A DNA stretch of 64,000 bases from Lachnospiraceae bacterium (GCA_015056925.1 SVFJ01000006.1:3253-67252); one strand, 5' to 3'; counted from the first letter of the stretch, positions 1 to 64,000 are shown. Translations and numbers: made by a program. Notes: generated by a model from the letters alone, not told the origin.

Positions 1-49
1 TGGAACAGACGCAGAGGCTTGCTCATTTGTAATTGAATAAGGATGATGT

Positions 50-81
50 AAAGAGACGGTGATAATTCACTGTCTCTTTTG
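50..81 (+). terminator. Rho-independent terminator of a gene ending upstream of or at the window start
   Basis: Inverted repeat aagagacggtg (51-61) / cactgtctctt (68-78, one G-U pair) followed by tttt. Confidence 0.5.
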
Positions 82-130
82 TGTCAAAGAGGAAAGAATT
101 GTATATAATATACAAATATTGTAAAGTGTG

Positions 131-163
131 TTGACAAATATATTTTAGAAGGTTTACTATAAT
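131..163 (+). promoter_or_regulatory. Sigma-A type promoter of the trp operon
   Basis: Consensus -35 TTGACA at 131-136. -10 is TACTAT at 155-160 (18-nt spacer), overlapping TATAAT at 158-163. Confidence 0.5.
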
Positions 164-164
164 C

Positions 165-460
165 AAAATTAAATACGAAACCGTTGAAGCGGAGATAACG
201 GTAATTATGCTTCTACAGAGAGCCCGTGTTGGTGAGAGTCGGGTGAAAAACAGGTTATCAAATGGACCGCTGAGGGCACAGTCAAATGCGCTGGCTACAG
301 TGCAAAGTATTCTGTGACGTGTTGGCATACGTCAGTTGCCGGGGATATGTAGGTATCCTGCTAAGTGTGCAGCGTCGTGGCTGTAAATCAAGGTGGCACC
401 GCGGATAGTGTTTTTATTCGTCCTTGACAGATTTTTTTATTCTGTCAGGGGCGTTTTTTT
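165..460 (+). promoter_or_regulatory. T-box riboswitch leader, tryptophan (UGG) specifier, with intrinsic terminator
   Basis: Stem I motifs AGAGAG (216-221) and GGTGAGAG (231-238). UGG followed by A at 263-266 lies in a specifier-like context. The T-box sequence aatcaaGGTGGCACCGCGg is at 386-404. The terminator is ccttgacaga (422-431) / tctgtcaggg (441-450) plus a T7 run (454-460), directly upstream of trpE. Confidence 0.8.
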
Positions 461-618
461 ATTTGTCAGATAAACTGACAAATAAAAAAGTAGATGCACA
501 CGCTGAAGAGAGGAAGATGTCGCATAAGCGACACTTCAGCGGTGCATGGAATTTCGCAAGCGAAATTCTATATAATTCCTTGGCAGAATACCTATTCACA
601 AGAAATGGAGGAGCAAGT

Positions 619-2085
619 ATGAAAATTTTACCAAGCATGGAAATTGTAAGAGAAATTGCAAAGACTGGACAGTACGACATACTTCCAGTGAGCTGTGAGA
701 TTCTGTCAGACATCTGCACACCAATTGAGGCAATGAAGATACTTAAGAACGTATCGACACATTGCTATATGTTAGAGTCAGTGGCAGAGAAGGAGAAATG
801 GGGACGATATACATTTCTTGGCTTTGAGCCTAAGCTGGAGATTACCTGTGTGGACGGAGAGATGAAGGCAGGAAATATAACAGTTCAGACAGATAATCCA
901 TCTAAGTACTTGCGTCAGATATTAGCAGATTATAAAAGTCCGCGATTTGAGTATTTACCATCCTTTACAGGCGGTCTGGTAGGGTATTTCTCCTACGATT
1001 ATCTGGGATATAAGGAGCCGACAGTAAAAACCAAGGGACAGGATACGGAAGCTTTTAAGGATGTAGATCTGATGCTTTTTGACAAGGTAATCGCCTTTGA
1101 TAATTTTAGACAGAAGATTATTCTGATAGCTAATATGTCATTAAAAGAGCCTGAGGTGGAATACAACAGGGCGGTGATGGAGCTTCAAAGAATGGCAGAA
1201 CTTCTAAAGAACGGAGAGAAGAAGGAGGAGCTAGGCGGACACCTGACAGGAGAGGTAACACCGCTGTTTGATGAAGCAGCCTATAGTACCATGGTGGAAA
1301 AGGCAAAGCATTATATCCATGAGGGCGATATCTTCCAAATTGTGTTGTCTAATTGTCTGAGTGCATCCTTCGAGGGAAGCCTGCTCAACCCCTATCGCTT
1401 CTTAAGAACCTTGAATCCCTCGCCGTATATGTTCTATTTCTCGGGAACGGACATAGAGGTAGCAGGTGCTTCTCCTGAGACCTTGGTAAAGTTGGAAAAT
1501 GGCGTGCTTCATACCTTCCCATTGGCAGGAACTAGACCACGCGGTAAGACGGAGGAAGAGGACTTAGCGTTAGAAACTGAGCTTTTAGCTGACACAAAGG
1601 AGCTGGCAGAACACAATATGCTGGTGGATTTGGGAAGAAATGACCTTGGAAAGATTAGCAGGTTTGGCAGTGTTCAGGTTGAGAAGCTGCACTCCATAGA
1701 GCGATATTCTCATGTGATGCATATCGGCTCTACCGTACGAGGAGAGATAAGAGAGGAATTTGATGCACTGGATGCCATTGAAGCCGTACTTCCCGCAGGA
1801 ACCTTATCAGGCGCACCAAAGCTTAGAGCCTGTCAGCTGATTGGGGAGCTGGAGAACAATAAGCGAGGCATTTACGGAGGGGCGATAGGTTACATAGATT
1901 TTACGGGAAATATGGACACCTGTATTGCAATCCGAATCGCATATAAGAAAAATGGCAAGGTATTTGTCAGAAGTGGCGCAGGAATTGTAGCAGATTCCGT
2001 ACCGAAGAAGGAATATGAGGAGTGCATCAATAAAGCAAAGGCAGTCGTAAATGCCTTGAAAATGGAAGAGGAGGCGGACTTATGA
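619..2085 (+). CDS. trpE: Anthranilate synthase component I
   Basis: The ORF track frame begins at 424, but that 5' part overlaps the T-box terminator. ATG 619 follows the GGAGGAG RBS (607-613) and gives about 488 aa. Chorismate-binding family motifs are present ([17 protein letters not shown]). An alternative ATG is at 517. Confidence 0.9.
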
Positions 2086-2651
2086 TTTTGTTAATAGATA
2101 ATTATGACAGCTTTTCCTATAACCTATATCAGTTAATCGGAGAAATCAATCCAGATATTAAGGTGATTCGAAATGATGAGCTGACAGTGGAAGAGATAAG
2201 AGCGTTGAAGCCCAAGCACATCATTTTATCGCCAGGACCAGGCAGAGCTGAGGATGCGGGAGTTATTGTTGAGGCGGCAGGAACACTTGGGAAGGAAATC
2301 CCAACCTTGGGGGTGTGTCTTGGGCATCAGGCAATCTGTCAGGCGTTTGGTGCAACGGTTACCTATGCAAGGGAGCTGATGCATGGAAAGCAGTCTAGGG
2401 TAACCTTTGATGAAAATTGTATCTTGTTCAAGGGATGTTCCAAGACAGCACCAGTTGCAAGGTATCACTCACTGGCGGCAGATAAGGACACGATACCTAA
2501 GGAGCTGCAGATTACCGCAGTAACAGAGGATGGAGAGGTCATGGCAATACAGCATAAGGAATATCCGATTTATGGAGTGCAGTTCCATCCAGAGTCCATT
2601 ATGACACCTGATGGAAAGACCATGTTAAGGAATTTTATAGAGCTTAGATAA
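2082..2651 (+). CDS. trpG: Anthranilate synthase component II (glutamine amidotransferase)
   Basis: Class I GATase motifs are present (LIDNYDSFSYNL, GVCLGHQ, FHPES). There is a 4-bp overlap with the trpE stop. Confidence 0.9.
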   Translation: MILLIDNYDSFSYNLYQLIGEINPDIKVIRNDELTVEEIRALKPKHIILSPGPGRAEDAGVIVEAAGTLGKEIPTLGVCLGHQAICQAFGATVTYARELMHGKQSRVTFDENCILFKGCSKTAPVARYHSLAADKDTIPKELQITAVTEDGEVMAIQHKEYPIYGVQFHPESIMTPDGKTMLRNFIELR

Positions 2652-2670
2652 GTGATAGGAGGCTATAAAG

Positions 2671-3693
2671 ATGATTAAGGAAGCAATTGTTAAAATCGTA
2701 AATAAAGAGGATTTGACCTATGATGAGGCATATACAGTCATGAATGAGATTATGAGTGGTGGAACATCTGCTACACAGAATGCAGCATTTCTTGCAGCAC
2801 TTTCAACAAAGAGTGCAAGAGCGGAGACAACGGATGAGATTGCAGGATGTGCGGCGGCAATGAGAGACCACGCAACAAAGGTAGAGACGGGAATGGAGAT
2901 ATTTGAAATTGTAGGCACAGGTGGAGATAACGCTCATAGCTTTAATATCTCTACCACCTCAGCACTGGTGGCGGCAGCAGGTGGTATGAAGGTGGCAAAG
3001 CATGGAAATCGTGCGGCATCCTCACAGTGTGGAACAGCAGATTGCTTGGAGGCATTAGGAGTCAATATACAGCAAAGTCCTGAAAAATGCGTAAAGCTTT
3101 TGAAGGAGGTCGGAATGTGCTTTTTCTTTGCCCAGAAGTATCATACTTCCATGAAATATGTGGGAGCTATCCGCAAGGAGCTTGGCTTTAGAACGGTATT
3201 CAATATCTTAGGACCTCTTACGAATCCGGGAACTCCTAAGATGCAGTTACTCGGCGTATATGATGAATATCTGGTAGAGCCATTGGCACAGGTATTGATG
3301 AATCTAGGTGTTAAGCGGGGAATGGTAGTATATGGACAGGATAAGCTGGATGAGATTTCTATGAGTGCACCTACTACCGTGTGTGAGTTCAGAGACGGAT
3401 GGTTTAAAACCTATGAGATTACACCTGAGGACTTTGGCTTTGCGCGTTGTACAAAGGCTGATTTAATAGGAGGTACTCCTGAGGAAAACGCCAAGATTAC
3501 GCTTGCTGTCTTAAAGGGTGAAAAGGGGCACAAGAGAAATGCAGTGCTAATGAATGCGGGAGCGGCATTCTATATTGGCGGTAGGACTGAGTCCATGAAG
3601 GAAGGTGTTGCATTGGCGGCAGAGCTGATTGATTCGGGTAAGGCATTAGAAACTTTAGAAAAGCTAATAAAGCTTAGTAATCTTGATAATTAG
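2671..3693 (+). CDS. trpD: Anthranilate phosphoribosyltransferase
   Basis: GTGGD motif ([17 protein letters not shown]), KHGNRA, and operon context. Confidence 0.9.
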
Positions 3694-3719
3694 TGGTTCA
3701 TGAGCTTGGGGAGGAATAT

Positions 3720-4523
3720 ATGATGACAATATTGGATGAGATTGCTGAATATGCGCGCCTTCGTGTGGAGCAGGCAAAGAAAACAGAACCGTTATTGGAA
3801 GTAAAGGCAAAGGCTTTGGCGCTTCCAAAATCAGACTTTGGCTTTGAGAATGTATTAAAGAAACCGGGAATATCTTTTATTTGCGAATGTAAGAAGGCGT
3901 CACCGTCAAAAGGACTGATAGCACCTGACTTTCCATATCTTGAGATTGCCAAGGAGTACGAACAGGCGGGGGCTGACTGTATATCTGTGTTGACAGAGCC
4001 TAAGTGGTTCTTAGGAAGCGATGCGTATTTAAAGGAAATTGCAAAGGAAGTAAAAGCTCCATGTATTCGTAAGGATTTTGTAGTGGATGAATATATGATA
4101 TATGAAGCAAAGCTTTTAGGAGCACAGGCAGTGTTATTGATTTGCGCGATTTCGTCCGAGAAGCAGATACGAGAGTATATTCAAATCTGTGATTCGCTTG
4201 GTATTTCTGCTTTGGTGGAGACGCATAGTGAGGATGAGGTAGAGATGGCAGTTAAGGCAGGGGCAAGGATGATTGGCGTGAATAATCGTAATCTGAAGGA
4301 TTTTACAGTGGATACGGAGAATAGCCGTCGTTTAAGAGCGCTGGTGCCAAAGGATATTCTCTTTATTTCAGAAAGCGGTGTTAGGACAACAGAGGATATT
4401 GTAAAGCTTCGTGAAATGGGTGTAGATGCAGTTTTGATAGGAGAAACACTAATGAGGGCAGGAGATAAGAAGGCGAAGCTTAATCAATTACGAGGCTGGA
4501 AGTATCACAGCAGGAAATTATGA
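3720..4523 (+). CDS. trpC: Indole-3-glycerol-phosphate synthase
   Basis: ECKKASPSKG motif and TIM-barrel IGPS pattern. Start chosen at ATG 3720 after GGGGAGG (3708-3714); the track ORF begins at 3693. Confidence 0.85.
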   Translation: MMTILDEIAEYARLRVEQAKKTEPLLEVKAKALALPKSDFGFENVLKKPGISFICECKKASPSKGLIAPDFPYLEIAKEYEQAGADCISVLTEPKWFLGSDAYLKEIAKEVKAPCIRKDFVVDEYMIYEAKLLGAQAVLLICAISSEKQIREYIQICDSLGISALVETHSEDEVEMAVKAGARMIGVNNRNLKDFTVDTENSRRLRALVPKDILFISESGVRTTEDIVKLREMGVDAVLIGETLMRAGDKKAKLNQLRGWKYHSRKL

Positions 4524-4563
4524 GAATGGAAGATTGGCAGATTTTTGAAAGGCAGGGATTGAT

Positions 4564-5160
4564 GTGACGAGAATAAAGCTATGTGGTCTAAGAAGGAAGT
4601 GTGATATAGAATATGCCAATGCAATACTGCCTGAATATATAGGATTTGTATTTGCCCCAAAGAGTAAGCGATACGTTTCCTATGAAGAGGCAAAGACTTT
4701 AAGCGGTTTGTTGGATAAACGGATTATGATAGTGGGCGTATTCGTAGATGAAGATATGGAGTTGATTGCATCGCTGGTGCAGGAAGGTGTGATTGATATG
4801 GTGCAGCTGCATGGAAATGAGGATGAGGCTTATATCCAATCACTTCGAAAATGGATAGACTGTCCGATTATTCAGGCATTTCGCATAACGGGCAATGAGG
4901 ATATCGATGCTGTACGGGCGTCAAGGGCAGATTATGTGTTGGTGGATTCGGGTGGCGGCTCAGGTGAGTGCTTTGACTGGTCGTTGATTTGCAAGCTGGA
5001 TAGAACTTATTTTCTGGCGGGGGGACTTACTGCTGAAAATGTGCAGGAGGCGATAGAAAGCTTGCAGCCCTTTGCAGTAGATGTCAGTTCGGCGTTGGAG
5101 ACAGAGGGATATAAGGATATCGTAAAGATGAAACGTTTTGTAGAGGCGGTTAGAGGTTAA
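4564..5160 (+). CDS. trpF: Phosphoribosylanthranilate isomerase
   Basis: IKLCGL N-terminus, VQLHG, and a C-terminal DVSSALE pattern typical of PRAI. GTG start as in the ORF track. Confidence 0.85.
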   Translation: MTRIKLCGLRRKCDIEYANAILPEYIGFVFAPKSKRYVSYEEAKTLSGLLDKRIMIVGVFVDEDMELIASLVQEGVIDMVQLHGNEDEAYIQSLRKWIDCPIIQAFRITGNEDIDAVRASRADYVLVDSGGGSGECFDWSLICKLDRTYFLAGGLTAENVQEAIESLQPFAVDVSSALETEGYKDIVKMKRFVEAVRG

Positions 5161-5195
5161 TGTGATGATAAGAATAGAGTTAGAGGAGAATGATT

Positions 5196-5984
5196 ATGAG
5201 TAAGATTAGAGAAGCATTTGTAAATGGAAAGGCATTTATTCCTTTTATAACCTGTGGTGACCCTGACTTGGAAACGACAGAGAAGCTGGTATATGCAGCG
5301 GTAGAAAACGGAGCGGACTTGATAGAGCTTGGAATTCCCTTTTCTGACCCGATAGCAGAGGGACCTGTTATCCAAAGAGCGGATATTAGAGCGCTTGAGA
5401 GTGGAACGACAACGGATAAGATATTTGATTTGGTTCGGAAGCTAAGAATGACAGTCGCTATTCCTTTGGCTTTTATGACCTATGCAAATGTAGTATTTTC
5501 CTATGGTTCAGAGAAATTTATTTCCAGCTGTAAGGAGATAGGAATTGATGGCTTGATTATTCCTGATATTCCGTTTGAGGAAAGAGAGGAGTTTCTACCG
5601 ATTTGCAGACGGTACGGTGTAGCTTTGATTTCCTTGATTGCACCAACCTCAAAGCAGCGTATTGCTACCATTGCTAAGGAAGCAGAGGGCTTTATATATA
5701 TCGTATCTAGCCTTGGCGTGACAGGAACAAGAAAAGAGATTGCTACGGATTTACAGGCGATTGTAGATGTGGTTCGGGAGAATACCGATGTGCCATGTGC
5801 AATTGGTTTTGGTATTTCGACACCAGAGCAGGCAGGTCAGATGGCAGCCTGTGCAGATGGTGTGATTGTTGGTTCTGCGATTATTCAGATTATGGAGCAG
5901 TACGGAAGAGAGGCGGCAGGACCTGTGGGGGAGTATGTAAAGTGCATGAAGGAAGCATGCACAGCATTTGAAGCTCATAAGTGA
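5196..5984 (+). CDS. trpA: Tryptophan synthase alpha chain (stand-alone here; no trpB adjacent)
   Basis: IELGIPFSDPIAEGP, GFIYIVS and GFGIS motifs. RBS gaggag at 5183-5188 sits 7 nt before ATG 5196; the track start 5190 is too close to the RBS. Confidence 0.85.
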   Translation: MSKIREAFVNGKAFIPFITCGDPDLETTEKLVYAAVENGADLIELGIPFSDPIAEGPVIQRADIRALESGTTTDKIFDLVRKLRMTVAIPLAFMTYANVVFSYGSEKFISSCKEIGIDGLIIPDIPFEEREEFLPICRRYGVALISLIAPTSKQRIATIAKEAEGFIYIVSSLGVTGTRKEIATDLQAIVDVVRENTDVPCAIGFGISTPEQAGQMAACADGVIVGSAIIQIMEQYGREAAGPVGEYVKCMKEACTAFEAHK

Positions 5985-6045
5985 TTGCGTTTTGGGTGTA
6001 GCAAGAAGAGAAGGAAAGAGGTAATATATGGAATGGTATTTTTAC

Positions 6046-6087
6046 CGCCCCGGTGGATTGAGATATCCAACGGGGCGTGTTTTGTTT
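6046..6087 (+). terminator. Rho-independent terminator after trpA
   Basis: GC-rich stem cgccccg(g)tggat / atcca(a)cggggcg (6046-6077) followed by tgttttgttt. Confidence 0.55.
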
Positions 6088-6093
6088 ACTGGT

Positions 6094-7818
6094 CTATGAC
6101 TGTGCTCTTAACATACGTGCGTAGAGACCGTTCTGCTCTATAAGCTGTGCGTGAGTTCCCTGTTCCTTGATTTCACCTTCATGAATTACTAAAATCATGT
6201 CGGCATTCTTAATCGTAGATAGTCTGTGTGCAATCGCAATAATGGTACGCTTTCCAGCCATGTTATTGATTGCGTTCTGAATCTGTTTCTCTGTTTCTAC
6301 ATCAACTGAGGCTGTCGCTTCATCCAGGATAATGATAGGAGATTGACGTAGGATTGCTCTTGCAATGGCAATACGCTGTTTTTGACCGCCTGAGAGTCGA
6401 AGTCCTCGCTCGCCAACTTGTGTTTCATATTCCTCGGGCATATGAAGAATGTCCTCATGTATGTTTGCTGCTTTGGCAGCAGCGATAATCTCTTCTCTGG
6501 TAGCTTCTGGCTTGGCATAGCCGATATTTTCTGCAATAGAACCATTAAAGAGAAAAGTATCCTGTAATACGGGCGAAATGTTTTGGCGAAGACTTTCGAG
6601 TGTCACGTCTTTTAGATTGTTGCCATCCACAAGAATTTGTCCTTGTACCGGATCGTAAAATCTGGAAATTAACTGGGTTATAGTAGTTTTGCCAACACCA
6701 GTTGGTCCAACAAGAGCAACCATCATTCCCGGCTTGCAGGTAAAGGAAATATTCTTTAAAACAGGAACCTGATTGCTATAGTGGAAGGAAACATTATCAA
6801 AGGTTATTTCACCGTTTACTTGTTCTAAGGCTTTAGCATCTGCTTTATTCTCTATAGCAGAAGGTGTATCCAAAATCAGAGTGACACGTTCGGCACCGGC
6901 TAATGATTGCTGGAGATTCTCAAGCCAGCTTGCAAGACCGGAGATTGGTGCATAAAACAATGAAAGATATAATACAAAAGCAACAATATCTTCTACGGAT
7001 AATTGTCCAAGATAGGCAAGATATCCACCAACAGCAACGACTAATACAGTACCGATGGAGGAGATGAATTCCACACTTGGGTGGAACAGGGCACTTGCTT
7101 TTAGCGCACGAAGCATGGCGCGAACCTGTTCAAAGTTGCTTGCACTTACAAGCTGTGCTTCTTGGGTCTCCTGACCAAAGGATTGAATCTCATGAAGACC
7201 TGAAAGATTATCCTGTAGTTTGGCATTTAATTGTCCCATGCATTTTTGAGAAGCTTTAAAAAATGGTCGTACTTTTTTGGCAAAAATTACACCTGAAATC
7301 AGAATTAAAGGAATCGGAAAGCAGGTAATGAGTGCTAATTTCCAATTGATGACTAACAGAATAGTAAGAACACCGCCGAAGGTCATGATATTGGTGATCA
7401 TGTCAGGAATCATATGCGCATACAAAAGCTCAAAGTCTCGAGTGTCATTTACAACCCGGCTCATCAAATCACCGGTTTGTTTATCGTGGAAAAAGCCTAA
7501 ATCGAGGCTCTGCAATTTGTGATACATTCTGTCACGAAGGTCACCCACTAAATACCATGCTGCCTTATGTGCAAGATAGTTGCTTAAGAATCGGAATACA
7601 ATACGCAGCATATAGAGAATCAAAAGTAAGAGAGCAAGATTGCCGATTTGCTGAAGCGTCTCATCGTTCAGTCCACTTCCGACAATTCCTGTCATGGTTG
7701 ATAGGACCTTGGGTGCTGCAAGGTTAACTCCGGTTAAGAGTAATGTCGAGAGAATGGCAATAATATAAAGCCCTTTGTAACGAGAGGCTTCTTTTGTAAG
7801 TTTCCATAGCATTTTCAT
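6094..7818 (-). CDS. ABC transporter, fused permease/ATP-binding protein (MsbA/multidrug exporter type)
   Basis: Six-TM N-terminal half. Walker A GPTGVGKTT, signature LSGGQKQR, Walker B ILDEATS. Confidence 0.85.
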   Translation of the reverse strand: MKMLWKLTKEASRYKGLYIIAILSTLLLTGVNLAAPKVLSTMTGIVGSGLNDETLQQIGNLALLLLILYMLRIVFRFLSNYLAHKAAWYLVGDLRDRMYHKLQSLDLGFFHDKQTGDLMSRVVNDTRDFELLYAHMIPDMITNIMTFGGVLTILLVINWKLALITCFPIPLILISGVIFAKKVRPFFKASQKCMGQLNAKLQDNLSGLHEIQSFGQETQEAQLVSASNFEQVRAMLRALKASALFHPSVEFISSIGTVLVVAVGGYLAYLGQLSVEDIVAFVLYLSLFYAPISGLASWLENLQQSLAGAERVTLILDTPSAIENKADAKALEQVNGEITFDNVSFHYSNQVPVLKNISFTCKPGMMVALVGPTGVGKTTITQLISRFYDPVQGQILVDGNNLKDVTLESLRQNISPVLQDTFLFNGSIAENIGYAKPEATREEIIAAAKAANIHEDILHMPEEYETQVGERGLRLSGGQKQRIAIARAILRQSPIIILDEATASVDVETEKQIQNAINNMAGKRTIIAIAHRLSTIKNADMILVIHEGEIKEQGTHAQLIEQNGLYARMLRAQS

Positions 7819-7903
7819 TGTGGTATTTCCTTCCGTATTGTTTAGTAGTATGGTTTAACATAATCATATCATGCAAAAAGATGTAATACAATATCGCTTC
7901 CTT

Positions 7904-8791
7904 TTAATCAAACTCATGCTCCATGACATATTGGATAAATGCATGGAAGGGTTTGGAAATCCATTTATTACGGTGATAAATAAGCTGCTTCCAAATATCA
8001 ATTTCAAAATCTCTAATGCCAAGATGGACAAGTGTGCCTTCATCAACCTTTTTTTGGGTAACGAAGTCAGGAAGGAAGGAGATTCCTACGCCATTTTCCA
8101 ATGAGGTTGTGATAAGGTCAGTTCTGCCGATTTCCATGACGGGTTGTATATCTAAGGACATACTGGCAAGTGTTTCATCAAAAACACGTCGATACCCCAT
8201 CTTTTTCTCAGTAAGAATAAATGGGTAATCAATAATATCCTTTACAGAAAGATTTTTCACGCCTGCAAGAGGAGAAGCGGCACTTGTTACAAAATGAGTA
8301 GAGATACGTTCCTCCTTGGCGATGATATAGTCCGGTTGATATACATGGCTGTCTAATGTGAAAATGACATCGGCCTCATTATGATTCAGGATACGGAACA
8401 TATCGTCCGTATCGGCGGTTGAGAATTTAAGGGCTATCTTGGGATAATGCTTATAAAAATCAGGATAGTTCTGCGTCAGCATCATTTCACAGATGGAGTC
8501 AGGTGTAACAATATGAATATGCCCTGATAACTCATCGGAGTTACTTAGATTTTGCTTGAATTCCTCTGTAATATGGCTGATTTGTTGGGCGTAGGCAAGT
8601 ACCTCACGTCCTTTTTCAGTTAGGCTGATGGTATGATTAATACGCTCAAACAGCATGCAATCAAGCTCTGTTTCAAGCTGCTTGATTTGAAAGGAAATGG
8701 TTGATTGCGAGTAACCAAGCACCTGAGCTGCTTTGGTAAAACTGTTTAATTCCGCGACATGAACAAATGTAACTAGATTTCGAATTTCCAT
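7904..8791 (-). CDS. LysR-family transcriptional regulator
   Basis: N-terminal wHTH (FVHVAELNSFTKAAQVLGYSQSTISFQIKQLE) plus a LysR substrate-binding domain of typical length. Divergent from the lyase gene at 8912. Confidence 0.85.
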   Translation of the reverse strand: MEIRNLVTFVHVAELNSFTKAAQVLGYSQSTISFQIKQLETELDCMLFERINHTISLTEKGREVLAYAQQISHITEEFKQNLSNSDELSGHIHIVTPDSICEMMLTQNYPDFYKHYPKIALKFSTADTDDMFRILNHNEADVIFTLDSHVYQPDYIIAKEERISTHFVTSAASPLAGVKNLSVKDIIDYPFILTEKKMGYRRVFDETLASMSLDIQPVMEIGRTDLITTSLENGVGISFLPDFVTQKKVDEGTLVHLGIRDFEIDIWKQLIYHRNKWISKPFHAFIQYVMEHEFD

Positions 8792-8815
8792 TATTGTACC
8801 TCTACATCGAATTTT

Positions 8816-8832
8816 TAGATGACCTATATCTA
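8816..8832. promoter_or_regulatory. Candidate LysR box (T-N11-A type dyad) in the divergent intergenic region
   Basis: TAGAT-gacctat-ATCTA dyad between the LysR gene start (8791) and the lyase gene start (8912). Confidence 0.3.
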
Positions 8833-8911
8833 AACCATCTATTTTATTAATTTTCGGTAATATTGTATACTAAACCATGTTAAAAAGCAATTTTTTTTGG
8901 GAGGATTTATA

Positions 8912-10360
8912 ATGCCAGCGATTAAGTTTTACAGTAGAGACCCATTGCCAATGGAGATGCACAAGGTGAAAATCGTGCAGAAGCTGAATTTGTTACCGGC
9001 AAAAGAGAGATTGGCAAAAATGAAGGAAGCAGGATTTAATACATTCCTGTTACATAATGGAGATATTTTCATGGACATGTTAACCGATTCAGGTGTTAAT
9101 GCCATGAGTGACAATATGCAGTCAGCAATGCTTCGTGCAGATGATGCGTATGCAGGAAGTGAGACCTTTTATCGTATGCAGGACAAGCTTGAGGAGATTT
9201 TTGGAATTCCTTATTTACTGCCTACACATCAAGGACGCGCATGTGAGCATATCCTTGCAACACATTTCGTGAAGCCGGGGAACTGTGTTATCATGAATTA
9301 TCACTTTACAACCTCTAAGGCACATGTTACACGTCTTGGCGGACATGTAGAGGAGCTTGTTAAGGACGAAGGTTTGATTTCCAAGAGCAATTTACCTTTC
9401 AAGGGTAATATTGACATGGACAAGGTAAAGGCTTGTGTGGAGAAGGAAGGCGCAGACAATATTGCGTACATGAGATTAGAGGCAGGTACAAACTTAATTG
9501 GTGGACAACCTATCTCTTATGAGAATATGAAGGAAGCAACAGAGTATGCTAAGGCAAATGGAATTGTAACAATTCTTGATGCTTCGTTGTTACAGGACAA
9601 CTTGTATTTCATTAAGACTCGTGAGGAGTCCATGAAGGATAAGTCTATCCGTGAGATTACAAGAATGATTGCGGATTTGTTTGATATTATTTATTTCTCA
9701 GCCCGTAAGTTCGGATTTGGACGTGGCGGCGGAATCTTAGTTCGTGATGAGAAGATGTTCCATGAGATGGAAGACTATATTACAATGTTCGAAGGCTTCT
9801 TGACATATGGTGGTATGTCTGTTAAGGAAATGGAAGCGTTGATTATTGGTTTTGAAGAAACTATGGATTTAGATGTTATTTCTCAGGGACCGCAGTTTAT
9901 AGACCATTGTGTACGAGCATTGGATGCGCATGGCATTCCGATGATTACACCGGGTGGCGGACTTGGTGCACATATTGACGCAAGAGCAGTAGTAAGCCAT
10001 ATTCCGGCAGAGCAGTATCCGGCAGGCTCATTGGTTGCTGCATTGTATCTTTGCGGTGGTATCAGAGGTATGGAGAGAGGAACCTTGTCAGAGGAGCGTA
10101 ACCCTGACGGAAGTGAGCGTATCGCATCTGTTGAGATGGTTCGTCTTGCATTCCCGCGTCGAGTATTTACTTTATCACAGACAGAGTATGTTATCGACAG
10201 AGTAAAGTGGTTATATGACCATAGAGATTTAATTGGCGGTCTTAGATTCGTGCATGAGCCAAAGAGCTTACGTTTCTTTACAGGTAGATTGGAGCCTGTT
10301 TCTGATTGGCCTGAGAAGTTAGTAGCTGCATATGAAGCTGAGTTCGGTGAGGACCAGTAG
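8912..10360 (+). CDS. Beta-eliminating lyase family enzyme (tryptophanase / tyrosine phenol-lyase like), PLP-dependent
   Basis: Collinear by eye with TnaA/TPL over the full length (MLTDSGVNAMSD, DDAYAGS, PTHQGR, HFTTS, FSARK with a putative PLP lysine, FPRRVFT, PKSLRFFTGRL). RBS GGGAGG precedes ATG 8912. Confidence 0.8.
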   Translation: MPAIKFYSRDPLPMEMHKVKIVQKLNLLPAKERLAKMKEAGFNTFLLHNGDIFMDMLTDSGVNAMSDNMQSAMLRADDAYAGSETFYRMQDKLEEIFGIPYLLPTHQGRACEHILATHFVKPGNCVIMNYHFTTSKAHVTRLGGHVEELVKDEGLISKSNLPFKGNIDMDKVKACVEKEGADNIAYMRLEAGTNLIGGQPISYENMKEATEYAKANGIVTILDASLLQDNLYFIKTREESMKDKSIREITRMIADLFDIIYFSARKFGFGRGGGILVRDEKMFHEMEDYITMFEGFLTYGGMSVKEMEALIIGFEETMDLDVISQGPQFIDHCVRALDAHGIPMITPGGGLGAHIDARAVVSHIPAEQYPAGSLVAALYLCGGIRGMERGTLSEERNPDGSERIASVEMVRLAFPRRVFTLSQTEYVIDRVKWLYDHRDLIGGLRFVHEPKSLRFFTGRLEPVSDWPEKLVAAYEAEFGEDQ

Positions 10361-10371
10361 AGATAAGGAAA

Positions 10372-10397
10372 GAATGGGTTATGCCCATTCTTTTTTT
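10372..10397 (+). terminator. Rho-independent terminator after the lyase gene
   Basis: gaatggg-ttatg-cccattc hairpin followed by T7. Confidence 0.6.
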
Positions 10398-10528
10398 GCG
10401 TAATTCGGGTAATGAAATTATTGGCAGTAATAACCAAAAAACTGGCATAAATTTGGAAGATAGACAATTGCATTTGTACATTTTGTTTGATATAGTTAGT
10501 AAGTCTAGACAAATTTTGTACGCTTTGA

Positions 10529-10542
10529 TGTAAGCGCTTACA
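10529..10542. promoter_or_regulatory. Catabolite-responsive element (cre) / LacI-family operator-like palindrome
   Basis: TGTAAGCGCTTACA is a perfect 14-bp palindrome that fits the cre consensus TGWAANCGNTNWCA at every position. It lies about 120 bp upstream of the pectate-lyase-like gene. Confidence 0.5.
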
Positions 10543-10663
10543 TTTGACTACAAAAAGAGTAGTTAAAATGACAATGGTTTGGGCAAGGTTATATAAGGAT
10601 GGGGAAAAGGTATTCCCGCTCAAAACATTTTTAGAAATGTTTTGAAGTAAGAAGGAGGAAGAC

Positions 10664-13600
10664 ATGAGAAAGAGCATTAAGAGAATGTCTAAGAAGCTTA
10701 TGGTAATGATTTTATCTGTTACCATGGCGATGTCGAATGTCACAGTGTTTGCTGCAGAAGCAGAGACAGCTACAGTTGTTGAGACTGAAGCAACAGCAGA
10801 AACAGAGACTGTGAATGAGACAGCAACAGCAGTTGAAACAGAGGCTGTGAATGAGACAGCAACAGCAGTTGAAACAGAGACTGCGAATGAAACAGCAACA
10901 GCAGTTGAAACAGAAACTGTGAATGAGACAACAACAGTAGCAGAAACGGAGACTGTAACAGAGACAGTAACAGTAGTTGAAACTGAATCAGTGACAGAGA
11001 CAGCAACCGTTGTTGAAACAGAGTCAGTGATAGAGACGGAGACTATCGTGGAGATTCCTGAGCTTATGGTGGCTGAGGCAGAGGCGGTAGCAGAAACAGA
11101 GACTGTGGCAGATGAGGAGACAGTAATCGTTACTTCTACATCTAATGCAGCTGTATGGAGTGCAGAGGCTATGCTTACTGCAACAAGTGAAGCGGTAAAT
11201 GGATTACAGCTTATGGGAGAGGGCTGGTCACTTGGCGGACCTGATTCAGCAGGAGGCGATACATTCGGAACAGACGGAACATATGCTAAGGCAGGCGGAA
11301 CAAAGGCACAGACAGATGGTTCTAATGCTAAGGGAACTATTCCAAATGGCGGATGTTACTTACAATATACAGCGCAGGATGACGGTACATTCATTATTAG
11401 TGAGAAGACACAGAAGAGTAATAAGACCTTCTATGTAGTAGATAGCAACGGAACAGTTGTAACAACAGCAGTGTCAGGAAGTGCAAGTACTTATGATGAT
11501 GTAAAGGTACCTGTGACAAAGGGCGTTACATACTATGCATATATGGCGGGCTCTACAGCGAATATCTTTAAGGCTGAGTTTGTACCGACACAGACAATCA
11601 GAACATGGAGTGCAGAGGCTCTTTTCAATGCCAATGCAACAGAGGATAATGGCTTGAAGCTCTGCGGAGAAGGCTGGTCAATCGGTGGACCGGATTCAGC
11701 AGGTGGAGATACGTTTGGGACTGACGGAACTTATGCAAAGGCAGGCGGAACAAAGGCACAGACAGATGGTTCCAATGCAAAGGGTTCTATTCCGAATGGC
11801 GGATGTTATTTAGAGTATACAGCATCAGCAAATGGCAAGCTTGTAATCAGCGAGAAGACACAGAAGAGCAACAAGACCTTCTATGTAGTAAACAGCGATG
11901 GTGAGGTTGTAAAGACAGCAGTATCAGGAAGTGCAAGTACTTACGATGATGTAACAGTAGATGTAGTAGAGGGCAAGAGCTATTATGCATATATGGCAGG
12001 CTCTACAGCAAACATCTTCCAGGTAAAGCTTATTCAGGGTGAGAAGGAAGTTACTCCATGGGAGGAAGTAGCAGCTCCGATTATTAATAAGGTTACAATG
12101 GATGCTGACGGTAATCTTGAGGTAGATTATTCAGCAGTGATTGATGAATATAAGGGTGCACAGCAGGTAACTGTTATTATGTTCTATGAGGGACATGAAG
12201 CAGGTTCTGTTACAGTAACAAAGCCTGGTATGGCTGTAGAGTTTGCACCTCTTTGGAGTGGTAACTATACATTTGTTGCAATTGCACAGAGAGCAGGCGT
12301 GGCAGATAAGTCAAGTGAAGTATACGCATATGACGGATATGTTCTTCCTGTTAAGAAGCCTATCGTAGAGCTGGCTCAGAACAGAGGAAATGGTGTTGTT
12401 TATCTTGATTGGATTAACGCACTTTATGCAGATTATTTCAATGTATATTATAAGGAGAGTGGTGCTGCTGAATACACTACTTTCGAAACAGAGGATACAG
12501 ACGGCTATGCAACAATTGAAGGCTTAACAGTAGGTGCTTTTTATGACTTCAAGCTTGAGGCAGTAAGAAAGGCAGACGGATTTGTTGCGACTTACGAATA
12601 TCCTAACTTCGTAGTAACTCAGGATGCACAGCATGAATGGTTCTTCGGAACAGTTGGTTCAGCTCAGGAGACACATGCGATTGTAGCAGATGCTGCAGGT
12701 AATACTTTACAGAAGGTTGATATGTCTACAAAGGATGAGGCAGCAAACAAGCAGGGTATTGCACCAGTGACTGTAGATGTTGTAAATACAGCTAATACAG
12801 TGGCATTTGCACCAACAGGTAATGGTAAGATTTCAGATGGTGAGGAAGGCTTCCAGTACTTCTACACTATGATTGACCCTAATACAGAGAACTTTAAGTT
12901 AACAGCTACATTTACTTTAACAAGCCTTTATGGTAATACCTTTGATAACCAGACAGGTTACGGTATCATCGCAACAGATATGCTTGGTTACAACTATTAC
13001 GGAACAGATGGTTTATGGATTAAGTGTAAGCAGCTTAACTCAGTATCTACACAGATTTTCAGTGTGAAGGCTAATTTCGTGGGACAGAGGAATATCAGCG
13101 GATATGAGTCTGTAGATACAACTGCAACAGAAGGATACACACGTATCACAGAGCAGCAGAAATTCCAGAATACAAAGCCAAATTATGAGGTTGGCACAAC
13201 CTATACATTTACATTAGAGAAGACAAATGATGGATATTATTCAAGCTGTAACGGAGAAACTGTAAAATACGAGGATTTATCAATCTTAAGTAAGCAGGAA
13301 GATGGTTCTCTTTGCATCGGTGTATTTGCATCAAGAAATGCAGGTATTACAGTATCAGATATTCAGTTTGAAACATCTGAAAGTACAGGTATTACATCAG
13401 TAGAGAAGAGTGAGGCAATCACACCAAATGCAGCGATTCTTTCTTCTAATAATGTAGGTACAGATGTATATGAGTATATCTATGTTCCAAATATTGCAGG
13501 TGATTTAACAGTATCTGTAAACGGAACAGCATGCTTTGAGGGTGCAGTTGAGGCAAATAAGGTAGTTCGTGTGAATGTTCCTGTAAAGCTTGGTGCAAAT

Positions 13601-15550
13601 GAGGTGGTATCTTCTCTTGTACCGGATGCGTCACAGAACCTCACAAAGTATGACACAATGACTAAGTCTACTAAGGTAGAATATCAGGTACTTGCAAACA
13701 GCAGTGCAGTAGTATATGTTGCAGCGGATGGAACTGCGGCAGGTAAGGGAACTTCAGAAAGTCCTGTAGACCTTGCAACAGCTGTGAAGTATGCGGCGCC
13801 TGGTCAGTATATTGTATTAAAGAATGGTACATATACATGTAACAATATTACAATCGGAAGAAGTGTTTCCGGTACAGCAGACAAGCCAATCTACATGGTA
13901 GCTGAAGATGTAAATGGTGTTGTATTCAAGAACTTTGGATTAACAATCGTAGGAAGCTACTGGCATGTATACGGTATCTATGTACAGGACCCAAGTGCAG
14001 TAGGTATTCAGGTATCAGGTAACTATAATACAATCGAGATGTGTACTGTAGAGGGTTCAGGTAACACGGGTATCCAGATTAGCCGTTCAGGCAGCGTAGA
14101 CAGAGACCCGGGTTATGAAGCATTATTATGGCCTTCTTACAACTTAATTAAGAACTGTGAGTCCTTCGATAACTGTGATGCAGGAAGAAATGATGCAGAC
14201 GGATTTGCTGCTAAGTTAACCTGTGGTGAAGGAAATGTATTCTACGGATGTATCGGACATAACAATATTGATGACGGCTGGGATTTATTTGCAAAGGCAA
14301 TCTCAGGCGAAATCGGAGCAGTTACAATCGAGAACTGTATCGCATATAACAATGGTTGGTTAACAGATGAAGATACAACAGTAGCAGGCTATGAGTACGG
14401 TGAAGGTAACGGATTTAAGCTTGGTGGTAATGATATGTACGGCGGACATATCTTAAAGAACTCTATTGCATTTGGTAATATTGGTAAGGGTATCACAAGT
14501 AACAGCTGTCCTGACTGTAAGGTATTTAATTCTACATCTTACGGCAATGCAATTGGAGAGAATGGAGCTTATAATATTAGCTTTGCAACAAAGGCAAGCA
14601 ATTTACAGAAGTGGGAAGTAGAGGGATTGATTTCCGTAACATCTAAGGATAATACAACCTTTGCTGACCAGATTCCAAAGTCGTTCTTAACAGAGAATAA
14701 TTACTTATATGATGGCGCTTTATCTTATAACAATAAGGCTGTAACAGTATCAGATGACTGGTTTGAGAATGTTGACCTTTCTATCATTCCTACCAGAAAT
14801 GCAGATGGTACAATCAATATGCAGGGATTATTGAATCCTACAGAGCTTTGTCCTGTAAATGCAGGCGGAAGACTGGATGTAACAAGTGATGAAGCTAAAT
14901 CAGTGAAGCCACAGATGCCTACAGTAGAGGAAACACCTGAGGATGAGCCTTCTACAGAGGAGCCGGAGACAGATGCACCTTCTATTGGCGGAAATGAGGG
15001 TACAACAGAAAATAAGAAGCCTTCAACCAGCAAGAGCCCATCAACCGCTACGGTGGAAACGACTGTTACAATTGTAGAGCAGAGCACACCACTTGTTGCA
15101 AATCCTTCATTTGGCGGTGTGATGACAGCTGAAATCAAGCTTTCAGCAGAAGGTAAGCTTAAGGCAGATGTATTAGCGAAGTACTATGGACAGTATGCAA
15201 TCGTTATGGTTCATGCAGGAAATGGTATCGGATACACAATTGATACCTTACAGCTGACAGGAAGCGAAGCAGACTTAACACTCAAGAATAAGATTGAGAA
15301 GGATGATAACTTCGCAGAAGGCTTTGAAACCTATAAGATTACGGTAGTAGAAGAGAAACAGTTGACCTATGAAATCGGTACACATATCAATGTAGGTGCC
15401 GAGAATGCAGGAAAGACTGCATATATCTTCGCTTTGAATCTTATAACAGGTCAGTATGAGGTAAAGAACGTTATGACAGTAAATGAGATTGGTAACGTAG
15501 TTGTAATGACTAACGCAATTTCGGATATGGTTGTATTGGTTCAGGAATAA
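10664..15550 (+). CDS. Large secreted multidomain polysaccharide lyase, PL9-type pectate-lyase-like parallel beta-helix core
   Basis: Signal peptide (MSKKLMVMILSVTMAMSNVTVFA). Then an acidic T/E/V repeat region, two copies of a 150-aa module, and Ig/FN3-like regions. The beta-helix block carries DGFAAKL, NNIDDGWDLF and GNGFKLGG motifs recalled from PL9 lyases. A Pro/Thr/Glu linker and a C-terminal domain follow. Confidence 0.7.
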   Translation: MRKSIKRMSKKLMVMILSVTMAMSNVTVFAAEAETATVVETEATAETETVNETATAVETEAVNETATAVETETANETATAVETETVNETTTVAETETVTETVTVVETESVTETATVVETESVIETETIVEIPELMVAEAEAVAETETVADEETVIVTSTSNAAVWSAEAMLTATSEAVNGLQLMGEGWSLGGPDSAGGDTFGTDGTYAKAGGTKAQTDGSNAKGTIPNGGCYLQYTAQDDGTFIISEKTQKSNKTFYVVDSNGTVVTTAVSGSASTYDDVKVPVTKGVTYYAYMAGSTANIFKAEFVPTQTIRTWSAEALFNANATEDNGLKLCGEGWSIGGPDSAGGDTFGTDGTYAKAGGTKAQTDGSNAKGSIPNGGCYLEYTASANGKLVISEKTQKSNKTFYVVNSDGEVVKTAVSGSASTYDDVTVDVVEGKSYYAYMAGSTANIFQVKLIQGEKEVTPWEEVAAPIINKVTMDADGNLEVDYSAVIDEYKGAQQVTVIMFYEGHEAGSVTVTKPGMAVEFAPLWSGNYTFVAIAQRAGVADKSSEVYAYDGYVLPVKKPIVELAQNRGNGVVYLDWINALYADYFNVYYKESGAAEYTTFETEDTDGYATIEGLTVGAFYDFKLEAVRKADGFVATYEYPNFVVTQDAQHEWFFGTVGSAQETHAIVADAAGNTLQKVDMSTKDEAANKQGIAPVTVDVVNTANTVAFAPTGNGKISDGEEGFQYFYTMIDPNTENFKLTATFTLTSLYGNTFDNQTGYGIIATDMLGYNYYGTDGLWIKCKQLNSVSTQIFSVKANFVGQRNISGYESVDTTATEGYTRITEQQKFQNTKPNYEVGTTYTFTLEKTNDGYYSSCNGETVKYEDLSILSKQEDGSLCIGVFASRNAGITVSDIQFETSESTGITSVEKSEAITPNAAILSSNNVGTDVYEYIYVPNIAGDLTVSVNGTACFEGAVEANKVVRVNVPVKLGANEVVSSLVPDASQNLTKYDTMTKSTKVEYQVLANSSAVVYVAADGTAAGKGTSESPVDLATAVKYAAPGQYIVLKNGTYTCNNITIGRSVSGTADKPIYMVAEDVNGVVFKNFGLTIVGSYWHVYGIYVQDPSAVGIQVSGNYNTIEMCTVEGSGNTGIQISRSGSVDRDPGYEALLWPSYNLIKNCESFDNCDAGRNDADGFAAKLTCGEGNVFYGCIGHNNIDDGWDLFAKAISGEIGAVTIENCIAYNNGWLTDEDTTVAGYEYGEGNGFKLGGNDMYGGHILKNSIAFGNIGKGITSNSCPDCKVFNSTSYGNAIGENGAYNISFATKASNLQKWEVEGLISVTSKDNTTFADQIPKSFLTENNYLYDGALSYNNKAVTVSDDWFENVDLSIIPTRNADGTINMQGLLNPTELCPVNAGGRLDVTSDEAKSVKPQMPTVEETPEDEPSTEEPETDAPSIGGNEGTTENKKPSTSKSPSTATVETTVTIVEQSTPLVANPSFGGVMTAEIKLSAEGKLKADVLAKYYGQYAIVMVHAGNGIGYTIDTLQLTGSEADLTLKNKIEKDDNFAEGFETYKITVVEEKQLTYEIGTHINVGAENAGKTAYIFALNLITGQYEVKNVMTVNEIGNVVVMTNAISDMVVLVQE
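10799..11014 (+). repeat. Coding tandem repeat, 36-bp unit (about 6 copies; degenerate copies extend to about 10763-11050)
   Basis: The unit gaaacagagactgtgaatgagacagcaacagcagtt, encoding ETETVNETATAV, is repeated head to tail with few substitutions. Confidence 0.8.
11156..12040 (+). repeat. Intragenic tandem duplication of a 450-bp (150-aa) module
   Basis: WSAEA...GEGWS.GGPDSAGGDTFGTDGTYAKAGGTKAQTDGSNAKG...YYAYMAGSTANIF occurs twice, starting at 11156 and 11606, with long identical nucleotide runs. Confidence 0.8.
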
Positions 15551-15560
15551 GAGTTTTGAA

Positions 15561-15591
15561 AAGGAATGGAGTAACATCCATTCCTTTTTTG
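15561..15591 (+). terminator. Rho-independent terminator
   Basis: aaggaatgga (15561-15570) / tccattcctt (15577-15586) perfect stem followed by a T-run. Confidence 0.7.
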
Positions 15592-15706
15592 TATTTATGA
15601 GCGAATAATCTGTTAAGTATTGCATTTTGTTTGAATTGTATATAAAATTATAATAGTAGGTAAAATGGATAACCATAAATTAAATTTGTGAAAGGGCGAT
15701 AGATAT

Positions 15707-17128
15707 ATGACAGAGAAGCAGTATAGAAAAGCGGATAAGCTGGTGCTGGCAACCCTGTTGGTAGTGCTGATTGGTATTTTCTTAAATATGTTAGGAATGA
15801 TAAGCACTGCGGGTGGTGGTACAAAAGCTGTGATTGTTACGGTGGTGAGTGTGGTAGGTACCATTGCGACGATTGTTGTTTATCGTATGAAGAAGGGGAC
15901 CCAGTTGTGTGGAATGATTATGTCGGGAATTACAACATTTGTGTGGGCAGTCATGGTCATTATGATAGACGCACAGTTTTTTTACATGCTTGGTGCACCT
16001 TTATTAATTTCACAGATGGCATATCTGGATAAGAAAAGAATTATCGCTACGTCTGCAATAGAGCTGCCGATTTTTACAGTGAAAAGTATGACGCTGGCAG
16101 GCAGGGGCGAGGTATCGGCAACAGAAGCCGGAACATCGGTGGTACTACTTATTCTGATTATTGTAGCTGTTTATATGATTACGAAGATATCAATTGCATT
16201 TAATAATGAAAATATGGAAACGGTAAGACGTGTTTCGGAGGAACTTGTAACACATTTTGACGGAGCCAATAAACATATCAAAACCTTGGACGATGCTTTG
16301 AATCGATGTAATGTTTCTATGCAGGAGATTGCTGCTAATATTGAAAGTACTGCAAATGAGATGCAGACGCAGTCCTTGAAGTGTCAGGATATCGAGGATA
16401 ATGTGCGAATGGCAAGTGAACAGACAGATGAGATGGCATCTGCATCCAGAACTGCGTTGGAAGAGGTTGCACTTGGTGCAGAGGCGATGGATAAGCTTCA
16501 TAATCATTCACAAGAGGTTGAGACTGAGAATAAGCAGACAGTAGAATATGTAGTAGCTTTAAATGATAGAACAAAAGCAGTACAGAATATCTTAGGTACG
16601 ATTGCCAGTATTTCGACCCAGACACATTTGCTTTCCTTAAATGCTTCTATTGAGGCGGCAAGAGCGGGTGAAGCAGGCAGAGGATTTGCTGTAGTAGCGG
16701 ATGAAATCAGAGGACTTGCAGAGCAGACTAAGCTGGCGACAGAAGAGATTACAGAGATTCTGGGAGAATTGAATCACGATGTAAAACTGGTTACAAAGAG
16801 TATTAATCATTCTGTTCAGACAGTTGAGGAGCAGAATCAGCTAATCGAAGAGTCAAAGGGTAAATTTGATGCGATTGATAAAGGTGTGATGCAACTGATG
16901 GAAAATATCAATGACTTTAGACGTGTAATTGCTGATATTACTAATGCATCTGTTGTGATTGCAGATGGAGTTACACAGCTTTCGGCAAACAGTCAGGAGG
17001 TTGCTGCTGCCGCAGATGATGGTACGCATATGATGACTAAGGCAGTGGATGACATGAATCAGGTAAAGGCGATTCTTAATGATATTTATGATATGGCACA
17101 GAATCTAAGAAATGAATATAATGTGTAA
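15707..17128 (+). CDS. Methyl-accepting chemotaxis protein
   Basis: Multi-TM N-terminus and the highly conserved MCP signalling hairpin ([38 protein letters not shown]). Confidence 0.85.
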
Positions 17129-17152
17129 AGAAAGAAGGAAATCCTCTTATCT

Positions 17153-17188
17153 AAAAGGCTTAGGTGGCAAAGCGCACCTAAGCCTTTT
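17153..17188. terminator. Bidirectional terminator between convergent genes
   Basis: aaaaggcttaggtg (17153-17166) / cacctaagcctttt (17175-17188). The A-run and T-run flanks allow it to work on both strands. Confidence 0.65.
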
Positions 17189-17204
17189 GTTTCATAAAGG
17201 TGAA

Positions 17205-18113
17205 TTAGCGATATACTGCTCTCATCACAATACCTTGAGGGTGGTCGCCATAATTCTTACCAAAAAGCATAATTCCTCCTTTGGTAGTGGTTTGATTTTC
17301 ACATGAAAGTTTGAGACGAATAAAATCATCTTCTCCTGCATCTGAAAGAATATCTCTGATGGAATAAGAAGAGGACTCCAAGCCGTTGATACAGGTTCCT
17401 GTTTCTCCTATTGTAATTGTAACTAATTCTCCATATTGACCATAAAACCACCATTCGGGAGTAAGCTTTCCTCTATGCTCATCAAATTCTCCTGGACTTA
17501 CGTATTTTCCAAGTAGTTTATCGTGATTATAGAAATGAATGGTCGCTGGGTAATCTTTTGCAAGGAATGGCCCTTCACTGGATAGCTCCATAGAAAGCTG
17601 GATTTCAGTGAGTGTTTGACCTTCCGGCAGAGGGTTCGGGAAGGAATAGGTAACAAATCCATCACAGAACCATAGCAATTCAGCATCAAAATGCTCTGGA
17701 TATTTGAAATATTGTGGATTATCAAAATCAAAGAGCGGACGAATTTTATCGCAGAAACCACAGGTAGGATTGATTTTGCAGCTACTGTATTGACCAACAT
17801 TTAATTCCAAGCGTTCGTATTTACCAGATAAGGTTTGGTCAATTAAATCAACTACAATCTTAGATTCGCCTAACATGCAAAGCTTTTGCGTTCCATGTCC
17901 TACTGACTGTAATTTCACGTTGATAATTCCGCAATCAGATAACTTCTTAATATGTGCAGTAAGCGCGCCATTTGATATATTGAGTGCTTTGGATAAAGTG
18001 TCCATATTCATACTGCGTGTCTGTTGCAGCAATTCTATAATTTTCATTCGAGTGGGAGAAGAAAGGGCATCAAAGAGCTGCTGCGCCTTCTCTAAATTAT
18101 TAATATAAATCAT
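17205..18113 (-). CDS. ArsR-type wHTH transcriptional regulator with a roughly 200-aa C-terminal domain of unknown function
   Basis: N-terminal LFDALSSPTRMKIIELL...LSKALNISNGALTAHIKKL is an ArsR/SmtB-like HTH. ATG 18113 is preceded by AAAGGA; the track start 18140 is a TTG. Divergent from the arabinofuranosidase gene. Confidence 0.65.
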   Translation of the reverse strand: MIYINNLEKAQQLFDALSSPTRMKIIELLQQTRSMNMDTLSKALNISNGALTAHIKKLSDCGIINVKLQSVGHGTQKLCMLGESKIVVDLIDQTLSGKYERLELNVGQYSSCKINPTCGFCDKIRPLFDFDNPQYFKYPEHFDAELLWFCDGFVTYSFPNPLPEGQTLTEIQLSMELSSEGPFLAKDYPATIHFYNHDKLLGKYVSPGEFDEHRGKLTPEWWFYGQYGELVTITIGETGTCINGLESSSYSIRDILSDAGEDDFIRLKLSCENQTTTKGGIMLFGKNYGDHPQGIVMRAVYR

Positions 18114-18171
18114 ATTCGGATATCCTTTTAAATAAATCAAAAATACTTTAGATACATCTTATGTTCAAAAG

Positions 18172-18183
18172 AATGCTAGCATT
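18172..18183. promoter_or_regulatory. 12-bp perfect palindrome, candidate operator
   Basis: AATGCTAGCATT lies in the divergent regulator/arabinofuranosidase intergenic region. Confidence 0.3.
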
Positions 18184-18363
18184 TTAGTGGAAAGATGTCA
18201 AATGGATTTCAATGCTTTATCCTCATTTAAAACATGAGTTTTAGATAAAACTAAAACAGTTAAAATAAAACTAAAATAGTAATTGACTTTCATTTTAGAC
18301 TGTAATAGTATGAAATTAATCTCGCGAAAGAGTAGTGAAATGAGTAGTAAGGAGAAGTATTTT

Positions 18364-21195
18364 ATGAAGGTAAGGGATATGATGAGGAAAGGCAAGAAGC
18401 TAACTGCAGTACTGGCTGCGATTTCCATGATGTTTTCTGTGACGGCATGCGCAAGTAGTGAACCTACAGTGCATGTAAGTGATGTGGTCGAAGAAACAGT
18501 GGCTGTTGAGAGCGTTACAGAGGAGAGCAAGGCTGTAGAGGTGTCACAGAAGGTAGAGTTTGAAAGAGAAGCTGAGAACACTGTATCGGCATATGATACG
18601 GTGAAGACGGATTATACGTTGAATATTAATGCCTCTGAACAGCTTCACGATATCAGTGATTTGCTTATGGGAATTTTTATTGAGGATATCAACTTTGCAG
18701 CAGATGGTGGTTTGTATGCTGAGAAGATAGTGAATCGTTCCTTTGAATTTACGGAGATTGCCAAGGGTGACCAGATGTATGGCTGGCAGACAGTGGGTGA
18801 AGTGGAAGCATTTGTTGTGCTTGATGATGAGGAAGGTGCGTTAAACGAAAATAATATCAATTATTTGGTAATGAATAATGCAACAAGTGATAAAGCAGGT
18901 GTTGCGAATGTTGGATTCTTGGATGGAATATCTGTTGAAGAGGGCAAAAGCTATGATTTTAGTATCTGGGCAAAGGCACTGAAAGAATATAAAGGTGATG
19001 TAACTGTTAGGCTGGTAGCGGGAGAAGAGGTTGCTGGAGAAACAGTAATTTCGGGAATCACAAAGGACTGGGCGAAGTATGAGGCAACTCTTGAGTGCAG
19101 TATGACTGCTAATAAGAATGTAAAGCTTCAGGTATTGATGGAGGATGGAAGTATTGCCATAGATATGGTATCGCTCTTCCCACAGGATACCTATAAGAAT
19201 AGAAAGAATGGTCTGAGAAGTGATTTGGCTAAAATGTTGGAAGAGCTAGAGCCGTCCTTTTTGCGATTCCCTGGTGGATGTGTTATTGAAGGATATGATT
19301 ATGAGACCATGTACAACTGGAAGGATTCCATTGGTGTAGGACGTGACGGTGAGCCGTTGCTTTTTCATGATACCTACGGTGATGTAGCAGCCAGAAAGCA
19401 GGGCACGAATATTTGGACAAATATCAGATTGAAGGATGACCCGATGCCGGCTTATATGACGTATGGATTAGGTTTTTATGAGTATTTCCTGCTGGCAGAG
19501 GATATCGGCGCAATCGGTGTACCTGTATTGAACTGTGGTCTCTATTGTCAGGTAAGAGGTGGTGAGGCAGTACCTGTAGGAAGTGAAGAGTTCCAAGGCT
19601 TTATTCAGGATGCATTGGATTTGGTAGAGTTCTGCCGAGGCGGCGCAGATACGAAGTGGGGCGCAGTTCGTACAGCAATGGGACACGAGGAACCATTTGA
19701 ATTAAAATATATCGGCATTGGTAATGAGAACTGGGGCAATCAGTACTATTTGAGATATTCTCTTTTTGTAGAGGCATTTGAAGAGGCTGCAAAGGAGAAT
19801 CCAGAGCTGTTTGAGGGAATCGAGCTGATGTATTCGGCAGGAACAGATGATGCGACAAGTGGTGCAGACAATTATAAGTCATATCAGTATGCAGAGGAAT
19901 GGTTAGAGGAGCATGAGGACAAGAATATTTTAGACTTTGCGGGTGCTACGGACCATCATTATTACAATACACCAGAGTGGTTTTTACAGAATACAGATTA
20001 CTACGATGAGGAAAATTATAGCAGAGAAAGTCTGACAGACACGGTATATGGTGGTGGTATTAATGTCTTTGTTGGCGAGTATGCAGCGAAGTCTAATACA
20101 CTGAAAGCTGCATTGGCAGAGGCTGCATATATGACAGGTATCGAGAGAAATGGTGATATTATCAGAATGGCAGCGTATGCACCATTGTTTGGAAATACGA
20201 CAGCAATGCATTGGGCACCAGACCTTATATGGTTTAATAATCACCAGTGTACAGGCTCGATTAACTACTATATGCAGAAGCTGTTTTCAACTAATGTAGG
20301 TACAGCAGTGTTGGATACAGAATTTGTTGGTGCAGAGGCAACGCTGGAGGCGCCAAAGGGAATGATAGGTGTTGGTACATGGAACACTACTGCAAAGTTT
20401 GATAATATCAAGATTGTATCTAATGAGACAGGAGAAGTCTTAGGTGAGCAGAGCTTTGATACAGATACTTTTAGAACAGAGTGGGATGATGTGGCAGACG
20501 GTGATTTCTCTGTAGAGGATGGTCAGCTGGTACAGTGGAGCAATTCTACAAGTGCGACGACAACAGGAACGGTAGCTTACTATGGTGAGACAGACTGGTC
20601 AAACTATACATATACAGTGGAAGCTACCAAGACAGCTGGTGCAGAAGGCTTCCTGATTCCTTTTGTAGTGCAGGGAGAGGATGACCATTACTTCTGGAAT
20701 ATCGGTGGTTGGAACAATACAGTATCCTGCTTGCAGCAGGTATCATCGGGGGCAAAGAGCGACCAGGTGGCAGGTACTGTGAAGAATTGCAGGATCAAAT
20801 CAGGTCAAACCTATGAGTTGAAGGTGGTTGTAACAGATACGAATGTGAAATGCTACATTGATGATAAGCTTTATGTGGATTATGACTTTGCGACTTCGGC
20901 AGGCTATGAGGCATATCAGGTGGTAAGCACAGATAAAAATGGAGATATTATCATCAAGCTTGTTAATGTGACGGATGAGGACAGAACCTTTGCGATTGAC
21001 CTTAAGGGGGCTGACAAAGTGAAGTCTGAGGCAGTCGTAAATCAGGTAAAGGGCGATTCTCTTACCAATGACAATGTCCTTGGTGCAAAGGAGGATTGTA
21101 TGATGGAGGAATTCATGGTTGAAGGCATAAGTGAACGATTCAATTATACCGTGCCGCAATATTCGGCTACCGTGATAAGAGTTGAGATGGAATAG
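18364..21195 (+). CDS. Alpha-L-arabinofuranosidase-like glycoside hydrolase (GH51-like core with flanking carbohydrate-binding modules), lipoprotein
   Basis: ATG 18364 follows AAGGAG. Lipobox MFSVTAC. The N-terminal CBM-like region has NRSFEF...GW. The core has LRFPGGCVIEGYDY, IGIGNENWG and VGEYAA motifs resembling GH51. A C-terminal beta-sandwich-like module follows. Confidence 0.7.
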   Translation: MKVRDMMRKGKKLTAVLAAISMMFSVTACASSEPTVHVSDVVEETVAVESVTEESKAVEVSQKVEFEREAENTVSAYDTVKTDYTLNINASEQLHDISDLLMGIFIEDINFAADGGLYAEKIVNRSFEFTEIAKGDQMYGWQTVGEVEAFVVLDDEEGALNENNINYLVMNNATSDKAGVANVGFLDGISVEEGKSYDFSIWAKALKEYKGDVTVRLVAGEEVAGETVISGITKDWAKYEATLECSMTANKNVKLQVLMEDGSIAIDMVSLFPQDTYKNRKNGLRSDLAKMLEELEPSFLRFPGGCVIEGYDYETMYNWKDSIGVGRDGEPLLFHDTYGDVAARKQGTNIWTNIRLKDDPMPAYMTYGLGFYEYFLLAEDIGAIGVPVLNCGLYCQVRGGEAVPVGSEEFQGFIQDALDLVEFCRGGADTKWGAVRTAMGHEEPFELKYIGIGNENWGNQYYLRYSLFVEAFEEAAKENPELFEGIELMYSAGTDDATSGADNYKSYQYAEEWLEEHEDKNILDFAGATDHHYYNTPEWFLQNTDYYDEENYSRESLTDTVYGGGINVFVGEYAAKSNTLKAALAEAAYMTGIERNGDIIRMAAYAPLFGNTTAMHWAPDLIWFNNHQCTGSINYYMQKLFSTNVGTAVLDTEFVGAEATLEAPKGMIGVGTWNTTAKFDNIKIVSNETGEVLGEQSFDTDTFRTEWDDVADGDFSVEDGQLVQWSNSTSATTTGTVAYYGETDWSNYTYTVEATKTAGAEGFLIPFVVQGEDDHYFWNIGGWNNTVSCLQQVSSGAKSDQVAGTVKNCRIKSGQTYELKVVVTDTNVKCYIDDKLYVDYDFATSAGYEAYQVVSTDKNGDIIIKLVNVTDEDRTFAIDLKGADKVKSEAVVNQVKGDSLTNDNVLGAKEDCMMEEFMVEGISERFNYTVPQYSATVIRVEME

Positions 21196-21279
21196 ATGGT
21201 ATATAAGTGATTTCTGTCAAAAAAATGTCAATAAATAAAAAACTATCTTGTTACTTTGAGTAAAATAAAGTATGATTAT

Positions 21280-21315
21280 GTAGTGGTTTGTCACAGTGAC
21301 TAACCACTACTTTTC
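21280..21315 (+). terminator. Probable terminator
   Basis: gtagtggtt (21280-21288) / aaccactac (21302-21310) followed by tttt. Confidence 0.5.
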
Positions 21316-21340
21316 ACTTTAGTAAAGAGGTAAATAGTGT

Positions 21341-23140
21341 ATGGATTCGATTTTAATGATTATTAAGCTTCTTGGTGGTCTTGCCATGTTTTTATATGGT
21401 ATGGAGATAATGGGAGACGGCCTTAAGCAGGGGTCTGGCAACACTTTGAAAAATGTGTTAGGGAAATTGACACAGAATGTGTTTCTTGGACTTTTGACAG
21501 GTACTTTGGTAACGGCGATTATTCAGAGTTCGACAGCTACCATTGTATTGACAGTTGGTTTGATTGGCGCAGGTATTTTAAATCTTCGTCAGGCAGTTAG
21601 TATTGTTCTTGGTGCTAATATCGGTACGACAGTAACAGCGCAGATTATTCGTTTGATGGATATTGATTCCTCCGGTGGTTCTATTCTTACGTTTTTTAAG
21701 CCTGATACACTTGCACCGATTGCGCTTATTATTGGAATCATCTGTGTGATGTTTATCAAGAAGGAAACCAGTAAGAATGTAGGAATGATTGCATTAGGCT
21801 TTGGTATTCTCTTCATGGGCCTTTTAGGCATGACTGATGCAGTAGAGCCGCTTTCCGATTCACCGGAATTTGCTAACTTACTTGGATTCTTTTCTGATAT
21901 GCCATTGCTTGGTATTTTAACAGGTCTTGTGCTTACCGTGATTGTGCAGAGTTCTTCTGCTATGGTTGGTATTTTGCAGGCACTTTCCTCTACAGGAGTT
22001 ATGACCTTTGATCTTGTATATCCTATTATTATGGGTATTAACTTAGGTACTTGTGTAACTACAGCACTTGTTTGCTCTATCGGTTCATCAAAGGATGCAA
22101 AGCGTACAGGTATCGTACATATTGTATTTAATACGATTGGAACCATATTATTTATGATTGTGATGACCATATTGCGCAATGTTGGATTTATGCCTGATTT
22201 ATGGGAAGGCGTGGTTGACAGCGGTGTTATTGCGAATTTCCAGACAGTCTTTAATTTGGTGACAGCGATTGCACTTCTTCCATTTACAGGACTTCTTGTA
22301 AAGATTGCCTGTGCCTTTGTTAAGGATGATGAAGAGGAAGCTGTAGATAAGTATCCTGAGCTTGCAGCACTGGATTCTAAGCTAATGATGACGCCTCCGC
22401 TTGCACTTGCTGAGGCAACTAAGCTTGCAGTGAATATGGCACAGATTGCGCAGAAGAATATTGAGCGCAGCTTAAAGCAGTTCAAGGAATATGATGAGGA
22501 AAGAGCAACGAAAATATATGCTGCCGAAGATAAGATAGATTGCTTTACTGATAGAACAGATCATTATCTGATTGAATTATCAAGTCACATAAAGAATGCG
22601 AGTGATAAGCGTCAGCATAGTATGTTGATGCAATGTATCAGAGATATTGAGCGAATCGGTGACTATGCAACAAACTTTGATGAGTTGGCTAAGAAGAAGG
22701 CTGACACAGATGTGAAGTTTTCTAAGATAGCGAAGAAAGAGCTTGCTGTTATCAATGATGCAATCGATGAGATTATGCGTCTAACGATTGAGGCGATGAC
22801 GGATGAGAATGATTATATCGCAAGACGTATTGAGCCTTTAGAAGAAGTAATAGATGATATGGTATTGCTTCTTAAGAATCGTCATACAGACAGATTATGC
22901 GAGGGTGTTTGTTCTATCAATGCCGGACTTATCTTTATGGATGTCTTGACATACTTGGAGCGTACAGCAGACCAGTGCTCTAATATTGCGATGTTCTTAC
23001 TTGGTAAGAATAACGATGAGATTTCACAGAATCATCATCTGTATATGCAGGAGCTGCATGCTTCAACAGACCAGTCTTATCTGGCAGAGCAGGAGAACCG
23101 CAGAGCACAGTATCTGACACCGATTAAGAATTTGAAATAA
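21341..23140 (+). CDS. Na/Pi cotransporter family protein with C-terminal PhoU-like domain
   Basis: Duplicated NaPi-II type membrane repeats (QSSTATIVLTVGL / QSSSAMVGILQAL) and a helical PhoU-like C-terminal half. Confidence 0.85.
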   Translation: MDSILMIIKLLGGLAMFLYGMEIMGDGLKQGSGNTLKNVLGKLTQNVFLGLLTGTLVTAIIQSSTATIVLTVGLIGAGILNLRQAVSIVLGANIGTTVTAQIIRLMDIDSSGGSILTFFKPDTLAPIALIIGIICVMFIKKETSKNVGMIALGFGILFMGLLGMTDAVEPLSDSPEFANLLGFFSDMPLLGILTGLVLTVIVQSSSAMVGILQALSSTGVMTFDLVYPIIMGINLGTCVTTALVCSIGSSKDAKRTGIVHIVFNTIGTILFMIVMTILRNVGFMPDLWEGVVDSGVIANFQTVFNLVTAIALLPFTGLLVKIACAFVKDDEEEAVDKYPELAALDSKLMMTPPLALAEATKLAVNMAQIAQKNIERSLKQFKEYDEERATKIYAAEDKIDCFTDRTDHYLIELSSHIKNASDKRQHSMLMQCIRDIERIGDYATNFDELAKKKADTDVKFSKIAKKELAVINDAIDEIMRLTIEAMTDENDYIARRIEPLEEVIDDMVLLLKNRHTDRLCEGVCSINAGLIFMDVLTYLERTADQCSNIAMFLLGKNNDEISQNHHLYMQELHASTDQSYLAEQENRRAQYLTPIKNLK

Positions 23141-23150
23141 GATATTTGAA

Positions 23151-23195
23151 AGAAACCAAGGTAAGTGAATGGGCTTACGTTTGGTTTCTTTTTTG
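23151..23195 (+). terminator. Rho-independent terminator
   Basis: agaaaccaa (23151-23159) / ttggtttct (23181-23189) followed by a T-run. Confidence 0.6.
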
Positions 23196-23242
23196 TATGG
23201 GCTTTAGCCTGTTGGAGCTTTTTAGTATAGTTTAGAAGAAAC

Positions 23243-24163
23243 TTAAAGCTTGCGAATGGGCTTTCCGTCATATGAAGAATAGGAAAGAGGATTCTTTCTA
23301 TATGCGGCAGGAGAAATACCAAGTTTTGCAGTAAATTGCCGTATGAAATAGGAGTCATATTTAAAACCGCAGTTGTCTGCAATTTCCGAGATTTTCATGT
23401 TTGTATTGGATAGCAGCTCCTGAGAAATTTTTAGTCGATAGTTTAAAAGATATTCCATACAGGTGTAGGAAAACTGTTCCTTAAATCGCTGATTCAAAGA
23501 AGTTCTGTTCAAATTAACAAGTTCACATAGCTCGCTAAGTGTTATGTTTTCAGCATAATGGCTATGAATATATTCGGCACATAGTGTTGCGGGATTATGG
23601 TTTTCAGGCATCTCAAACATTTTCAACTTACGTTGGTCTGCATAAATATCGAATATATAAGTAATAAGCTGACGTAGCATTCTTCTAATACGACATGTCC
23701 AAAAACCGTCACTTTGAGAAAAGGTTTCAGCGCCTATCATTAGCATGAGCTCATTGATATGGATGTAGTTCTGCGGTGTGAGAGACAAAATTCCTTGAAA
23801 ATGTTCATGATGCTTCGTGAACATGTATAGCTTAATTCGGTCATAGGTATATTCCGGTTCGATTTCAATTGAATCTTCAAGGTTATCAAAGCAAAGACAA
23901 GCCTTAATATACCAAGGGTCAAAGTGAAAGGATTTTGCACTGAGATTCTCGGAATAAATCAGATCAATCGTATCGTTTGGGGACAGACACAAAACACAAG
24001 GTGAATGTAACAGGCGTATATGATTGTTGATTTTGATGGTAGCATTTCCGCAAGTAAGCAAAACAATAGAGCAACGGGCGTCGCGTGGCAAAGCTGTAAG
24101 TGTATCATAAAATTCAAATTCGATAGGGATGCTGCGTTCCTTGTGTCTGTCTTGTTGAGGCAT
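23243..24163 (-). CDS. AraC-family transcriptional regulator
   Basis: C-terminal double HTH (ITLSELCELVNLNRTSLNQRFK...ISEIADNCGFKYDSYFIRQFTAKLGISPAAYRK). Start set at ATG 24163 (MPQQDRH) with AAAAGGAGAA upstream; the longer track ORF runs into the neighbouring promoter. Confidence 0.8.
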   Translation of the reverse strand: MPQQDRHKERSIPIEFEFYDTLTALPRDARCSIVLLTCGNATIKINNHIRLLHSPCVLCLSPNDTIDLIYSENLSAKSFHFDPWYIKACLCFDNLEDSIEIEPEYTYDRIKLYMFTKHHEHFQGILSLTPQNYIHINELMLMIGAETFSQSDGFWTCRIRRMLRQLITYIFDIYADQRKLKMFEMPENHNPATLCAEYIHSHYAENITLSELCELVNLNRTSLNQRFKEQFSYTCMEYLLNYRLKISQELLSNTNMKISEIADNCGFKYDSYFIRQFTAKLGISPAAYRKNPLSYSSYDGKPIRKL

Positions 24164-24324
24164 ATTTATTCTCCTTTTTGCAGTATTAAATTTCATTATT
24201 TGCAATTTTGAACTAGCTAATGTTGCAAAAAGTATATGAAAAGCATGTATTTTTGCAATTGTTATAGAAAAAGCAAGTTGATAAACTGTAAAAAGTATAA
24301 CAAATAATGAAGGAGATGTACAGT

Positions 24325-25974
24325 ATGAGAAGACTAATAATTTATGCAAAATCCTATTGGGGGCATATTGTGTTTACTGCTTTGGCAAGCGTAGGTTGTT
24401 CCTTAACAAACGTATGGGTGATAGATATTCTGAAGCAGCTAATCGACCAAGCGGTCGTAGGAGCACTTGGTGGAGAATTGATGGGACTTATTGTGAGGGT
24501 ACTATTGGTAATTATGATAGGAATGCTTGCAAATTATTGCGTAGTGTGGTTAACAGGGGTATTTGGGGCAGGTATATTAAGAGATTTGCGACGGGATTTC
24601 ATTAATCATATTGTGAAATTTTCACCTGATTTTATTGAGAAAAATAATTTTGGGGACGTGATAGAAAGGATGTCTTCGGATGTAGAAGGGATAGCAGGCT
24701 ATATGAAGACATATTTTAAGGACTGCTTATATGTACCGATTGCGGTGACAGTATTTACAATTTATCTGATACTTATAAATCCTGTACTTGCTATTGTGTG
24801 TCTTGGACCTTTGGCGGTTATGGTGCCCTTGAGTATTAAGCTTCTGAAACCGGTTAAAATAGCACAGGCGGAATATGTAAAGCAGTTGGGATTAACAAAT
24901 AACCATATACAGGAGGCTTTTGATGGTGCAGATGTAATAAAGTCATATAATCTGCAAAAGAAAATGAAGAATCGGTATACAAAAGCATTAAAGAAAACCT
25001 TTGATATTTCTAATCATAATGATTTGTGGCAGTACAACATAGAGCCGCTTTCCTGCCTAATCAGAGAGGCTCCGAGGGCGATAGCGTTATGTTTTGGAGG
25101 ATACCTTGCGTTGAAGGGAGAGGTGACATTGGGAATGTTGGTGGCATTTATTAGCGGAATAGGAAAGGTAAATGAACCGTTGGTAGATGCCTATCAGTTG
25201 GTGGTCAGAACGCAGATGGCGCTGATATCAGTAAAAAGAGTGTTTGAAATCTTGGAAATGCCGATAGAGGATGAAGATAGTGCAAATTGTGATGTGGACA
25301 TGGAATGTAAAAAGGTTTTTGAATTTCGAGATGTATCTTTTTCGTATTCAGGATATGAAGAAACAAATAAGGTGATATTGAAAGATCTTAACCTGACGGT
25401 TGGAAAGGGAAAACGAATTGCACTTGTAGGGCAAAGTGGATGCGGTAAGAGTACTATTATAAAATTAATGTGCAGGCAATATGAGGTTATGCAAGGAGAG
25501 ATTTTATTTTATGGAAAAAATCTTTTGGAAGTTTGTCCTGTGTTTGTGAGGAGTCATATTGCACTTATTTCACAGGATATAGTCTTATTTCCCATGAGTG
25601 TGTTGGATAATATAAGAATTGGAAGACCGGAAGCAAGCCATGAGGAAATCATGGATGCGGCTAGGAAAGCGGGCTGTGATATGTTTGTGAGTGAATTGCC
25701 ACAGGGATACGATACTGTATTGGAAGAAAAGGGGAACAATTTGTCGGGAGGGCAGAGACAACGGCTTTGCATTGCAAGAGCGATTCTGAAGGATGCGCCA
25801 ATACTTTTGCTGGATGAGCCGACATCAGCACTGGATATTGAGACTGAAGAATATGTAAGTAAGATGCTTTCGGAGATTTCGAGGGATAAAACAGTTGTAA
25901 CTGTGGCGCATCGACTATCTACCATTGCAGATTATGATGAGATTATTGAGGTGCAAGGAGGGACTGTGTTATGA
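24325..25974 (+). CDS. ABC exporter, fused permease/ATPase (subunit 1 of a probable heterodimer)
   Basis: TMD plus Walker A GQSGCGKST, signature LSGGQRQR, Walker B LLDEPTS. ATG 24325 follows AAGGAG. Confidence 0.85.
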   Translation: MRRLIIYAKSYWGHIVFTALASVGCSLTNVWVIDILKQLIDQAVVGALGGELMGLIVRVLLVIMIGMLANYCVVWLTGVFGAGILRDLRRDFINHIVKFSPDFIEKNNFGDVIERMSSDVEGIAGYMKTYFKDCLYVPIAVTVFTIYLILINPVLAIVCLGPLAVMVPLSIKLLKPVKIAQAEYVKQLGLTNNHIQEAFDGADVIKSYNLQKKMKNRYTKALKKTFDISNHNDLWQYNIEPLSCLIREAPRAIALCFGGYLALKGEVTLGMLVAFISGIGKVNEPLVDAYQLVVRTQMALISVKRVFEILEMPIEDEDSANCDVDMECKKVFEFRDVSFSYSGYEETNKVILKDLNLTVGKGKRIALVGQSGCGKSTIIKLMCRQYEVMQGEILFYGKNLLEVCPVFVRSHIALISQDIVLFPMSVLDNIRIGRPEASHEEIMDAARKAGCDMFVSELPQGYDTVLEEKGNNLSGGQRQRLCIARAILKDAPILLLDEPTSALDIETEEYVSKMLSEISRDKTVVTVAHRLSTIADYDEIIEVQGGTVL

Positions 25975-27602
25975 AGGAGTTAAAAAGATATCTTTCTTAT
26001 ATAGGAAAATATAAGGTACTGTATTGGAGTATTTTTGTGTTTACATTAATTACATCAGTTCTGTTGAATCTGCTGTATCCGTATATGAACAAGTTAATAT
26101 TTAATGCATTGGAATATAACGATAGGAGGTTATTCGGAAAAGCGGTTAGTATTTGTTTCTTGTTGGTTCTGCTGAATTGTCTGGCACCATACAGAAGATA
26201 TTTTCAGATTAAAGTGGTACGAAAAATTGTATTTGATATCAAAATCAGACTGTTTGAGAAACTGATGAAAATGAATATGAAGTATTACGATATGCATCAT
26301 AGCGGAGAGGCTCTTAAGACTTTGAACGTGGATGCAAATTCTCTTAAGGATTCATATTTCTCGCATATATACTGGGTGTTTGGACGGCTGTTAAATGGAG
26401 TAGCCTCAATGATAGCGATGCTGATATACAGCCCTAATTTGACACTGGTATCGGTGAGCTTTTGCATGGTAACTGTATTTGTTTCCATGCAGATAAATAA
26501 GCAGATAAAGCGGATGGATAAGGAAATACAAAATAAGATAACAAAGCTTACAACGCAGATAAGTGATATTTTATCAGGATTTACGATAATAAAAATGTAC
26601 AGTGGAGCTTTCATAGTTCTAGAGCATTTTCAAAAAGAAAATGAACAGGTGACCAATGAAGAGCGGGAAAGAGTCAGAAAGTCGGCATTGCTTGAGATGG
26701 TAGCATTTGTACTGGGGATTCTTGCAAGCTTTGGAACAATAGGTGTCGGTGCATATATGGTGGCTTGCGACAGGTTGGACTATGGAACAGTAATGGCGAT
26801 TGTATCCTTGCAAATGAATGTCAGTATGCTGATGCAGAAGTTCGGCTCTGCGCTGGCAACCTTTTCATCGTCTTTGGTGAAAGCGGGGAGAGTCTTTGAT
26901 TTTCTGGAATTAGAATGTGAGGAGGCAGAGCAGATAGAGGTAGTTAAAGTAGAGACTGACGAAATGCCGATACGGGTGGAAAAGCTGAGATTCTCTTATG
27001 ATGGAGTTTGCGAGGCGCTTAGAGATTTTTCTATCAAGGTCGGGGAGAATGAAAAGATTATGATAATGGGAGAGTCGGGTTGTGGTAAAAGTACATTATT
27101 GAAGCTGATTATGGGCTTTTATCCAATGGCGGAAGGTGAGATGAAGTTATACGGGCATGATGTAAGCGAGTATCCGTTAGGAAAACTTAGAGAGTTGATT
27201 ACATATATCCCTCAGAACAGCTATCTTTTTGAAGGAACAATTCGAGAAAATATTGCATACGGATGCAGTGGAGACGCACCTGTATCAGATGAGGATATAC
27301 GCAGGGCAGCAAAACAGGCTTATGCGGAGGAGTTTATAGACAAACTGCCACAAGGGTATGATACGCACTTGGGTGCAGGAGGTAGTAATCTGTCCGGCGG
27401 ACAAAGGCAGCGTATTGCGATTGCTCGAGCGTTCTTGAAGAATTCACCGATACTGCTCATGGATGAACCGTCATCAGCACTGGATACCCATAGTGAGAAA
27501 ATGCTGCGTCAGGCGATGGAAGAACTGACAAGGGATAAGATTGTACTGATGGTAACGCATAGAGAAAGTGCGGGAGAAGGATGGAGAGTAGTGAGGATGT
27601 AG
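25971..27602 (+). CDS. ABC exporter, fused permease/ATPase (subunit 2)
   Basis: 4-bp overlap with the upstream gene. Walker A GESGCGKST, LSGGQRQR, LMDEPSS. Confidence 0.85.
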   Translation: MKELKRYLSYIGKYKVLYWSIFVFTLITSVLLNLLYPYMNKLIFNALEYNDRRLFGKAVSICFLLVLLNCLAPYRRYFQIKVVRKIVFDIKIRLFEKLMKMNMKYYDMHHSGEALKTLNVDANSLKDSYFSHIYWVFGRLLNGVASMIAMLIYSPNLTLVSVSFCMVTVFVSMQINKQIKRMDKEIQNKITKLTTQISDILSGFTIIKMYSGAFIVLEHFQKENEQVTNEERERVRKSALLEMVAFVLGILASFGTIGVGAYMVACDRLDYGTVMAIVSLQMNVSMLMQKFGSALATFSSSLVKAGRVFDFLELECEEAEQIEVVKVETDEMPIRVEKLRFSYDGVCEALRDFSIKVGENEKIMIMGESGCGKSTLLKLIMGFYPMAEGEMKLYGHDVSEYPLGKLRELITYIPQNSYLFEGTIRENIAYGCSGDAPVSDEDIRRAAKQAYAEEFIDKLPQGYDTHLGAGGSNLSGGQRQRIAIARAFLKNSPILLMDEPSSALDTHSEKMLRQAMEELTRDKIVLMVTHRESAGEGWRVVRM

Positions 27603-27637
27603 AGGGATTGAGCTTATAGAATAAAAGGGGAGAATAG

Positions 27638-27670
27638 CCTTATCGGCGAGTGATGCCGATAAGGTTTTTT
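27638..27670 (+). terminator. Rho-independent terminator; left edge of the accessory island
   Basis: ccttatcggc-gagtgat-gccgataagg followed by T6. Confidence 0.7.
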
Positions 27671-27778
27671 GAGATGGGAGGAACTATAGTTCTATTTAAT
27701 AGAGGGAAGGAATGGGGTAGAATATATAGTAGGAATAGAATGTTATATGCAAAGAAAAGTTTGGAGTGATTAATTGCT

Positions 27779-30538
27779 GTGGAAATTAATGTAGAAAAAG
27801 TGATGATACTAATTCGTGGTGTTGATAAAACAGCGGAAATAAGTTGGATTGCCGATGATTTGCATGAAAATAGAAGAGAGGTTACTTATAAAAGTGGTCG
27901 GAGTTATCCGTATAAGCCGAAAAATGTGGTTGTTATTGAAAATCCTAGAAAAATCGAATTATCTGGAAATGTTGCCTATGAAAGAAATATTCCAATATAT
28001 AAACCGCAATGCATTCTGGATTTTGGAAAGTATGTTAGAATAATTGAACATAATGGCAAAATAATTAACGTTCATGCAAGAGATTTTTCTATTGTTCCTA
28101 ATGGGATAAAAGATGAGCAGGTAAAGGATATATTAGAATATTTTAAAAAAATTTCTCAATATATTTCTCATAAGGATTCAAAAGAGTATGGAGAAGGGTT
28201 TCTTAGACGTGAGATGGAGCAGATTACCTATGTGCATCCAGAGAGTGTATTATATGCATATCTAAAACAAGAAATAAGAGAAGAAAATAAAATAGATAAT
28301 AGGGTTATTTTTCCTTTTTGTTTTAATATAAGCCAAAAACAGGCATTAGAAAATGCACTATCAAATTCAATATCCATAATCAAAGGTCCGCCGGGAACAG
28401 GAAAAACACAGACTATTTTAAATATTATTGCTAATCTTGTTGTTATTCAGGAAAAGAGTGTGGCGGTAGTAGCGAATAATAATGAAGCTGTTAAAAATGT
28501 GTTAGAAAAGATGGAAAATAAAGGTTACGGTTTTTTATTTGCTTTTTTAGGGAGTGGAAAAAATCAAGATGTTTTTTTTAATCATATGCCAGAAATACAT
28601 ATTGAAGAATGGGATTGTCAAGAGAATATAGAAACATTAATGCAACAGGTTAAAATGTTAAATATTAAACTTAATAGTTTGTTGGAACTAGATAGAGAAC
28701 GAAAGAAATTGCAACAGCAGAAGAGGGCATGGATATTAGAACAGAAGCATTTTATGAAGTATTATGAGGGTCAGAATATTAGTGAAATAAGTGATTTTCC
28801 GTTATTTAGTGAAACATCAGATACAATACTTTCTTTTATGGCGGAGACATCGTTGGTTGTTGAGCAAAATTTGCTAAGAAGGTTTTTGTGGCGTTTGAAG
28901 AATAGTTTCAGATATGGTGTATTCAATTATAACAAACTAAGAGTAGATGAAAAAGAATTATTTTTGATGCTTCAAAAAGAATTTTATAATAAGTACATAG
29001 CGAATTTGGAAGAAAAAATTAACAACATAGTGAAAAAATTACAGTATGAAAACTTTGCTGATATAAATAAACAACATCAAAAAATTTCAGAGAAATTGTT
29101 TCGTAAATTCTTGTATGAAAGATATTCTAATATAATAGATTATGATTTTACAAAGAAAAATTATAAACCTAAATATAAAAAGTTTTTAGAAAGATATCCT
29201 GTAATATTGAGTACGACACATTCGTTGAGGCATTCAATACCGAGGAATTATCTGTTTGATTATGTTATTATTGACGAAGCTTCACAGGTAGATCTAATTA
29301 CAGGGGTATTAGTTTGTTCGTGTTGTAAAAATCTTATTATTGTTGGAGATGAAGCGCAACTGCCACAAATTATCGATACTTCAATTATGCAAAAGACAAA
29401 ATCTGTAATAATAAATGAGAAATATAATTATTTTAGGAACAGTGTTTTGACATCTTTCATGGAGATATATGGAGATAGAATTCCTTGTAAAATGTTGTAC
29501 GAGCATTACCGCTGTCATCCACAGATAATTGAATTTTGTAATCAGAAATATTATGGTGGTAAGTTAATTGCGTATACAGATGAGAGTTTATCGAAAAATC
29601 CATTAATAGTCTATAAGACTGTTCCTGGAAATCATATGCGTCATGTGACACGTGGAAATGATAAGGGAAGATATAATCAGCGAGAAATTGACGTGATTAA
29701 AGAAGAGGTTCTTAGGGAGGTTCAAGGGTTAGAGTCAACAGATAGTATAGGTATAGTGACGCCTTATCGTAAACAAGCGAATAAGATTAGCGAATCTCTA
29801 CCATCTTTTATTGAAAGTGATACAGTACATAAATATCAAGGAAGAGAAAAGGATATTATGATTATGTCTACTGTACTGGATACTACATGGGATGGAATAA
29901 GTGGTGTGAATTTTGTTGATGATTCACATATGATAAATGTTGCTGTTTCGCGTGCAATAAAACAATTTATTTTAGTTACAAATCAAGAATTATTCTTTTA
30001 TAAAGGGAAAGAAATTGGAGATTTGATTAGATATATACATTATAATACATTAGATAAAAATATTATTGAAAGTAATGTGATATCAGTGTTTGATTTATTA
30101 TATAAAGAGTATTCTCCTAAACTGAATGATTTAAAGCAAAAGATGAAAAAGAATGCGCGATATCAGTCTGAGGAAGTGATTCGTGTGCTTTTAGATGAAA
30201 TATTTTTACAGTCTGAATATGGAAGATTTAATTATTCACAAGGAGTATTATTATGCAATATTTTAAAGGATACAGAATTGCTGTCAAAAAAAGAACTTCG
30301 ATTTGTTAATCATAGAGCATCATTGGATTTTGTTATTTTCTGCAAACAAGATAAAAAGATTGTATTAGTAATTGAAGTTGATGGATTTGCATTTCATGAA
30401 AATAATCCCAGACAATTGGCGAGAGATGCTTTAAAGGATGGAATTTTACAGAAATATGGAATACCAATTATACGATTGGCAACGAATAAAAGTGGAGAGA
30501 AAGAAAAGATAGAGAAAGCTTTATCTGAGGTGTGGTAA
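27779..30538 (+). CDS. SF1 (Upf1/Dna2-like) helicase fused to a C-terminal restriction-endonuclease-like (DUF2726/Vsr-like) domain
   Basis: Walker A GPPGTGKTQ (28385-28408), VIIDEASQV, VGDEAQLPQI, YRCHPQI, VHKYQGREKD, NVAVSRA. The C-terminus has LDFVIF...LVIEVDGFAFH...RD...L...GIPIIRL (about 30290-30500). The N-terminal roughly 190 aa are unassigned. The GTG start is uncertain. Confidence 0.8.
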   Translation: MEINVEKVMILIRGVDKTAEISWIADDLHENRREVTYKSGRSYPYKPKNVVVIENPRKIELSGNVAYERNIPIYKPQCILDFGKYVRIIEHNGKIINVHARDFSIVPNGIKDEQVKDILEYFKKISQYISHKDSKEYGEGFLRREMEQITYVHPESVLYAYLKQEIREENKIDNRVIFPFCFNISQKQALENALSNSISIIKGPPGTGKTQTILNIIANLVVIQEKSVAVVANNNEAVKNVLEKMENKGYGFLFAFLGSGKNQDVFFNHMPEIHIEEWDCQENIETLMQQVKMLNIKLNSLLELDRERKKLQQQKRAWILEQKHFMKYYEGQNISEISDFPLFSETSDTILSFMAETSLVVEQNLLRRFLWRLKNSFRYGVFNYNKLRVDEKELFLMLQKEFYNKYIANLEEKINNIVKKLQYENFADINKQHQKISEKLFRKFLYERYSNIIDYDFTKKNYKPKYKKFLERYPVILSTTHSLRHSIPRNYLFDYVIIDEASQVDLITGVLVCSCCKNLIIVGDEAQLPQIIDTSIMQKTKSVIINEKYNYFRNSVLTSFMEIYGDRIPCKMLYEHYRCHPQIIEFCNQKYYGGKLIAYTDESLSKNPLIVYKTVPGNHMRHVTRGNDKGRYNQREIDVIKEEVLREVQGLESTDSIGIVTPYRKQANKISESLPSFIESDTVHKYQGREKDIMIMSTVLDTTWDGISGVNFVDDSHMINVAVSRAIKQFILVTNQELFFYKGKEIGDLIRYIHYNTLDKNIIESNVISVFDLLYKEYSPKLNDLKQKMKKNARYQSEEVIRVLLDEIFLQSEYGRFNYSQGVLLCNILKDTELLSKKELRFVNHRASLDFVIFCKQDKKIVLVIEVDGFAFHENNPRQLARDALKDGILQKYGIPIIRLATNKSGEKEKIEKALSEVW

Positions 30539-30704
30539 ATGATGTGTTAAGAGTATTGTATAGCTGTATTTTGAAAGAATTTAGTAAAATCAACGGTTTA
30601 CGGAGGACTTTTGAACCAAAGAATAATGCGCCATAGCAAAATCGTTATATAAATCAATTTGTTATGGTGTAATATAGAAAATTAAGAGCAATGGAGGTTG
30701 GGGT

Positions 30705-33290
30705 ATGTTTGAAAATGGTTCCGAAATATTGCGTGTAGATTTTCATCTTCATACCAAAGCAGATAAGGAATTTACGTATCAGGGTGAAGAAAATAGTTTT
30801 GTGAATGATTACGTTGATAAACTTGAAGATGAAAACATTAGGGTTGGTATAATTACGAACCATAATAAATTTGATATAAATGAATATAAAGCAATTAAAA
30901 GAGCAGCTAAGCGGAGAGATATTTTTATATTACCGGGAGTTGAATTATCAATAAAAGAGGGGGCAAATGGTGTACATACATTAATTGTATTCAATCCAGA
31001 TGAGTGGTTGGCAAACGGACAGAATCACATAGGAAGAGTGATTGATTCATTGTTTTTAGGGATTGACAATCCAGGCAATGAAAATACAAGATGTAATGCC
31101 GATTTAATTAAGGTAATTAGTACGCTCAATACATTAAATAAAGACTATTTTATGATTTTTGCGCATGTAGAGCAAAAAAGTGGTTTTTGGAATGAGTGTG
31201 AAGGGGGATTGATTGAAACATTGTCGCATAAAGAAGAATTTAAGCAAAGGGTGTTAGCATTTCAGAAGGTCAGAACAAGAGATAAGGAGCAAAATGTATG
31301 TAATTGGATGGGATATGAGATAGCGAATGTTGAAGGTTCTGATCCAAAGAAAATTTCTGAAATCGGAAAAGGTGAACAGAAAACATATTTAAAAATTGGG
31401 GCATTTACATATAATGCTATTAAGTATTCGCTCTGTGATTATGAGAATAGAGTGTATTCGGAAATACCAGAAATAGATCATGGGTATGTGACAGAAATGA
31501 AGTGTATAGGTGGAAAATTAGATGGACAAGTCTTTTTACCATCACATGAATTAAATACACTTATTGGTATTAGAGGAAGTGGAAAATCATCTATGTTAGA
31601 GGTTCTGAGGTATGGATTAAATCTCGAAGCTGCCGAACCAGATAATAAATATAAAACTAATTTGGTAAAAACTGCGTTAGGCAATGGAGGAAAAATTGAA
31701 ATAACTGTCATAGATAAGTACAAGGCTAAGTACAAAATATGCAGAATCAAGGAAGAGGAACCAGAAATTTATGATGTGAATAATATAAGAGTTCCTATAC
31801 AGGTGAATGATGTTGTAAATAATCCATTATATTTTGGACAAAAAGATTTGGCATTAACCCGAGCGGGATATGAAATGGAACTGCTAGATAAGATAGTTGG
31901 TAATGCGACAGTTGATGTTTCGCGTGAAATAAGAGGAGTGAATGATTTAATTGTAACATATTTAAAAAAGTATGTTGAAGTGTCAGATATACCTAATAAA
32001 ATTGAAGAATTAAATAGTATGAATGCAGAGATTCAACATAGGTTGAAGGTTTTTAAAGAGAATGGAATTGATGAAAAGCTTAAAAAACAAACGACATGTA
32101 ATGATGATTTATTGAAATTATCAAGTATTCTCAATAGGTTACAGGTTGTCAGAGATACATTGTCAAGAAATTGTGAAATAGAAGAAATAGATGAATTGAG
32201 ATTGGATAATTATATTACGGAGTATAATCAAGATATTATTACTAAAGCAAATGAACAGGTTAATAAAATAACAAAGATAATTGCAAAAATAGAGAAAGCA
32301 GTTGTAGAATTATCTGATACGGTTAATGTTTTAGGTAATATAAAAGAAGAGTTAAAAGAAAGGATTGATTCATTAAAAGAAGAATTTGCAGAAATAAAAA
32401 GAGAGATTAATGATGATACGTTAGATGTTGACAGTTATGTACAGTATCAGAAACGATTGACAGCAAATAATGAAGAGATAAAGCGTTATATATTGAAATT
32501 GAAGGAAAAAGATTCTATTGAGGAGTTGCTTAGAAAATTTTTCTCAGATAGAAAAGATATATTAAGGAAACAATACGAGTCTTATAAAGCAAGTATAGAT
32601 GAGATAAATGAGCGACAAGGTGAATTAAAAATTAATATAACTTATTTAGGAGATAAGGATAATTTCAGAGATAATTTAACTAAAGAGTTTAAAGGAACAG
32701 GAATTACGAATGGTAAATTTGATGCGCTTTCAGAGAGATATGATGAATTTGCAGATATTATACAAGATTACTTTTTGGATGACTCGCGACGTTTAAAGGA
32801 GGAATTAACAGATGCAATGTTTATAAAAATATCCTCTATTTTAAATGATAATTATGCAACTCTTTTAACTTATACCACATCAAACAAGATAGAAATTATT
32901 TATCATGATAAGCCATTAGGTAAACATTCACTCGGCCAAAGAGCTTCGGCCTTGATTTTGTTTATATTAACTCAAAATGATAGTGACTTGATAATAATTG
33001 ATCAACCGGAGGATGATTTGGACAATCAAGTGATTTATAAAGAGTTAATACAAACAATTAGGAAAAAGAAAAAAGATATGCAATTTATATTTGCTACTCA
33101 TAATGCAAATATTCCAGTATTGGGAGATGCAGAGAAGGTAGTTGCGACTGAATATGATGCGGATTGTGAAATCATTAATTTAGAACAAGGATCCATAGAT
33201 AGTGAGGCGATACATACAAAAATTGTGGATATAATGGAGGGCGGAGAAGAGGCATTTGAAAAGAGAAAAGAAATATATAATTATTGGTAA
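30705..33290 (+). CDS. PHP-domain phosphoesterase fused to a Rad50/SbcC/SMC-like ABC ATPase with a coiled-coil insert
   Basis: PHP HxH in VDFHLHTK (30744-30752), NHN, PGVELS, FAHVE. Walker A GIRGSGKSS (31566-31589). About 400 aa of heptad-rich sequence lie between Walker A and the signature. Signature-like HSLGQRA, Walker B IIIDQPEDDLD (32991-33023), H-loop ATHNANI. RBS GGAGG precedes ATG 30705. Confidence 0.8.
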   Translation: MFENGSEILRVDFHLHTKADKEFTYQGEENSFVNDYVDKLEDENIRVGIITNHNKFDINEYKAIKRAAKRRDIFILPGVELSIKEGANGVHTLIVFNPDEWLANGQNHIGRVIDSLFLGIDNPGNENTRCNADLIKVISTLNTLNKDYFMIFAHVEQKSGFWNECEGGLIETLSHKEEFKQRVLAFQKVRTRDKEQNVCNWMGYEIANVEGSDPKKISEIGKGEQKTYLKIGAFTYNAIKYSLCDYENRVYSEIPEIDHGYVTEMKCIGGKLDGQVFLPSHELNTLIGIRGSGKSSMLEVLRYGLNLEAAEPDNKYKTNLVKTALGNGGKIEITVIDKYKAKYKICRIKEEEPEIYDVNNIRVPIQVNDVVNNPLYFGQKDLALTRAGYEMELLDKIVGNATVDVSREIRGVNDLIVTYLKKYVEVSDIPNKIEELNSMNAEIQHRLKVFKENGIDEKLKKQTTCNDDLLKLSSILNRLQVVRDTLSRNCEIEEIDELRLDNYITEYNQDIITKANEQVNKITKIIAKIEKAVVELSDTVNVLGNIKEELKERIDSLKEEFAEIKREINDDTLDVDSYVQYQKRLTANNEEIKRYILKLKEKDSIEELLRKFFSDRKDILRKQYESYKASIDEINERQGELKINITYLGDKDNFRDNLTKEFKGTGITNGKFDALSERYDEFADIIQDYFLDDSRRLKEELTDAMFIKISSILNDNYATLLTYTTSNKIEIIYHDKPLGKHSLGQRASALILFILTQNDSDLIIIDQPEDDLDNQVIYKELIQTIRKKKKDMQFIFATHNANIPVLGDAEKVVATEYDADCEIINLEQGSIDSEAIHTKIVDIMEGGEEAFEKRKEIYNYW

Positions 33291-33453
33291 AGCATTGTGT
33301 GAATATATTTTTGATGGTTGTTTCTAGATTCAAAAGGTTTGAGTTTTTGTTCGCCGTAAATAGACGTTCCAAAGCAACGAGAGGTAGTCTGCTTTTACAT
33401 CAGCCAATATTAAAATAAAGTTACACCGATATAATACAGAAAGGAGCTTGCGA

Positions 33454-33795
33454 ATGAGTCAGAAACCAACATATCCAAACATAGACATGCAATGAATCGG
33501 AAGAAAACTGAAACACATGATTGAATCCGCAGGATATACACCGCGCATGATTCAAGATTACCTTCATTTATCATGTGAGCAGCCGATTTACCGTTGGTAT
33601 AAGGGATTGATATTGCCGTCGGTTGACTATTTATTTATGTTTAGTGAACTACTGAATGTTCACATGGAAGATTTCTTGGTAAAATACGGAACCGGTGATA
33701 TACGATATGGATCGATACAGTTCAAGAGTCGTACAAAAACGGTATATGGCATATTACATGAAACTATATTAGGCGGTGGCATAGGTGGCTTTTGA
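33454..33795 (+). pseudogene. XRE-type HTH regulator gene interrupted by an in-frame TGA
   Basis: AAGGAG precedes ATG 33454. The reading MSQKPTYPNIDMQ-TGA(33493-33495)-IGRKLKHMIESAGYTPRMIQDYL...IYRWYKG continues in the same frame as track ORF 33517. Confidence 0.6.
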
Positions 33796-33879
33796 CTAAC
33801 CGCCCAATGAAAATACTATTGACAAGTGATATCCTCTTATTATGAGCTCGCGAAGGGATTATGATAGGAGGATATTTTT

Positions 33880-34320
33880 ATGCAAAGAAAAGTGTGGAAG
33901 ATTTGGATGGAAACAAAATCGTAGTGATTCATGACATTCGATTTGAGTGAAAACAATCAATAGAGTGGTCGGATGTGGAAGAGTATTTGAAGCAGTGTGT
34001 GGGAGAAGCACATATTATTAAGAACAAAAATGGTATGGTCTATATTGGAGCTGATTTACCTGACGAGTATACACATTCTAATTATACGTATATTCTTAAA
34101 GGTGCGAATGCCAAAGCTAAGGCAAATACAGCACAAGGATTGCCAGAGATGCTGGTAATTGCTAATGAAAAAGAATATGAAGACATTGAAAGATATAATG
34201 TATTTTTGCGCAATTATGTTTGTGAGACATGCAGAAGATGATAAATTATACTTATACGATATCACTAAAATAAAAAAAGAAACAAGCAACCTTTTCCAGT
34301 CCAAAGACTTTACTCAGTAA
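33880..34320 (+). pseudogene. Decayed gene of unknown function (frameshifts plus an in-frame TGA), possibly a mobile-element nuclease-like remnant
   Basis: ATG 33880 (MQRK) is out of frame with the continuous reading SVEDLDGNKIVVIHDIRFE-TGA-KQSIEWSDVEEYLKQ...(track ORF 33975-34241). The apparent C-terminus AEDDKLYLYDITKIKKETSNLFQS is in yet another frame and ends at 34320. Confidence 0.5.
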
Positions 34321-34566
34321 CAAAACTCATTTCTTGAGATAAGAGTAGTACATATACGGGAAAAAGTCAATGGAAACTATTGGTTAACTAAAAAACGGAA
34401 ATTGAATTTTTACTTAACGGAATGAAAACTATTAGTATTTGAAAAACCTAAACATTAGTTCTTGGCGCGTTTATTGTACAACATTTAATTTATCATAAAA
34501 TCATGAGAAATATTAATAAAAAAGTAGAAAAGCAATTCATGACGTATGTATAATAGGAGGTTTTAT

Positions 34567-35781
34567 ATGAAGTGGGATGAATACTATGAAAAAATAAATG
34601 ATTGGGCAGTTAGTACCGCTGTAAATAAAATATCTTCGCTTGAAAACATAGGTGCGCCGGACGAAATTGTTGATGCCCTTTATGTGATTGCTTATGAGGA
34701 TGAAAAAGGTGCAATTAGGCTTCTTAATAAAGCACTGCAAAATGGAATTAAGTTCTCTGGAGAGAAGCTGGTAGAAATCAAAGATTTGTGTGGTGAAGAA
34801 TGCTTTAAAAAGGCTTTTTATCAATCAGCAGAGAATTTTACAAAGCAGGATTTAGAAGAATTGCATGGTTGTATTGATGATGAGCTTATTATAGAAGTTG
34901 GAAGAAAGTATCATATAGCAATGCCGGAAGAAATTATGGAAGAGCATGAAGAAGAGTTATGTACAGATTTATCGTCAACGATAACTTGGGACAGATTTTA
35001 TGATTTGTTTAATGATTGGAGTATGGAATTTGCAATTGTGCGTTCTAAGAATTTAAAAGAATTTGGAACAGATGATGAGGTAATGGAAGTAGCGCATGAA
35101 TTATTTTGTACTGATAAAAAAGGTGCAAGTGATTTTATATGTAGAGCTTTGGAATATGGTGTGAAATTCGATTGTGACAATATTTTAGAAATGATTGGAT
35201 TATGCGATGAGGAGACAATAAGAAGGGTAGCACTTGCTTCTGGTTCCATGCTTGATTCGGAAGATTTAGAAGAGTTGTATGGTGAGATAAATGATGAATT
35301 AATATCAAAGATAGCTCATAAATATAAGCTTGAACTTCCAGAAGATATGCGGGAGAAAACTGAAGATAATAGCGTAAATGAAATAGCTATAGCCAATGCT
35401 GTAGATGCAGCAGATTGTGCATTAATATATCTTATGCGAGCACAGTCCATGCTAAATGATATAACCAGTATTAGCGTAATTGATTTAATAACAAATAAAT
35501 TTGCGCCATCATTAATGAAGAATCTATTATTAAATGAGGCAGAGTATTTTCTGTATGATGCCCAAAATGAGATTGATAGGCTGAATGGCGAACTAAAAAA
35601 TATCTTATACCATAAAACAATACGACTTAAATATTCAAGGTTGACTTCCTTAGCGGATATTATGTATGACACTAAATTCTTGGATAGATTGACGTACCTT
35701 AGGCTGAATAAGGCATTAAAGCGGATTAGGAAAGTAATTTCACAGATTGAAGCAATCAGGAGAGAGCTGGAAAGGATGTAG
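34567..35781 (+). CDS. Hypothetical protein: two tandem copies of a roughly 125-aa helical module plus a C-terminal coiled-coil-like region
   Basis: AGGAGG (34555-34560) precedes ATG 34567. Module 1 is WDEYYEKINDW...DLEELHGCIDDELIIEVGRKYHIAMPEE. Module 2 is WDRFYDLFNDW...DLEELYGEINDELISKIAHKYKLELPED. I recognise no family. Confidence 0.7.
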   Translation: MKWDEYYEKINDWAVSTAVNKISSLENIGAPDEIVDALYVIAYEDEKGAIRLLNKALQNGIKFSGEKLVEIKDLCGEECFKKAFYQSAENFTKQDLEELHGCIDDELIIEVGRKYHIAMPEEIMEEHEEELCTDLSSTITWDRFYDLFNDWSMEFAIVRSKNLKEFGTDDEVMEVAHELFCTDKKGASDFICRALEYGVKFDCDNILEMIGLCDEETIRRVALASGSMLDSEDLEELYGEINDELISKIAHKYKLELPEDMREKTEDNSVNEIAIANAVDAADCALIYLMRAQSMLNDITSISVIDLITNKFAPSLMKNLLLNEAEYFLYDAQNEIDRLNGELKNILYHKTIRLKYSRLTSLADIMYDTKFLDRLTYLRLNKALKRIRKVISQIEAIRRELERM

Positions 35782-35833
35782 AGTTGACATAAGAGCAATA
35801 ATGTGCTTGGTTAGTCGGCTTTGATATGTTAAA

Positions 35834-35986
35834 ATGGCAAGTAAAGAGAATGAACTTTGGGAAAAGGCAGTAGAAATAGCACCACAAAGATGGAATGATA
35901 AAAATGGCGGAGATTGGGAAGATGTTGATAAGTATGAACGTGAGGATTATGTTTGGTCAATATTTTATGAATTGAAAGAATCGTGA
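35834..35986 (+). CDS. Possible small acidic, Trp-rich protein (50 aa)
   Basis: Open frame MASKENELWEKAVEIAPQRWNDKNGGDWEDVDKYEREDYVWSIFYELKES, below the ORF-track cutoff. The RBS is weak. It ends 61 bp upstream of the PLD-helicase gene. Confidence 0.3.
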   Translation: MASKENELWEKAVEIAPQRWNDKNGGDWEDVDKYEREDYVWSIFYELKES

Positions 35987-36046
35987 CGTTAATTCTAGCT
36001 AATCTATTGTAAAAATATTAGAGCTTGAAATAGGAGGGACACCAAG

Positions 36047-39000
36047 ATGAAGCCCAAGTCAATAGTAGAACTTAAAAGTGGTCTTGAAACAGCATTTATA
36101 GATAACACATTTCATTCGAATTTGGCATACAAACCTCAGTTTATTTATAACGATAATAAGAAGGGACAGAAGGTTTTTTCTGCCATTGAAGACGAATTAC
36201 TCAAGTGTGACCAATTTGCAATTAGTGTGGCTTTTATTACAAGAGGAGGAATTACACCGCTTTTGCAGACTTTACAGGAGCTGGAAAGAAGAGGTATTCC
36301 GGGCAGGATTTTGACGACAGACTATCTTTCATTTAGTGACCCTTCTGCATTGGATACGATTGCGAGCCTTTCTAATATAGAGTTACGTATGTATCAAACA
36401 GAGCGTGCAGGTAATGGCTTTCATACCAAAGGATATATATTTCATAAGGACGAAGAATATCGATTTATCATTGGGAGCTCTAACCTGACACAAGATGCTT
36501 TGACCAGAAATATGGAATGGAATACCAAGCTGGTATCAACGAGCCAGGGAGAAATGATAAATTCTGTACTGAATGAGTTTGATAAGCTGTGGAATGAAGT
36601 TGAATATACCAAGACTTATGATGAGTTTATAGAGAATTATCGTAAGAAATATGAAGAAAAGCAACTATTTAACAAAATGGTTGCAGAACAAAAACGAATT
36701 GCAAGGAATGAAGCAGTTCCATCGGTGGAAGCATATACTTTGCAACCCAATTCGATGCAGACAACGTTTATTAATAATTTAATGGCAATGAGAAAGAATG
36801 GAGTTGATAAAGCACTATTAATCTCTGCGACGGGTACAGGTAAAACTTATGCATCAGCATTTGCTATGAGAGAGCTCGGTTTTAAACGAGTTTTATTTTT
36901 GGTACATAGAAATCAGATTGCAAAGCAAGCAAAAGTATCCTTTGAACGTGTATTTGGAAGTAGAATCAGAACGGGTTTGGTGTCAGGAATTAGACATGAT
37001 TATGATGCAGATTTTGTGTTTGCAACAGTACAGACTCTCAGCAAACAGGAGAATTTAGAGAAGTTTCCTAGAGATTACTTTGATGCATGTATCTATGATG
37101 AGGCACATCACACAAGTGCGGGAAGTTATAAGAAGGTAATGGATTACTTTACGCCTACATTTACTTTGGGAATGACTGCTACACCGGACAAGCGTGACGA
37201 CAATATAGAAGGCCGAAATATTTATGAGATTTTCGACCATAATATTGCATATGAAATTCGATTGCAACAGGCGATGGAAGAGGATTTGTTGTGTCCATTT
37301 CATTATTTTGGTATTACAGATTTGGCAGTGGTTTCTGACGAAGGAAATTCGAAGGAAGAGCAATTAGAGAATTTTAGATTCTTAACAAGCGATGAGCGTG
37401 TGAAGTATGTTATGGAGCAGGCAAAGTACTTTGGATACTGTGGAGAGCGAGTAAAGGGTCTTATTTTCTGTAGCAGAATAGATGAAGCAAAGGAGCTTTC
37501 TAGAAAGTTTAATGAACAGGGATTAAGAACAATAGCTTTGAGTGGCGCAGACTCAGAGGAAGTAAGAGCAGAGGCGATAGAACGGTTAACGATGGATATT
37601 CAGTCTAAGGATGATGCCTATTTGGACTATATTATTACTGTAGACATTTTCTCAGAAGGAACAGATATCGTAGAGGTAAATCAAGTTATCATGCTTCGCC
37701 CAACGCAATCACCGATTGTCTTTATCCAGCAGTTAGGACGAGGTCTGAGGAAGGCATTTGAAAAGGAATATGTTGTTATCTTGGATTTTATAGGTAATTA
37801 TAAGAATAACTTTATGATTCCAATAGCCTTGTCAGGAGACAGAAGCTATAACAAGGATAATATTCGTAGATATCTTATGGAAGGTGGTCGTGTGATACCA
37901 GGAGCAAGCACGATTCATTTTGATGAGATTAGTCGAAAGAGAATTTTTGCGGCTGTTGATAATGCGAATTTTAGCGATATTAAATTGATTAAGGAGAATT
38001 ATACGAATCTTAAGAATAAACTGGGGCGCATTCCGAGATTAAGAGATTTTGATGATTACGGAGAAATGGATGTACTTCGTATCTTTGATAACAATAGCTT
38101 GGGTTCATATTACAAGTTCCTTGTAAAATATGAGAAGGAATATGGAGTTAGATTGTCACCAGAGGAAGAGAAAGTAATTGAGTTCGTATCGAAAAAGCTA
38201 GCAAGTGGAAAAAGAATTCAAGAGCTTCGTCTTTTGGATAGAATGCTGGAGTATGTGAATCGCTTATCTAGATTTATGCTTTTTACAAATTTGAAAGCAG
38301 ATCTTCAGAATAACTATGGAATAGAGATGAGCATGAATCAGCAGGAAAATATAGTCAATATCATGACAAATGAGTTTCCAGCAGGCACTGGTAAGAATAC
38401 GTATTCGGAGTGTGTTTTTATAGAGAAAGATAATTCTTCAAATGATTATCAGGTAACGAAATCCTTTGAGAAGATGCTGTTAAATAAGGAATTTAGCGAA
38501 ATATTAAAAGAACTTGTAGATTTTGGTATTAGCCGATATGAGAGAGATTATTCTAATACATATAAGGATACAGATTTGGTACTTTATCAAAAGTATACCT
38601 ATGAGGATGTATGTAGACTTTTGAATTGGGAGAATAATGAAGTTCCTCTTAATATTGGTGGTTATAAATATGATAAGAAAACAAAGACGTTCCCAGTATT
38701 TATAAACTACGATAAATCAGAAGATATAAGTGATACAACAAAGTATGAGGATCATTTCACAAGCAGTTCCAGCCTGATTGCGATATCAAAGTCAGGTAGA
38801 ACTATATCCTCTGAGGATGTACAGAATTTCTTGCATGCAAATGAGAGAGGTATTCAGGTTCATTTATTTGTGAGAAAGAATAAGGATGACAAGATTTCAA
38901 AGGAATTTTATTATCTTGGTCATATGCAAGCGAGCGGTCGGGTAAAGGAGTTTATCATGCCAAATACAGACAAGACTGCGGTTGAGATTGAATGGCTTTT

Positions 39001-39049
39001 GGACCAGCCTGTGAGACAAGATTTATATGAATATATTGTGGAGAATTAG
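36047..39049 (+). CDS. PLD-family nuclease - SF2 DEAH helicase - C-terminal DUF3427-type domain protein
   Basis: A single HKD motif FHTKGYIF...GSSNLT (His codon 36422). Walker A SATGTGKT (36824-36847), DEAH YDEAHH (37097-37108), MTATP, QQLGRGLR. The roughly 350-aa C-terminal region matches my recollection of the architecture annotated DUF3427. RBS AGGAGGG. Confidence 0.85.
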   Translation: MKPKSIVELKSGLETAFIDNTFHSNLAYKPQFIYNDNKKGQKVFSAIEDELLKCDQFAISVAFITRGGITPLLQTLQELERRGIPGRILTTDYLSFSDPSALDTIASLSNIELRMYQTERAGNGFHTKGYIFHKDEEYRFIIGSSNLTQDALTRNMEWNTKLVSTSQGEMINSVLNEFDKLWNEVEYTKTYDEFIENYRKKYEEKQLFNKMVAEQKRIARNEAVPSVEAYTLQPNSMQTTFINNLMAMRKNGVDKALLISATGTGKTYASAFAMRELGFKRVLFLVHRNQIAKQAKVSFERVFGSRIRTGLVSGIRHDYDADFVFATVQTLSKQENLEKFPRDYFDACIYDEAHHTSAGSYKKVMDYFTPTFTLGMTATPDKRDDNIEGRNIYEIFDHNIAYEIRLQQAMEEDLLCPFHYFGITDLAVVSDEGNSKEEQLENFRFLTSDERVKYVMEQAKYFGYCGERVKGLIFCSRIDEAKELSRKFNEQGLRTIALSGADSEEVRAEAIERLTMDIQSKDDAYLDYIITVDIFSEGTDIVEVNQVIMLRPTQSPIVFIQQLGRGLRKAFEKEYVVILDFIGNYKNNFMIPIALSGDRSYNKDNIRRYLMEGGRVIPGASTIHFDEISRKRIFAAVDNANFSDIKLIKENYTNLKNKLGRIPRLRDFDDYGEMDVLRIFDNNSLGSYYKFLVKYEKEYGVRLSPEEEKVIEFVSKKLASGKRIQELRLLDRMLEYVNRLSRFMLFTNLKADLQNNYGIEMSMNQQENIVNIMTNEFPAGTGKNTYSECVFIEKDNSSNDYQVTKSFEKMLLNKEFSEILKELVDFGISRYERDYSNTYKDTDLVLYQKYTYEDVCRLLNWENNEVPLNIGGYKYDKKTKTFPVFINYDKSEDISDTTKYEDHFTSSSSLIAISKSGRTISSEDVQNFLHANERGIQVHLFVRKNKDDKISKEFYYLGHMQASGRVKEFIMPNTDKTAVEIEWLLDQPVRQDLYEYIVEN

Positions 39050-39062
39050 GAGATAAAACAGT

Positions 39063-39464
39063 ATGAAAACAATTAGAGTAGTAGCAGCTATTATCAAAGC
39101 TGTAAATGAAAAAGATGATCCGATTATCTTTGCAACGCAGAGAGGATATGGTGATTTTGCAGGTGGTTGGGAGTTCCCCGGCGGTAAGATTGAAGAAGGA
39201 GAAACACCACAGGAAGCTCTTAAGCGTGAAATTGTCGAAGAGTTGGAGACAAAGATTACGGTTGGAGAATTAATTGATACGATAGAGTATGATTACCCAA
39301 CATTCCATCTTTCTATGGATTGCTTCTGGGCCGAAATTGTGTCGGGTGATTTAGTGTTGAAGGAGCATGAAGCAGCTAAATGGTTGACAAAGGAAGAGTT
39401 AGATTCTGTAGAGTGGTTGCCAGCGGATATTACACTAATAGAGAAGATAAGAGTGGAGATGTAA
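39063..39464 (+). CDS. Nudix hydrolase (MutT-like NTP pyrophosphohydrolase)
   Basis: Nudix box GGKIEEGETPQEALKREIVEELE. It starts 13 nt after the helicase stop and has its own AGGAG RBS. Confidence 0.85.
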   Translation: MKTIRVVAAIIKAVNEKDDPIIFATQRGYGDFAGGWEFPGGKIEEGETPQEALKREIVEELETKITVGELIDTIEYDYPTFHLSMDCFWAEIVSGDLVLKEHEAAKWLTKEELDSVEWLPADITLIEKIRVEM

Positions 39465-39466
39465 GT

Positions 39467-39508
39467 GAATGGCATAGCCATCAGCTTTAGCTGGTGGCTA
39501 TGCCATTC
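39467..39508. terminator. Strong hairpin between convergent genes (probable bidirectional terminator)
   Basis: 19-bp arms gaatggcatagccatcagc / gctggtggctatgccattc with one G-U pair. The T tracts are weak. Confidence 0.55.
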
Positions 39509-39982
39509 TTATAACTTTCCCTCATTTCTCAAAAACTCCAAAAACCCTTCACACCCGGCAACAACATCTCTGTATGTTTCATCAAAGTCTCCTGTATACC
39601 ACGGGTCAGCGACATCGCGTCCAATTCCAGCGAAGGAGAGCATTTTATAAATCTTATCTTCAGAGTCGCCGTCGGCGATACGTGTCATGTTACGAATGTT
39701 GGCTGTATCCATACCGATTAGATAATCATAGTAATCATAATCAGCCTTTGTCATCTGAATCGCACGATGTGGAACGACAGGGATGCCGACTTCTCTGAGC
39801 TTGCCGACAGTACCGTAGTGTGGCGGATTGCCGATTTCCTCACGGCTGGTAGCAGCTGACTCGATTTCAAAGAGATGGTCGATATGTTTTTCCTTTACCA
39901 TATGAGTAAGAACACTCTGTGCCATAGTGCTGCGGCAGATATTTCCATGACATACCATAAGAACTTTGATTTTATCTTTCAT
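39509..39982 (-). CDS. Low-molecular-weight protein-tyrosine phosphatase
   Basis: The CX5R(S/T) P-loop VCHGNICRS near the N-terminus and a DP motif near the C-terminus. Confidence 0.85.
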   Translation of the reverse strand: MKDKIKVLMVCHGNICRSTMAQSVLTHMVKEKHIDHLFEIESAATSREEIGNPPHYGTVGKLREVGIPVVPHRAIQMTKADYDYYDYLIGMDTANIRNMTRIADGDSEDKIYKMLSFAGIGRDVADPWYTGDFDETYRDVVAGCEGFLEFLRNEGKL

Positions 39983-40079
39983 AAATTAATTTACCTCATG
40001 TTTCCTTAGATTTATCGGGAAATGAAAAGGCTCCCACGGTTGAACATGGAAACCTCAACAATCTATATCATATCACAAA

Positions 40080-42035
40080 TTATTGCGTGGAGCTATACTG
40101 TTTCTCCACCCAATCCACCATTCTTTGTATATTCGCACCTCTCAGCTCCAAGAAATCCCGAATACACTTTGAACTTCCATATCCGCCATAAAGTGCATTA
40201 TTCGTGTCGCCTGTACCCGGATATCGTCTAAAGAACTGGTCAAACAGAGGACCATAAGAAGCCTCATACTGACTAAGCATTTCTAATGCAGCGTCTTTCT
40301 CAAAATATGTATCTGCCAAAGACAACAGCTTATCACAATATGCTTCTCTAAATCCATCATTTGTCATCAGATAGGCAAAGCAGAGTACCGCAGGATTATT
40401 GGTATTCATATCCAGTAGCCCTTTGGGTTTGTAATTATCTTCTTTTATCGTATTTGTTTTTGCATCGCCTGCACCGCTGATACCGCCAAATTCAATATCG
40501 TAGAGACAGAAGCGCCATCTGCCGTCAGCATAGGGACTGTCAGAGGTAGAGTCGACAGCTTTCCACATAGACCAGTTCTTGCCCGGCCAGTCCCACTTGT
40601 TATTAATCCAGACTTCTACGGCGAAGTAGTCCATAACACTGTTCACATCCACAAGCTTAGCAAATTCCCGATAATCTTCCTCGGATTTCAAATCAGAATG
40701 TGTATCAAAGAACTCCAACAGTTCTTTAAAGTAATAAGTCTCATCGGTTTCGCCCTCAGGAAGTTCTCCTTCATCCAGCTTATAGCCAAGAGCCAGAGAC
40801 TCTGCATCACCTTTGTAAATAATCACATCTTCTTTATCTACATCATAGTGTGACTCAAAATAATCGTCAGAGTAATCCTCCTCCAATACATATAAGCCCC
40901 AGTATTCACCGTTTAGATATACAACGCAAGGGCGGGAGCACTTGGTGGCAACATTCATTTCACTGGCAAGGTCCTGCCAGTAGGTGTCATTGTATTTTGC
41001 AAGAAATGCACAGTTTCCGCCGGCACGAAGTACCATAGTATCGAATTCATCAATCACATTTCCTTTTATGTTCTTTAAATCCTCACCAAATACAGCATAG
41101 TTAAATTTCTTTTCGCCATAATCACTTCTGGCATAGAGACGGAAGCCCTTTTGCAGGTCGGAGCGGGAGTAGTTACCTTGGATACGGATACCACAGTCCT
41201 GCGATAGCACAAGCTGACTGCCGCCTGCATTCATTTCAAAGAAATCAATATGTGCTTCACGTTCCCAAGCTCTGCCTTTCATAGAGTAGTTGGCGGTTAC
41301 CTTTCTGGTGTCATCTGCAGAGTAGCGGGAGGTGGTAGCACGGAAGTAGCTGTAGGCATTTTTGAATGCATTTCCCCGAACGTAGATACCGCGGTTATCG
41401 CTAAATAAATCATCGTAGTCCATAGAGATGCTGATAACAGCCAAGTCCGTTCCTTGAGCTTTGCAGCTTTCAGCAATTCCGTTAATGTGCTCTTTAGGAG
41501 TACCGATAAAATAGGTCGCCCCGGTGTTTTCTATAACCGTGCCGTCTTTATCCTTCAACACAAATCGTAAAGTAGTGCATTTATCCACCGCAAGTTTACT
41601 TGGTTCATCCATCTTGCAAATGACATCAGTTCCGTCCAGATAACAGTAATTGGTGGTAATCAGTGAGGTTGAAACCGCTGATACAATATTTTCATCCCAT
41701 TTGCGGTCGCAGATATTGATACCATTTGCATAATAGAGAGCGGTATCACTATCATCCGGGTTACTACCGTCAGTCGTGTAGTAGAGGGTATAGCTCTCAT
41801 TAAAGCTTGCAGTTAATGTAAATTCATTCTCGTATACACCGCTTTCATGGGAGAGTATGAGAGAATGTTCGGCATCAGAAGGCTCAGTTACGGATGTGAC
41901 AGAGCTTGCAGTCGGTGAGGAAGCCTTGCTTGTGGAATTGGAAACAGAGCTTTGGCAACCCGTCAAACATAATATTGTCATTAGAATTGTCCAAAGAATA
42001 TGTTTTTTGTATTTAGTATTTATTTTCTTCTGCAT
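40080..42035 (-). CDS. CotH kinase-family protein, lipoprotein, with an N-terminal chitobiase/FN3-associated-like module
   Basis: ATG 42035 (MQKKINTKYKK...) follows AGGAGA. Lipobox LCLTGC. YYTTDGSNPD module, and a CotH-like core (NGEYWGLYVLEE...). The track ORF extension to 42173 lacks an RBS. Confidence 0.75.
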   Translation of the reverse strand: MQKKINTKYKKHILWTILMTILCLTGCQSSVSNSTSKASSPTASSVTSVTEPSDAEHSLILSHESGVYENEFTLTASFNESYTLYYTTDGSNPDDSDTALYYANGINICDRKWDENIVSAVSTSLITTNYCYLDGTDVICKMDEPSKLAVDKCTTLRFVLKDKDGTVIENTGATYFIGTPKEHINGIAESCKAQGTDLAVISISMDYDDLFSDNRGIYVRGNAFKNAYSYFRATTSRYSADDTRKVTANYSMKGRAWEREAHIDFFEMNAGGSQLVLSQDCGIRIQGNYSRSDLQKGFRLYARSDYGEKKFNYAVFGEDLKNIKGNVIDEFDTMVLRAGGNCAFLAKYNDTYWQDLASEMNVATKCSRPCVVYLNGEYWGLYVLEEDYSDDYFESHYDVDKEDVIIYKGDAESLALGYKLDEGELPEGETDETYYFKELLEFFDTHSDLKSEEDYREFAKLVDVNSVMDYFAVEVWINNKWDWPGKNWSMWKAVDSTSDSPYADGRWRFCLYDIEFGGISGAGDAKTNTIKEDNYKPKGLLDMNTNNPAVLCFAYLMTNDGFREAYCDKLLSLADTYFEKDAALEMLSQYEASYGPLFDQFFRRYPGTGDTNNALYGGYGSSKCIRDFLELRGANIQRMVDWVEKQYSSTQ

Positions 42036-42177
42036 AGGAATCTCCTTGTCTTTTGGGTACTTGTATGCTGATATTTTACCAGTCGTGTTATAAACCCACA
42101 AACCAAAGAATCCTACAAGAAATACATGGATTTTTCGCTTTATAGGAGTTTCCGAGAATACAAAGATGGTCATCTGT

Positions 42178-42654
42178 TTAATTACTCAAATAAATCATCA
42201 AATTCAAATACCCGGCAAAGGTCACCCACACAAGATAGGGTATTTGCAATATAGCGGCGAGAGCATCAACCTTGCGAAACTGTAGTATCATACGTAAGAT
42301 TAATCCCCACAGAATCAATAACCACAGGAAGGCAAAGAAAAATTCCTGCAAATTAAAGAAGAAAAGACTCCAAAAGAAGTTAAAGAACAGTTGGATTCCA
42401 TAAGTGAATAATCCATCTACCGTAGCTTCCGGATTGTTTCCTCTTTTTAGCCATATGCGGGCACTGCTGACACCCATTAGGATATAGAGGATAGTCCAGA
42501 CGATGGGGAATACAATTGCAGGTGGTGCAAGAGGAGGCTTGTTAATTTGGTCGTATATATCCATATTGTTTCTTGTCAGAAAGGCAGCAAGACCTCCAAC
42601 TGCAAGTGGAATCAGAATTGCAATGGCATATGTTTTCGTATTTTTCTTCCACAT
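42178..42654 (-). CDS. tspO: TspO/MBR family tryptophan-rich sensory protein
   Basis: Five-TM, Trp/Phe-rich pattern (PPLAPPAIVFPIVWTILYILMG, FFNFFWSLFFF). ATG 42654 is preferred because GGAGA lies 8 nt upstream. Confidence 0.8.
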   Translation of the reverse strand: MWKKNTKTYAIAILIPLAVGGLAAFLTRNNMDIYDQINKPPLAPPAIVFPIVWTILYILMGVSSARIWLKRGNNPEATVDGLFTYGIQLFFNFFWSLFFFNLQEFFFAFLWLLILWGLILRMILQFRKVDALAAILQIPYLVWVTFAGYLNLMIYLSN

Positions 42655-42697
42655 AAAAATCTCCATGACATTTTTCTAATAGTATATGTCATGGAGA
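42655..42697 (-). terminator. Rho-independent terminator after tyrA whose 3' arm contains the tspO RBS
   Basis: On the minus strand: tctccatgacat (42697-42686), a 14-nt loop, atgtcatggaga (42671-42660), then ttttt (42659-42655), then ATG 42654. Confidence 0.6.
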
Positions 42698-42740
42698 CTT
42701 ACTTTATACAACATCATTTAATACAGGTGAATCAAACCGG

Positions 42741-43841
42741 TTATTTTCGCTCGTATACCTTATACGCTCTGACTTCCAGCAACGCAATAGCTCTGTCAAG
42801 AGAAGCCTGCTCATAGAACTCTATCTGTAATACACCTTCTTCAAACTCACGGTTATGTACGATGCCGATATTCTTAATCGAAATCTGATGAGTTGCAAGA
42901 TAGGTAGCGACAGAAGCAAGAGCACCCATCTCGTCAGGGATATCTACATAGCAGCCATAGACCTTCTTGATGGGACCTCGTGACTGCGTAGCAAAGGAAT
43001 CACGATATTCTTTGGATTCCTCAAAAAGCTTATAAGTAAATCCGTCCTCTGCGGCACGAACCTTCGAGCTAATCATCTGCAAAGAAGCAATATAATCATC
43101 TAACAAATCAGCAATGTTCTCAGTGTTTGACATACAGATTGCTTCCCACATAGCAGGTGAGGAGGATGCGATACGTGTAATATCCTTGAAGCCGCCTGCG
43201 GCAATCTGGTGCATTGTACAGTCCTTGGTGTCGTGGTCGCGAACAAGATTTACAAGTGCTGCAGCAATTAAATGTGGTACATGACTGACTGCAGCGGTAA
43301 CATAGTCGTGCTCCTTGGCATCCAGGATAATCGGAAGAGCACCACAGGCAGCTACCAAATCTCTGTATGCGGACACCGCATCCTCGGAAACTTCCTTAGT
43401 CGGAGCCAAAATATAGTATGCGTTCTCCAAAATCAATGGGTCAGAGTTGCCAACGCCTGTCTTCTCGCTTCCTGCCATAGGATGTCCGCCGATAAACTGT
43501 GATTCCAGACCAAGCTCTACAACAGTATCCTGAATGGGAGACTTTACACTACCAACATCCGTAACGATAGCGTTAGGATTCAAATAAGGCTTTAACAGCT
43601 TCAGATTCTCATTATTCGTAGACACAGGAGCACAAAGGAAAATCAAATCACAGCCGGTAAAGCTTTCATTAATCTCCTTGGTAACTTCACTAATCACACC
43701 TTCCTTCACAGCTTCTGCAAACTTCTCGGGGTGTGGACCATATGCTAATATATATGCGTCAGGGATAACCTTGCGGATTGCCTTGGCGATAGAACCGCCG
43801 ATTAATCCTAGACCAACAAAACCAAATCTTTGAAAATTCAT
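42741..43841 (-). CDS. tyrA: Prephenate dehydrogenase with C-terminal ACT domain
   Basis: N-terminal Rossmann GLGLIGGS, HPMAGSE motif, and an ACT-like C-terminus. Confidence 0.85.
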   Translation of the reverse strand: MNFQRFGFVGLGLIGGSIAKAIRKVIPDAYILAYGPHPEKFAEAVKEGVISEVTKEINESFTGCDLIFLCAPVSTNNENLKLLKPYLNPNAIVTDVGSVKSPIQDTVVELGLESQFIGGHPMAGSEKTGVGNSDPLILENAYYILAPTKEVSEDAVSAYRDLVAACGALPIILDAKEHDYVTAAVSHVPHLIAAALVNLVRDHDTKDCTMHQIAAGGFKDITRIASSSPAMWEAICMSNTENIADLLDDYIASLQMISSKVRAAEDGFTYKLFEESKEYRDSFATQSRGPIKKVYGCYVDIPDEMGALASVATYLATHQISIKNIGIVHNREFEEGVLQIEFYEQASLDRAIALLEVRAYKVYERK

Positions 43842-43971
43842 AATATAACCATGCCTTTCTGCTGTCGTTAGCTAACACGCAATAGAGTGACAAACGACAG
43901 AAATCATTCATAGAATAGTCTAAGGTTCGTGGCAAAATATGAGCCTGAAAATAAGACTAATAATCACATAG

Positions 43972-44000
43972 ATTATCGCACTTTAAAGTGTTAAAGTCAA
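43972..44000 (-). promoter_or_regulatory. Candidate sigma-A promoter for tyrA
   Basis: On the minus strand: TTGACT (44000-43995), a 17-nt spacer, GATAAT (43977-43972). This leaves a 5' UTR of roughly 120 nt. Confidence 0.45.
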
Positions 44001-44251
44001 TGTTTTTATATACATGCAATCATAATTGCATGCAATCATTATGCCATGAAATGAAGGAATTGTTAGGATAGGCTGTCGGAAAAAGAGAGATAAAGGTCTT
44101 CATATGATAATTGCACAATATATTTTGTGTAAAATATGTTAAACAAATTATGTAAAACACTTGAACATTCAGACAAATTACGGTAAACTATATTCAATGA
44201 TATAACAATACAAAAGTTATATCCATAAATTGCGATAAGGGGGAAACTACA

Positions 44252-46342
44252 ATGAACATTTATACAACAGACAAGATTAGAAATGTAGTTTTATTAGGCC
44301 ATGGCGGGGCCGGCAAGACCAGCCTTGTAGAGTCTATGGCGTATCTGGCTGGTATCACCTCAAGAATGGGGAAGGTAGAGGACGGAAACACAGTTAGCGA
44401 TTTTGGTAAAGAGGAACAGAAGAGACAGATTTCTATCAGTACATCGGTTGTGCCAATCGAGTGGGAAGGTGTCAAGATTAATGTACTGGATACACCGGGA
44501 TATTTTGATTTTATCGGTGAGGTAGAGGAAGCAATCAGTGCGGCAGATGCAGCGATTATCGTTGTATCAGGCAAAGCGGGCGTTGAAGCAGGAACAGAGA
44601 GAGCATGGGAGCTTTGCGAGAAGTATAAGCTGCCAAGAATGATTTATGTTACAGGCATGGACGTGGATAATGCGTCATTTAAGAATGTTGTAGAGAAACT
44701 GACAGAAATGTACGGCAAGAAGATTGCACCATTCCATTTCCCAATCCGTGAGGATGAGAAGTTTGTAGGTTATATTAATGTTGTAAGTGAGAATGCAAAC
44801 AGATGGAAGGGTAAGGAAGTAGTTGACTGCGAAATCCCTGATTACAGTAAGGATAATCTTGAGTTATATAAGAGTACGTTAATGGAAGCAGTTGCGGAGA
44901 CCAGTGAGGAGTTTATGGACCGTTATTTTGCGGGCGAGACCTTCTCTGAGAATGAGATTCGTGCTGCATTAAGAACAAATGTAATTGACGGAACAATTGT
45001 TCCAATCAGTATGGGTTCTAATATTTTATGTCAGGGTACATACACCTTATTGGACGATATTGTAAAGTATTTGCCAAGTCCTGAGAATAAGGAGCTTGCC
45101 GGTATTAATATGAAGACAAATGAAATCTTCCAGGCAAATTATGATTTCTCTAAGGTGAAGTCAGCATATGTATTTAAGACAATCGTTGACCCATTTATTG
45201 GTAAGTATTCATTGATTAAGGTCTGCTCAGGTGTATTTAAGGCAGATGATGTGATTTACAACAAGGATAAGGACATCGAAGAAAAGGTAAGTAAGCTCTA
45301 TGTATTACAGGGCAGCAAGCCGATTGAAGTGTCAGAGCTTCACGCAGGTGATATTGGTGCTATTGCAAAGCTGACAGCAGCCAGAACAGGCAATACCTTA
45401 TCTACCAAGGCAAATGTCATTGAGTACGGTAAGTTTGAGATTTCTAAGCCGTATACAGCAATGAGATATAAGGTAAAGAATAAGGCTGATATTGATAAGG
45501 TAGCACAGGCATTACAGAAGCTGACTCATGAGGACCAGACCTTAAAGGTGGTAAATGACACAGAGAACAGACAGACTTTACTTTACGGTATTGGCGAACA
45601 GCAGCTTGAAATTATTACCAGCAGACTGGTGAATGAGTATAAGTGTGAGATTGAGCTTAGTAAGCCAAAGATTGCATTTAGAGAGACAATTAAGAAGAAG
45701 TCAGACGTTGAGTATAAGTATAAGAAGCAGTCCGGCGGACATGGTCAGTATGGTCATGTAAAGATGCGCTTCGAGCCTTCAGGAGATATGGAGCAGGCAT
45801 ATGTATTCGAGCAGGAGGTAGTTGGTGGTGCAGTACCAAAGAATTACTTCCCGGCAGTTGAAAAGGGATTACAGGAATCTGTTATTAAGGGACCTCTAGC
45901 AGCATACCCTGTAGTAGGTGTGAAGGCTGTTCTTTATGATGGTTCTTATCATGCAGTAGACTCTTCGGAAATGGCATTCAAGATGGCAACCATTCAAGCA
46001 TTTAAGAAGGGCGTTATGGAGGCAGGACCAATCCTTTTAGAGCCTATTATGAGCTTAAAGGTAACCGTACCGGACAGCTATACAGGCGATATTATGGGAG
46101 ACCTTAATAAGCGTCGCGGTCGTGTGCTTGGTATGAATCCTATCGGAAATGGTAAGCAGGTTATCGAAGCAGATATTCCGATGATGGAGTTAACAGGCTA
46201 CTGTACAGTACTTCGTTCCATGACAGGAGGACGCGGTGATTATTCATATGAGTTTGCAAGATATGAGCAGGCACCAAGCGATATTCAGGAGGCAGAAGTA
46301 ACAGCCAGAGCTAGTAAGGTAGCTGAGAACAATGAGGAATAA
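44252..46342 (+). CDS. Elongation factor G paralog (EF-G2-like translational GTPase)
   Basis: All five EF-G domains by length (696 aa). G1 is GHGGAGKTS rather than the AHIDAGKTT of canonical EF-G. DTPGYFDF is present. It is monocistronic and not in a str operon. Confidence 0.8.
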   Translation: MNIYTTDKIRNVVLLGHGGAGKTSLVESMAYLAGITSRMGKVEDGNTVSDFGKEEQKRQISISTSVVPIEWEGVKINVLDTPGYFDFIGEVEEAISAADAAIIVVSGKAGVEAGTERAWELCEKYKLPRMIYVTGMDVDNASFKNVVEKLTEMYGKKIAPFHFPIREDEKFVGYINVVSENANRWKGKEVVDCEIPDYSKDNLELYKSTLMEAVAETSEEFMDRYFAGETFSENEIRAALRTNVIDGTIVPISMGSNILCQGTYTLLDDIVKYLPSPENKELAGINMKTNEIFQANYDFSKVKSAYVFKTIVDPFIGKYSLIKVCSGVFKADDVIYNKDKDIEEKVSKLYVLQGSKPIEVSELHAGDIGAIAKLTAARTGNTLSTKANVIEYGKFEISKPYTAMRYKVKNKADIDKVAQALQKLTHEDQTLKVVNDTENRQTLLYGIGEQQLEIITSRLVNEYKCEIELSKPKIAFRETIKKKSDVEYKYKKQSGGHGQYGHVKMRFEPSGDMEQAYVFEQEVVGGAVPKNYFPAVEKGLQESVIKGPLAAYPVVGVKAVLYDGSYHAVDSSEMAFKMATIQAFKKGVMEAGPILLEPIMSLKVTVPDSYTGDIMGDLNKRRGRVLGMNPIGNGKQVIEADIPMMELTGYCTVLRSMTGGRGDYSYEFARYEQAPSDIQEAEVTARASKVAENNEE

Positions 46343-46384
46343 ATCCATATATTATATAGGATAAAATATTATAAAGTCTTAGAG

Positions 46385-46436
46385 AATAGTATCTATTGCA
46401 AGAAATAATCTGAAAATAGATACTATTTTCTTGTTT
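46385..46436 (+). terminator. Rho-independent terminator
   Basis: Perfect 13-bp arms aatagtatctatt (46385-46397) / aatagatactatt (46415-46427) followed by a T-rich tail. Confidence 0.7.
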
Positions 46437-46504
46437 AAGCGAAAAATATTTGATATACTATACACAAGTAGGAAAAATAGAAAAGAAAGGCATGGTTATA
46501 AAAT

Positions 46505-48004
46505 ATGGATAAGAAATCAAAAGTAAAGCTTGATTTATCAGACCCAAAGTTAGCGATGCAGAGTATGAATAAAGCGGCACTTATAGGTATTATCATTATG
46601 AGTGTAGTAATCGCATTTGCGTATGTGCTGGAGGTAGTAAAGGGAGCACGTTCAATAGGTTCCTATTTAGTCATTGCATTCTTCTGTGTGGCACCTTGGG
46701 CTATCTCACTTGTGATTTATCATCGCAGAAAGGATAGTAAATCAATTGGATATATATGTGCAATCGGTTTTGCACTGTTATATACATATCTGATGATTAC
46801 CGCGGCAACAGATATGACATTTTGTTATGTGATTGTTGTATTTGTTATTTTGATTATTTATCTGAATCTTAAGATGCTTGTGTCGTTGGGCGTGTACGCA
46901 ATTTTGGTTAATCTTGTAGAAATGGGATTGAAAATGGCAGATGGCACATGGGATGCACAGGCATTGACCAATTTTGAAATTATTTTAGCGTGTTTGATAT
47001 TGACTTGTGTGTTCACTGTCCTTTCGTTGTCTAAGATACAGCAGATTAATGATGCGAACATTGAGAAGGCTGCAAAGGAAAAGGAGCAGTCGGATGAACT
47101 TCTTGCAACAACATTAAATGTAGCAGAGTCTATGACGGGCAATATCGAGACAGCAGTCGAGGAAACAGAAGGTTTAAAGACCGCAATTGATATGACGCAG
47201 CATGCGATGCAGGAGCTGAACAATAACACAAGTGATGAAGTGCAGGCAATAGAGGCACAGAAGCATAGTACAGATAGAATCAACCGCTATATTAACAGTG
47301 TGGATGAAGTTGTGCAGTCGATTGTAAGTGAAGTGAATACAGCAGAAGAGAATCTGACCGCAGGTAATGAGGTTATGAAGGAGCTGCTCCAGCAGGTGCA
47401 GATTTCAGAGGAGTCAGGAACCCTTGTTGCAGATAAGGTACAGGGCTTGAAGGAATATGCGGATAAGATGCAGGATATCATGGCATTGATTAGTAATGTG
47501 GCAGAGCAGACAGGATTACTTGCTTTGAATGCAAGTATTGAAGCGGCAAGAGCCGGTGAGGCAGGAAAAGGCTTTGCGGTTGTTGCAACAGAGATTTCCA
47601 ATCTTTCGGCACAGACAAATTCTGCTACAGGAGACATTGATGTCTTGATTGAGAACATTGTGCAGTCAGTAGGAGAGGTTACAACCGCTATGGAAAAGCT
47701 TTTGGAAAGTAGCCATATGCAGAATGGATATGTGGATAAAACTGCTGAGAATCTCAAACAGATTCATGCCAATACACAGGAAATTATTGCGCAGGTATCT
47801 CAGCTTCGTAAGACAGTAGATGTGGTTACTTCAGAGAATAAGCAGGTTGAGGAAGGTATTGAGAATATTTCACAGGTAACACAGAAGGTAATGGATGAAG
47901 CGAATGGAACATTAGAAAGCTGCAATACAAATTTAGAAAGCATTGCAAAGGTTGCGGAACTGATGGAAGCGTTGCGTGAGGATGCACAGAAGTTAAGAAA
48001 ATAA
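46505..48004 (+). CDS. Methyl-accepting chemotaxis protein
   Basis: Multi-TM N-terminus. Signalling hairpin [38 protein letters not shown]. Confidence 0.85.
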   Translation: MDKKSKVKLDLSDPKLAMQSMNKAALIGIIIMSVVIAFAYVLEVVKGARSIGSYLVIAFFCVAPWAISLVIYHRRKDSKSIGYICAIGFALLYTYLMITAATDMTFCYVIVVFVILIIYLNLKMLVSLGVYAILVNLVEMGLKMADGTWDAQALTNFEIILACLILTCVFTVLSLSKIQQINDANIEKAAKEKEQSDELLATTLNVAESMTGNIETAVEETEGLKTAIDMTQHAMQELNNNTSDEVQAIEAQKHSTDRINRYINSVDEVVQSIVSEVNTAEENLTAGNEVMKELLQQVQISEESGTLVADKVQGLKEYADKMQDIMALISNVAEQTGLLALNASIEAARAGEAGKGFAVVATEISNLSAQTNSATGDIDVLIENIVQSVGEVTTAMEKLLESSHMQNGYVDKTAENLKQIHANTQEIIAQVSQLRKTVDVVTSENKQVEEGIENISQVTQKVMDEANGTLESCNTNLESIAKVAELMEALREDAQKLRK

Positions 48005-48016
48005 TGGAAATGTAGA

Positions 48017-48058
48017 AAGACTTTCACTGTTTGGAATAAAACTGTGAAAGTCTTTTTT
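48017..48058 (+). terminator. Rho-independent terminator
   Basis: aaagactttcac (48017-48028) / gtgaaagtcttt (48044-48055) followed by a T-run. Confidence 0.7.
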
Positions 48059-48146
48059 GGGGCAGAGGAATTTGGTTGCAATCAAAAAAACGCTATGATA
48101 GTATAATTCTGGATTACGAATAGAAGAATACAAGTGAGGAATTGTT

Positions 48147-48875
48147 ATGTTACAACCATTGAATCATAGAGAAACAGAATATAAGATAAAGAAGCTCTGG
48201 CAGGAGCAGGGGAGAGAAGAGCGTACGTTATGTGATATGCTTTGTAAGGACTGGGAAGAGTCTGACCGTGCCCTTTTGTATCAGCTTTTGGACTGGTTGG
48301 ATGAGACGGGTGACTTGGTCTATGAAGAGGATTTGCTTCTGGATTATGGAACGGATTGCCTGCGGCTGTATCTGATGTTTGAAAAGACACCAAAGCCCCA
48401 TGATACATGGCTGGAGACATGGACGGAGTGTGGTTTGGAGGGCATGTACAAGTTCCTTGGCAGATACCGCAGAATGATACTTGTGGCAGATTACTGGAAT
48501 CGTCTTGGCGGCTATGCGGATATGGATACTTCTAAGCTGGAGGAGGCATTTAGAAAGGCAGGACAGGAGTTTTTGAAGTTCCTAAGACGTGGTAACGATA
48601 TGCCTAACCGTCATAATATCGTAGCTTTGATGATGGAGCTTATGAAAGTAATGACTAAGGAATTGGGAGTCAGTGATTTGATTACCAGACTTCATAAGGA
48701 AGAGATTGCCCATGCCATACCTCATGCAGAGCAGGCACGGGAAACAGAGGAAACGACTGAGAGCATTTCAAAGGAGAACACGACGATAACAGCTCTTTGT
48801 AAGACCTATATTTTGTATATGTCCGTGTTAACCCCGTATCTTTCCGGAGACTTATGGAATCGCATAGAGAATTAA
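48147..48875 (+). CDS. LeuRS-derived protein lacking the catalytic core (N-terminal tag plus post-KMSKS/anticodon-binding region only)
   Basis: RBS GAGGA sits 6 nt before ATG 48147. NHRETEYKIKKLWQEQG resembles the LeuRS N-terminus (HKEIEKKWQ..W). YGTDCLRLYLMF...W.E.GLEGMYKFLGRYRRMI resembles HGADTLRLYEMF...W.E.GLDGARRFLDRVWR. NRHNIVALMMELMKVM resembles FNTAIAAIMELMNKL. There is no HIGH, KMSKS or CP1 region. Confidence 0.6.
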   Translation: MLQPLNHRETEYKIKKLWQEQGREERTLCDMLCKDWEESDRALLYQLLDWLDETGDLVYEEDLLLDYGTDCLRLYLMFEKTPKPHDTWLETWTECGLEGMYKFLGRYRRMILVADYWNRLGGYADMDTSKLEEAFRKAGQEFLKFLRRGNDMPNRHNIVALMMELMKVMTKELGVSDLITRLHKEEIAHAIPHAEQARETEETTESISKENTTITALCKTYILYMSVLTPYLSGDLWNRIEN

Positions 48876-49065
48876 TCATAAAGCATCTGTATAAGTAACA
48901 GCTTATATGGGTGCTTTTTATTTTGTAAAGATTTAAAAATAAATAAGTTGACAATAAAAAACAACAAAAAAAGAAAAAAGTCTATACAATTGTCAGAAAA
49001 TAAGATATAATGTACTTGATATCTAGGTAACATAATAACATTACAGAATATTGAATGGGTGTAGT

Positions 49066-50214
49066 ATGGGAAAGACAACTTTTGAGAAGCGGCTGAATAT
49101 GTATGACGATACAGATAAGGCAAGCGTTCAGACGGATTTGAGGAAAATTGAAATTCTCATGAAGGGGAATCGGGAGCTGTCAAAGCAGCTTGCAAAGGAA
49201 ATTTATTTCAGAATTAAATATGAAGAGATACGCTTTTATTCTCTTGCCGGAATGGATTTTCTGGATAAGCTGACGGATATTTTATCTGATGGCGAAATTC
49301 GTGAGGTGTGCAGGCAGGTAGAGCAGATGCGCATGAAGACTAAGAATAAGAGAAATATGCATAAGCTGAACAAGGGAATGGCAGTTGCGATGTTTGCCTT
49401 GATTTTTCTTGTCTGTTTTGCGTATTTGAACTGGAATCTGATTCTTGATTATAGGACAAATTATGAGGCAAAGGCTTTGCTTGCAATGATAGAAGAGGAT
49501 GAGCAGGAGCAGGAGGCTTCATATGGGATGTCACTATTGGCGCAAGGCAATCTTGCATGGCAGAATGGTACGGCAAAGGCGATAGAAGAGCAGGAAGTGC
49601 CTTTGGCAAACGGGATAAAGATTGATGAGTCACGGATTCTTGGAAAATTCAGGTCATTATATTATAAAAACACGGATTTCAGAGGGTGGCTGACAATTGA
49701 CGGAACAAAGATTGACTATCCTGTGATGTCCCGCGAAGAAGATAATGATTATTATCTGGATAAGAATTTTGAGCATAAGGAAGATAAGAATGGTCTTTTG
49801 ATTTTGGATTATCGGTGCAATATAGGTGGTAAAAATCAAAATATGATTATATACGGACATAACATGAGAACCGGCGTTATGTTCGGTACATTGAAAAAGT
49901 ACAAGGATAAAGCATTCTGTGAGAAAAATCCGACGATTCAGTTTGATACAATTTATGAAAATGCAGAGTATGAGATTGTAGCAGCAATGCTTTCGGAGGT
50001 AGCGTATGCTGATGAGGATGTGTTCCGATATTATGATGCTATTGATATGAGTACACAGGAGGATTTTGATGCGTTTTGGAGTAATATTTCCGAGAATGCA
50101 TTGTATGTGCGGCAGGAGCTGTCGTACGGAGATGCCTGCTTGATTCTGTCTACTTGTGATAATTACAAGGAGGATGGACGATTTGTTGTAATCGCTAAGA
50201 AGGTACAGGAGTAG
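49066..50214 (+). CDS. srtB: Class B sortase with a long N-terminal cytoplasmic extension
   Basis: FRGWLTIDGTKIDYPVM, IIYGHNM (His), LILSTCDNY (Cys), GRFVVIAKKV (Arg). About 110 aa precede the single TM segment. ATG 49066 is preferred to the TTG at 49051. Confidence 0.8.
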   Translation: MGKTTFEKRLNMYDDTDKASVQTDLRKIEILMKGNRELSKQLAKEIYFRIKYEEIRFYSLAGMDFLDKLTDILSDGEIREVCRQVEQMRMKTKNKRNMHKLNKGMAVAMFALIFLVCFAYLNWNLILDYRTNYEAKALLAMIEEDEQEQEASYGMSLLAQGNLAWQNGTAKAIEEQEVPLANGIKIDESRILGKFRSLYYKNTDFRGWLTIDGTKIDYPVMSREEDNDYYLDKNFEHKEDKNGLLILDYRCNIGGKNQNMIIYGHNMRTGVMFGTLKKYKDKAFCEKNPTIQFDTIYENAEYEIVAAMLSEVAYADEDVFRYYDAIDMSTQEDFDAFWSNISENALYVRQELSYGDACLILSTCDNYKEDGRFVVIAKKVQE

Positions 50215-50261
50215 TAGAAGGATATACAAGAACATTTAAGGAAGGCTAAGAGGGGATTTGT

Positions 50262-52649
50262 ATGTATCGAAGATTGAAAAATTTATTGGGAGTCAGCTTG
50301 ATTTTACTGTCATTACTGGTGTCCCAGATACCGATGCCGGAGGTTGTGGCAGATGAACCGGTTGCAGGGGCAGATGAGCCTGTGGTGACAGCAGAGATGA
50401 TTTCGGAGGATGTAGATGAAGTGACGAATGATGAAACGGCTCATGTTGATTCAGTTACTGATGAGAATGCAGGCGTTGCAGTGATTGATGACACAGGCAG
50501 CACTACTACAGACACAACAAACGGAACAGACACATCGACGGGAACGACAACGGACACGACTATATTGGCTACGCCGACTTCAGTAACGGTAACCTTTGAT
50601 TATCGTGCGGATGGAATTACGAATGATACTCTTACGGTAGATGTTAGTGATGGCATAGCAAAAACCATTACAGCACCAACGAAATATGTGATAGACCAGC
50701 AGGAAACCTTTGGTAATGTGGCAATGATTTTCAAGGGTTGGTTTAAGGACCCTGATAATGGTGAAGCGTGGGATTTTTCTACAATGACGGTTTTAAGTCA
50801 GGATATTACACTGTATGCCCAGTGGGTTAGAAATGATGATGCAGTTGCAAGAATTACCTATTCGGCAACAGAGGCTGATTTAAATGCTGAGAAATATGCT
50901 GATGTGAAGCTTGGTGAGTGTATTCCTAAGCCAAAAGATATTCCGGTGAGGGATGGTTATGAGGTAGATTATTGGGTAATCGAGGGACAGACAACAGAGG
51001 TAAACTGGGAACAGGCAGTTACAGGAAACCTTACATTGGTAGCTGTGTGGAAGGCAAAGACCTATACATTAACCTTGGATTTAAATGGCGCAAAGCTGGC
51101 GCAGGACTTTACCTATAATACGGTGACCTACCCGCAGGATTCGGAGAAGCTGGAGATTGCTATCGGATATGGAATTGTTTTTGGGGATATATCGTTTACA
51201 AGTGATTATGTAGTATATCATGGTGAAACCTTAGATGATAAATGGTATATGGATTCCTATGCTTTGGCTGAGTATAACCAGACAGCGCAAATCAAAAAGA
51301 GCACGACTCTTTATAAACGTGTGGTTGATAAGGAAACAAAGGATAGTACCGGATTTGAAATGAATATTGATGGAACAGTATTGTATCATTATGAGCATTT
51401 GGATGGAGCTTCCGACGATGTAGTCATTCCGGCAACAGTTAAAGTGATTGGAGTTGGCGCATTTGATGATTTGAATGGCATCAGGAGTGTGACTCTGCCT
51501 GCTGGAATTGAAGATATCAGAGCAGGCGCATTTAGCGGAGCAGAAAGTCTTGTAAATACGATGACTGTGTATGCATCAGGAACAACAGAATCAATGAGTA
51601 AGGGTATGGAGCTGGCAAAGCAGTATGAATATATAGAATATCAGGAATCCTCAACAACTGAGGCAACAACAGCCAAGCTGGATGCGGTAAATTGTGGTTT
51701 GTATGAAAGTAATTCAGCGACAGGAGAAGGATTATATCCGACGTATGTAAGCTTCCTGTTACCGGTAGGCATTGAGAAAGGTTCTTATTCTGTTTCGATA
51801 GAGCCAAATGATTCCCCGATTAAGCTTGATGATTTGCTTGCAGCTATCGGTATTACAGATACAAAGAGACTCTATCATATGGAGATTAATCTGCAAAAGG
51901 ATGGAAAGGCATACAGCAATTACAATAAGGACAGAACCTTTACGGTTATTCTTCCGATGCCGCAAAACTGGCAGGGGATTGATTTGGAAGGAAATACAAC
52001 GGTATATACCGTATCTCAGGATAGAACAAAGCTAGAGACATTGGCAGCTGCCATTGTGGTGAAGGATGGTATCAAATGTGTGAAATTTGAACCATATCAT
52101 TTCTCTGAGTTTGCGGTGTATTACGGAGGAACGATGGAAATACCGGATTCGAATGCAGGAAGCGGTGGAGGAAATACAGGAACAGGAGGAAATACAGGCT
52201 CAAACACAGGTAACGGCAATACCAATAGCGGCGGTACGTCATCAGGCGGTTCTACATCAGGTGGTACGTCATCGGGTGGCTCCAATAGCGGAAACTCTAA
52301 TTCAAACAATAATAATTCCGGTAGCGGAAATTCGGGAAGCAGTAGCACCGGCAATAACGCAGGAAGTTCTAACCAGGGAAATGGTGGAGGTTCGGGAAGT
52401 GTGACCCAGGCAGCGCCGGGAAGCAGTACAGCGACAACACCCGGTGTGGGAACAACAATGAATCCGGGGACTGCCGGTCAGGGACAGGGAGCAGGTCACA
52501 TAAAGGACGCTACTCCAAAGACCGGTGACCCATTAGAATACCGTACAATGGCAGTATGCATTTTGTTCTCGGTTGGTGTGATTATTCTGCTTATTGGAAA
52601 TGAAAAAAAGGAGAGAGTTTCTCGAGCTTCTCGAGTTCTTCGGGGGTAG
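50262..52649 (+). CDS. Sortase-anchored surface protein with Listeria-Bacteroides repeats, a BspA-type LRR segment and a G/S/N/T-rich stalk
   Basis: Signal peptide. FKGWFKDPDNGEAWDF...LYAQW type repeats. Low-complexity region at about 52140-52480. C-terminal sorting signal TPKTG (52512-52526), then a hydrophobic segment and a basic tail. Confidence 0.8.
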   Translation: MYRRLKNLLGVSLILLSLLVSQIPMPEVVADEPVAGADEPVVTAEMISEDVDEVTNDETAHVDSVTDENAGVAVIDDTGSTTTDTTNGTDTSTGTTTDTTILATPTSVTVTFDYRADGITNDTLTVDVSDGIAKTITAPTKYVIDQQETFGNVAMIFKGWFKDPDNGEAWDFSTMTVLSQDITLYAQWVRNDDAVARITYSATEADLNAEKYADVKLGECIPKPKDIPVRDGYEVDYWVIEGQTTEVNWEQAVTGNLTLVAVWKAKTYTLTLDLNGAKLAQDFTYNTVTYPQDSEKLEIAIGYGIVFGDISFTSDYVVYHGETLDDKWYMDSYALAEYNQTAQIKKSTTLYKRVVDKETKDSTGFEMNIDGTVLYHYEHLDGASDDVVIPATVKVIGVGAFDDLNGIRSVTLPAGIEDIRAGAFSGAESLVNTMTVYASGTTESMSKGMELAKQYEYIEYQESSTTEATTAKLDAVNCGLYESNSATGEGLYPTYVSFLLPVGIEKGSYSVSIEPNDSPIKLDDLLAAIGITDTKRLYHMEINLQKDGKAYSNYNKDRTFTVILPMPQNWQGIDLEGNTTVYTVSQDRTKLETLAAAIVVKDGIKCVKFEPYHFSEFAVYYGGTMEIPDSNAGSGGGNTGTGGNTGSNTGNGNTNSGGTSSGGSTSGGTSSGGSNSGNSNSNNNNSGSGNSGSSSTGNNAGSSNQGNGGGSGSVTQAAPGSSTATTPGVGTTMNPGTAGQGQGAGHIKDATPKTGDPLEYRTMAVCILFSVGVIILLIGNEKKERVSRASRVLRG

Positions 52650-52863
52650 CATATTTTTTTGCTACCGAAATGATTAATTGAATTTCATCTTTATCAAAAG
52701 AGATGTTGCTGCTTTTACTTTGCTTCACAAAGGAGAGTAAGAATGGCAGCATTTCTTTTTGATTTAGGGAAGAACCCTGTGAAATTAAAGTGCCAAGAAA
52801 CATTAATTTGCTTTTATCAATATTGGCAAGTGCCGGGTCATTCATCCATTGGTTGTTATTCAT
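52591..52863 (-). CDS. Hypothetical protein (90 aa), third gene of a small antisense cassette
   Basis: Intact ORF 25 bp downstream of the 149-aa ORF. No family recognised. Its 3' end overlaps the convergent surface-protein gene by 59 bp. Confidence 0.45.
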   Translation of the reverse strand: MNNNQWMNDPALANIDKSKLMFLGTLISQGSSLNQKEMLPFLLSFVKQSKSSNISFDKDEIQLIISVAKKYATPEELEKLEKLSPFFHFQ

Positions 52864-52887
52864 ATATCCTCACATTCTGCCCGTAGG

Positions 52888-53337
52888 CTATAGATTTAGA
52901 TTGCTAAGCATGCTCATAATGTCAAAGGAAGATGAAGTATCATCCTCCGGAGAAAGAGCCTTCATTAGCTCCATCATTTGTTGCATTTCCTGAAAGCTTG
53001 CAAAGGTCTGCATCATATTACGAATGCTTTGAAGCTTTTGGTCTTCCTCAGGAGTGAGATAGCAGTGCACCTTCTGGTAGATATCTTCCAAAACAGAAGG
53101 GGTAATTTTATCCAATGAGGTTATGGGAGTACATTGGCAGGCTGACGGAAAAGTCATCAGTTTTTTATGGTTCATTAGTGTGATGGTATGTTTTAATTCC
53201 AAATATTTGACGAAGACGGGAAGCATCGATGCCAGTTCGGGTCCCAGATAGGGCTGTAGGGACTTTAATATTTGGATATGATTCGTTGTATAGAAATGGT
53301 CAAATGCCATGACGAAATCAGAATCCGTATGATTCAT
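52888..53337 (-). CDS. Hypothetical protein (149 aa)
   Basis: Intact ORF downstream of the Cys/Asn-rich gene on the same strand. The RBS is plausible (GGAGG 6 nt upstream of the ATG; ccgaaacggaggcagc on the minus strand). No family recognised. Confidence 0.5.
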   Translation of the reverse strand: MNHTDSDFVMAFDHFYTTNHIQILKSLQPYLGPELASMLPVFVKYLELKHTITLMNHKKLMTFPSACQCTPITSLDKITPSVLEDIYQKVHCYLTPEEDQKLQSIRNMMQTFASFQEMQQMMELMKALSPEDDTSSSFDIMSMLSNLNL

Positions 53338-53444
53338 GCTGCCTCCGTTTCGGTTTGTTAGTGTATTCTATGAGAATTTTCCTTAGAATATGAATACAAG
53401 TGTCAAAGGGCTCCTCACGGAGCCCTTTTGGTGGATGTGTCGGC

Positions 53445-53714
53445 TTAGCAGTAACCGTTATTGTTATTGCAGCAGCAGAAAAGGAGGATAATCCAAATCC
53501 AGCTGCAGCCATTTCCTGAAAGACAAGAATTGCTGCAATCATTGTTGCAGTCACAGCCACAGTTGTTGTTGTTGAAGAGATTGCATACATTTGTGTTGTT
53601 GTTGCAAAGGAAGAAAAGGATAATAATCCAAATCCAGTTGCATCCGTTGTTGTTATTGTTTCCACATCTGTTTTCTGTTGTACAGCCGCAATGGCTTGCT
53701 GTTAATTCGCTCAT
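53445..53714 (-). CDS. Cys/Asn-rich small membrane protein with two tiny-TM segments (YjcZ-like tiny TM sporulation-protein flavour)
   Basis: RBS GGGAGA lies 8 nt before ATG 53714. The 89-aa product has 16 Cys and more than 20 Asn. It is internally duplicated around GCNWIWIIILFFLC / GCSWIWIILLFCCC. The two other overlapping track ORFs lack RBSs. Confidence 0.6.
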   Translation of the reverse strand: MSELTASHCGCTTENRCGNNNNNGCNWIWIIILFFLCNNNTNVCNLFNNNNCGCDCNNDCSNSCLSGNGCSWIWIILLFCCCNNNNGYC

Positions 53715-53933
53715 ATTTTGTTCTCCCTAAGGGTTTTGATATACTATATGTTTTTATGGTAGTTGTGTTACAAAAAAATAAAAAATAAGTGCGTAAATTA
53801 TTGCGTTAATTTTCTTAAAAGACTTGAAAATAACTGAAAATATAGTAAAATATTATATATATGTAAACTAATTAAGTTGCAATATTATGTCAAACTATAA
53901 ATGTTGCGACAATAGAAGAAGGAATGGTCCTAT

Positions 53934-55106
53934 ATGGCACAGATGCAATGGAATGTGGATAGCAGACGCTATCGGAATCCTGAGGATTATCGGGCGGCGC
54001 TACAGGATAAGAAGCTGATTGATTCCATTACAGGCAACCTAAGGTTAGACAGTTTAGAGGATGTAGAGAGGCTTTATCAGGAACTGAATAAAGGAAAATA
54101 TCAATTTGAATCACAGCTGGGGCGACAGTTTGATGATGATATCTACGAGCAGTATATGTTGTTAAAGAAACAGGCTAAGGAGAAGAAGCAGTCGGCAGGT
54201 AAGAAACGGCAGGAAAAAGAACCTCCTAAGGCTGAAAAACAAAGACTGCGCATGGAAGAGCTGGATGAAGATATGCAAAAGGAAATTCGGCTGATTTACC
54301 GCAAGAGGGAGAGGAAACGACGGCTTTTGCGACGTCTTAGTATTGCCGTATGTCTGACCTGTGCGATTTATCTTGGCTGCTATTATAAGCAGGCAAAAGA
54401 TAGTGATAATGAGTTTGAGGCATTGGCGGCTTTAAAGGAAAGTACTGTCACACAGACAAGACCGAAGGCTGACATGCAGCCGGATGCAGTGGTTCACAGA
54501 GATGCAGCAAATGAAGAAATTGTTTATGAAGTTCTGGATGAATATAAAACTTTAATAAATAAGAACAAAAAGCTAATAGGATGGATAAAAATTGACGATA
54601 CATTAATTGACTACCCTGTTATGCAAACTGTGAATAATGAATATTATTTAAACCACAACTTCAATCAGGAGGAGGATAAGAACGGTTGCATATTTATGGA
54701 TTATCAATGTGATGTAGTGAAGGGCTGTGATAACTATATATTATATGGTCATCATATGCAGTCCGGAAAGATGTTTGGCACTCTGGATGATTATAGTGAT
54801 GAGAATTATTATAAGAAGCATCCGACGATACAGTTTGATACGATATATGAAAAGGGGACATATGAAATCATGTATGTATTTCGGTCGAAGGTATATTCAG
54901 AGGAAGACATTACATTTAAATATTATCAATTTATCAATGCTACCTCAGAGAAGGAGTTTAACTCCTATCTGAAAGAGATGGCAGATATGTCATTATACGA
55001 CACGGGAGTAACCGCTTCCTATGGTGACCAGCTGTTAACACTGTCTACATGTGATTATCAGGAGGAACAGGGAAGATTCGTGGTCGTGGCAAAAAGGGTG
55101 AATTAA
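53934..55106 (+). CDS. srtB: Class B sortase (second copy) with a long basic/coiled N-terminal cytoplasmic extension
   Basis: LIGWIKIDDTLIDYPVMQ, ILYGHHM, LTLSTCDY, GRFVVVAKRV. About 135 aa precede the TM segment. Confidence 0.8.
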   Translation: MAQMQWNVDSRRYRNPEDYRAALQDKKLIDSITGNLRLDSLEDVERLYQELNKGKYQFESQLGRQFDDDIYEQYMLLKKQAKEKKQSAGKKRQEKEPPKAEKQRLRMEELDEDMQKEIRLIYRKRERKRRLLRRLSIAVCLTCAIYLGCYYKQAKDSDNEFEALAALKESTVTQTRPKADMQPDAVVHRDAANEEIVYEVLDEYKTLINKNKKLIGWIKIDDTLIDYPVMQTVNNEYYLNHNFNQEEDKNGCIFMDYQCDVVKGCDNYILYGHHMQSGKMFGTLDDYSDENYYKKHPTIQFDTIYEKGTYEIMYVFRSKVYSEEDITFKYYQFINATSEKEFNSYLKEMADMSLYDTGVTASYGDQLLTLSTCDYQEEQGRFVVVAKRVN

Positions 55107-55142
55107 TATATAGAGGAAGAATCTTCAAAGTGTGGAAGGGGC

Positions 55143-58100
55143 ATGATGAGACAAATGGCAAAGAAGAGGAAACGAAGGAACAAAAAATTATTCAGAACTG
55201 TACGTAAGACAATCGCAGCAATCATTATGATTATGGCGGTTGTTGTTGCTGCGATTCCGGTGGAGAGATTCGGTGCAACAGAGGCGATGACAACATCGAG
55301 AGCAGATGGCATGATGGACTTGGCAACATTGTACACAGCATATGCCAATGCCAATACGCCAAACGAAGATGCTGAGGTGCTTGCAGATTATCCGGATGCA
55401 GCACAGGCTTCTTATGTGGCAGGAGATAGCAATTATGCAATTATTTATTCCTTAACAAACGGTAGTAATGGATTAGAGTATTCTGCGGATTACTATGTAA
55501 AGAGAACTGTACCGTTAGAGGCAAAGGAGGGTGTCATTATCGGCTATGCCGGTAATGGTAATCAGGAAGTTAATATTAAGGAGTCCATGTGTACAGAATA
55601 TTTTGTGATTACACAGGAATACATTGATGCTGTGAAGGCAGCATTGGCTAGTGAGGTATATGAGGTTAAGTTTCCGAATGCAGATGTAAATAATACGCTT
55701 GAGCAAAGAACTTATGATTTAAAAGTAGTGGATGCATCAGGAAATGAAAGAATAGAACAGGTGCAGGTGCCTTCACTGTTTGACCTTTCGGTAGCGAAGA
55801 TGAGTACTGCATTTACTACATTGAATAAAAAGAACGGTACGATTAGTGTTGCGGGAAAAACATATAGATATACTACAGGTGATGCGGATTTCTCGGCTGA
55901 GTATATATTGAAGACCAAGGATAGTGCCTATGGAACAAACTACGGTACACGAGTATCGGAAGTAAATGCTTATAATCAGGAATTAAATGCACTTCGTGCC
56001 AAGGTACAGCAGTATGAGAGTGGTTGTACAGAGGCACAGTTTGTTGACGTCGAGGATGCCATTGCCAGTCTTAATACAGACTATACAAATTTGCAGATAT
56101 TATCCATTCCGTTTACGGAGCTTGCGGAGAAGGATAATATAGATTTTATTAAGGATTGTATTGAAAAGCGATTCTGTATGTCTGATAACGAGAATTATTA
56201 TTTAGACGGATTTACCTTTGAGTCAGTTATTGACACAAGAGAGAATATTAATACATCAGATAAGGTTCGTTATGTACCAATCTGTAAGACATCGAATACA
56301 GAGTCATTGGCACTTCGTTACCTTGACGAAAACGGATATATCAGATTAGATTCTATTACAGTATATGGTATTGCCAATGAGGCATTTAAGGGAAATGATA
56401 TTCGTACAATCAGCTTATCCGGCAAAGTGAAGTTTATCGGAACCAGTGCTTTTGAGGGATGCAAGAACTTAAAGAGTGTAAACCTTGCTTTTTGTGAAAT
56501 GGTAGGTAATAAGGCGTTTAAGGATTGTAATTCACTTGATACAGTAAGTTTCCAGAGCTATGAGGATGGCTTGCAGTTTGCAGAGGCAGGTGTTCTTGGA
56601 GCAGAGGCATTCTATGGCTGTACCTCCTTGAAGCAGGTTACATTTGCTAACTCCATTAAGCAGATTGGAAGAGGCTGTTTTGCAGCATCCGGCTTGGAGA
56701 AGTTTAGCTTTAAGGCAGATACAACAAACCATATCTATATTTGGCCGTTTGCATTTTATAATTGTAGTAGCTTGCAGTCGGTTACAGCCAAAAATGGTTT
56801 CTTCCCAACTGATTTGAAGGGTGAAGTAACAATCGGTATGGCAGCCTTTGCCATGGCGGATGATGTAACAGGACTTTCTATGACAGAGTTCGAGTTCCCG
56901 GCTACCATGAAGGCATTTATAGAGAATCCAAATTATACCAATGATATGTTCAATTTGCAGGCGGTATTCCCGGCAGATAATGCTTACGGAGTAAAGCTTG
57001 GTACAACAGATATGATTGGTGAGATTTATTATGATTTTATTTTGGCAAACAGATATGACCTGCGTTCAGTTACATTCTCTGCTAATTTAGGAAAGAATGC
57101 GACTAGCGTAAAGGTACCTGATAACACCTTATTCCATTGCTGGAATCTGGAGAAGGTAGTCTTTGGTGAGGTTTCTTATAATGGTGCATGTAGCAATGTA
57201 ACCTTTGATGCCGGCGGAACAGGCGTCAGCACAGAGTATGATAAGGATGGCGATGGACAGTTTTTATTCCAGGATGTTCAGAATAAGAACTTTACGGTAT
57301 ACGGACCGGGCTTCTATGGTGCAGGCTCTACACAGGCATATCCAAGAGTGGCAACCAGTGTGTCACAGACTACGGTAAGTAATTATATTCCGTATGTTTA
57401 TTTGGATAGCCCTGATGATGATGCGTTGCCGCAGATTGAGTTGAGCTACGGACCAAACGGCGAGTTTGTTGCCACAATCAGTGTTATGGACGAAGGAGAA
57501 AAGACTGCGACATTAACACAGTTTAAGAGAATTGATGAAACCTCTAAGGCTCTGATTTCTCTGACAATTCCGACACAGGTTGGCGGCTACAATATTGCCA
57601 AGCTGGGAGAGGGATGCTTTGATGAAATTGTGGATTGTATCTATGAGTTAATCTTTGAGGATAATGCCTTGGTGGAGCTTGAGATTGCTGATGGTGTATT
57701 TGAAGGAGCCGAGCATCTGGCAAGAGTATATATAGGTAACAGTGTAAAGCAAATTGGTGTGAAGGCATTTGCTGACTGTACAAAGCTTGAGAATGTATAC
57801 TTTACCAATCCGATTCTGACAGATGACTGGTCTGAGGTAATCATGATTGATGATTCGGCGTTCAGAACAGGTTCTAAGTATTTAACCTTCCACGGTGAAA
57901 TCCATGACGGATATCGTCCTTTTGAACTGGCTATGTCAGAGGCAGGTACTAAGTTCAATACAGAAGAATTTAAGAATATTTGTTATAAGACGGATGCACC
58001 ATCGAATCTGACGGTTATCAGAGATAATGCGACAGGAGCTGCTACTTTAGTAGATTATCCTCATTTTGAGGAAATGGATATTATCAATGCAGATTTGGTA

Positions 58101-60881
58101 CTTGCATTGAGCAGTCAGACAGGCATTTCTGATTATAGTATCATTGACAAATTCATGGAGAAGCATGGTCTTGCAAGTACATCAAAGTACGCTGCATGGG
58201 AAATTACGCATGATGAAGGTGAAGTAACAATGAATACTCTTCTGGTTGATATTCCGGAAGGTGTGGATTCTATAGATGCGAAGACCTTCTTCTTAAATGA
58301 TGCGGGAACACATTCCAATAAGCCGAACTTTGATTATCTGAAGATTAGGTATAAAGAGACGGATATGGCACCGGAGCGTGTGACTCTGGATAGAGAGGTA
58401 AATGCCAGCCATAACTTAAATGATATCATTAAGTTATATTCAAATGATAATTATGCTTCTGTAAAGAAGAGTGCAGGACTTTTTAGCGGCGCATTCTATG
58501 AGAAGGGTGTTGCCATGATTGATACAGGTGTGTACTTTAGCTTTGAAGAAAGTCTTGGCTTTAACAATCAGCTATATAATGAGGATGCGATAGAAGGTAA
58601 TGATTTACTGACAGCGATAGACCTTGGTTCAGTGCAGAGCATTCCAGATTATGCATTTAACAGCTGTGAGAATCTTTTGAGTGTGAAGATTGGAGAGGAG
58701 CTTTCTACAATGGGTAAGACACCGTTTAGCGGCTGTACAAAGCTGACCGGTGTTGATGCCGAGAATAATCCGTACTTCCATTCAAGAAACGGTATCATTT
58801 ATCAGCTGACCAGTGACAGTGAGGTGTCAACTACATCGATTGTGGATAAGACACCACGTCCTGAGACCTATTATACAATTATTCAGTGTTTGGGAATTCG
58901 CGGAACAGAGGTGGCATTCCCGTCATCTGTTGCACCAAGCAATGACTATGAATTATCCGATGACTCAACGATTCCGGTAGGAGCAATTGCAGAGGAAGCA
59001 TTTGCATACTGTAAGGGCATTGAGAAGGTGGATTTAAGTGAAACTTATGTGAGCAGAATTCCTGACAATTGCTTTAGAGGCGCTGCAAACTTAAATGCGG
59101 TAATTCTTCCTTATGCTACCAATTATATCGGTGAAGGAGCTTTTGCAGAAACAAATGCAGATGTGTATATTATGAATCCGGACTGTGAAATCGACAATTC
59201 TTTCAGTAAGGATTATAAGGGTACCATTTACGGATATAAGTATAGTGATGGTAATAACACAGAGTATAGTACGGTATACGAATTCTATCAGGCAAATAAG
59301 AATACAATGAATATTCAGTTTGAAGAAATCGGACATATTCTTACCTTTGTGAGTGATAGTGATACGGGTAATACGGTGATTGAGACACAGAGCGTACAGA
59401 CAGGTGAGTCGGGCTCAAGACCAATTATCACTCCTACCAAGACAGGCTTCAAGTTTGTTGACTGGGCTTGGAGTTATAAGGATGAGACCGGTGCAACAGT
59501 CATTGTAAAGGGTGAGCAGGCATATCAGAATGTAAAAGAAAATCGTGAGATTTATGCAATCTTTGAGCCTGTTAACGGTGTGATATCAGACGGAACACAG
59601 TATACCTTGAAGATTAATAAGGGTACAGAATATGCATCAGGTACGAATAGTGTACTCTTATATGGTAATGACAAGGTAATGGTAGTTGCTGATGCTGCTG
59701 CGGCAGATGAAGTATTCCAGTATTGGTCAGCAACGGGAACGGATAAGGATGGCAATGCAGTGGATGTAAGTTCATGTATTTCAGATGTACATAATAAGAC
59801 TATGTATGTGACTATGCCAAATGCAAACGTAGAGCTTACTGCAAACTTTGCAAAGGTTATTACCGGTGATTCCGGCTCAGGAAACGGCTCGGGTTCCGGC
59901 TCCGGAAGTGGTTCAGGGTCAGGAGACGGCTCAGGAACGGGTACCGATACAACGAAGAAATATACATTAACTGTTAATTATGGTTCCGGTGGCGGTAGCT
60001 ACGAGGCAGGTAAGACTGTAACCATTACAGCCAACGATATGGGTAATTCCAGATTCTCTAAGTGGACAACCACAACAGGAGGAGTAGGCTTTGCAAATGC
60101 TTATTCTGCTTCAACCACCATTACTATGCCGGCTTCAGATGTAACGGTAACTGCCAACTTTAAGGCTGCTTCATCTTTGGAATTTGATGATGAGGATGAT
60201 GACGATGATGATGACAGTACTTCAAACAGAAGACCGGTAGGCGGTAGTGCAGGTACTAATTCGAATGTTACGGTAACAGATAAGAATACGGGTACAACAC
60301 AGGTAAACGGAGATATCATTTCTGTAAATAAGGATGATATTTCAAATAAGAATGTAGCTTCTACTAAGGTAGAGGGTGCAACAGATAACTTTGTAGTAAA
60401 GGTAACTGATACAGAGAATGCAAGAATACTTGCAGAGGCAGCATTAAGAGATGCTTACGGCAGTCTTGACGGTATTGTATATAGTCCGATGGATATTTCC
60501 TTATATGATGCCACAGGAAAGAATCCGATTCTGGATTCAGCAGGATTGAATGTAACGGTTACATTGCCGATTCCTGATGATATGATTCAGTATGGCGGTA
60601 ATGTCAGAGTGGCTGCTACGGATAATGGCAAGTTGGAGAATCTTTCCGTTAGATTTAAAACGATTGACAAAATTGCGTGTGTATCCTTTGTACCACCTCA
60701 TTTCTCACCGTATGTTATCTATGTCAATACGAACAATCTGGTGGCAGGAACAATTACGGATGCTACACCTGAGACAGGCGATTTTATCCATCCGAAGTGG
60801 TTCGTTGTAATCGGAATGGCTTGTCTGTCAATCTTCCTCTTCACGGCAGGAGACAGACGTAAGAAGATGAACTTTGCTTAA
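55143..60881 (+). CDS. Giant (1912 aa) sortase-anchored surface protein with BspA-type leucine-rich repeats and Listeria-Bacteroides repeats
   Basis: Basic N-terminus plus TM/signal. Many IGxxAFxxCxxL LRR units. GFKFVDWAW type repeats. GS-rich (about 59870-59950) and poly-Asp (about 60186-60215) linkers. C-terminal TPETG (60765-60779), then a hydrophobic segment and DRRKK. Confidence 0.85.
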   Translation: MMRQMAKKRKRRNKKLFRTVRKTIAAIIMIMAVVVAAIPVERFGATEAMTTSRADGMMDLATLYTAYANANTPNEDAEVLADYPDAAQASYVAGDSNYAIIYSLTNGSNGLEYSADYYVKRTVPLEAKEGVIIGYAGNGNQEVNIKESMCTEYFVITQEYIDAVKAALASEVYEVKFPNADVNNTLEQRTYDLKVVDASGNERIEQVQVPSLFDLSVAKMSTAFTTLNKKNGTISVAGKTYRYTTGDADFSAEYILKTKDSAYGTNYGTRVSEVNAYNQELNALRAKVQQYESGCTEAQFVDVEDAIASLNTDYTNLQILSIPFTELAEKDNIDFIKDCIEKRFCMSDNENYYLDGFTFESVIDTRENINTSDKVRYVPICKTSNTESLALRYLDENGYIRLDSITVYGIANEAFKGNDIRTISLSGKVKFIGTSAFEGCKNLKSVNLAFCEMVGNKAFKDCNSLDTVSFQSYEDGLQFAEAGVLGAEAFYGCTSLKQVTFANSIKQIGRGCFAASGLEKFSFKADTTNHIYIWPFAFYNCSSLQSVTAKNGFFPTDLKGEVTIGMAAFAMADDVTGLSMTEFEFPATMKAFIENPNYTNDMFNLQAVFPADNAYGVKLGTTDMIGEIYYDFILANRYDLRSVTFSANLGKNATSVKVPDNTLFHCWNLEKVVFGEVSYNGACSNVTFDAGGTGVSTEYDKDGDGQFLFQDVQNKNFTVYGPGFYGAGSTQAYPRVATSVSQTTVSNYIPYVYLDSPDDDALPQIELSYGPNGEFVATISVMDEGEKTATLTQFKRIDETSKALISLTIPTQVGGYNIAKLGEGCFDEIVDCIYELIFEDNALVELEIADGVFEGAEHLARVYIGNSVKQIGVKAFADCTKLENVYFTNPILTDDWSEVIMIDDSAFRTGSKYLTFHGEIHDGYRPFELAMSEAGTKFNTEEFKNICYKTDAPSNLTVIRDNATGAATLVDYPHFEEMDIINADLVLALSSQTGISDYSIIDKFMEKHGLASTSKYAAWEITHDEGEVTMNTLLVDIPEGVDSIDAKTFFLNDAGTHSNKPNFDYLKIRYKETDMAPERVTLDREVNASHNLNDIIKLYSNDNYASVKKSAGLFSGAFYEKGVAMIDTGVYFSFEESLGFNNQLYNEDAIEGNDLLTAIDLGSVQSIPDYAFNSCENLLSVKIGEELSTMGKTPFSGCTKLTGVDAENNPYFHSRNGIIYQLTSDSEVSTTSIVDKTPRPETYYTIIQCLGIRGTEVAFPSSVAPSNDYELSDDSTIPVGAIAEEAFAYCKGIEKVDLSETYVSRIPDNCFRGAANLNAVILPYATNYIGEGAFAETNADVYIMNPDCEIDNSFSKDYKGTIYGYKYSDGNNTEYSTVYEFYQANKNTMNIQFEEIGHILTFVSDSDTGNTVIETQSVQTGESGSRPIITPTKTGFKFVDWAWSYKDETGATVIVKGEQAYQNVKENREIYAIFEPVNGVISDGTQYTLKINKGTEYASGTNSVLLYGNDKVMVVADAAAADEVFQYWSATGTDKDGNAVDVSSCISDVHNKTMYVTMPNANVELTANFAKVITGDSGSGNGSGSGSGSGSGSGDGSGTGTDTTKKYTLTVNYGSGGGSYEAGKTVTITANDMGNSRFSKWTTTTGGVGFANAYSASTTITMPASDVTVTANFKAASSLEFDDEDDDDDDDSTSNRRPVGGSAGTNSNVTVTDKNTGTTQVNGDIISVNKDDISNKNVASTKVEGATDNFVVKVTDTENARILAEAALRDAYGSLDGIVYSPMDISLYDATGKNPILDSAGLNVTVTLPIPDDMIQYGGNVRVAATDNGKLENLSVRFKTIDKIACVSFVPPHFSPYVIYVNTNNLVAGTITDATPETGDFIHPKWFVVIGMACLSIFLFTAGDRRKKMNFA

Positions 60882-60903
60882 GACAGATAGAAGGAGCACT
60901 GAT

Positions 60904-62664
60904 ATGAAGAATAAAATGATTGCACTGGGTGCAGCACTTTTGTCAGGAATTCTGCTATTGATTGTGGCGATGGTGAATGTTGGACCAAGCGTTCTGGCAA
61001 AGGGAGATGAAGAATTTAGAATTAGCGGCAGTACATTGATGTCGTATTTGGGAGAGGACGAGTTTGTCAGCATTCCGGATACGGTAAAGGTAATCGGAGA
61101 AGGCGCTTTTGCAGGGAACACCACCCTGCAAAGCGTAGAGCTTCCGGATGGTATAGAGTCGATTCGGTATAATGCCTTTGGAGATTGTACTGCATTAGAG
61201 AGGATTACGATACCTGATAGTGTGACAAAGGTTTCTCCCGGCGCTTTCAAGGGCTGTACAGCTTTGGAAAGTGTAGAGATTGGAGAGAATGTCAGTTCAT
61301 GGGGTTCCGGTGTATTTAACGGCTGTAGTTCATTGAGCGAGCTTTTTGTAGATGAGGATAATATGTATCTTACCTATTATAATGGCGCGCTCTACAATGG
61401 TGATATGTCCATGCTGTATCAGGTGCTTGGCGGCAGAGAGGGTGAGAATTATGTGATGCCTTCCGAGGTTCGGGAGATGGATGCCTACGCATTATGGGAT
61501 TTGCAGAATACGAAGAATGTTATGGTGTCTGATTCTGTAACTTCGATACCAAGCTATAGTATGAGCAGTATGGGAAGCGTGGAGAATGTGATTTTACCGG
61601 AGTCTGTAACAGAGATTGCGGAAAGAGCATTTGCCAATAATGATTCCTTGAAGCAGGTTATGATACCGGATACCGTGAAGAAGATTCATGATAAGGCATT
61701 TGCTAACAGCTCTAATGTTAAGCTGCTTGTAAACGAAGGCAGTGAGGCAGAGAGCTTTGGTGAAAAGAACAGCATTCCGTTAATCTATGAAGCGGAGTAT
61801 CCGACTGATTTTGTGAATAGCAATGACAGAATGGAAGTGAAGCCAAGCTTTGATGTCTCAGACAGCAAAGATGGGGATGATGAAGAGGAAGGTGCAAAAG
61901 AGGATGAAGCTGATGTACAGATTTATTATCCGGGCATTTCTGATGTAGATAATGATTTAATCGGTTCAACAATTATTGTGGGAGGTAAGGCTGTTGTTCT
62001 GACAAACAATACCAAGCAGAAGGTGTATGGAACACCGGCAGTATTGGAAGAGGAAACACAGGAAGAGCTTGAAACAGAAGAAGAGCTTGAGCTTTTGGAG
62101 AAGGAAATTATTAAGGCAAAGCAGTTCTATCGACAGGAGCAGTTAAAAGAATATGAGATTAGCAATTCGGTAACGTATATCGGAACACTTGCTTTCTCAC
62201 GAAGCGGTTTGCAGGAGATTGTGATTCCAAGGAGTGTTAAGACCATTGAGTACGGTGCTTTCTATGGATGTCTTGATTTGGCAGAGGTTGAGATACCAAG
62301 GTCAGTAACAGCAATTGGCAGTAAGGCATTCGAAGGAACAAAGTGGTTAAATGACTGGTTTATGGCAGGAGAGGAAGAATTCCTTGTAGTGGGCGACGGT
62401 ATTTTGATTGCATATAACGGTGATTCCGAGAGTGTGGAAGTACCAAACGGTGTGAAGCAGATTGGTCCTGATGTATTTAAGGACCATACAGAGATTAGGG
62501 CGATTACGATTCCAAAGAGTGTAACCGCTATTGGCGCAAATGCTTTCTATGATTGTAAGGGATTATCGGAAGTAAAGGGCTGTGAAGGATTAGAATCCAT
62601 TACAAAGGGAGCCTTCAATGGCACACAGATATCGGAAGCTGACTTTATGGACTATTGGAGATGA
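60904..62664 (+). CDS. BspA-type leucine-rich-repeat protein with N-terminal membrane anchor/signal and no sorting motif
   Basis: AAGGAG precedes ATG 60904. Repeated IP.SV..I...AF..C..L units flank an acidic linker. Confidence 0.8.
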   Translation: MKNKMIALGAALLSGILLLIVAMVNVGPSVLAKGDEEFRISGSTLMSYLGEDEFVSIPDTVKVIGEGAFAGNTTLQSVELPDGIESIRYNAFGDCTALERITIPDSVTKVSPGAFKGCTALESVEIGENVSSWGSGVFNGCSSLSELFVDEDNMYLTYYNGALYNGDMSMLYQVLGGREGENYVMPSEVREMDAYALWDLQNTKNVMVSDSVTSIPSYSMSSMGSVENVILPESVTEIAERAFANNDSLKQVMIPDTVKKIHDKAFANSSNVKLLVNEGSEAESFGEKNSIPLIYEAEYPTDFVNSNDRMEVKPSFDVSDSKDGDDEEEGAKEDEADVQIYYPGISDVDNDLIGSTIIVGGKAVVLTNNTKQKVYGTPAVLEEETQEELETEEELELLEKEIIKAKQFYRQEQLKEYEISNSVTYIGTLAFSRSGLQEIVIPRSVKTIEYGAFYGCLDLAEVEIPRSVTAIGSKAFEGTKWLNDWFMAGEEEFLVVGDGILIAYNGDSESVEVPNGVKQIGPDVFKDHTEIRAITIPKSVTAIGANAFYDCKGLSEVKGCEGLESITKGAFNGTQISEADFMDYWR

Positions 62665-62669
62665 GATTC

Positions 62670-63995
62670 ATGATGAGTAAGATTTTTTGGGGAATGGTAG
62701 CGACTTGTACGCTTGCCTTTGGTATTTTGCTTGCGGTACATTTGACAGACACCGGGGTACTGGATTTTTCTAAGAAAGAGAATATGGAGACCTTGGATTC
62801 TTCCATGGAAGAATCCGTAGAAGAATCCATGGAGGTGTCGGATGGCGTCTATGAACTGATTGATGCAACTGATGCTAAGTATGATGGTGCGATGCAGGCT
62901 TTGCAGGCTGGCGAGGAAATTCCTGTCGTAAGAGATTATACCAAGAAGGAATCTGTATCCTATCGCCCGGTATATAAGGAAGATGAAGTGGCATCTGATA
63001 GAAATGACGGTAAGGACCATTTTATGGATGACCCGTCAGAGAGCTTAGAGGTTCCTGAAACCTGGCCGCAGGAAAAGTCAAATGACGAATACAAGTATCA
63101 GTTATATAAGGATTATGTCGAGATTACCGAGTACCTTGGAAATAAGTCAGACCTTGTAGTTGCGGAAGACCTGGATGGAAAGCCGGTGACACATATCGGA
63201 GAGTCTGCATTTTCGGACTGTGAGAAGCTGGTAAGGGTTAATTTGCCTGATAGTATTGTTTCCATAGGTGAGAATGCGTTTAATGGCAATGAAGAGCTGG
63301 TGGACGTGTCGATGCCGGAGGATTTAACAGAGCTTGGACTGGGCGCTTTTGATGGCTGTACACATTTGGCAAAGATAGATATTCCGTCAGGGGTAGCTGA
63401 ACTTAAGGATAATACCTTTAATGAGTGTGAATCACTGATGAAGGTAACCGGTGGTGAGGGAGTTACCAAGATAGGTACTGCTACATTTAACGGCTGTACG
63501 GATTTACAGGAGATTACACTGTATAATGGCATCGAGTCGATAGGTGAGCAGGCATTTATGGAGTGTACGTCTCTTACAAAGATAAAGCTTCCGAGTACAT
63601 TGATGACTATCGGAACGGAAGCGTTCTCAGGATGTACGGCATTGGAGGCTGTTACGATACCCAAGAATGTGGAAACAGTGGAGGAAAATACTTTTTTGGG
63701 TTGTAGTTCCTTACAGGAGCTTACCATTAAGAAAGGAGTCACTGTAATTGGTACGGGTGCCTTTATGGATTGTATTGCTTTACAGGAAGTGACATTTCCT
63801 AGTACAATAGTAAGTATAGGAACTGATGCATTTAGTAATTGCCAGAATCTTGCTGATATTTCTATTGGTAAGAAGGTTAAGAGTGTAAAGGCCGGAGCAT
63901 TTGCCGGTACCTTGGTGAAAGCTGTTACGATTAGCAGTTCATGCTCAGTAAAGCAGGATTCCTTCCCTGCGGATTGTACGATTTCCTACTATTAA
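62670..63995 (+). CDS. BspA-type leucine-rich-repeat protein with N-terminal membrane anchor/signal
   Basis: The start is probably ATG 62670 or 62673 after GGAG. About 10 LRR units of roughly 23 aa (FNGCTDLQEITLYNGIESIGEQAF...). Confidence 0.8.
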   Translation: MMSKIFWGMVATCTLAFGILLAVHLTDTGVLDFSKKENMETLDSSMEESVEESMEVSDGVYELIDATDAKYDGAMQALQAGEEIPVVRDYTKKESVSYRPVYKEDEVASDRNDGKDHFMDDPSESLEVPETWPQEKSNDEYKYQLYKDYVEITEYLGNKSDLVVAEDLDGKPVTHIGESAFSDCEKLVRVNLPDSIVSIGENAFNGNEELVDVSMPEDLTELGLGAFDGCTHLAKIDIPSGVAELKDNTFNECESLMKVTGGEGVTKIGTATFNGCTDLQEITLYNGIESIGEQAFMECTSLTKIKLPSTLMTIGTEAFSGCTALEAVTIPKNVETVEENTFLGCSSLQELTIKKGVTVIGTGAFMDCIALQEVTFPSTIVSIGTDAFSNCQNLADISIGKKVKSVKAGAFAGTLVKAVTISSSCSVKQDSFPADCTISYY

Positions 63996-64000
63996 GCATA

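What the first reader, a model, noticed from the sequence alone, without database searches (positions are those of the whole stretch)
27671..39508. Integrase-less accessory island densely packed with helicase/nuclease/ATPase genes (defence-island signature)
The segment lies between the ABC-exporter terminator (27638-27670) and the hairpin at 39467-39508. From about 27.7 to 36 kb the sequence turns markedly AT-rich by eye, with AAA/AAT/ATT-dominated codons; I did not compute GC. The segment encodes four large nucleic-acid enzymes in one orientation. Gene A is an SF1 helicase fused to an REase-like domain. Gene B is a PHP domain fused to an SMC-like ATPase. The third is a PLD-SF2 helicase-DUF3427 protein. 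The fourth is a Nudix hydrolase. Interspersed are two decayed mobile-element-type genes and an unassignable 404-aa protein. No methyltransferase, integrase, transposase or tRNA is present. The gene content is typical of stacked anti-phage systems. At least part of it (34.5-39.5 kb) does not correspond to any named system I can recall.
Basis: partly seen in the sequence, partly recalled or inferred. Interest (0 to 1): 0.7.

Follow-up and report, generated by a model that had tools for sequence, protein, structure and literature searches.

The report
Stacked anti-phage defence island, mostly known parts
This 12-kb AT-rich stretch in an uncultured gut Lachnospiraceae genome is an ordinary defence island: it holds a SauUSI-type restriction enzyme that cuts methylated DNA, with its usual Nudix partner, plus a Ppl-like nuclease-ATPase, an uncharacterised helicase-nuclease and a protein of unknown function.

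Summary
Window 27671-39508 has GC 0.33 against 0.41 elsewhere. It lies between a terminator and a 20-bp hairpin, has no tRNA, integrase, transposase or methylase, and carries five intact genes on the + strand plus two pseudogenes.

The defence-island reading is supported, but the claim that 34.5-39.5 kb matches no named system is wrong. Gene 36047-39049 is a full-length SauUSI-family type IV restriction enzyme (PDB 7CLG, E 9e-211). The Nudix gene after it is the partner already reported for SauUSI in 2011-2012.

Gene B is a TrlF-family PHP/ABC-type ATPase, a paralogue of the Ppl defence protein. Gene A (beta-barrel N-terminus, Upf1-like SF1 helicase, DUF2726 nuclease) belongs to a widespread, well conserved Firmicutes family that matches no named system over its full length. 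The 404-aa protein is an all-alpha protein with no known fold relative; its homologues recur inside defence islands of other Lachnospiraceae.

A and B are not a conserved pair, so the modules look independent. None of the island genes follows the conserved AraC-ABC1-ABC2 block in about 25 related species. Verdict: a new member of a known kind, of moderate to low interest.

The parts
27637..27675 (+). Intrinsic terminator of the ABC exporter operon; left edge of the island
   Evidence: Stem GCCTTATCGGC/GCCGATAAGG followed by a T-run, read directly. GC falls from 0.40 to 0.30 just after it.
27743..27765 (+). Copy 1 of a 23-nt direct repeat (TTATATGCAAAGAAAAGTTTGGA). It resembles the start of the small pseudogene at 33880.
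   Evidence: D10, 21/23 identical; local score 19 against 9.96 +/- 1.66 in shuffles (1 of 500 reach it); 0 of 1560 other 160-nt windows reach it. Both copies lack the 7 nt that follow ATGCAA(A/C)GAAAAGT in L070 and L072; upstream of the ATG the two flanks are not detectably alike (one search shows copy 1 against copy 2, one search shows copy 2 against L070/L072).
27779..30538 (+). Gene A, 919 aa: N-terminal all-beta (tandem small-barrel) domain, Upf1-like SF1 helicase, C-terminal DUF2726 PD-(D/E)xK nuclease. Candidate single-gene defence protein.
   Evidence: Pfam AAA_11 5e-28, AAA_12 1e-30, DUF2726 2e-13. PADLOC and NCBIfam match only the helicase core of MkoA/MkoC, Hhe and ProA. Family invariants: GPPGTGKT 203-210, DE 499-500, QGR 687-689, D850, E866-x-D868, H873, K886. 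N-terminal model. Homologues stand alone in defence contexts.
30705..33290 (+). Gene B, 861 aa: PHP phosphoesterase, then an ABC/SMC-type ATPase with a coiled-coil insert. TrlF family, paralogue of Ppl.
   Evidence: NCBIfam NF045780 TrlF, 510.6 bits (cut-off 350), full length. Ppl_antiphage 146 bits (cut-off 1000). PADLOC Ppl 2e-28. Invariants: H14-x-H16, H53, E80, H91, H154; Walker A 288-295; Q379; signature S742-G-Q-R; Walker B D766-E769; H799.
33454..33795 (+). Pseudogene of an HTH transcriptional regulator, with an in-frame TGA at codon 14
   Evidence: Sequence. The read-through aligns at aa 4-94 (33% identity, 2e-8) to annotated helix-turn-helix regulators. PHROG transcriptional repressor 7e-4.
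33880..34320 (+). Pseudogene of a ~143-aa hypothetical-protein family. It has a 7-nt deletion after codon 5, a TGA at about 33948, an indel in the middle and a 1-nt insertion near 34205. It contains repeat copy 2 (33876-33898).
   Evidence: 130 homologues of 79-154 aa with no Pfam domain. The merged read-through aligns at aa 6-152, 63% identity, E 1e-53, to intact genes in L070-L073. DNA alignment.
34567..35781 (+). Gene 5, 404 aa: all-alpha protein with two tandem ~135-aa helical domains and a C-terminal coiled coil. Function unknown; its homologues sit in defence islands.
   Evidence: At least 247 homologues of ~405 aa in Lachnospiraceae. AF2 model pLDDT 85.5. No significant fold match. Contexts. 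The domain is found in 1821 representative proteins. The weak A_deaminase hit is below cut-off.
36047..39049 (+). SauUSI-family type IV (modification-dependent) restriction enzyme, 1000 aa: PLD nuclease, SF2 helicase, DUF3427
   Evidence: PADLOC mREase_IV 5.6e-221, full length. PDB 7CLG 9e-211, residues 10-998 against 9-952, with the FHTKGYIF...GSSNLT, SATGTGKT, DEAHH, MTATP and QQLGRGLR motifs conserved. Pfam DUF3427 1e-93.
39063..39464 (+). MutT-like Nudix hydrolase, 133 aa, starting 13 nt after SauUSI; the conserved SauUSI-linked partner
   Evidence: Pfam NUDIX 2e-18. PADLOC PDC-S07 2e-49. TIGR00586 MutT 93.8 bits (cut-off 97.9) and NudG-type 85.8 bits (cut-off 156). Nudix box GKIEEGETPQEALKREIVEELE. 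The linkage is published and recurs in L038.
39467..39508 (.). Perfect-stem hairpin between the convergent Nudix and LMW-PTP genes; right edge. Probably a bidirectional terminator.
   Evidence: I4: 20-nt arms, 95% complementary, 2-nt loop.

Best explanation
The segment is a composite, horizontally acquired defence island in an uncultured Lachnospiraceae chromosome. It is built from at least three independent modules rather than one multi-gene system.

(1) SauUSI-like enzyme plus Nudix (36047-39464). By homology to SauUSI, the DUF3427 domain recognises 5mC/5hmC-containing DNA. The SF2 ATPase translocates and the N-terminal PLD domain cuts. This restricts incoming phage or plasmid DNA that carries cytosine methylation. 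The co-transcribed MutT-like Nudix is an accessory that is not needed for restriction. My inference is that it hydrolyses modified or damaged (d)NTPs, such as 5-methyl-dCTP released from degraded foreign DNA. That would keep them out of host DNA and prevent self-restriction.

(2) Gene B (TrlF family, Ppl-like). By analogy to E. coli Ppl, it is an NTP-gated PHP 3'-5' exonuclease coupled to an ABC-type ATPase dimer with coiled-coil arms. It would attack free DNA 3' ends during infection.

(3) Gene A. This is a stand-alone helicase-nuclease. The N-terminal beta-barrel domain is inferred to be the sensing or binding module. The Upf1-like 5'-3' SF1 motor would load on foreign nucleic acid, and the DUF2726 (Vsr/DUF559-type PD-(D/E)xK) domain would cleave it.

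Gene 5 is a non-enzymatic helical protein that travels with defence islands. It is most likely an adaptor, sensor or regulator, but this is the weakest inference.

Shown here: domain content, intact motifs, family membership, foreign composition and lack of synteny. Inferred: all activities and any phage protection.
For: Composition and boundaries.

SauUSI identity. SauUSI biochemistry and the Nudix linkage come from PMC3141236. The Nudix is dispensable for restriction according to PMC3312211. A SauUSI + Nudix pair also occurs in L038/L039, with a 4-nt overlap.

Gene B: TrlF family above the curated cut-off with all PHP and ABC motifs invariant. The Ppl mechanism is summarised in PMC12904381. 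TrlF homologues sit beside Eco57I-type methylases, Wadjet JetC/JetD and Schlafen-AlbA_2 proteins.

Gene A: about 915-aa homologues with the same architecture occur in many Firmicutes. They sit next to Hachiman plus an IS, between HipA-like genes, and next to ParE/Phd. Motifs are intact. DUF2726 is classed as a PD-(D/E)xK, REase-fold DNase.

Independence of modules: no A homologue lies near 9 B homologues, and no B homologue lies near A homologues.

Not syntenic: in 25 of 25 related loci with sequence downstream of the conserved AraC-ABC1-ABC2 block, no island gene was found there.

Gene 5 in defence neighbourhoods (SIR2, SauUSI, BREX BrxL, QatABCD, NERD helicase, PLD/HATPase).
Against: No phenotype of any kind is available.

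The nearest sequenced relatives share only about 70% amino-acid identity in the flank, so no clean empty site or exact insertion boundary could be defined. Four metagenomes that hold the organism all have the island at the same depth as its flanks, so no presence/absence polymorphism was seen.

Gene A matches named defence proteins only over the shared helicase core. Gene B fails the Ppl equivalog cut-off.

The Nudix has host-like GC. A 56%-identical homologue also follows a gene-A homologue elsewhere. It could therefore be a general house-cleaning gene rather than a SauUSI-specific partner.

Gene 5 is unusually well conserved for a defence gene (79% mean column identity). In one species it sits in the conserved flank of a variable region.
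Confidence: 0.8

Rival explanations
1. The block is the decayed remnant of an integrative mobile element, such as an ICE, a genomic island or a prophage. Its surviving cargo serves the element through exclusion or competition rather than the host. The pseudogenes and the 23-nt direct repeat would be scars of insertion.
For: Two pseudogenes lie in the middle of the block. A+B+HTH (27766-33875) is bracketed by a direct repeat of the 5' end of the small pseudogene. The 5' and 3' ends of that small gene are at least 90% conserved in many abundant gut genomes, with depth 120-440x against about 5x for the locus. Gene 5 homologues sit near ArdA, rve and RadC genes in two genomes.
Against: There is no integrase, transposase, relaxase, conjugation or phage structural gene in the segment or within 10 kb on either side. 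No tRNA is present. The pseudogene has no match in PLSDB plasmids or INPHARED phages, and gene 5 is absent from IMG/VR. The graded GC (0.30, then 0.34, then 0.36-0.40) argues for several acquisitions rather than one element.
Confidence: 0.12
2. These are housekeeping DNA-repair and nucleotide-sanitation genes (a repair helicase-nuclease, an SbcC/RecF-like ATPase with a PHP nuclease, a RadD-like helicase, MutT) that happen to be AT-rich.
For: The Nudix scores just under the MutT equivalog cut-off (93.8 against 97.9) and has host-like GC. Gene A and gene 5 families are well conserved in sequence. Weak similarities exist to RecD, RadD and Rad50.
Against: None of these genes is found at this locus in about 25 related species. 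Homologues occur in changing, defence-rich contexts. Gene 6 is collinear with the biochemically characterised restriction enzyme SauUSI. GC z-scores run from -2.6 to -5.5.
Confidence: 0.05
3. Gene A and gene B form one two-gene system (helicase-nuclease plus PHP-ATPase), and gene 5, SauUSI and Nudix form one three-gene system.
For: All the genes have the same orientation. No terminator was detected between A and B, which are 166 nt apart. Gene 5 lies within a few kb of a SauUSI gene or fragment in three of the six distinct gene-5 contexts examined: the window, L038/L039 and L075.
Against: 0 of 9 TrlF-homologue loci carry an A homologue; instead they have a Schlafen-AlbA_2 or an Eco57I-type partner. 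0 of 4 distinct A-homologue contexts carry a TrlF gene. Gene 5 also occurs without SauUSI (L037, L040, L041, L074). SauUSI works alone in S. aureus. B has its own RBS and a promoter-like sequence upstream.
Confidence: 0.08

Closest known systems
SauUSI (Staphylococcus aureus type IV modification-dependent restriction enzyme; PDB 7CLG) with its linked Nudix gene
   Same: Full-length collinear homologue (E 9e-211) with the PLD/HKD nuclease motif, SF2 helicase motifs and the DUF3427 domain. An adjacent MutT/Nudix gene is present, as reported for at least 60 SauUSI-like loci.
   Different: The host is a Lachnospiraceae rather than Staphylococcus. The Nudix lies downstream, whereas it was described as upstream in S. 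aureus Newman. Specificity and activity are untested.
Ppl (single-gene PHP + ATPase anti-phage protein; attribution to Gao et al. 2020 is from my own knowledge) and the NCBIfam TrlF family
   Same: Gene B has the same PHP-N-terminus plus ABC-type-ATPase-with-coiled-coil architecture. It is a full-length TrlF family member above the curated cut-off. PHP and ATPase catalytic residues are invariant. Ppl is reported to be an NTP-gated 3'-5' exonuclease.
   Different: It scores 146 bits against the Ppl equivalog cut-off of 1000, so it is a paralogous family and not Ppl itself. I found no paper on TrlF in the library. Many TrlF homologues have a coupled Schlafen-AlbA_2/HATPase_c_4 partner that is absent here.
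Mokosh (MkoA/MkoB, MkoC) and Hhe/ProA helicase-based defence proteins
   Same: Gene A shares the Upf1-like SF1 (AAA_11/AAA_12) helicase core (PADLOC MkoC 8e-56, MkoA 5e-53, Hhe 3e-18). Like them, it couples a helicase to a nuclease.
   Different: Only the helicase core aligns. Gene A is half the size, lacks their N-terminal regions, and carries a DUF2726 PD-(D/E)xK nuclease instead of a PLD. Its NCBIfam Hhe and ProA scores are far below cut-off.
Defence islands and core defence hotspots in general
   Same: Several unrelated defence genes are clustered in one orientation, with foreign composition, no synteny in relatives, and pseudogene debris between modules.
   Different: No integrase or tRNA anchor is present. 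In relatives the site downstream of the ABC exporter holds mostly ordinary genes, with only occasional conflict-type proteins, so it is not a recognisable shared hotspot.

Membership tests
SauUSI-family type IV restriction enzyme | N-terminal PLD/HKD nuclease domain with the catalytic HxK...GSxN motif | tested here: met
   Pfam PLDc_2 8e-14. FHTKGYIF...IGSSNLT aligns to the same motif of 7CLG.
SauUSI-family type IV restriction enzyme | Central SF2 helicase/ATPase with Walker A, DEAH and motif VI | tested here: met
   ResIII 2e-36, Helicase_C 5e-11. SATGTGKT, YDEAHH, MTATP and QQLGRGLR are conserved against SauUSI.
SauUSI-family type IV restriction enzyme | C-terminal DUF3427 (5mC/5hmC-sensing) domain and full-length collinearity | tested here: met
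   DUF3427 1e-93 over profile positions 1-279 of 280. PADLOC mREase_IV covers 9-998 against 8-952 of 953. 7CLG covers 10-998 against 9-952.
SauUSI-family type IV restriction enzyme | ATP-dependent cleavage of 5mC/5hmC-modified DNA only | not testable with these tools
   Needs purified protein and methylated substrates.
TrlF family AAA-like ATPase (NCBIfam NF045780) | Whole-protein score above the curated cut-off, with full-length coverage | tested here: met
   510.6 bits against a cut-off of 350; residues 4-859 against profile 1-944.
Ppl anti-phage protein (NCBIfam NF042955 / PADLOC Ppl) | Equivalog-level sequence similarity | tested here: not met
   145.9 bits against a cut-off of 1000. The best-scoring stretch of the PADLOC Ppl match (2e-28, two stretches) covers only residues 453-855.
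Ppl anti-phage protein (NCBIfam NF042955 / PADLOC Ppl) | PHP metal-binding residues plus Walker A/B, signature and H-loop of the NTPase | tested here: met
   H14-x-H16, H53, E80, H91, H154, G288-S295, Q379, S742-G-Q-R, D766-E769 and H799 are invariant in 8 family members.
Mokosh (type I MkoA+MkoB / type II MkoC) | PLD nuclease (MkoB, or the C-terminus of MkoC) and the long MkoA-type N-terminal region | tested here: not met
   Only the helicase core aligns: residues 182-756 against MkoA profile 616-1100, and 281-753 against MkoC profile 448-963. Gene A has no PLD domain; its nuclease is DUF2726. No MkoB-like gene is nearby.
Hhe / ProA anti-phage helicases | Equivalog score and the ~1800-1900-aa architecture with DUF4011 | tested here: not met
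   Hhe 90.8 bits against a cut-off of 2000; ProA 122.6 bits against 1500. Only about 190 residues of the helicase align.
MutT 8-oxo-dGTP diphosphatase (TIGR00586) | Score above the trusted cut-off; Nudix box | tested here: inconclusive
   93.8 bits against a cut-off of 97.9. NudG-type 85.8 bits against 156. The Nudix box is present, with the final G replaced by E. The substrate is unknown.
PADLOC candidate PDC-S07 | Full-length match to the candidate's HMM | tested here: met
   2e-49, residues 1-130 against profile 3-129 of 135. PDC-S07 is only a candidate. Of the seven papers that mention it I read one, PMC11514479: it lists PDC-S07 among PADLOC predictions and the passages found report no test of it.
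Classical genomic island / integrative element | Integrase or recombinase, a tRNA or att target, flanking direct repeats | tested here: not met
   No tRNA. No integrase or transposase domain in any ORF of the segment or its flanks. The only repeat is a 23-nt internal one, which brackets A+B+HTH and not the whole island.
Defence island (operational definition) | At least two recognised defence genes clustered, foreign composition, variable presence among relatives | tested here: met
   SauUSI-type enzyme and TrlF/Ppl-like protein, plus candidates. GC z-scores from -2.6 to -5.5. The genes are absent downstream of the conserved ABC block in about 25 related species. Strain-level variability could not be shown.

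The most novel reading that the evidence does not exclude
Gene A represents an undescribed, widespread single-gene anti-phage family in Firmicutes: a tandem beta-barrel N-domain, an Upf1-like SF1 helicase and a DUF2726 nuclease, in about 915 aa. The 404-aa two-repeat helical protein is a new component specific to defence islands. The A-B block entered by recombination at the highly conserved 5' end of a small gene that marks island borders in gut Firmicutes.
Probability: 0.25. Interest if true: 0.55.

Novelty: new member of a known kind. Interest (0 to 1): 0.3.

Why it matters
Lachnospiraceae are abundant gut commensals that are hard to manipulate genetically. A SauUSI-type enzyme in this lineage predicts a concrete transformation barrier against Dcm-methylated E. 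coli DNA, and a simple way round it: use dcm-minus donor DNA, as was done for staphylococci.

The island also gives three cheap test cases:
- a TrlF-family paralogue of Ppl;
- a compact helicase-nuclease family that named-system HMMs match only in part;
- the long-unexplained Nudix partner of SauUSI, for which a nucleotide-sanitation role can be tested directly.

None of this changes current concepts. It extends known families to a new host.

Tried and rejected
(1) The weak A_deaminase hit of gene 5 (E 3e-4, 20 bits against a cut-off of 27, about 50 residues). Rejected, because the AF2 model is all-helical repeats plus a coiled coil and has no fold match.

(2) A+B as a two-gene system. Rejected on co-occurrence.

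(3) My own recollection that the small pseudogene was a fragment of a large ICE polyvalent protein or PBECR nuclease. Not supported. Pfam and PHROGs find nothing. Homologues are free-standing proteins of 79-154 aa. There are no plasmid or phage matches.

(4) Defining an empty site. Genome-collection relatives are too distant, so synteny ends at the ABC2 stop. Four metagenome runs show the island at flank depth, and only spurious joints with 20-28-nt sides.

(5) A literature search for TrlF found nothing relevant.

(6) Fold searches. The N-terminal domain of gene A gave only weak SH3/KOW/Tudor-like barrel matches (E > 0.01, TM < 0.3). Gene 5 gave none.

(7) An Rfam scan of the segment found nothing.

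(8) A search of viral contigs for gene 5 found nothing.

(9) The 50-aa ORF at 35834-35986 has no RBS, no homologue in the fetched loci and no family hit. I treat it as non-coding.

Full report
**What is there.** The window comes from an uncultured Lachnospiraceae chromosome. The ABC exporter subunit upstream of the segment is at best 71% identical to proteins of Lachnospiraceae, Acetatifactor and Lachnospira MAGs. Metagenome contigs carrying identical proteins exist.

The segment 27671-39508 begins just after a canonical stem-loop plus T-run at about 27637-27675. It ends at a 20-nt-arm hairpin at 39467-39508, between the convergent Nudix and LMW-PTP genes. It contains five intact + strand genes, A, B, gene 5, gene 6 and Nudix, plus two pseudogenes.

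There is no tRNA and no Rfam family. No integrase, transposase or methyltransferase domain occurs in any ORF of the segment or within about 10 kb on either side. The flanks encode a Na/Pi cotransporter, an AraC regulator, an ABC exporter pair, LMW-PTP, a CotH kinase, TspO, prephenate dehydrogenase and an EF-G paralogue.

**Composition.** GC is 0.331 in the segment against 0.411 elsewhere. Against 31 other ORFs of the window (0.418 +/- 0.022), the genes compare as follows:

| Gene | GC | z |
|---|---|---|
| A | 0.299 | -5.5 |
| B | 0.307 | -5.1 |
| Gene 5 | 0.341 | -3.6 |
| SauUSI-like | 0.362 | -2.6 |
| Nudix | 0.405 | -0.6 |

The gradient suggests several acquisitions of different age or source rather than one block.

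**Gene 6 and Nudix (36047-39464): a known system.** Gene 6 has PLDc_2, ResIII/Helicase_C and DUF3427. It matches PADLOC's type IV methyl-directed restriction enzyme model end to end (5.6e-221). It also matches the solved SauUSI structure 7CLG end to end (9e-211), with the HKD, Walker A, DEAH, motif III and motif VI residues conserved.

SauUSI cleaves 5mC/5hmC DNA in an NTP-dependent manner. Its discoverers already noted a conserved MutT/Nudix gene linked to at least 60 SauUSI-like genes (PMC3141236). Deleting the Nudix in S. aureus did not relieve restriction (PMC3312211).

The window's Nudix starts 13 nt after gene 6 and has a MutT-like Nudix box. It matches PADLOC candidate PDC-S07 (2e-49) and scores just under the MutT and NudG cut-offs. 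The same pair recurs in another Lachnospiraceae locus (L038; SauUSI 47% and Nudix 69% identical).

My proposal that the Nudix removes modified dCTP to prevent self-restriction is inference only. A 56%-identical Nudix also follows a gene-A homologue (L064), so the gene may have a broader role.

**Gene B (30705-33290).** Pfam sees only the ATPase (AAA_21). NCBIfam places the whole protein in the TrlF family (510.6 bits, cut-off 350), with weaker full-length similarity to the Ppl anti-phage protein (146 bits, cut-off 1000). PADLOC Ppl gives 2e-28.

In an alignment with seven metagenomic homologues (35-48% identity), the following are invariant:
- the PHP residues H14-x-H16, H53, E80, H91 and H154;
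- the ABC-type Walker A, Q-loop, signature, Walker B/D-loop and H-loop.

E. coli Ppl is described as an NTP-inhibited ssDNA 3'-5' exonuclease activated by nucleotide depletion and free 3'-OH ends (PMC12904381). I adopt this as the working mechanism by analogy. B is a paralogue of Ppl, not Ppl itself.

**Gene A (27779-30538).** It has an Upf1-like SF1 helicase (AAA_11/AAA_12) and a C-terminal DUF2726 domain. DUF2726 is a PD-(D/E)xK, REase-fold DNase grouped with Vsr/DUF559.

Named defence models (MkoA, MkoC, Hhe, ProA, PDC-S37) match only the helicase core. The family is large, and about 915-aa proteins with the same architecture occur in many Firmicutes. It is well conserved, with helicase and nuclease catalytic residues invariant.

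A model of the first 185 residues gives an all-beta domain of 11 strands with pLDDT around 90. It resembles tandem SH3/KOW/Tudor barrels only weakly.

Homologues stand alone in changing contexts:
- next to Hachiman and an IS in Lysinibacillus;
- between HipA-like genes in Blautia;
- next to ParE/Phd and a Nudix in a metagenome.

**Are A and B a pair?** No. None of nine TrlF-homologue loci has an A homologue. Five of them have a translationally coupled Schlafen-AlbA_2/HATPase_c_4 gene downstream. Three have an Eco57I-type methylase upstream, and one sits beside Wadjet JetC/JetD. No A-homologue locus has a TrlF gene.

**Gene 5 (34567-35781).**

At least 247 homologues of about 405 aa (50-55% identical to the query) were found. 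The few that carry a source name come from Lachnospiraceae or Kineothrix. The AF2 model (pLDDT 85.5) is all-alpha, with two tandem ~135-aa helical domains and a long C-terminal coiled coil. Foldseek finds nothing significant in the PDB, and only weak giant-virus helical repeats in BFVD. The weak adenosine-deaminase hit is spurious.

A profile search finds the ~130-aa domain in 1821 representative proteins of varied architecture, with no informative fusion partner. The gene is absent from IMG/VR viral contigs.

All six distinct contexts examined, counting the window itself, are defence-rich:
- SIR2, SauUSI + Nudix and HipA;
- a ResIII helicase plus a small SAM-dependent methyltransferase-family gene;
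- a helicase/MZB protein, a NERD-UvrD helicase, an IS and ArdA;
- HATPase_c_3 + PLD, YAcAr and RadC;
- BrxL, a SauUSI fragment, QatABCD, YhcG and Nudix.

In one lineage it forms a fixed ArsC - peptide deformylase - gene 5 triad with variable defence genes on both sides. Its function remains unknown. An adaptor or regulator role is my low-confidence guess.

**The pseudogenes (33.3-34.5 kb).** One is an HTH regulator with a TGA at codon 14.

The other belongs to a ~143-aa hypothetical-protein family. Compared with intact copies, it has a 7-nt deletion after codon 5, a TGA, a mid-gene indel and a 1-nt insertion. Neither is demonstrably mobile-element-type.

Two observations are suggestive.
- A 23-nt copy of this gene's start lies at 27743-27765, 14 nt before gene A. 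Like the copy at 33876-33898, it lacks the 7 nt that follow ATGCAA(A/C)GAAAAGT in the intact L070 and L072 copies. A+B+HTH is therefore bracketed by a direct repeat. Its score is 19 against 9.96 +/- 1.66 in shuffles, and none of 1560 other windows reaches it. The repeat was found post hoc, so this is not strong evidence.
- The 5' and 3' ends of this small gene have depths of 120-440x in faecal metagenomes where the locus itself is at about 5x. They are therefore at least 90% conserved in many abundant genomes. In L070-L073 the intact gene sits at the border of a variable defence-type region.

**Is the block accessory?** In 25 related loci with sequence downstream of the conserved AraC-ABC1-ABC2 block, no island gene was found there. 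Even the right-flank PTP and CotH genes are absent. The neighbours are mostly ordinary signalling and carbohydrate genes.

The relatives are distant, at about 70% amino-acid identity. Four metagenomes that carry this organism all have the island, with contigs crossing both junctions. Strain-level presence/absence therefore remains unshown.

**Verdict.** This is a real, compositionally foreign, integrase-less defence island made of independent modules. Two modules belong to named families (SauUSI + Nudix, and TrlF/Ppl-like). One is an uncharacterised but widespread helicase-nuclease. One is a protein of unknown function that keeps company with defence genes. It is a new member of a known kind, and interest is moderate to low.

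Noticed in passing
window 27743-27765 and 33876-33898: A 23-nt direct repeat (21/23 identical) brackets gene A, gene B and the HTH pseudogene. Both copies correspond to the start of the small pseudogene, and both lack the 7 nt found after ATGCAA(A/C)GAAAAGT in the intact L070/L072 copies. This may be a recombination or insertion scar.
   Followed up: partly
window 33808-33960 and 34267-34340: In four faecal metagenomes these two short pieces, the 5' and 3' ends of the ~143-aa-family pseudogene, reach depths of 120-440x while the surrounding locus is at about 5x. The gene's ends are therefore near-identical in many abundant gut genomes while its middle varies. There is no match in plasmid or phage collections.
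   Followed up: partly
L074-L078 (and L038-L040), around the gene-5 homologue: A recurring triad, ArsC-like - short peptide deformylase - gene-5 homologue, sits between variable defence systems. BREX BrxL, a SauUSI fragment or SIR2 lie upstream; QatABCD, YhcG and Nudix, or HipA, lie downstream. It looks like the conserved core of a Lachnospiraceae defence hotspot.
   Followed up: partly
L064 7001-10195: The closest gene-A homologue (60% identical) is directly followed by a Nudix that is 56% identical to the SauUSI-linked Nudix of the window. This Nudix type is therefore not exclusive to SauUSI.
   Followed up: no
L043, L044/L045, L046, L048, L049 (downstream of TrlF homologues): TrlF-family genes are followed, with an overlap of roughly 13-19 nt, by a ~385-aa Schlafen-AlbA_2 + HATPase_c_4 protein. 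This looks like a conserved two-gene arrangement, and it is missing in the window. L042, L050 and L046 instead have a 1095-1234-aa Eco57I/N6_Mtase protein upstream.
   Followed up: partly
window 34567-35355 (first two domains of gene 5): The ~130-aa helical domain that is duplicated in gene 5 is an unannotated module. It occurs in 1821 representative proteins: singly, in pairs, and once as nine matched stretches in a 1078-aa protein. Ten of the larger or multi-domain hits were scanned and no Pfam family covers the module in any of them.
   Followed up: partly
window 35834-35986: A 50-aa acidic ORF lies between gene 5 and the SauUSI-like gene. It has no recognisable RBS, no family hit and no homologue in the fetched loci, so it is probably not a gene.
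   Followed up: yes
L016 6355-6879: An intact homologue of the small pseudogene lies just upstream of the AraC-ABC1-ABC2 block in a related species. That is near the same conserved block but on its other side.
   Followed up: no
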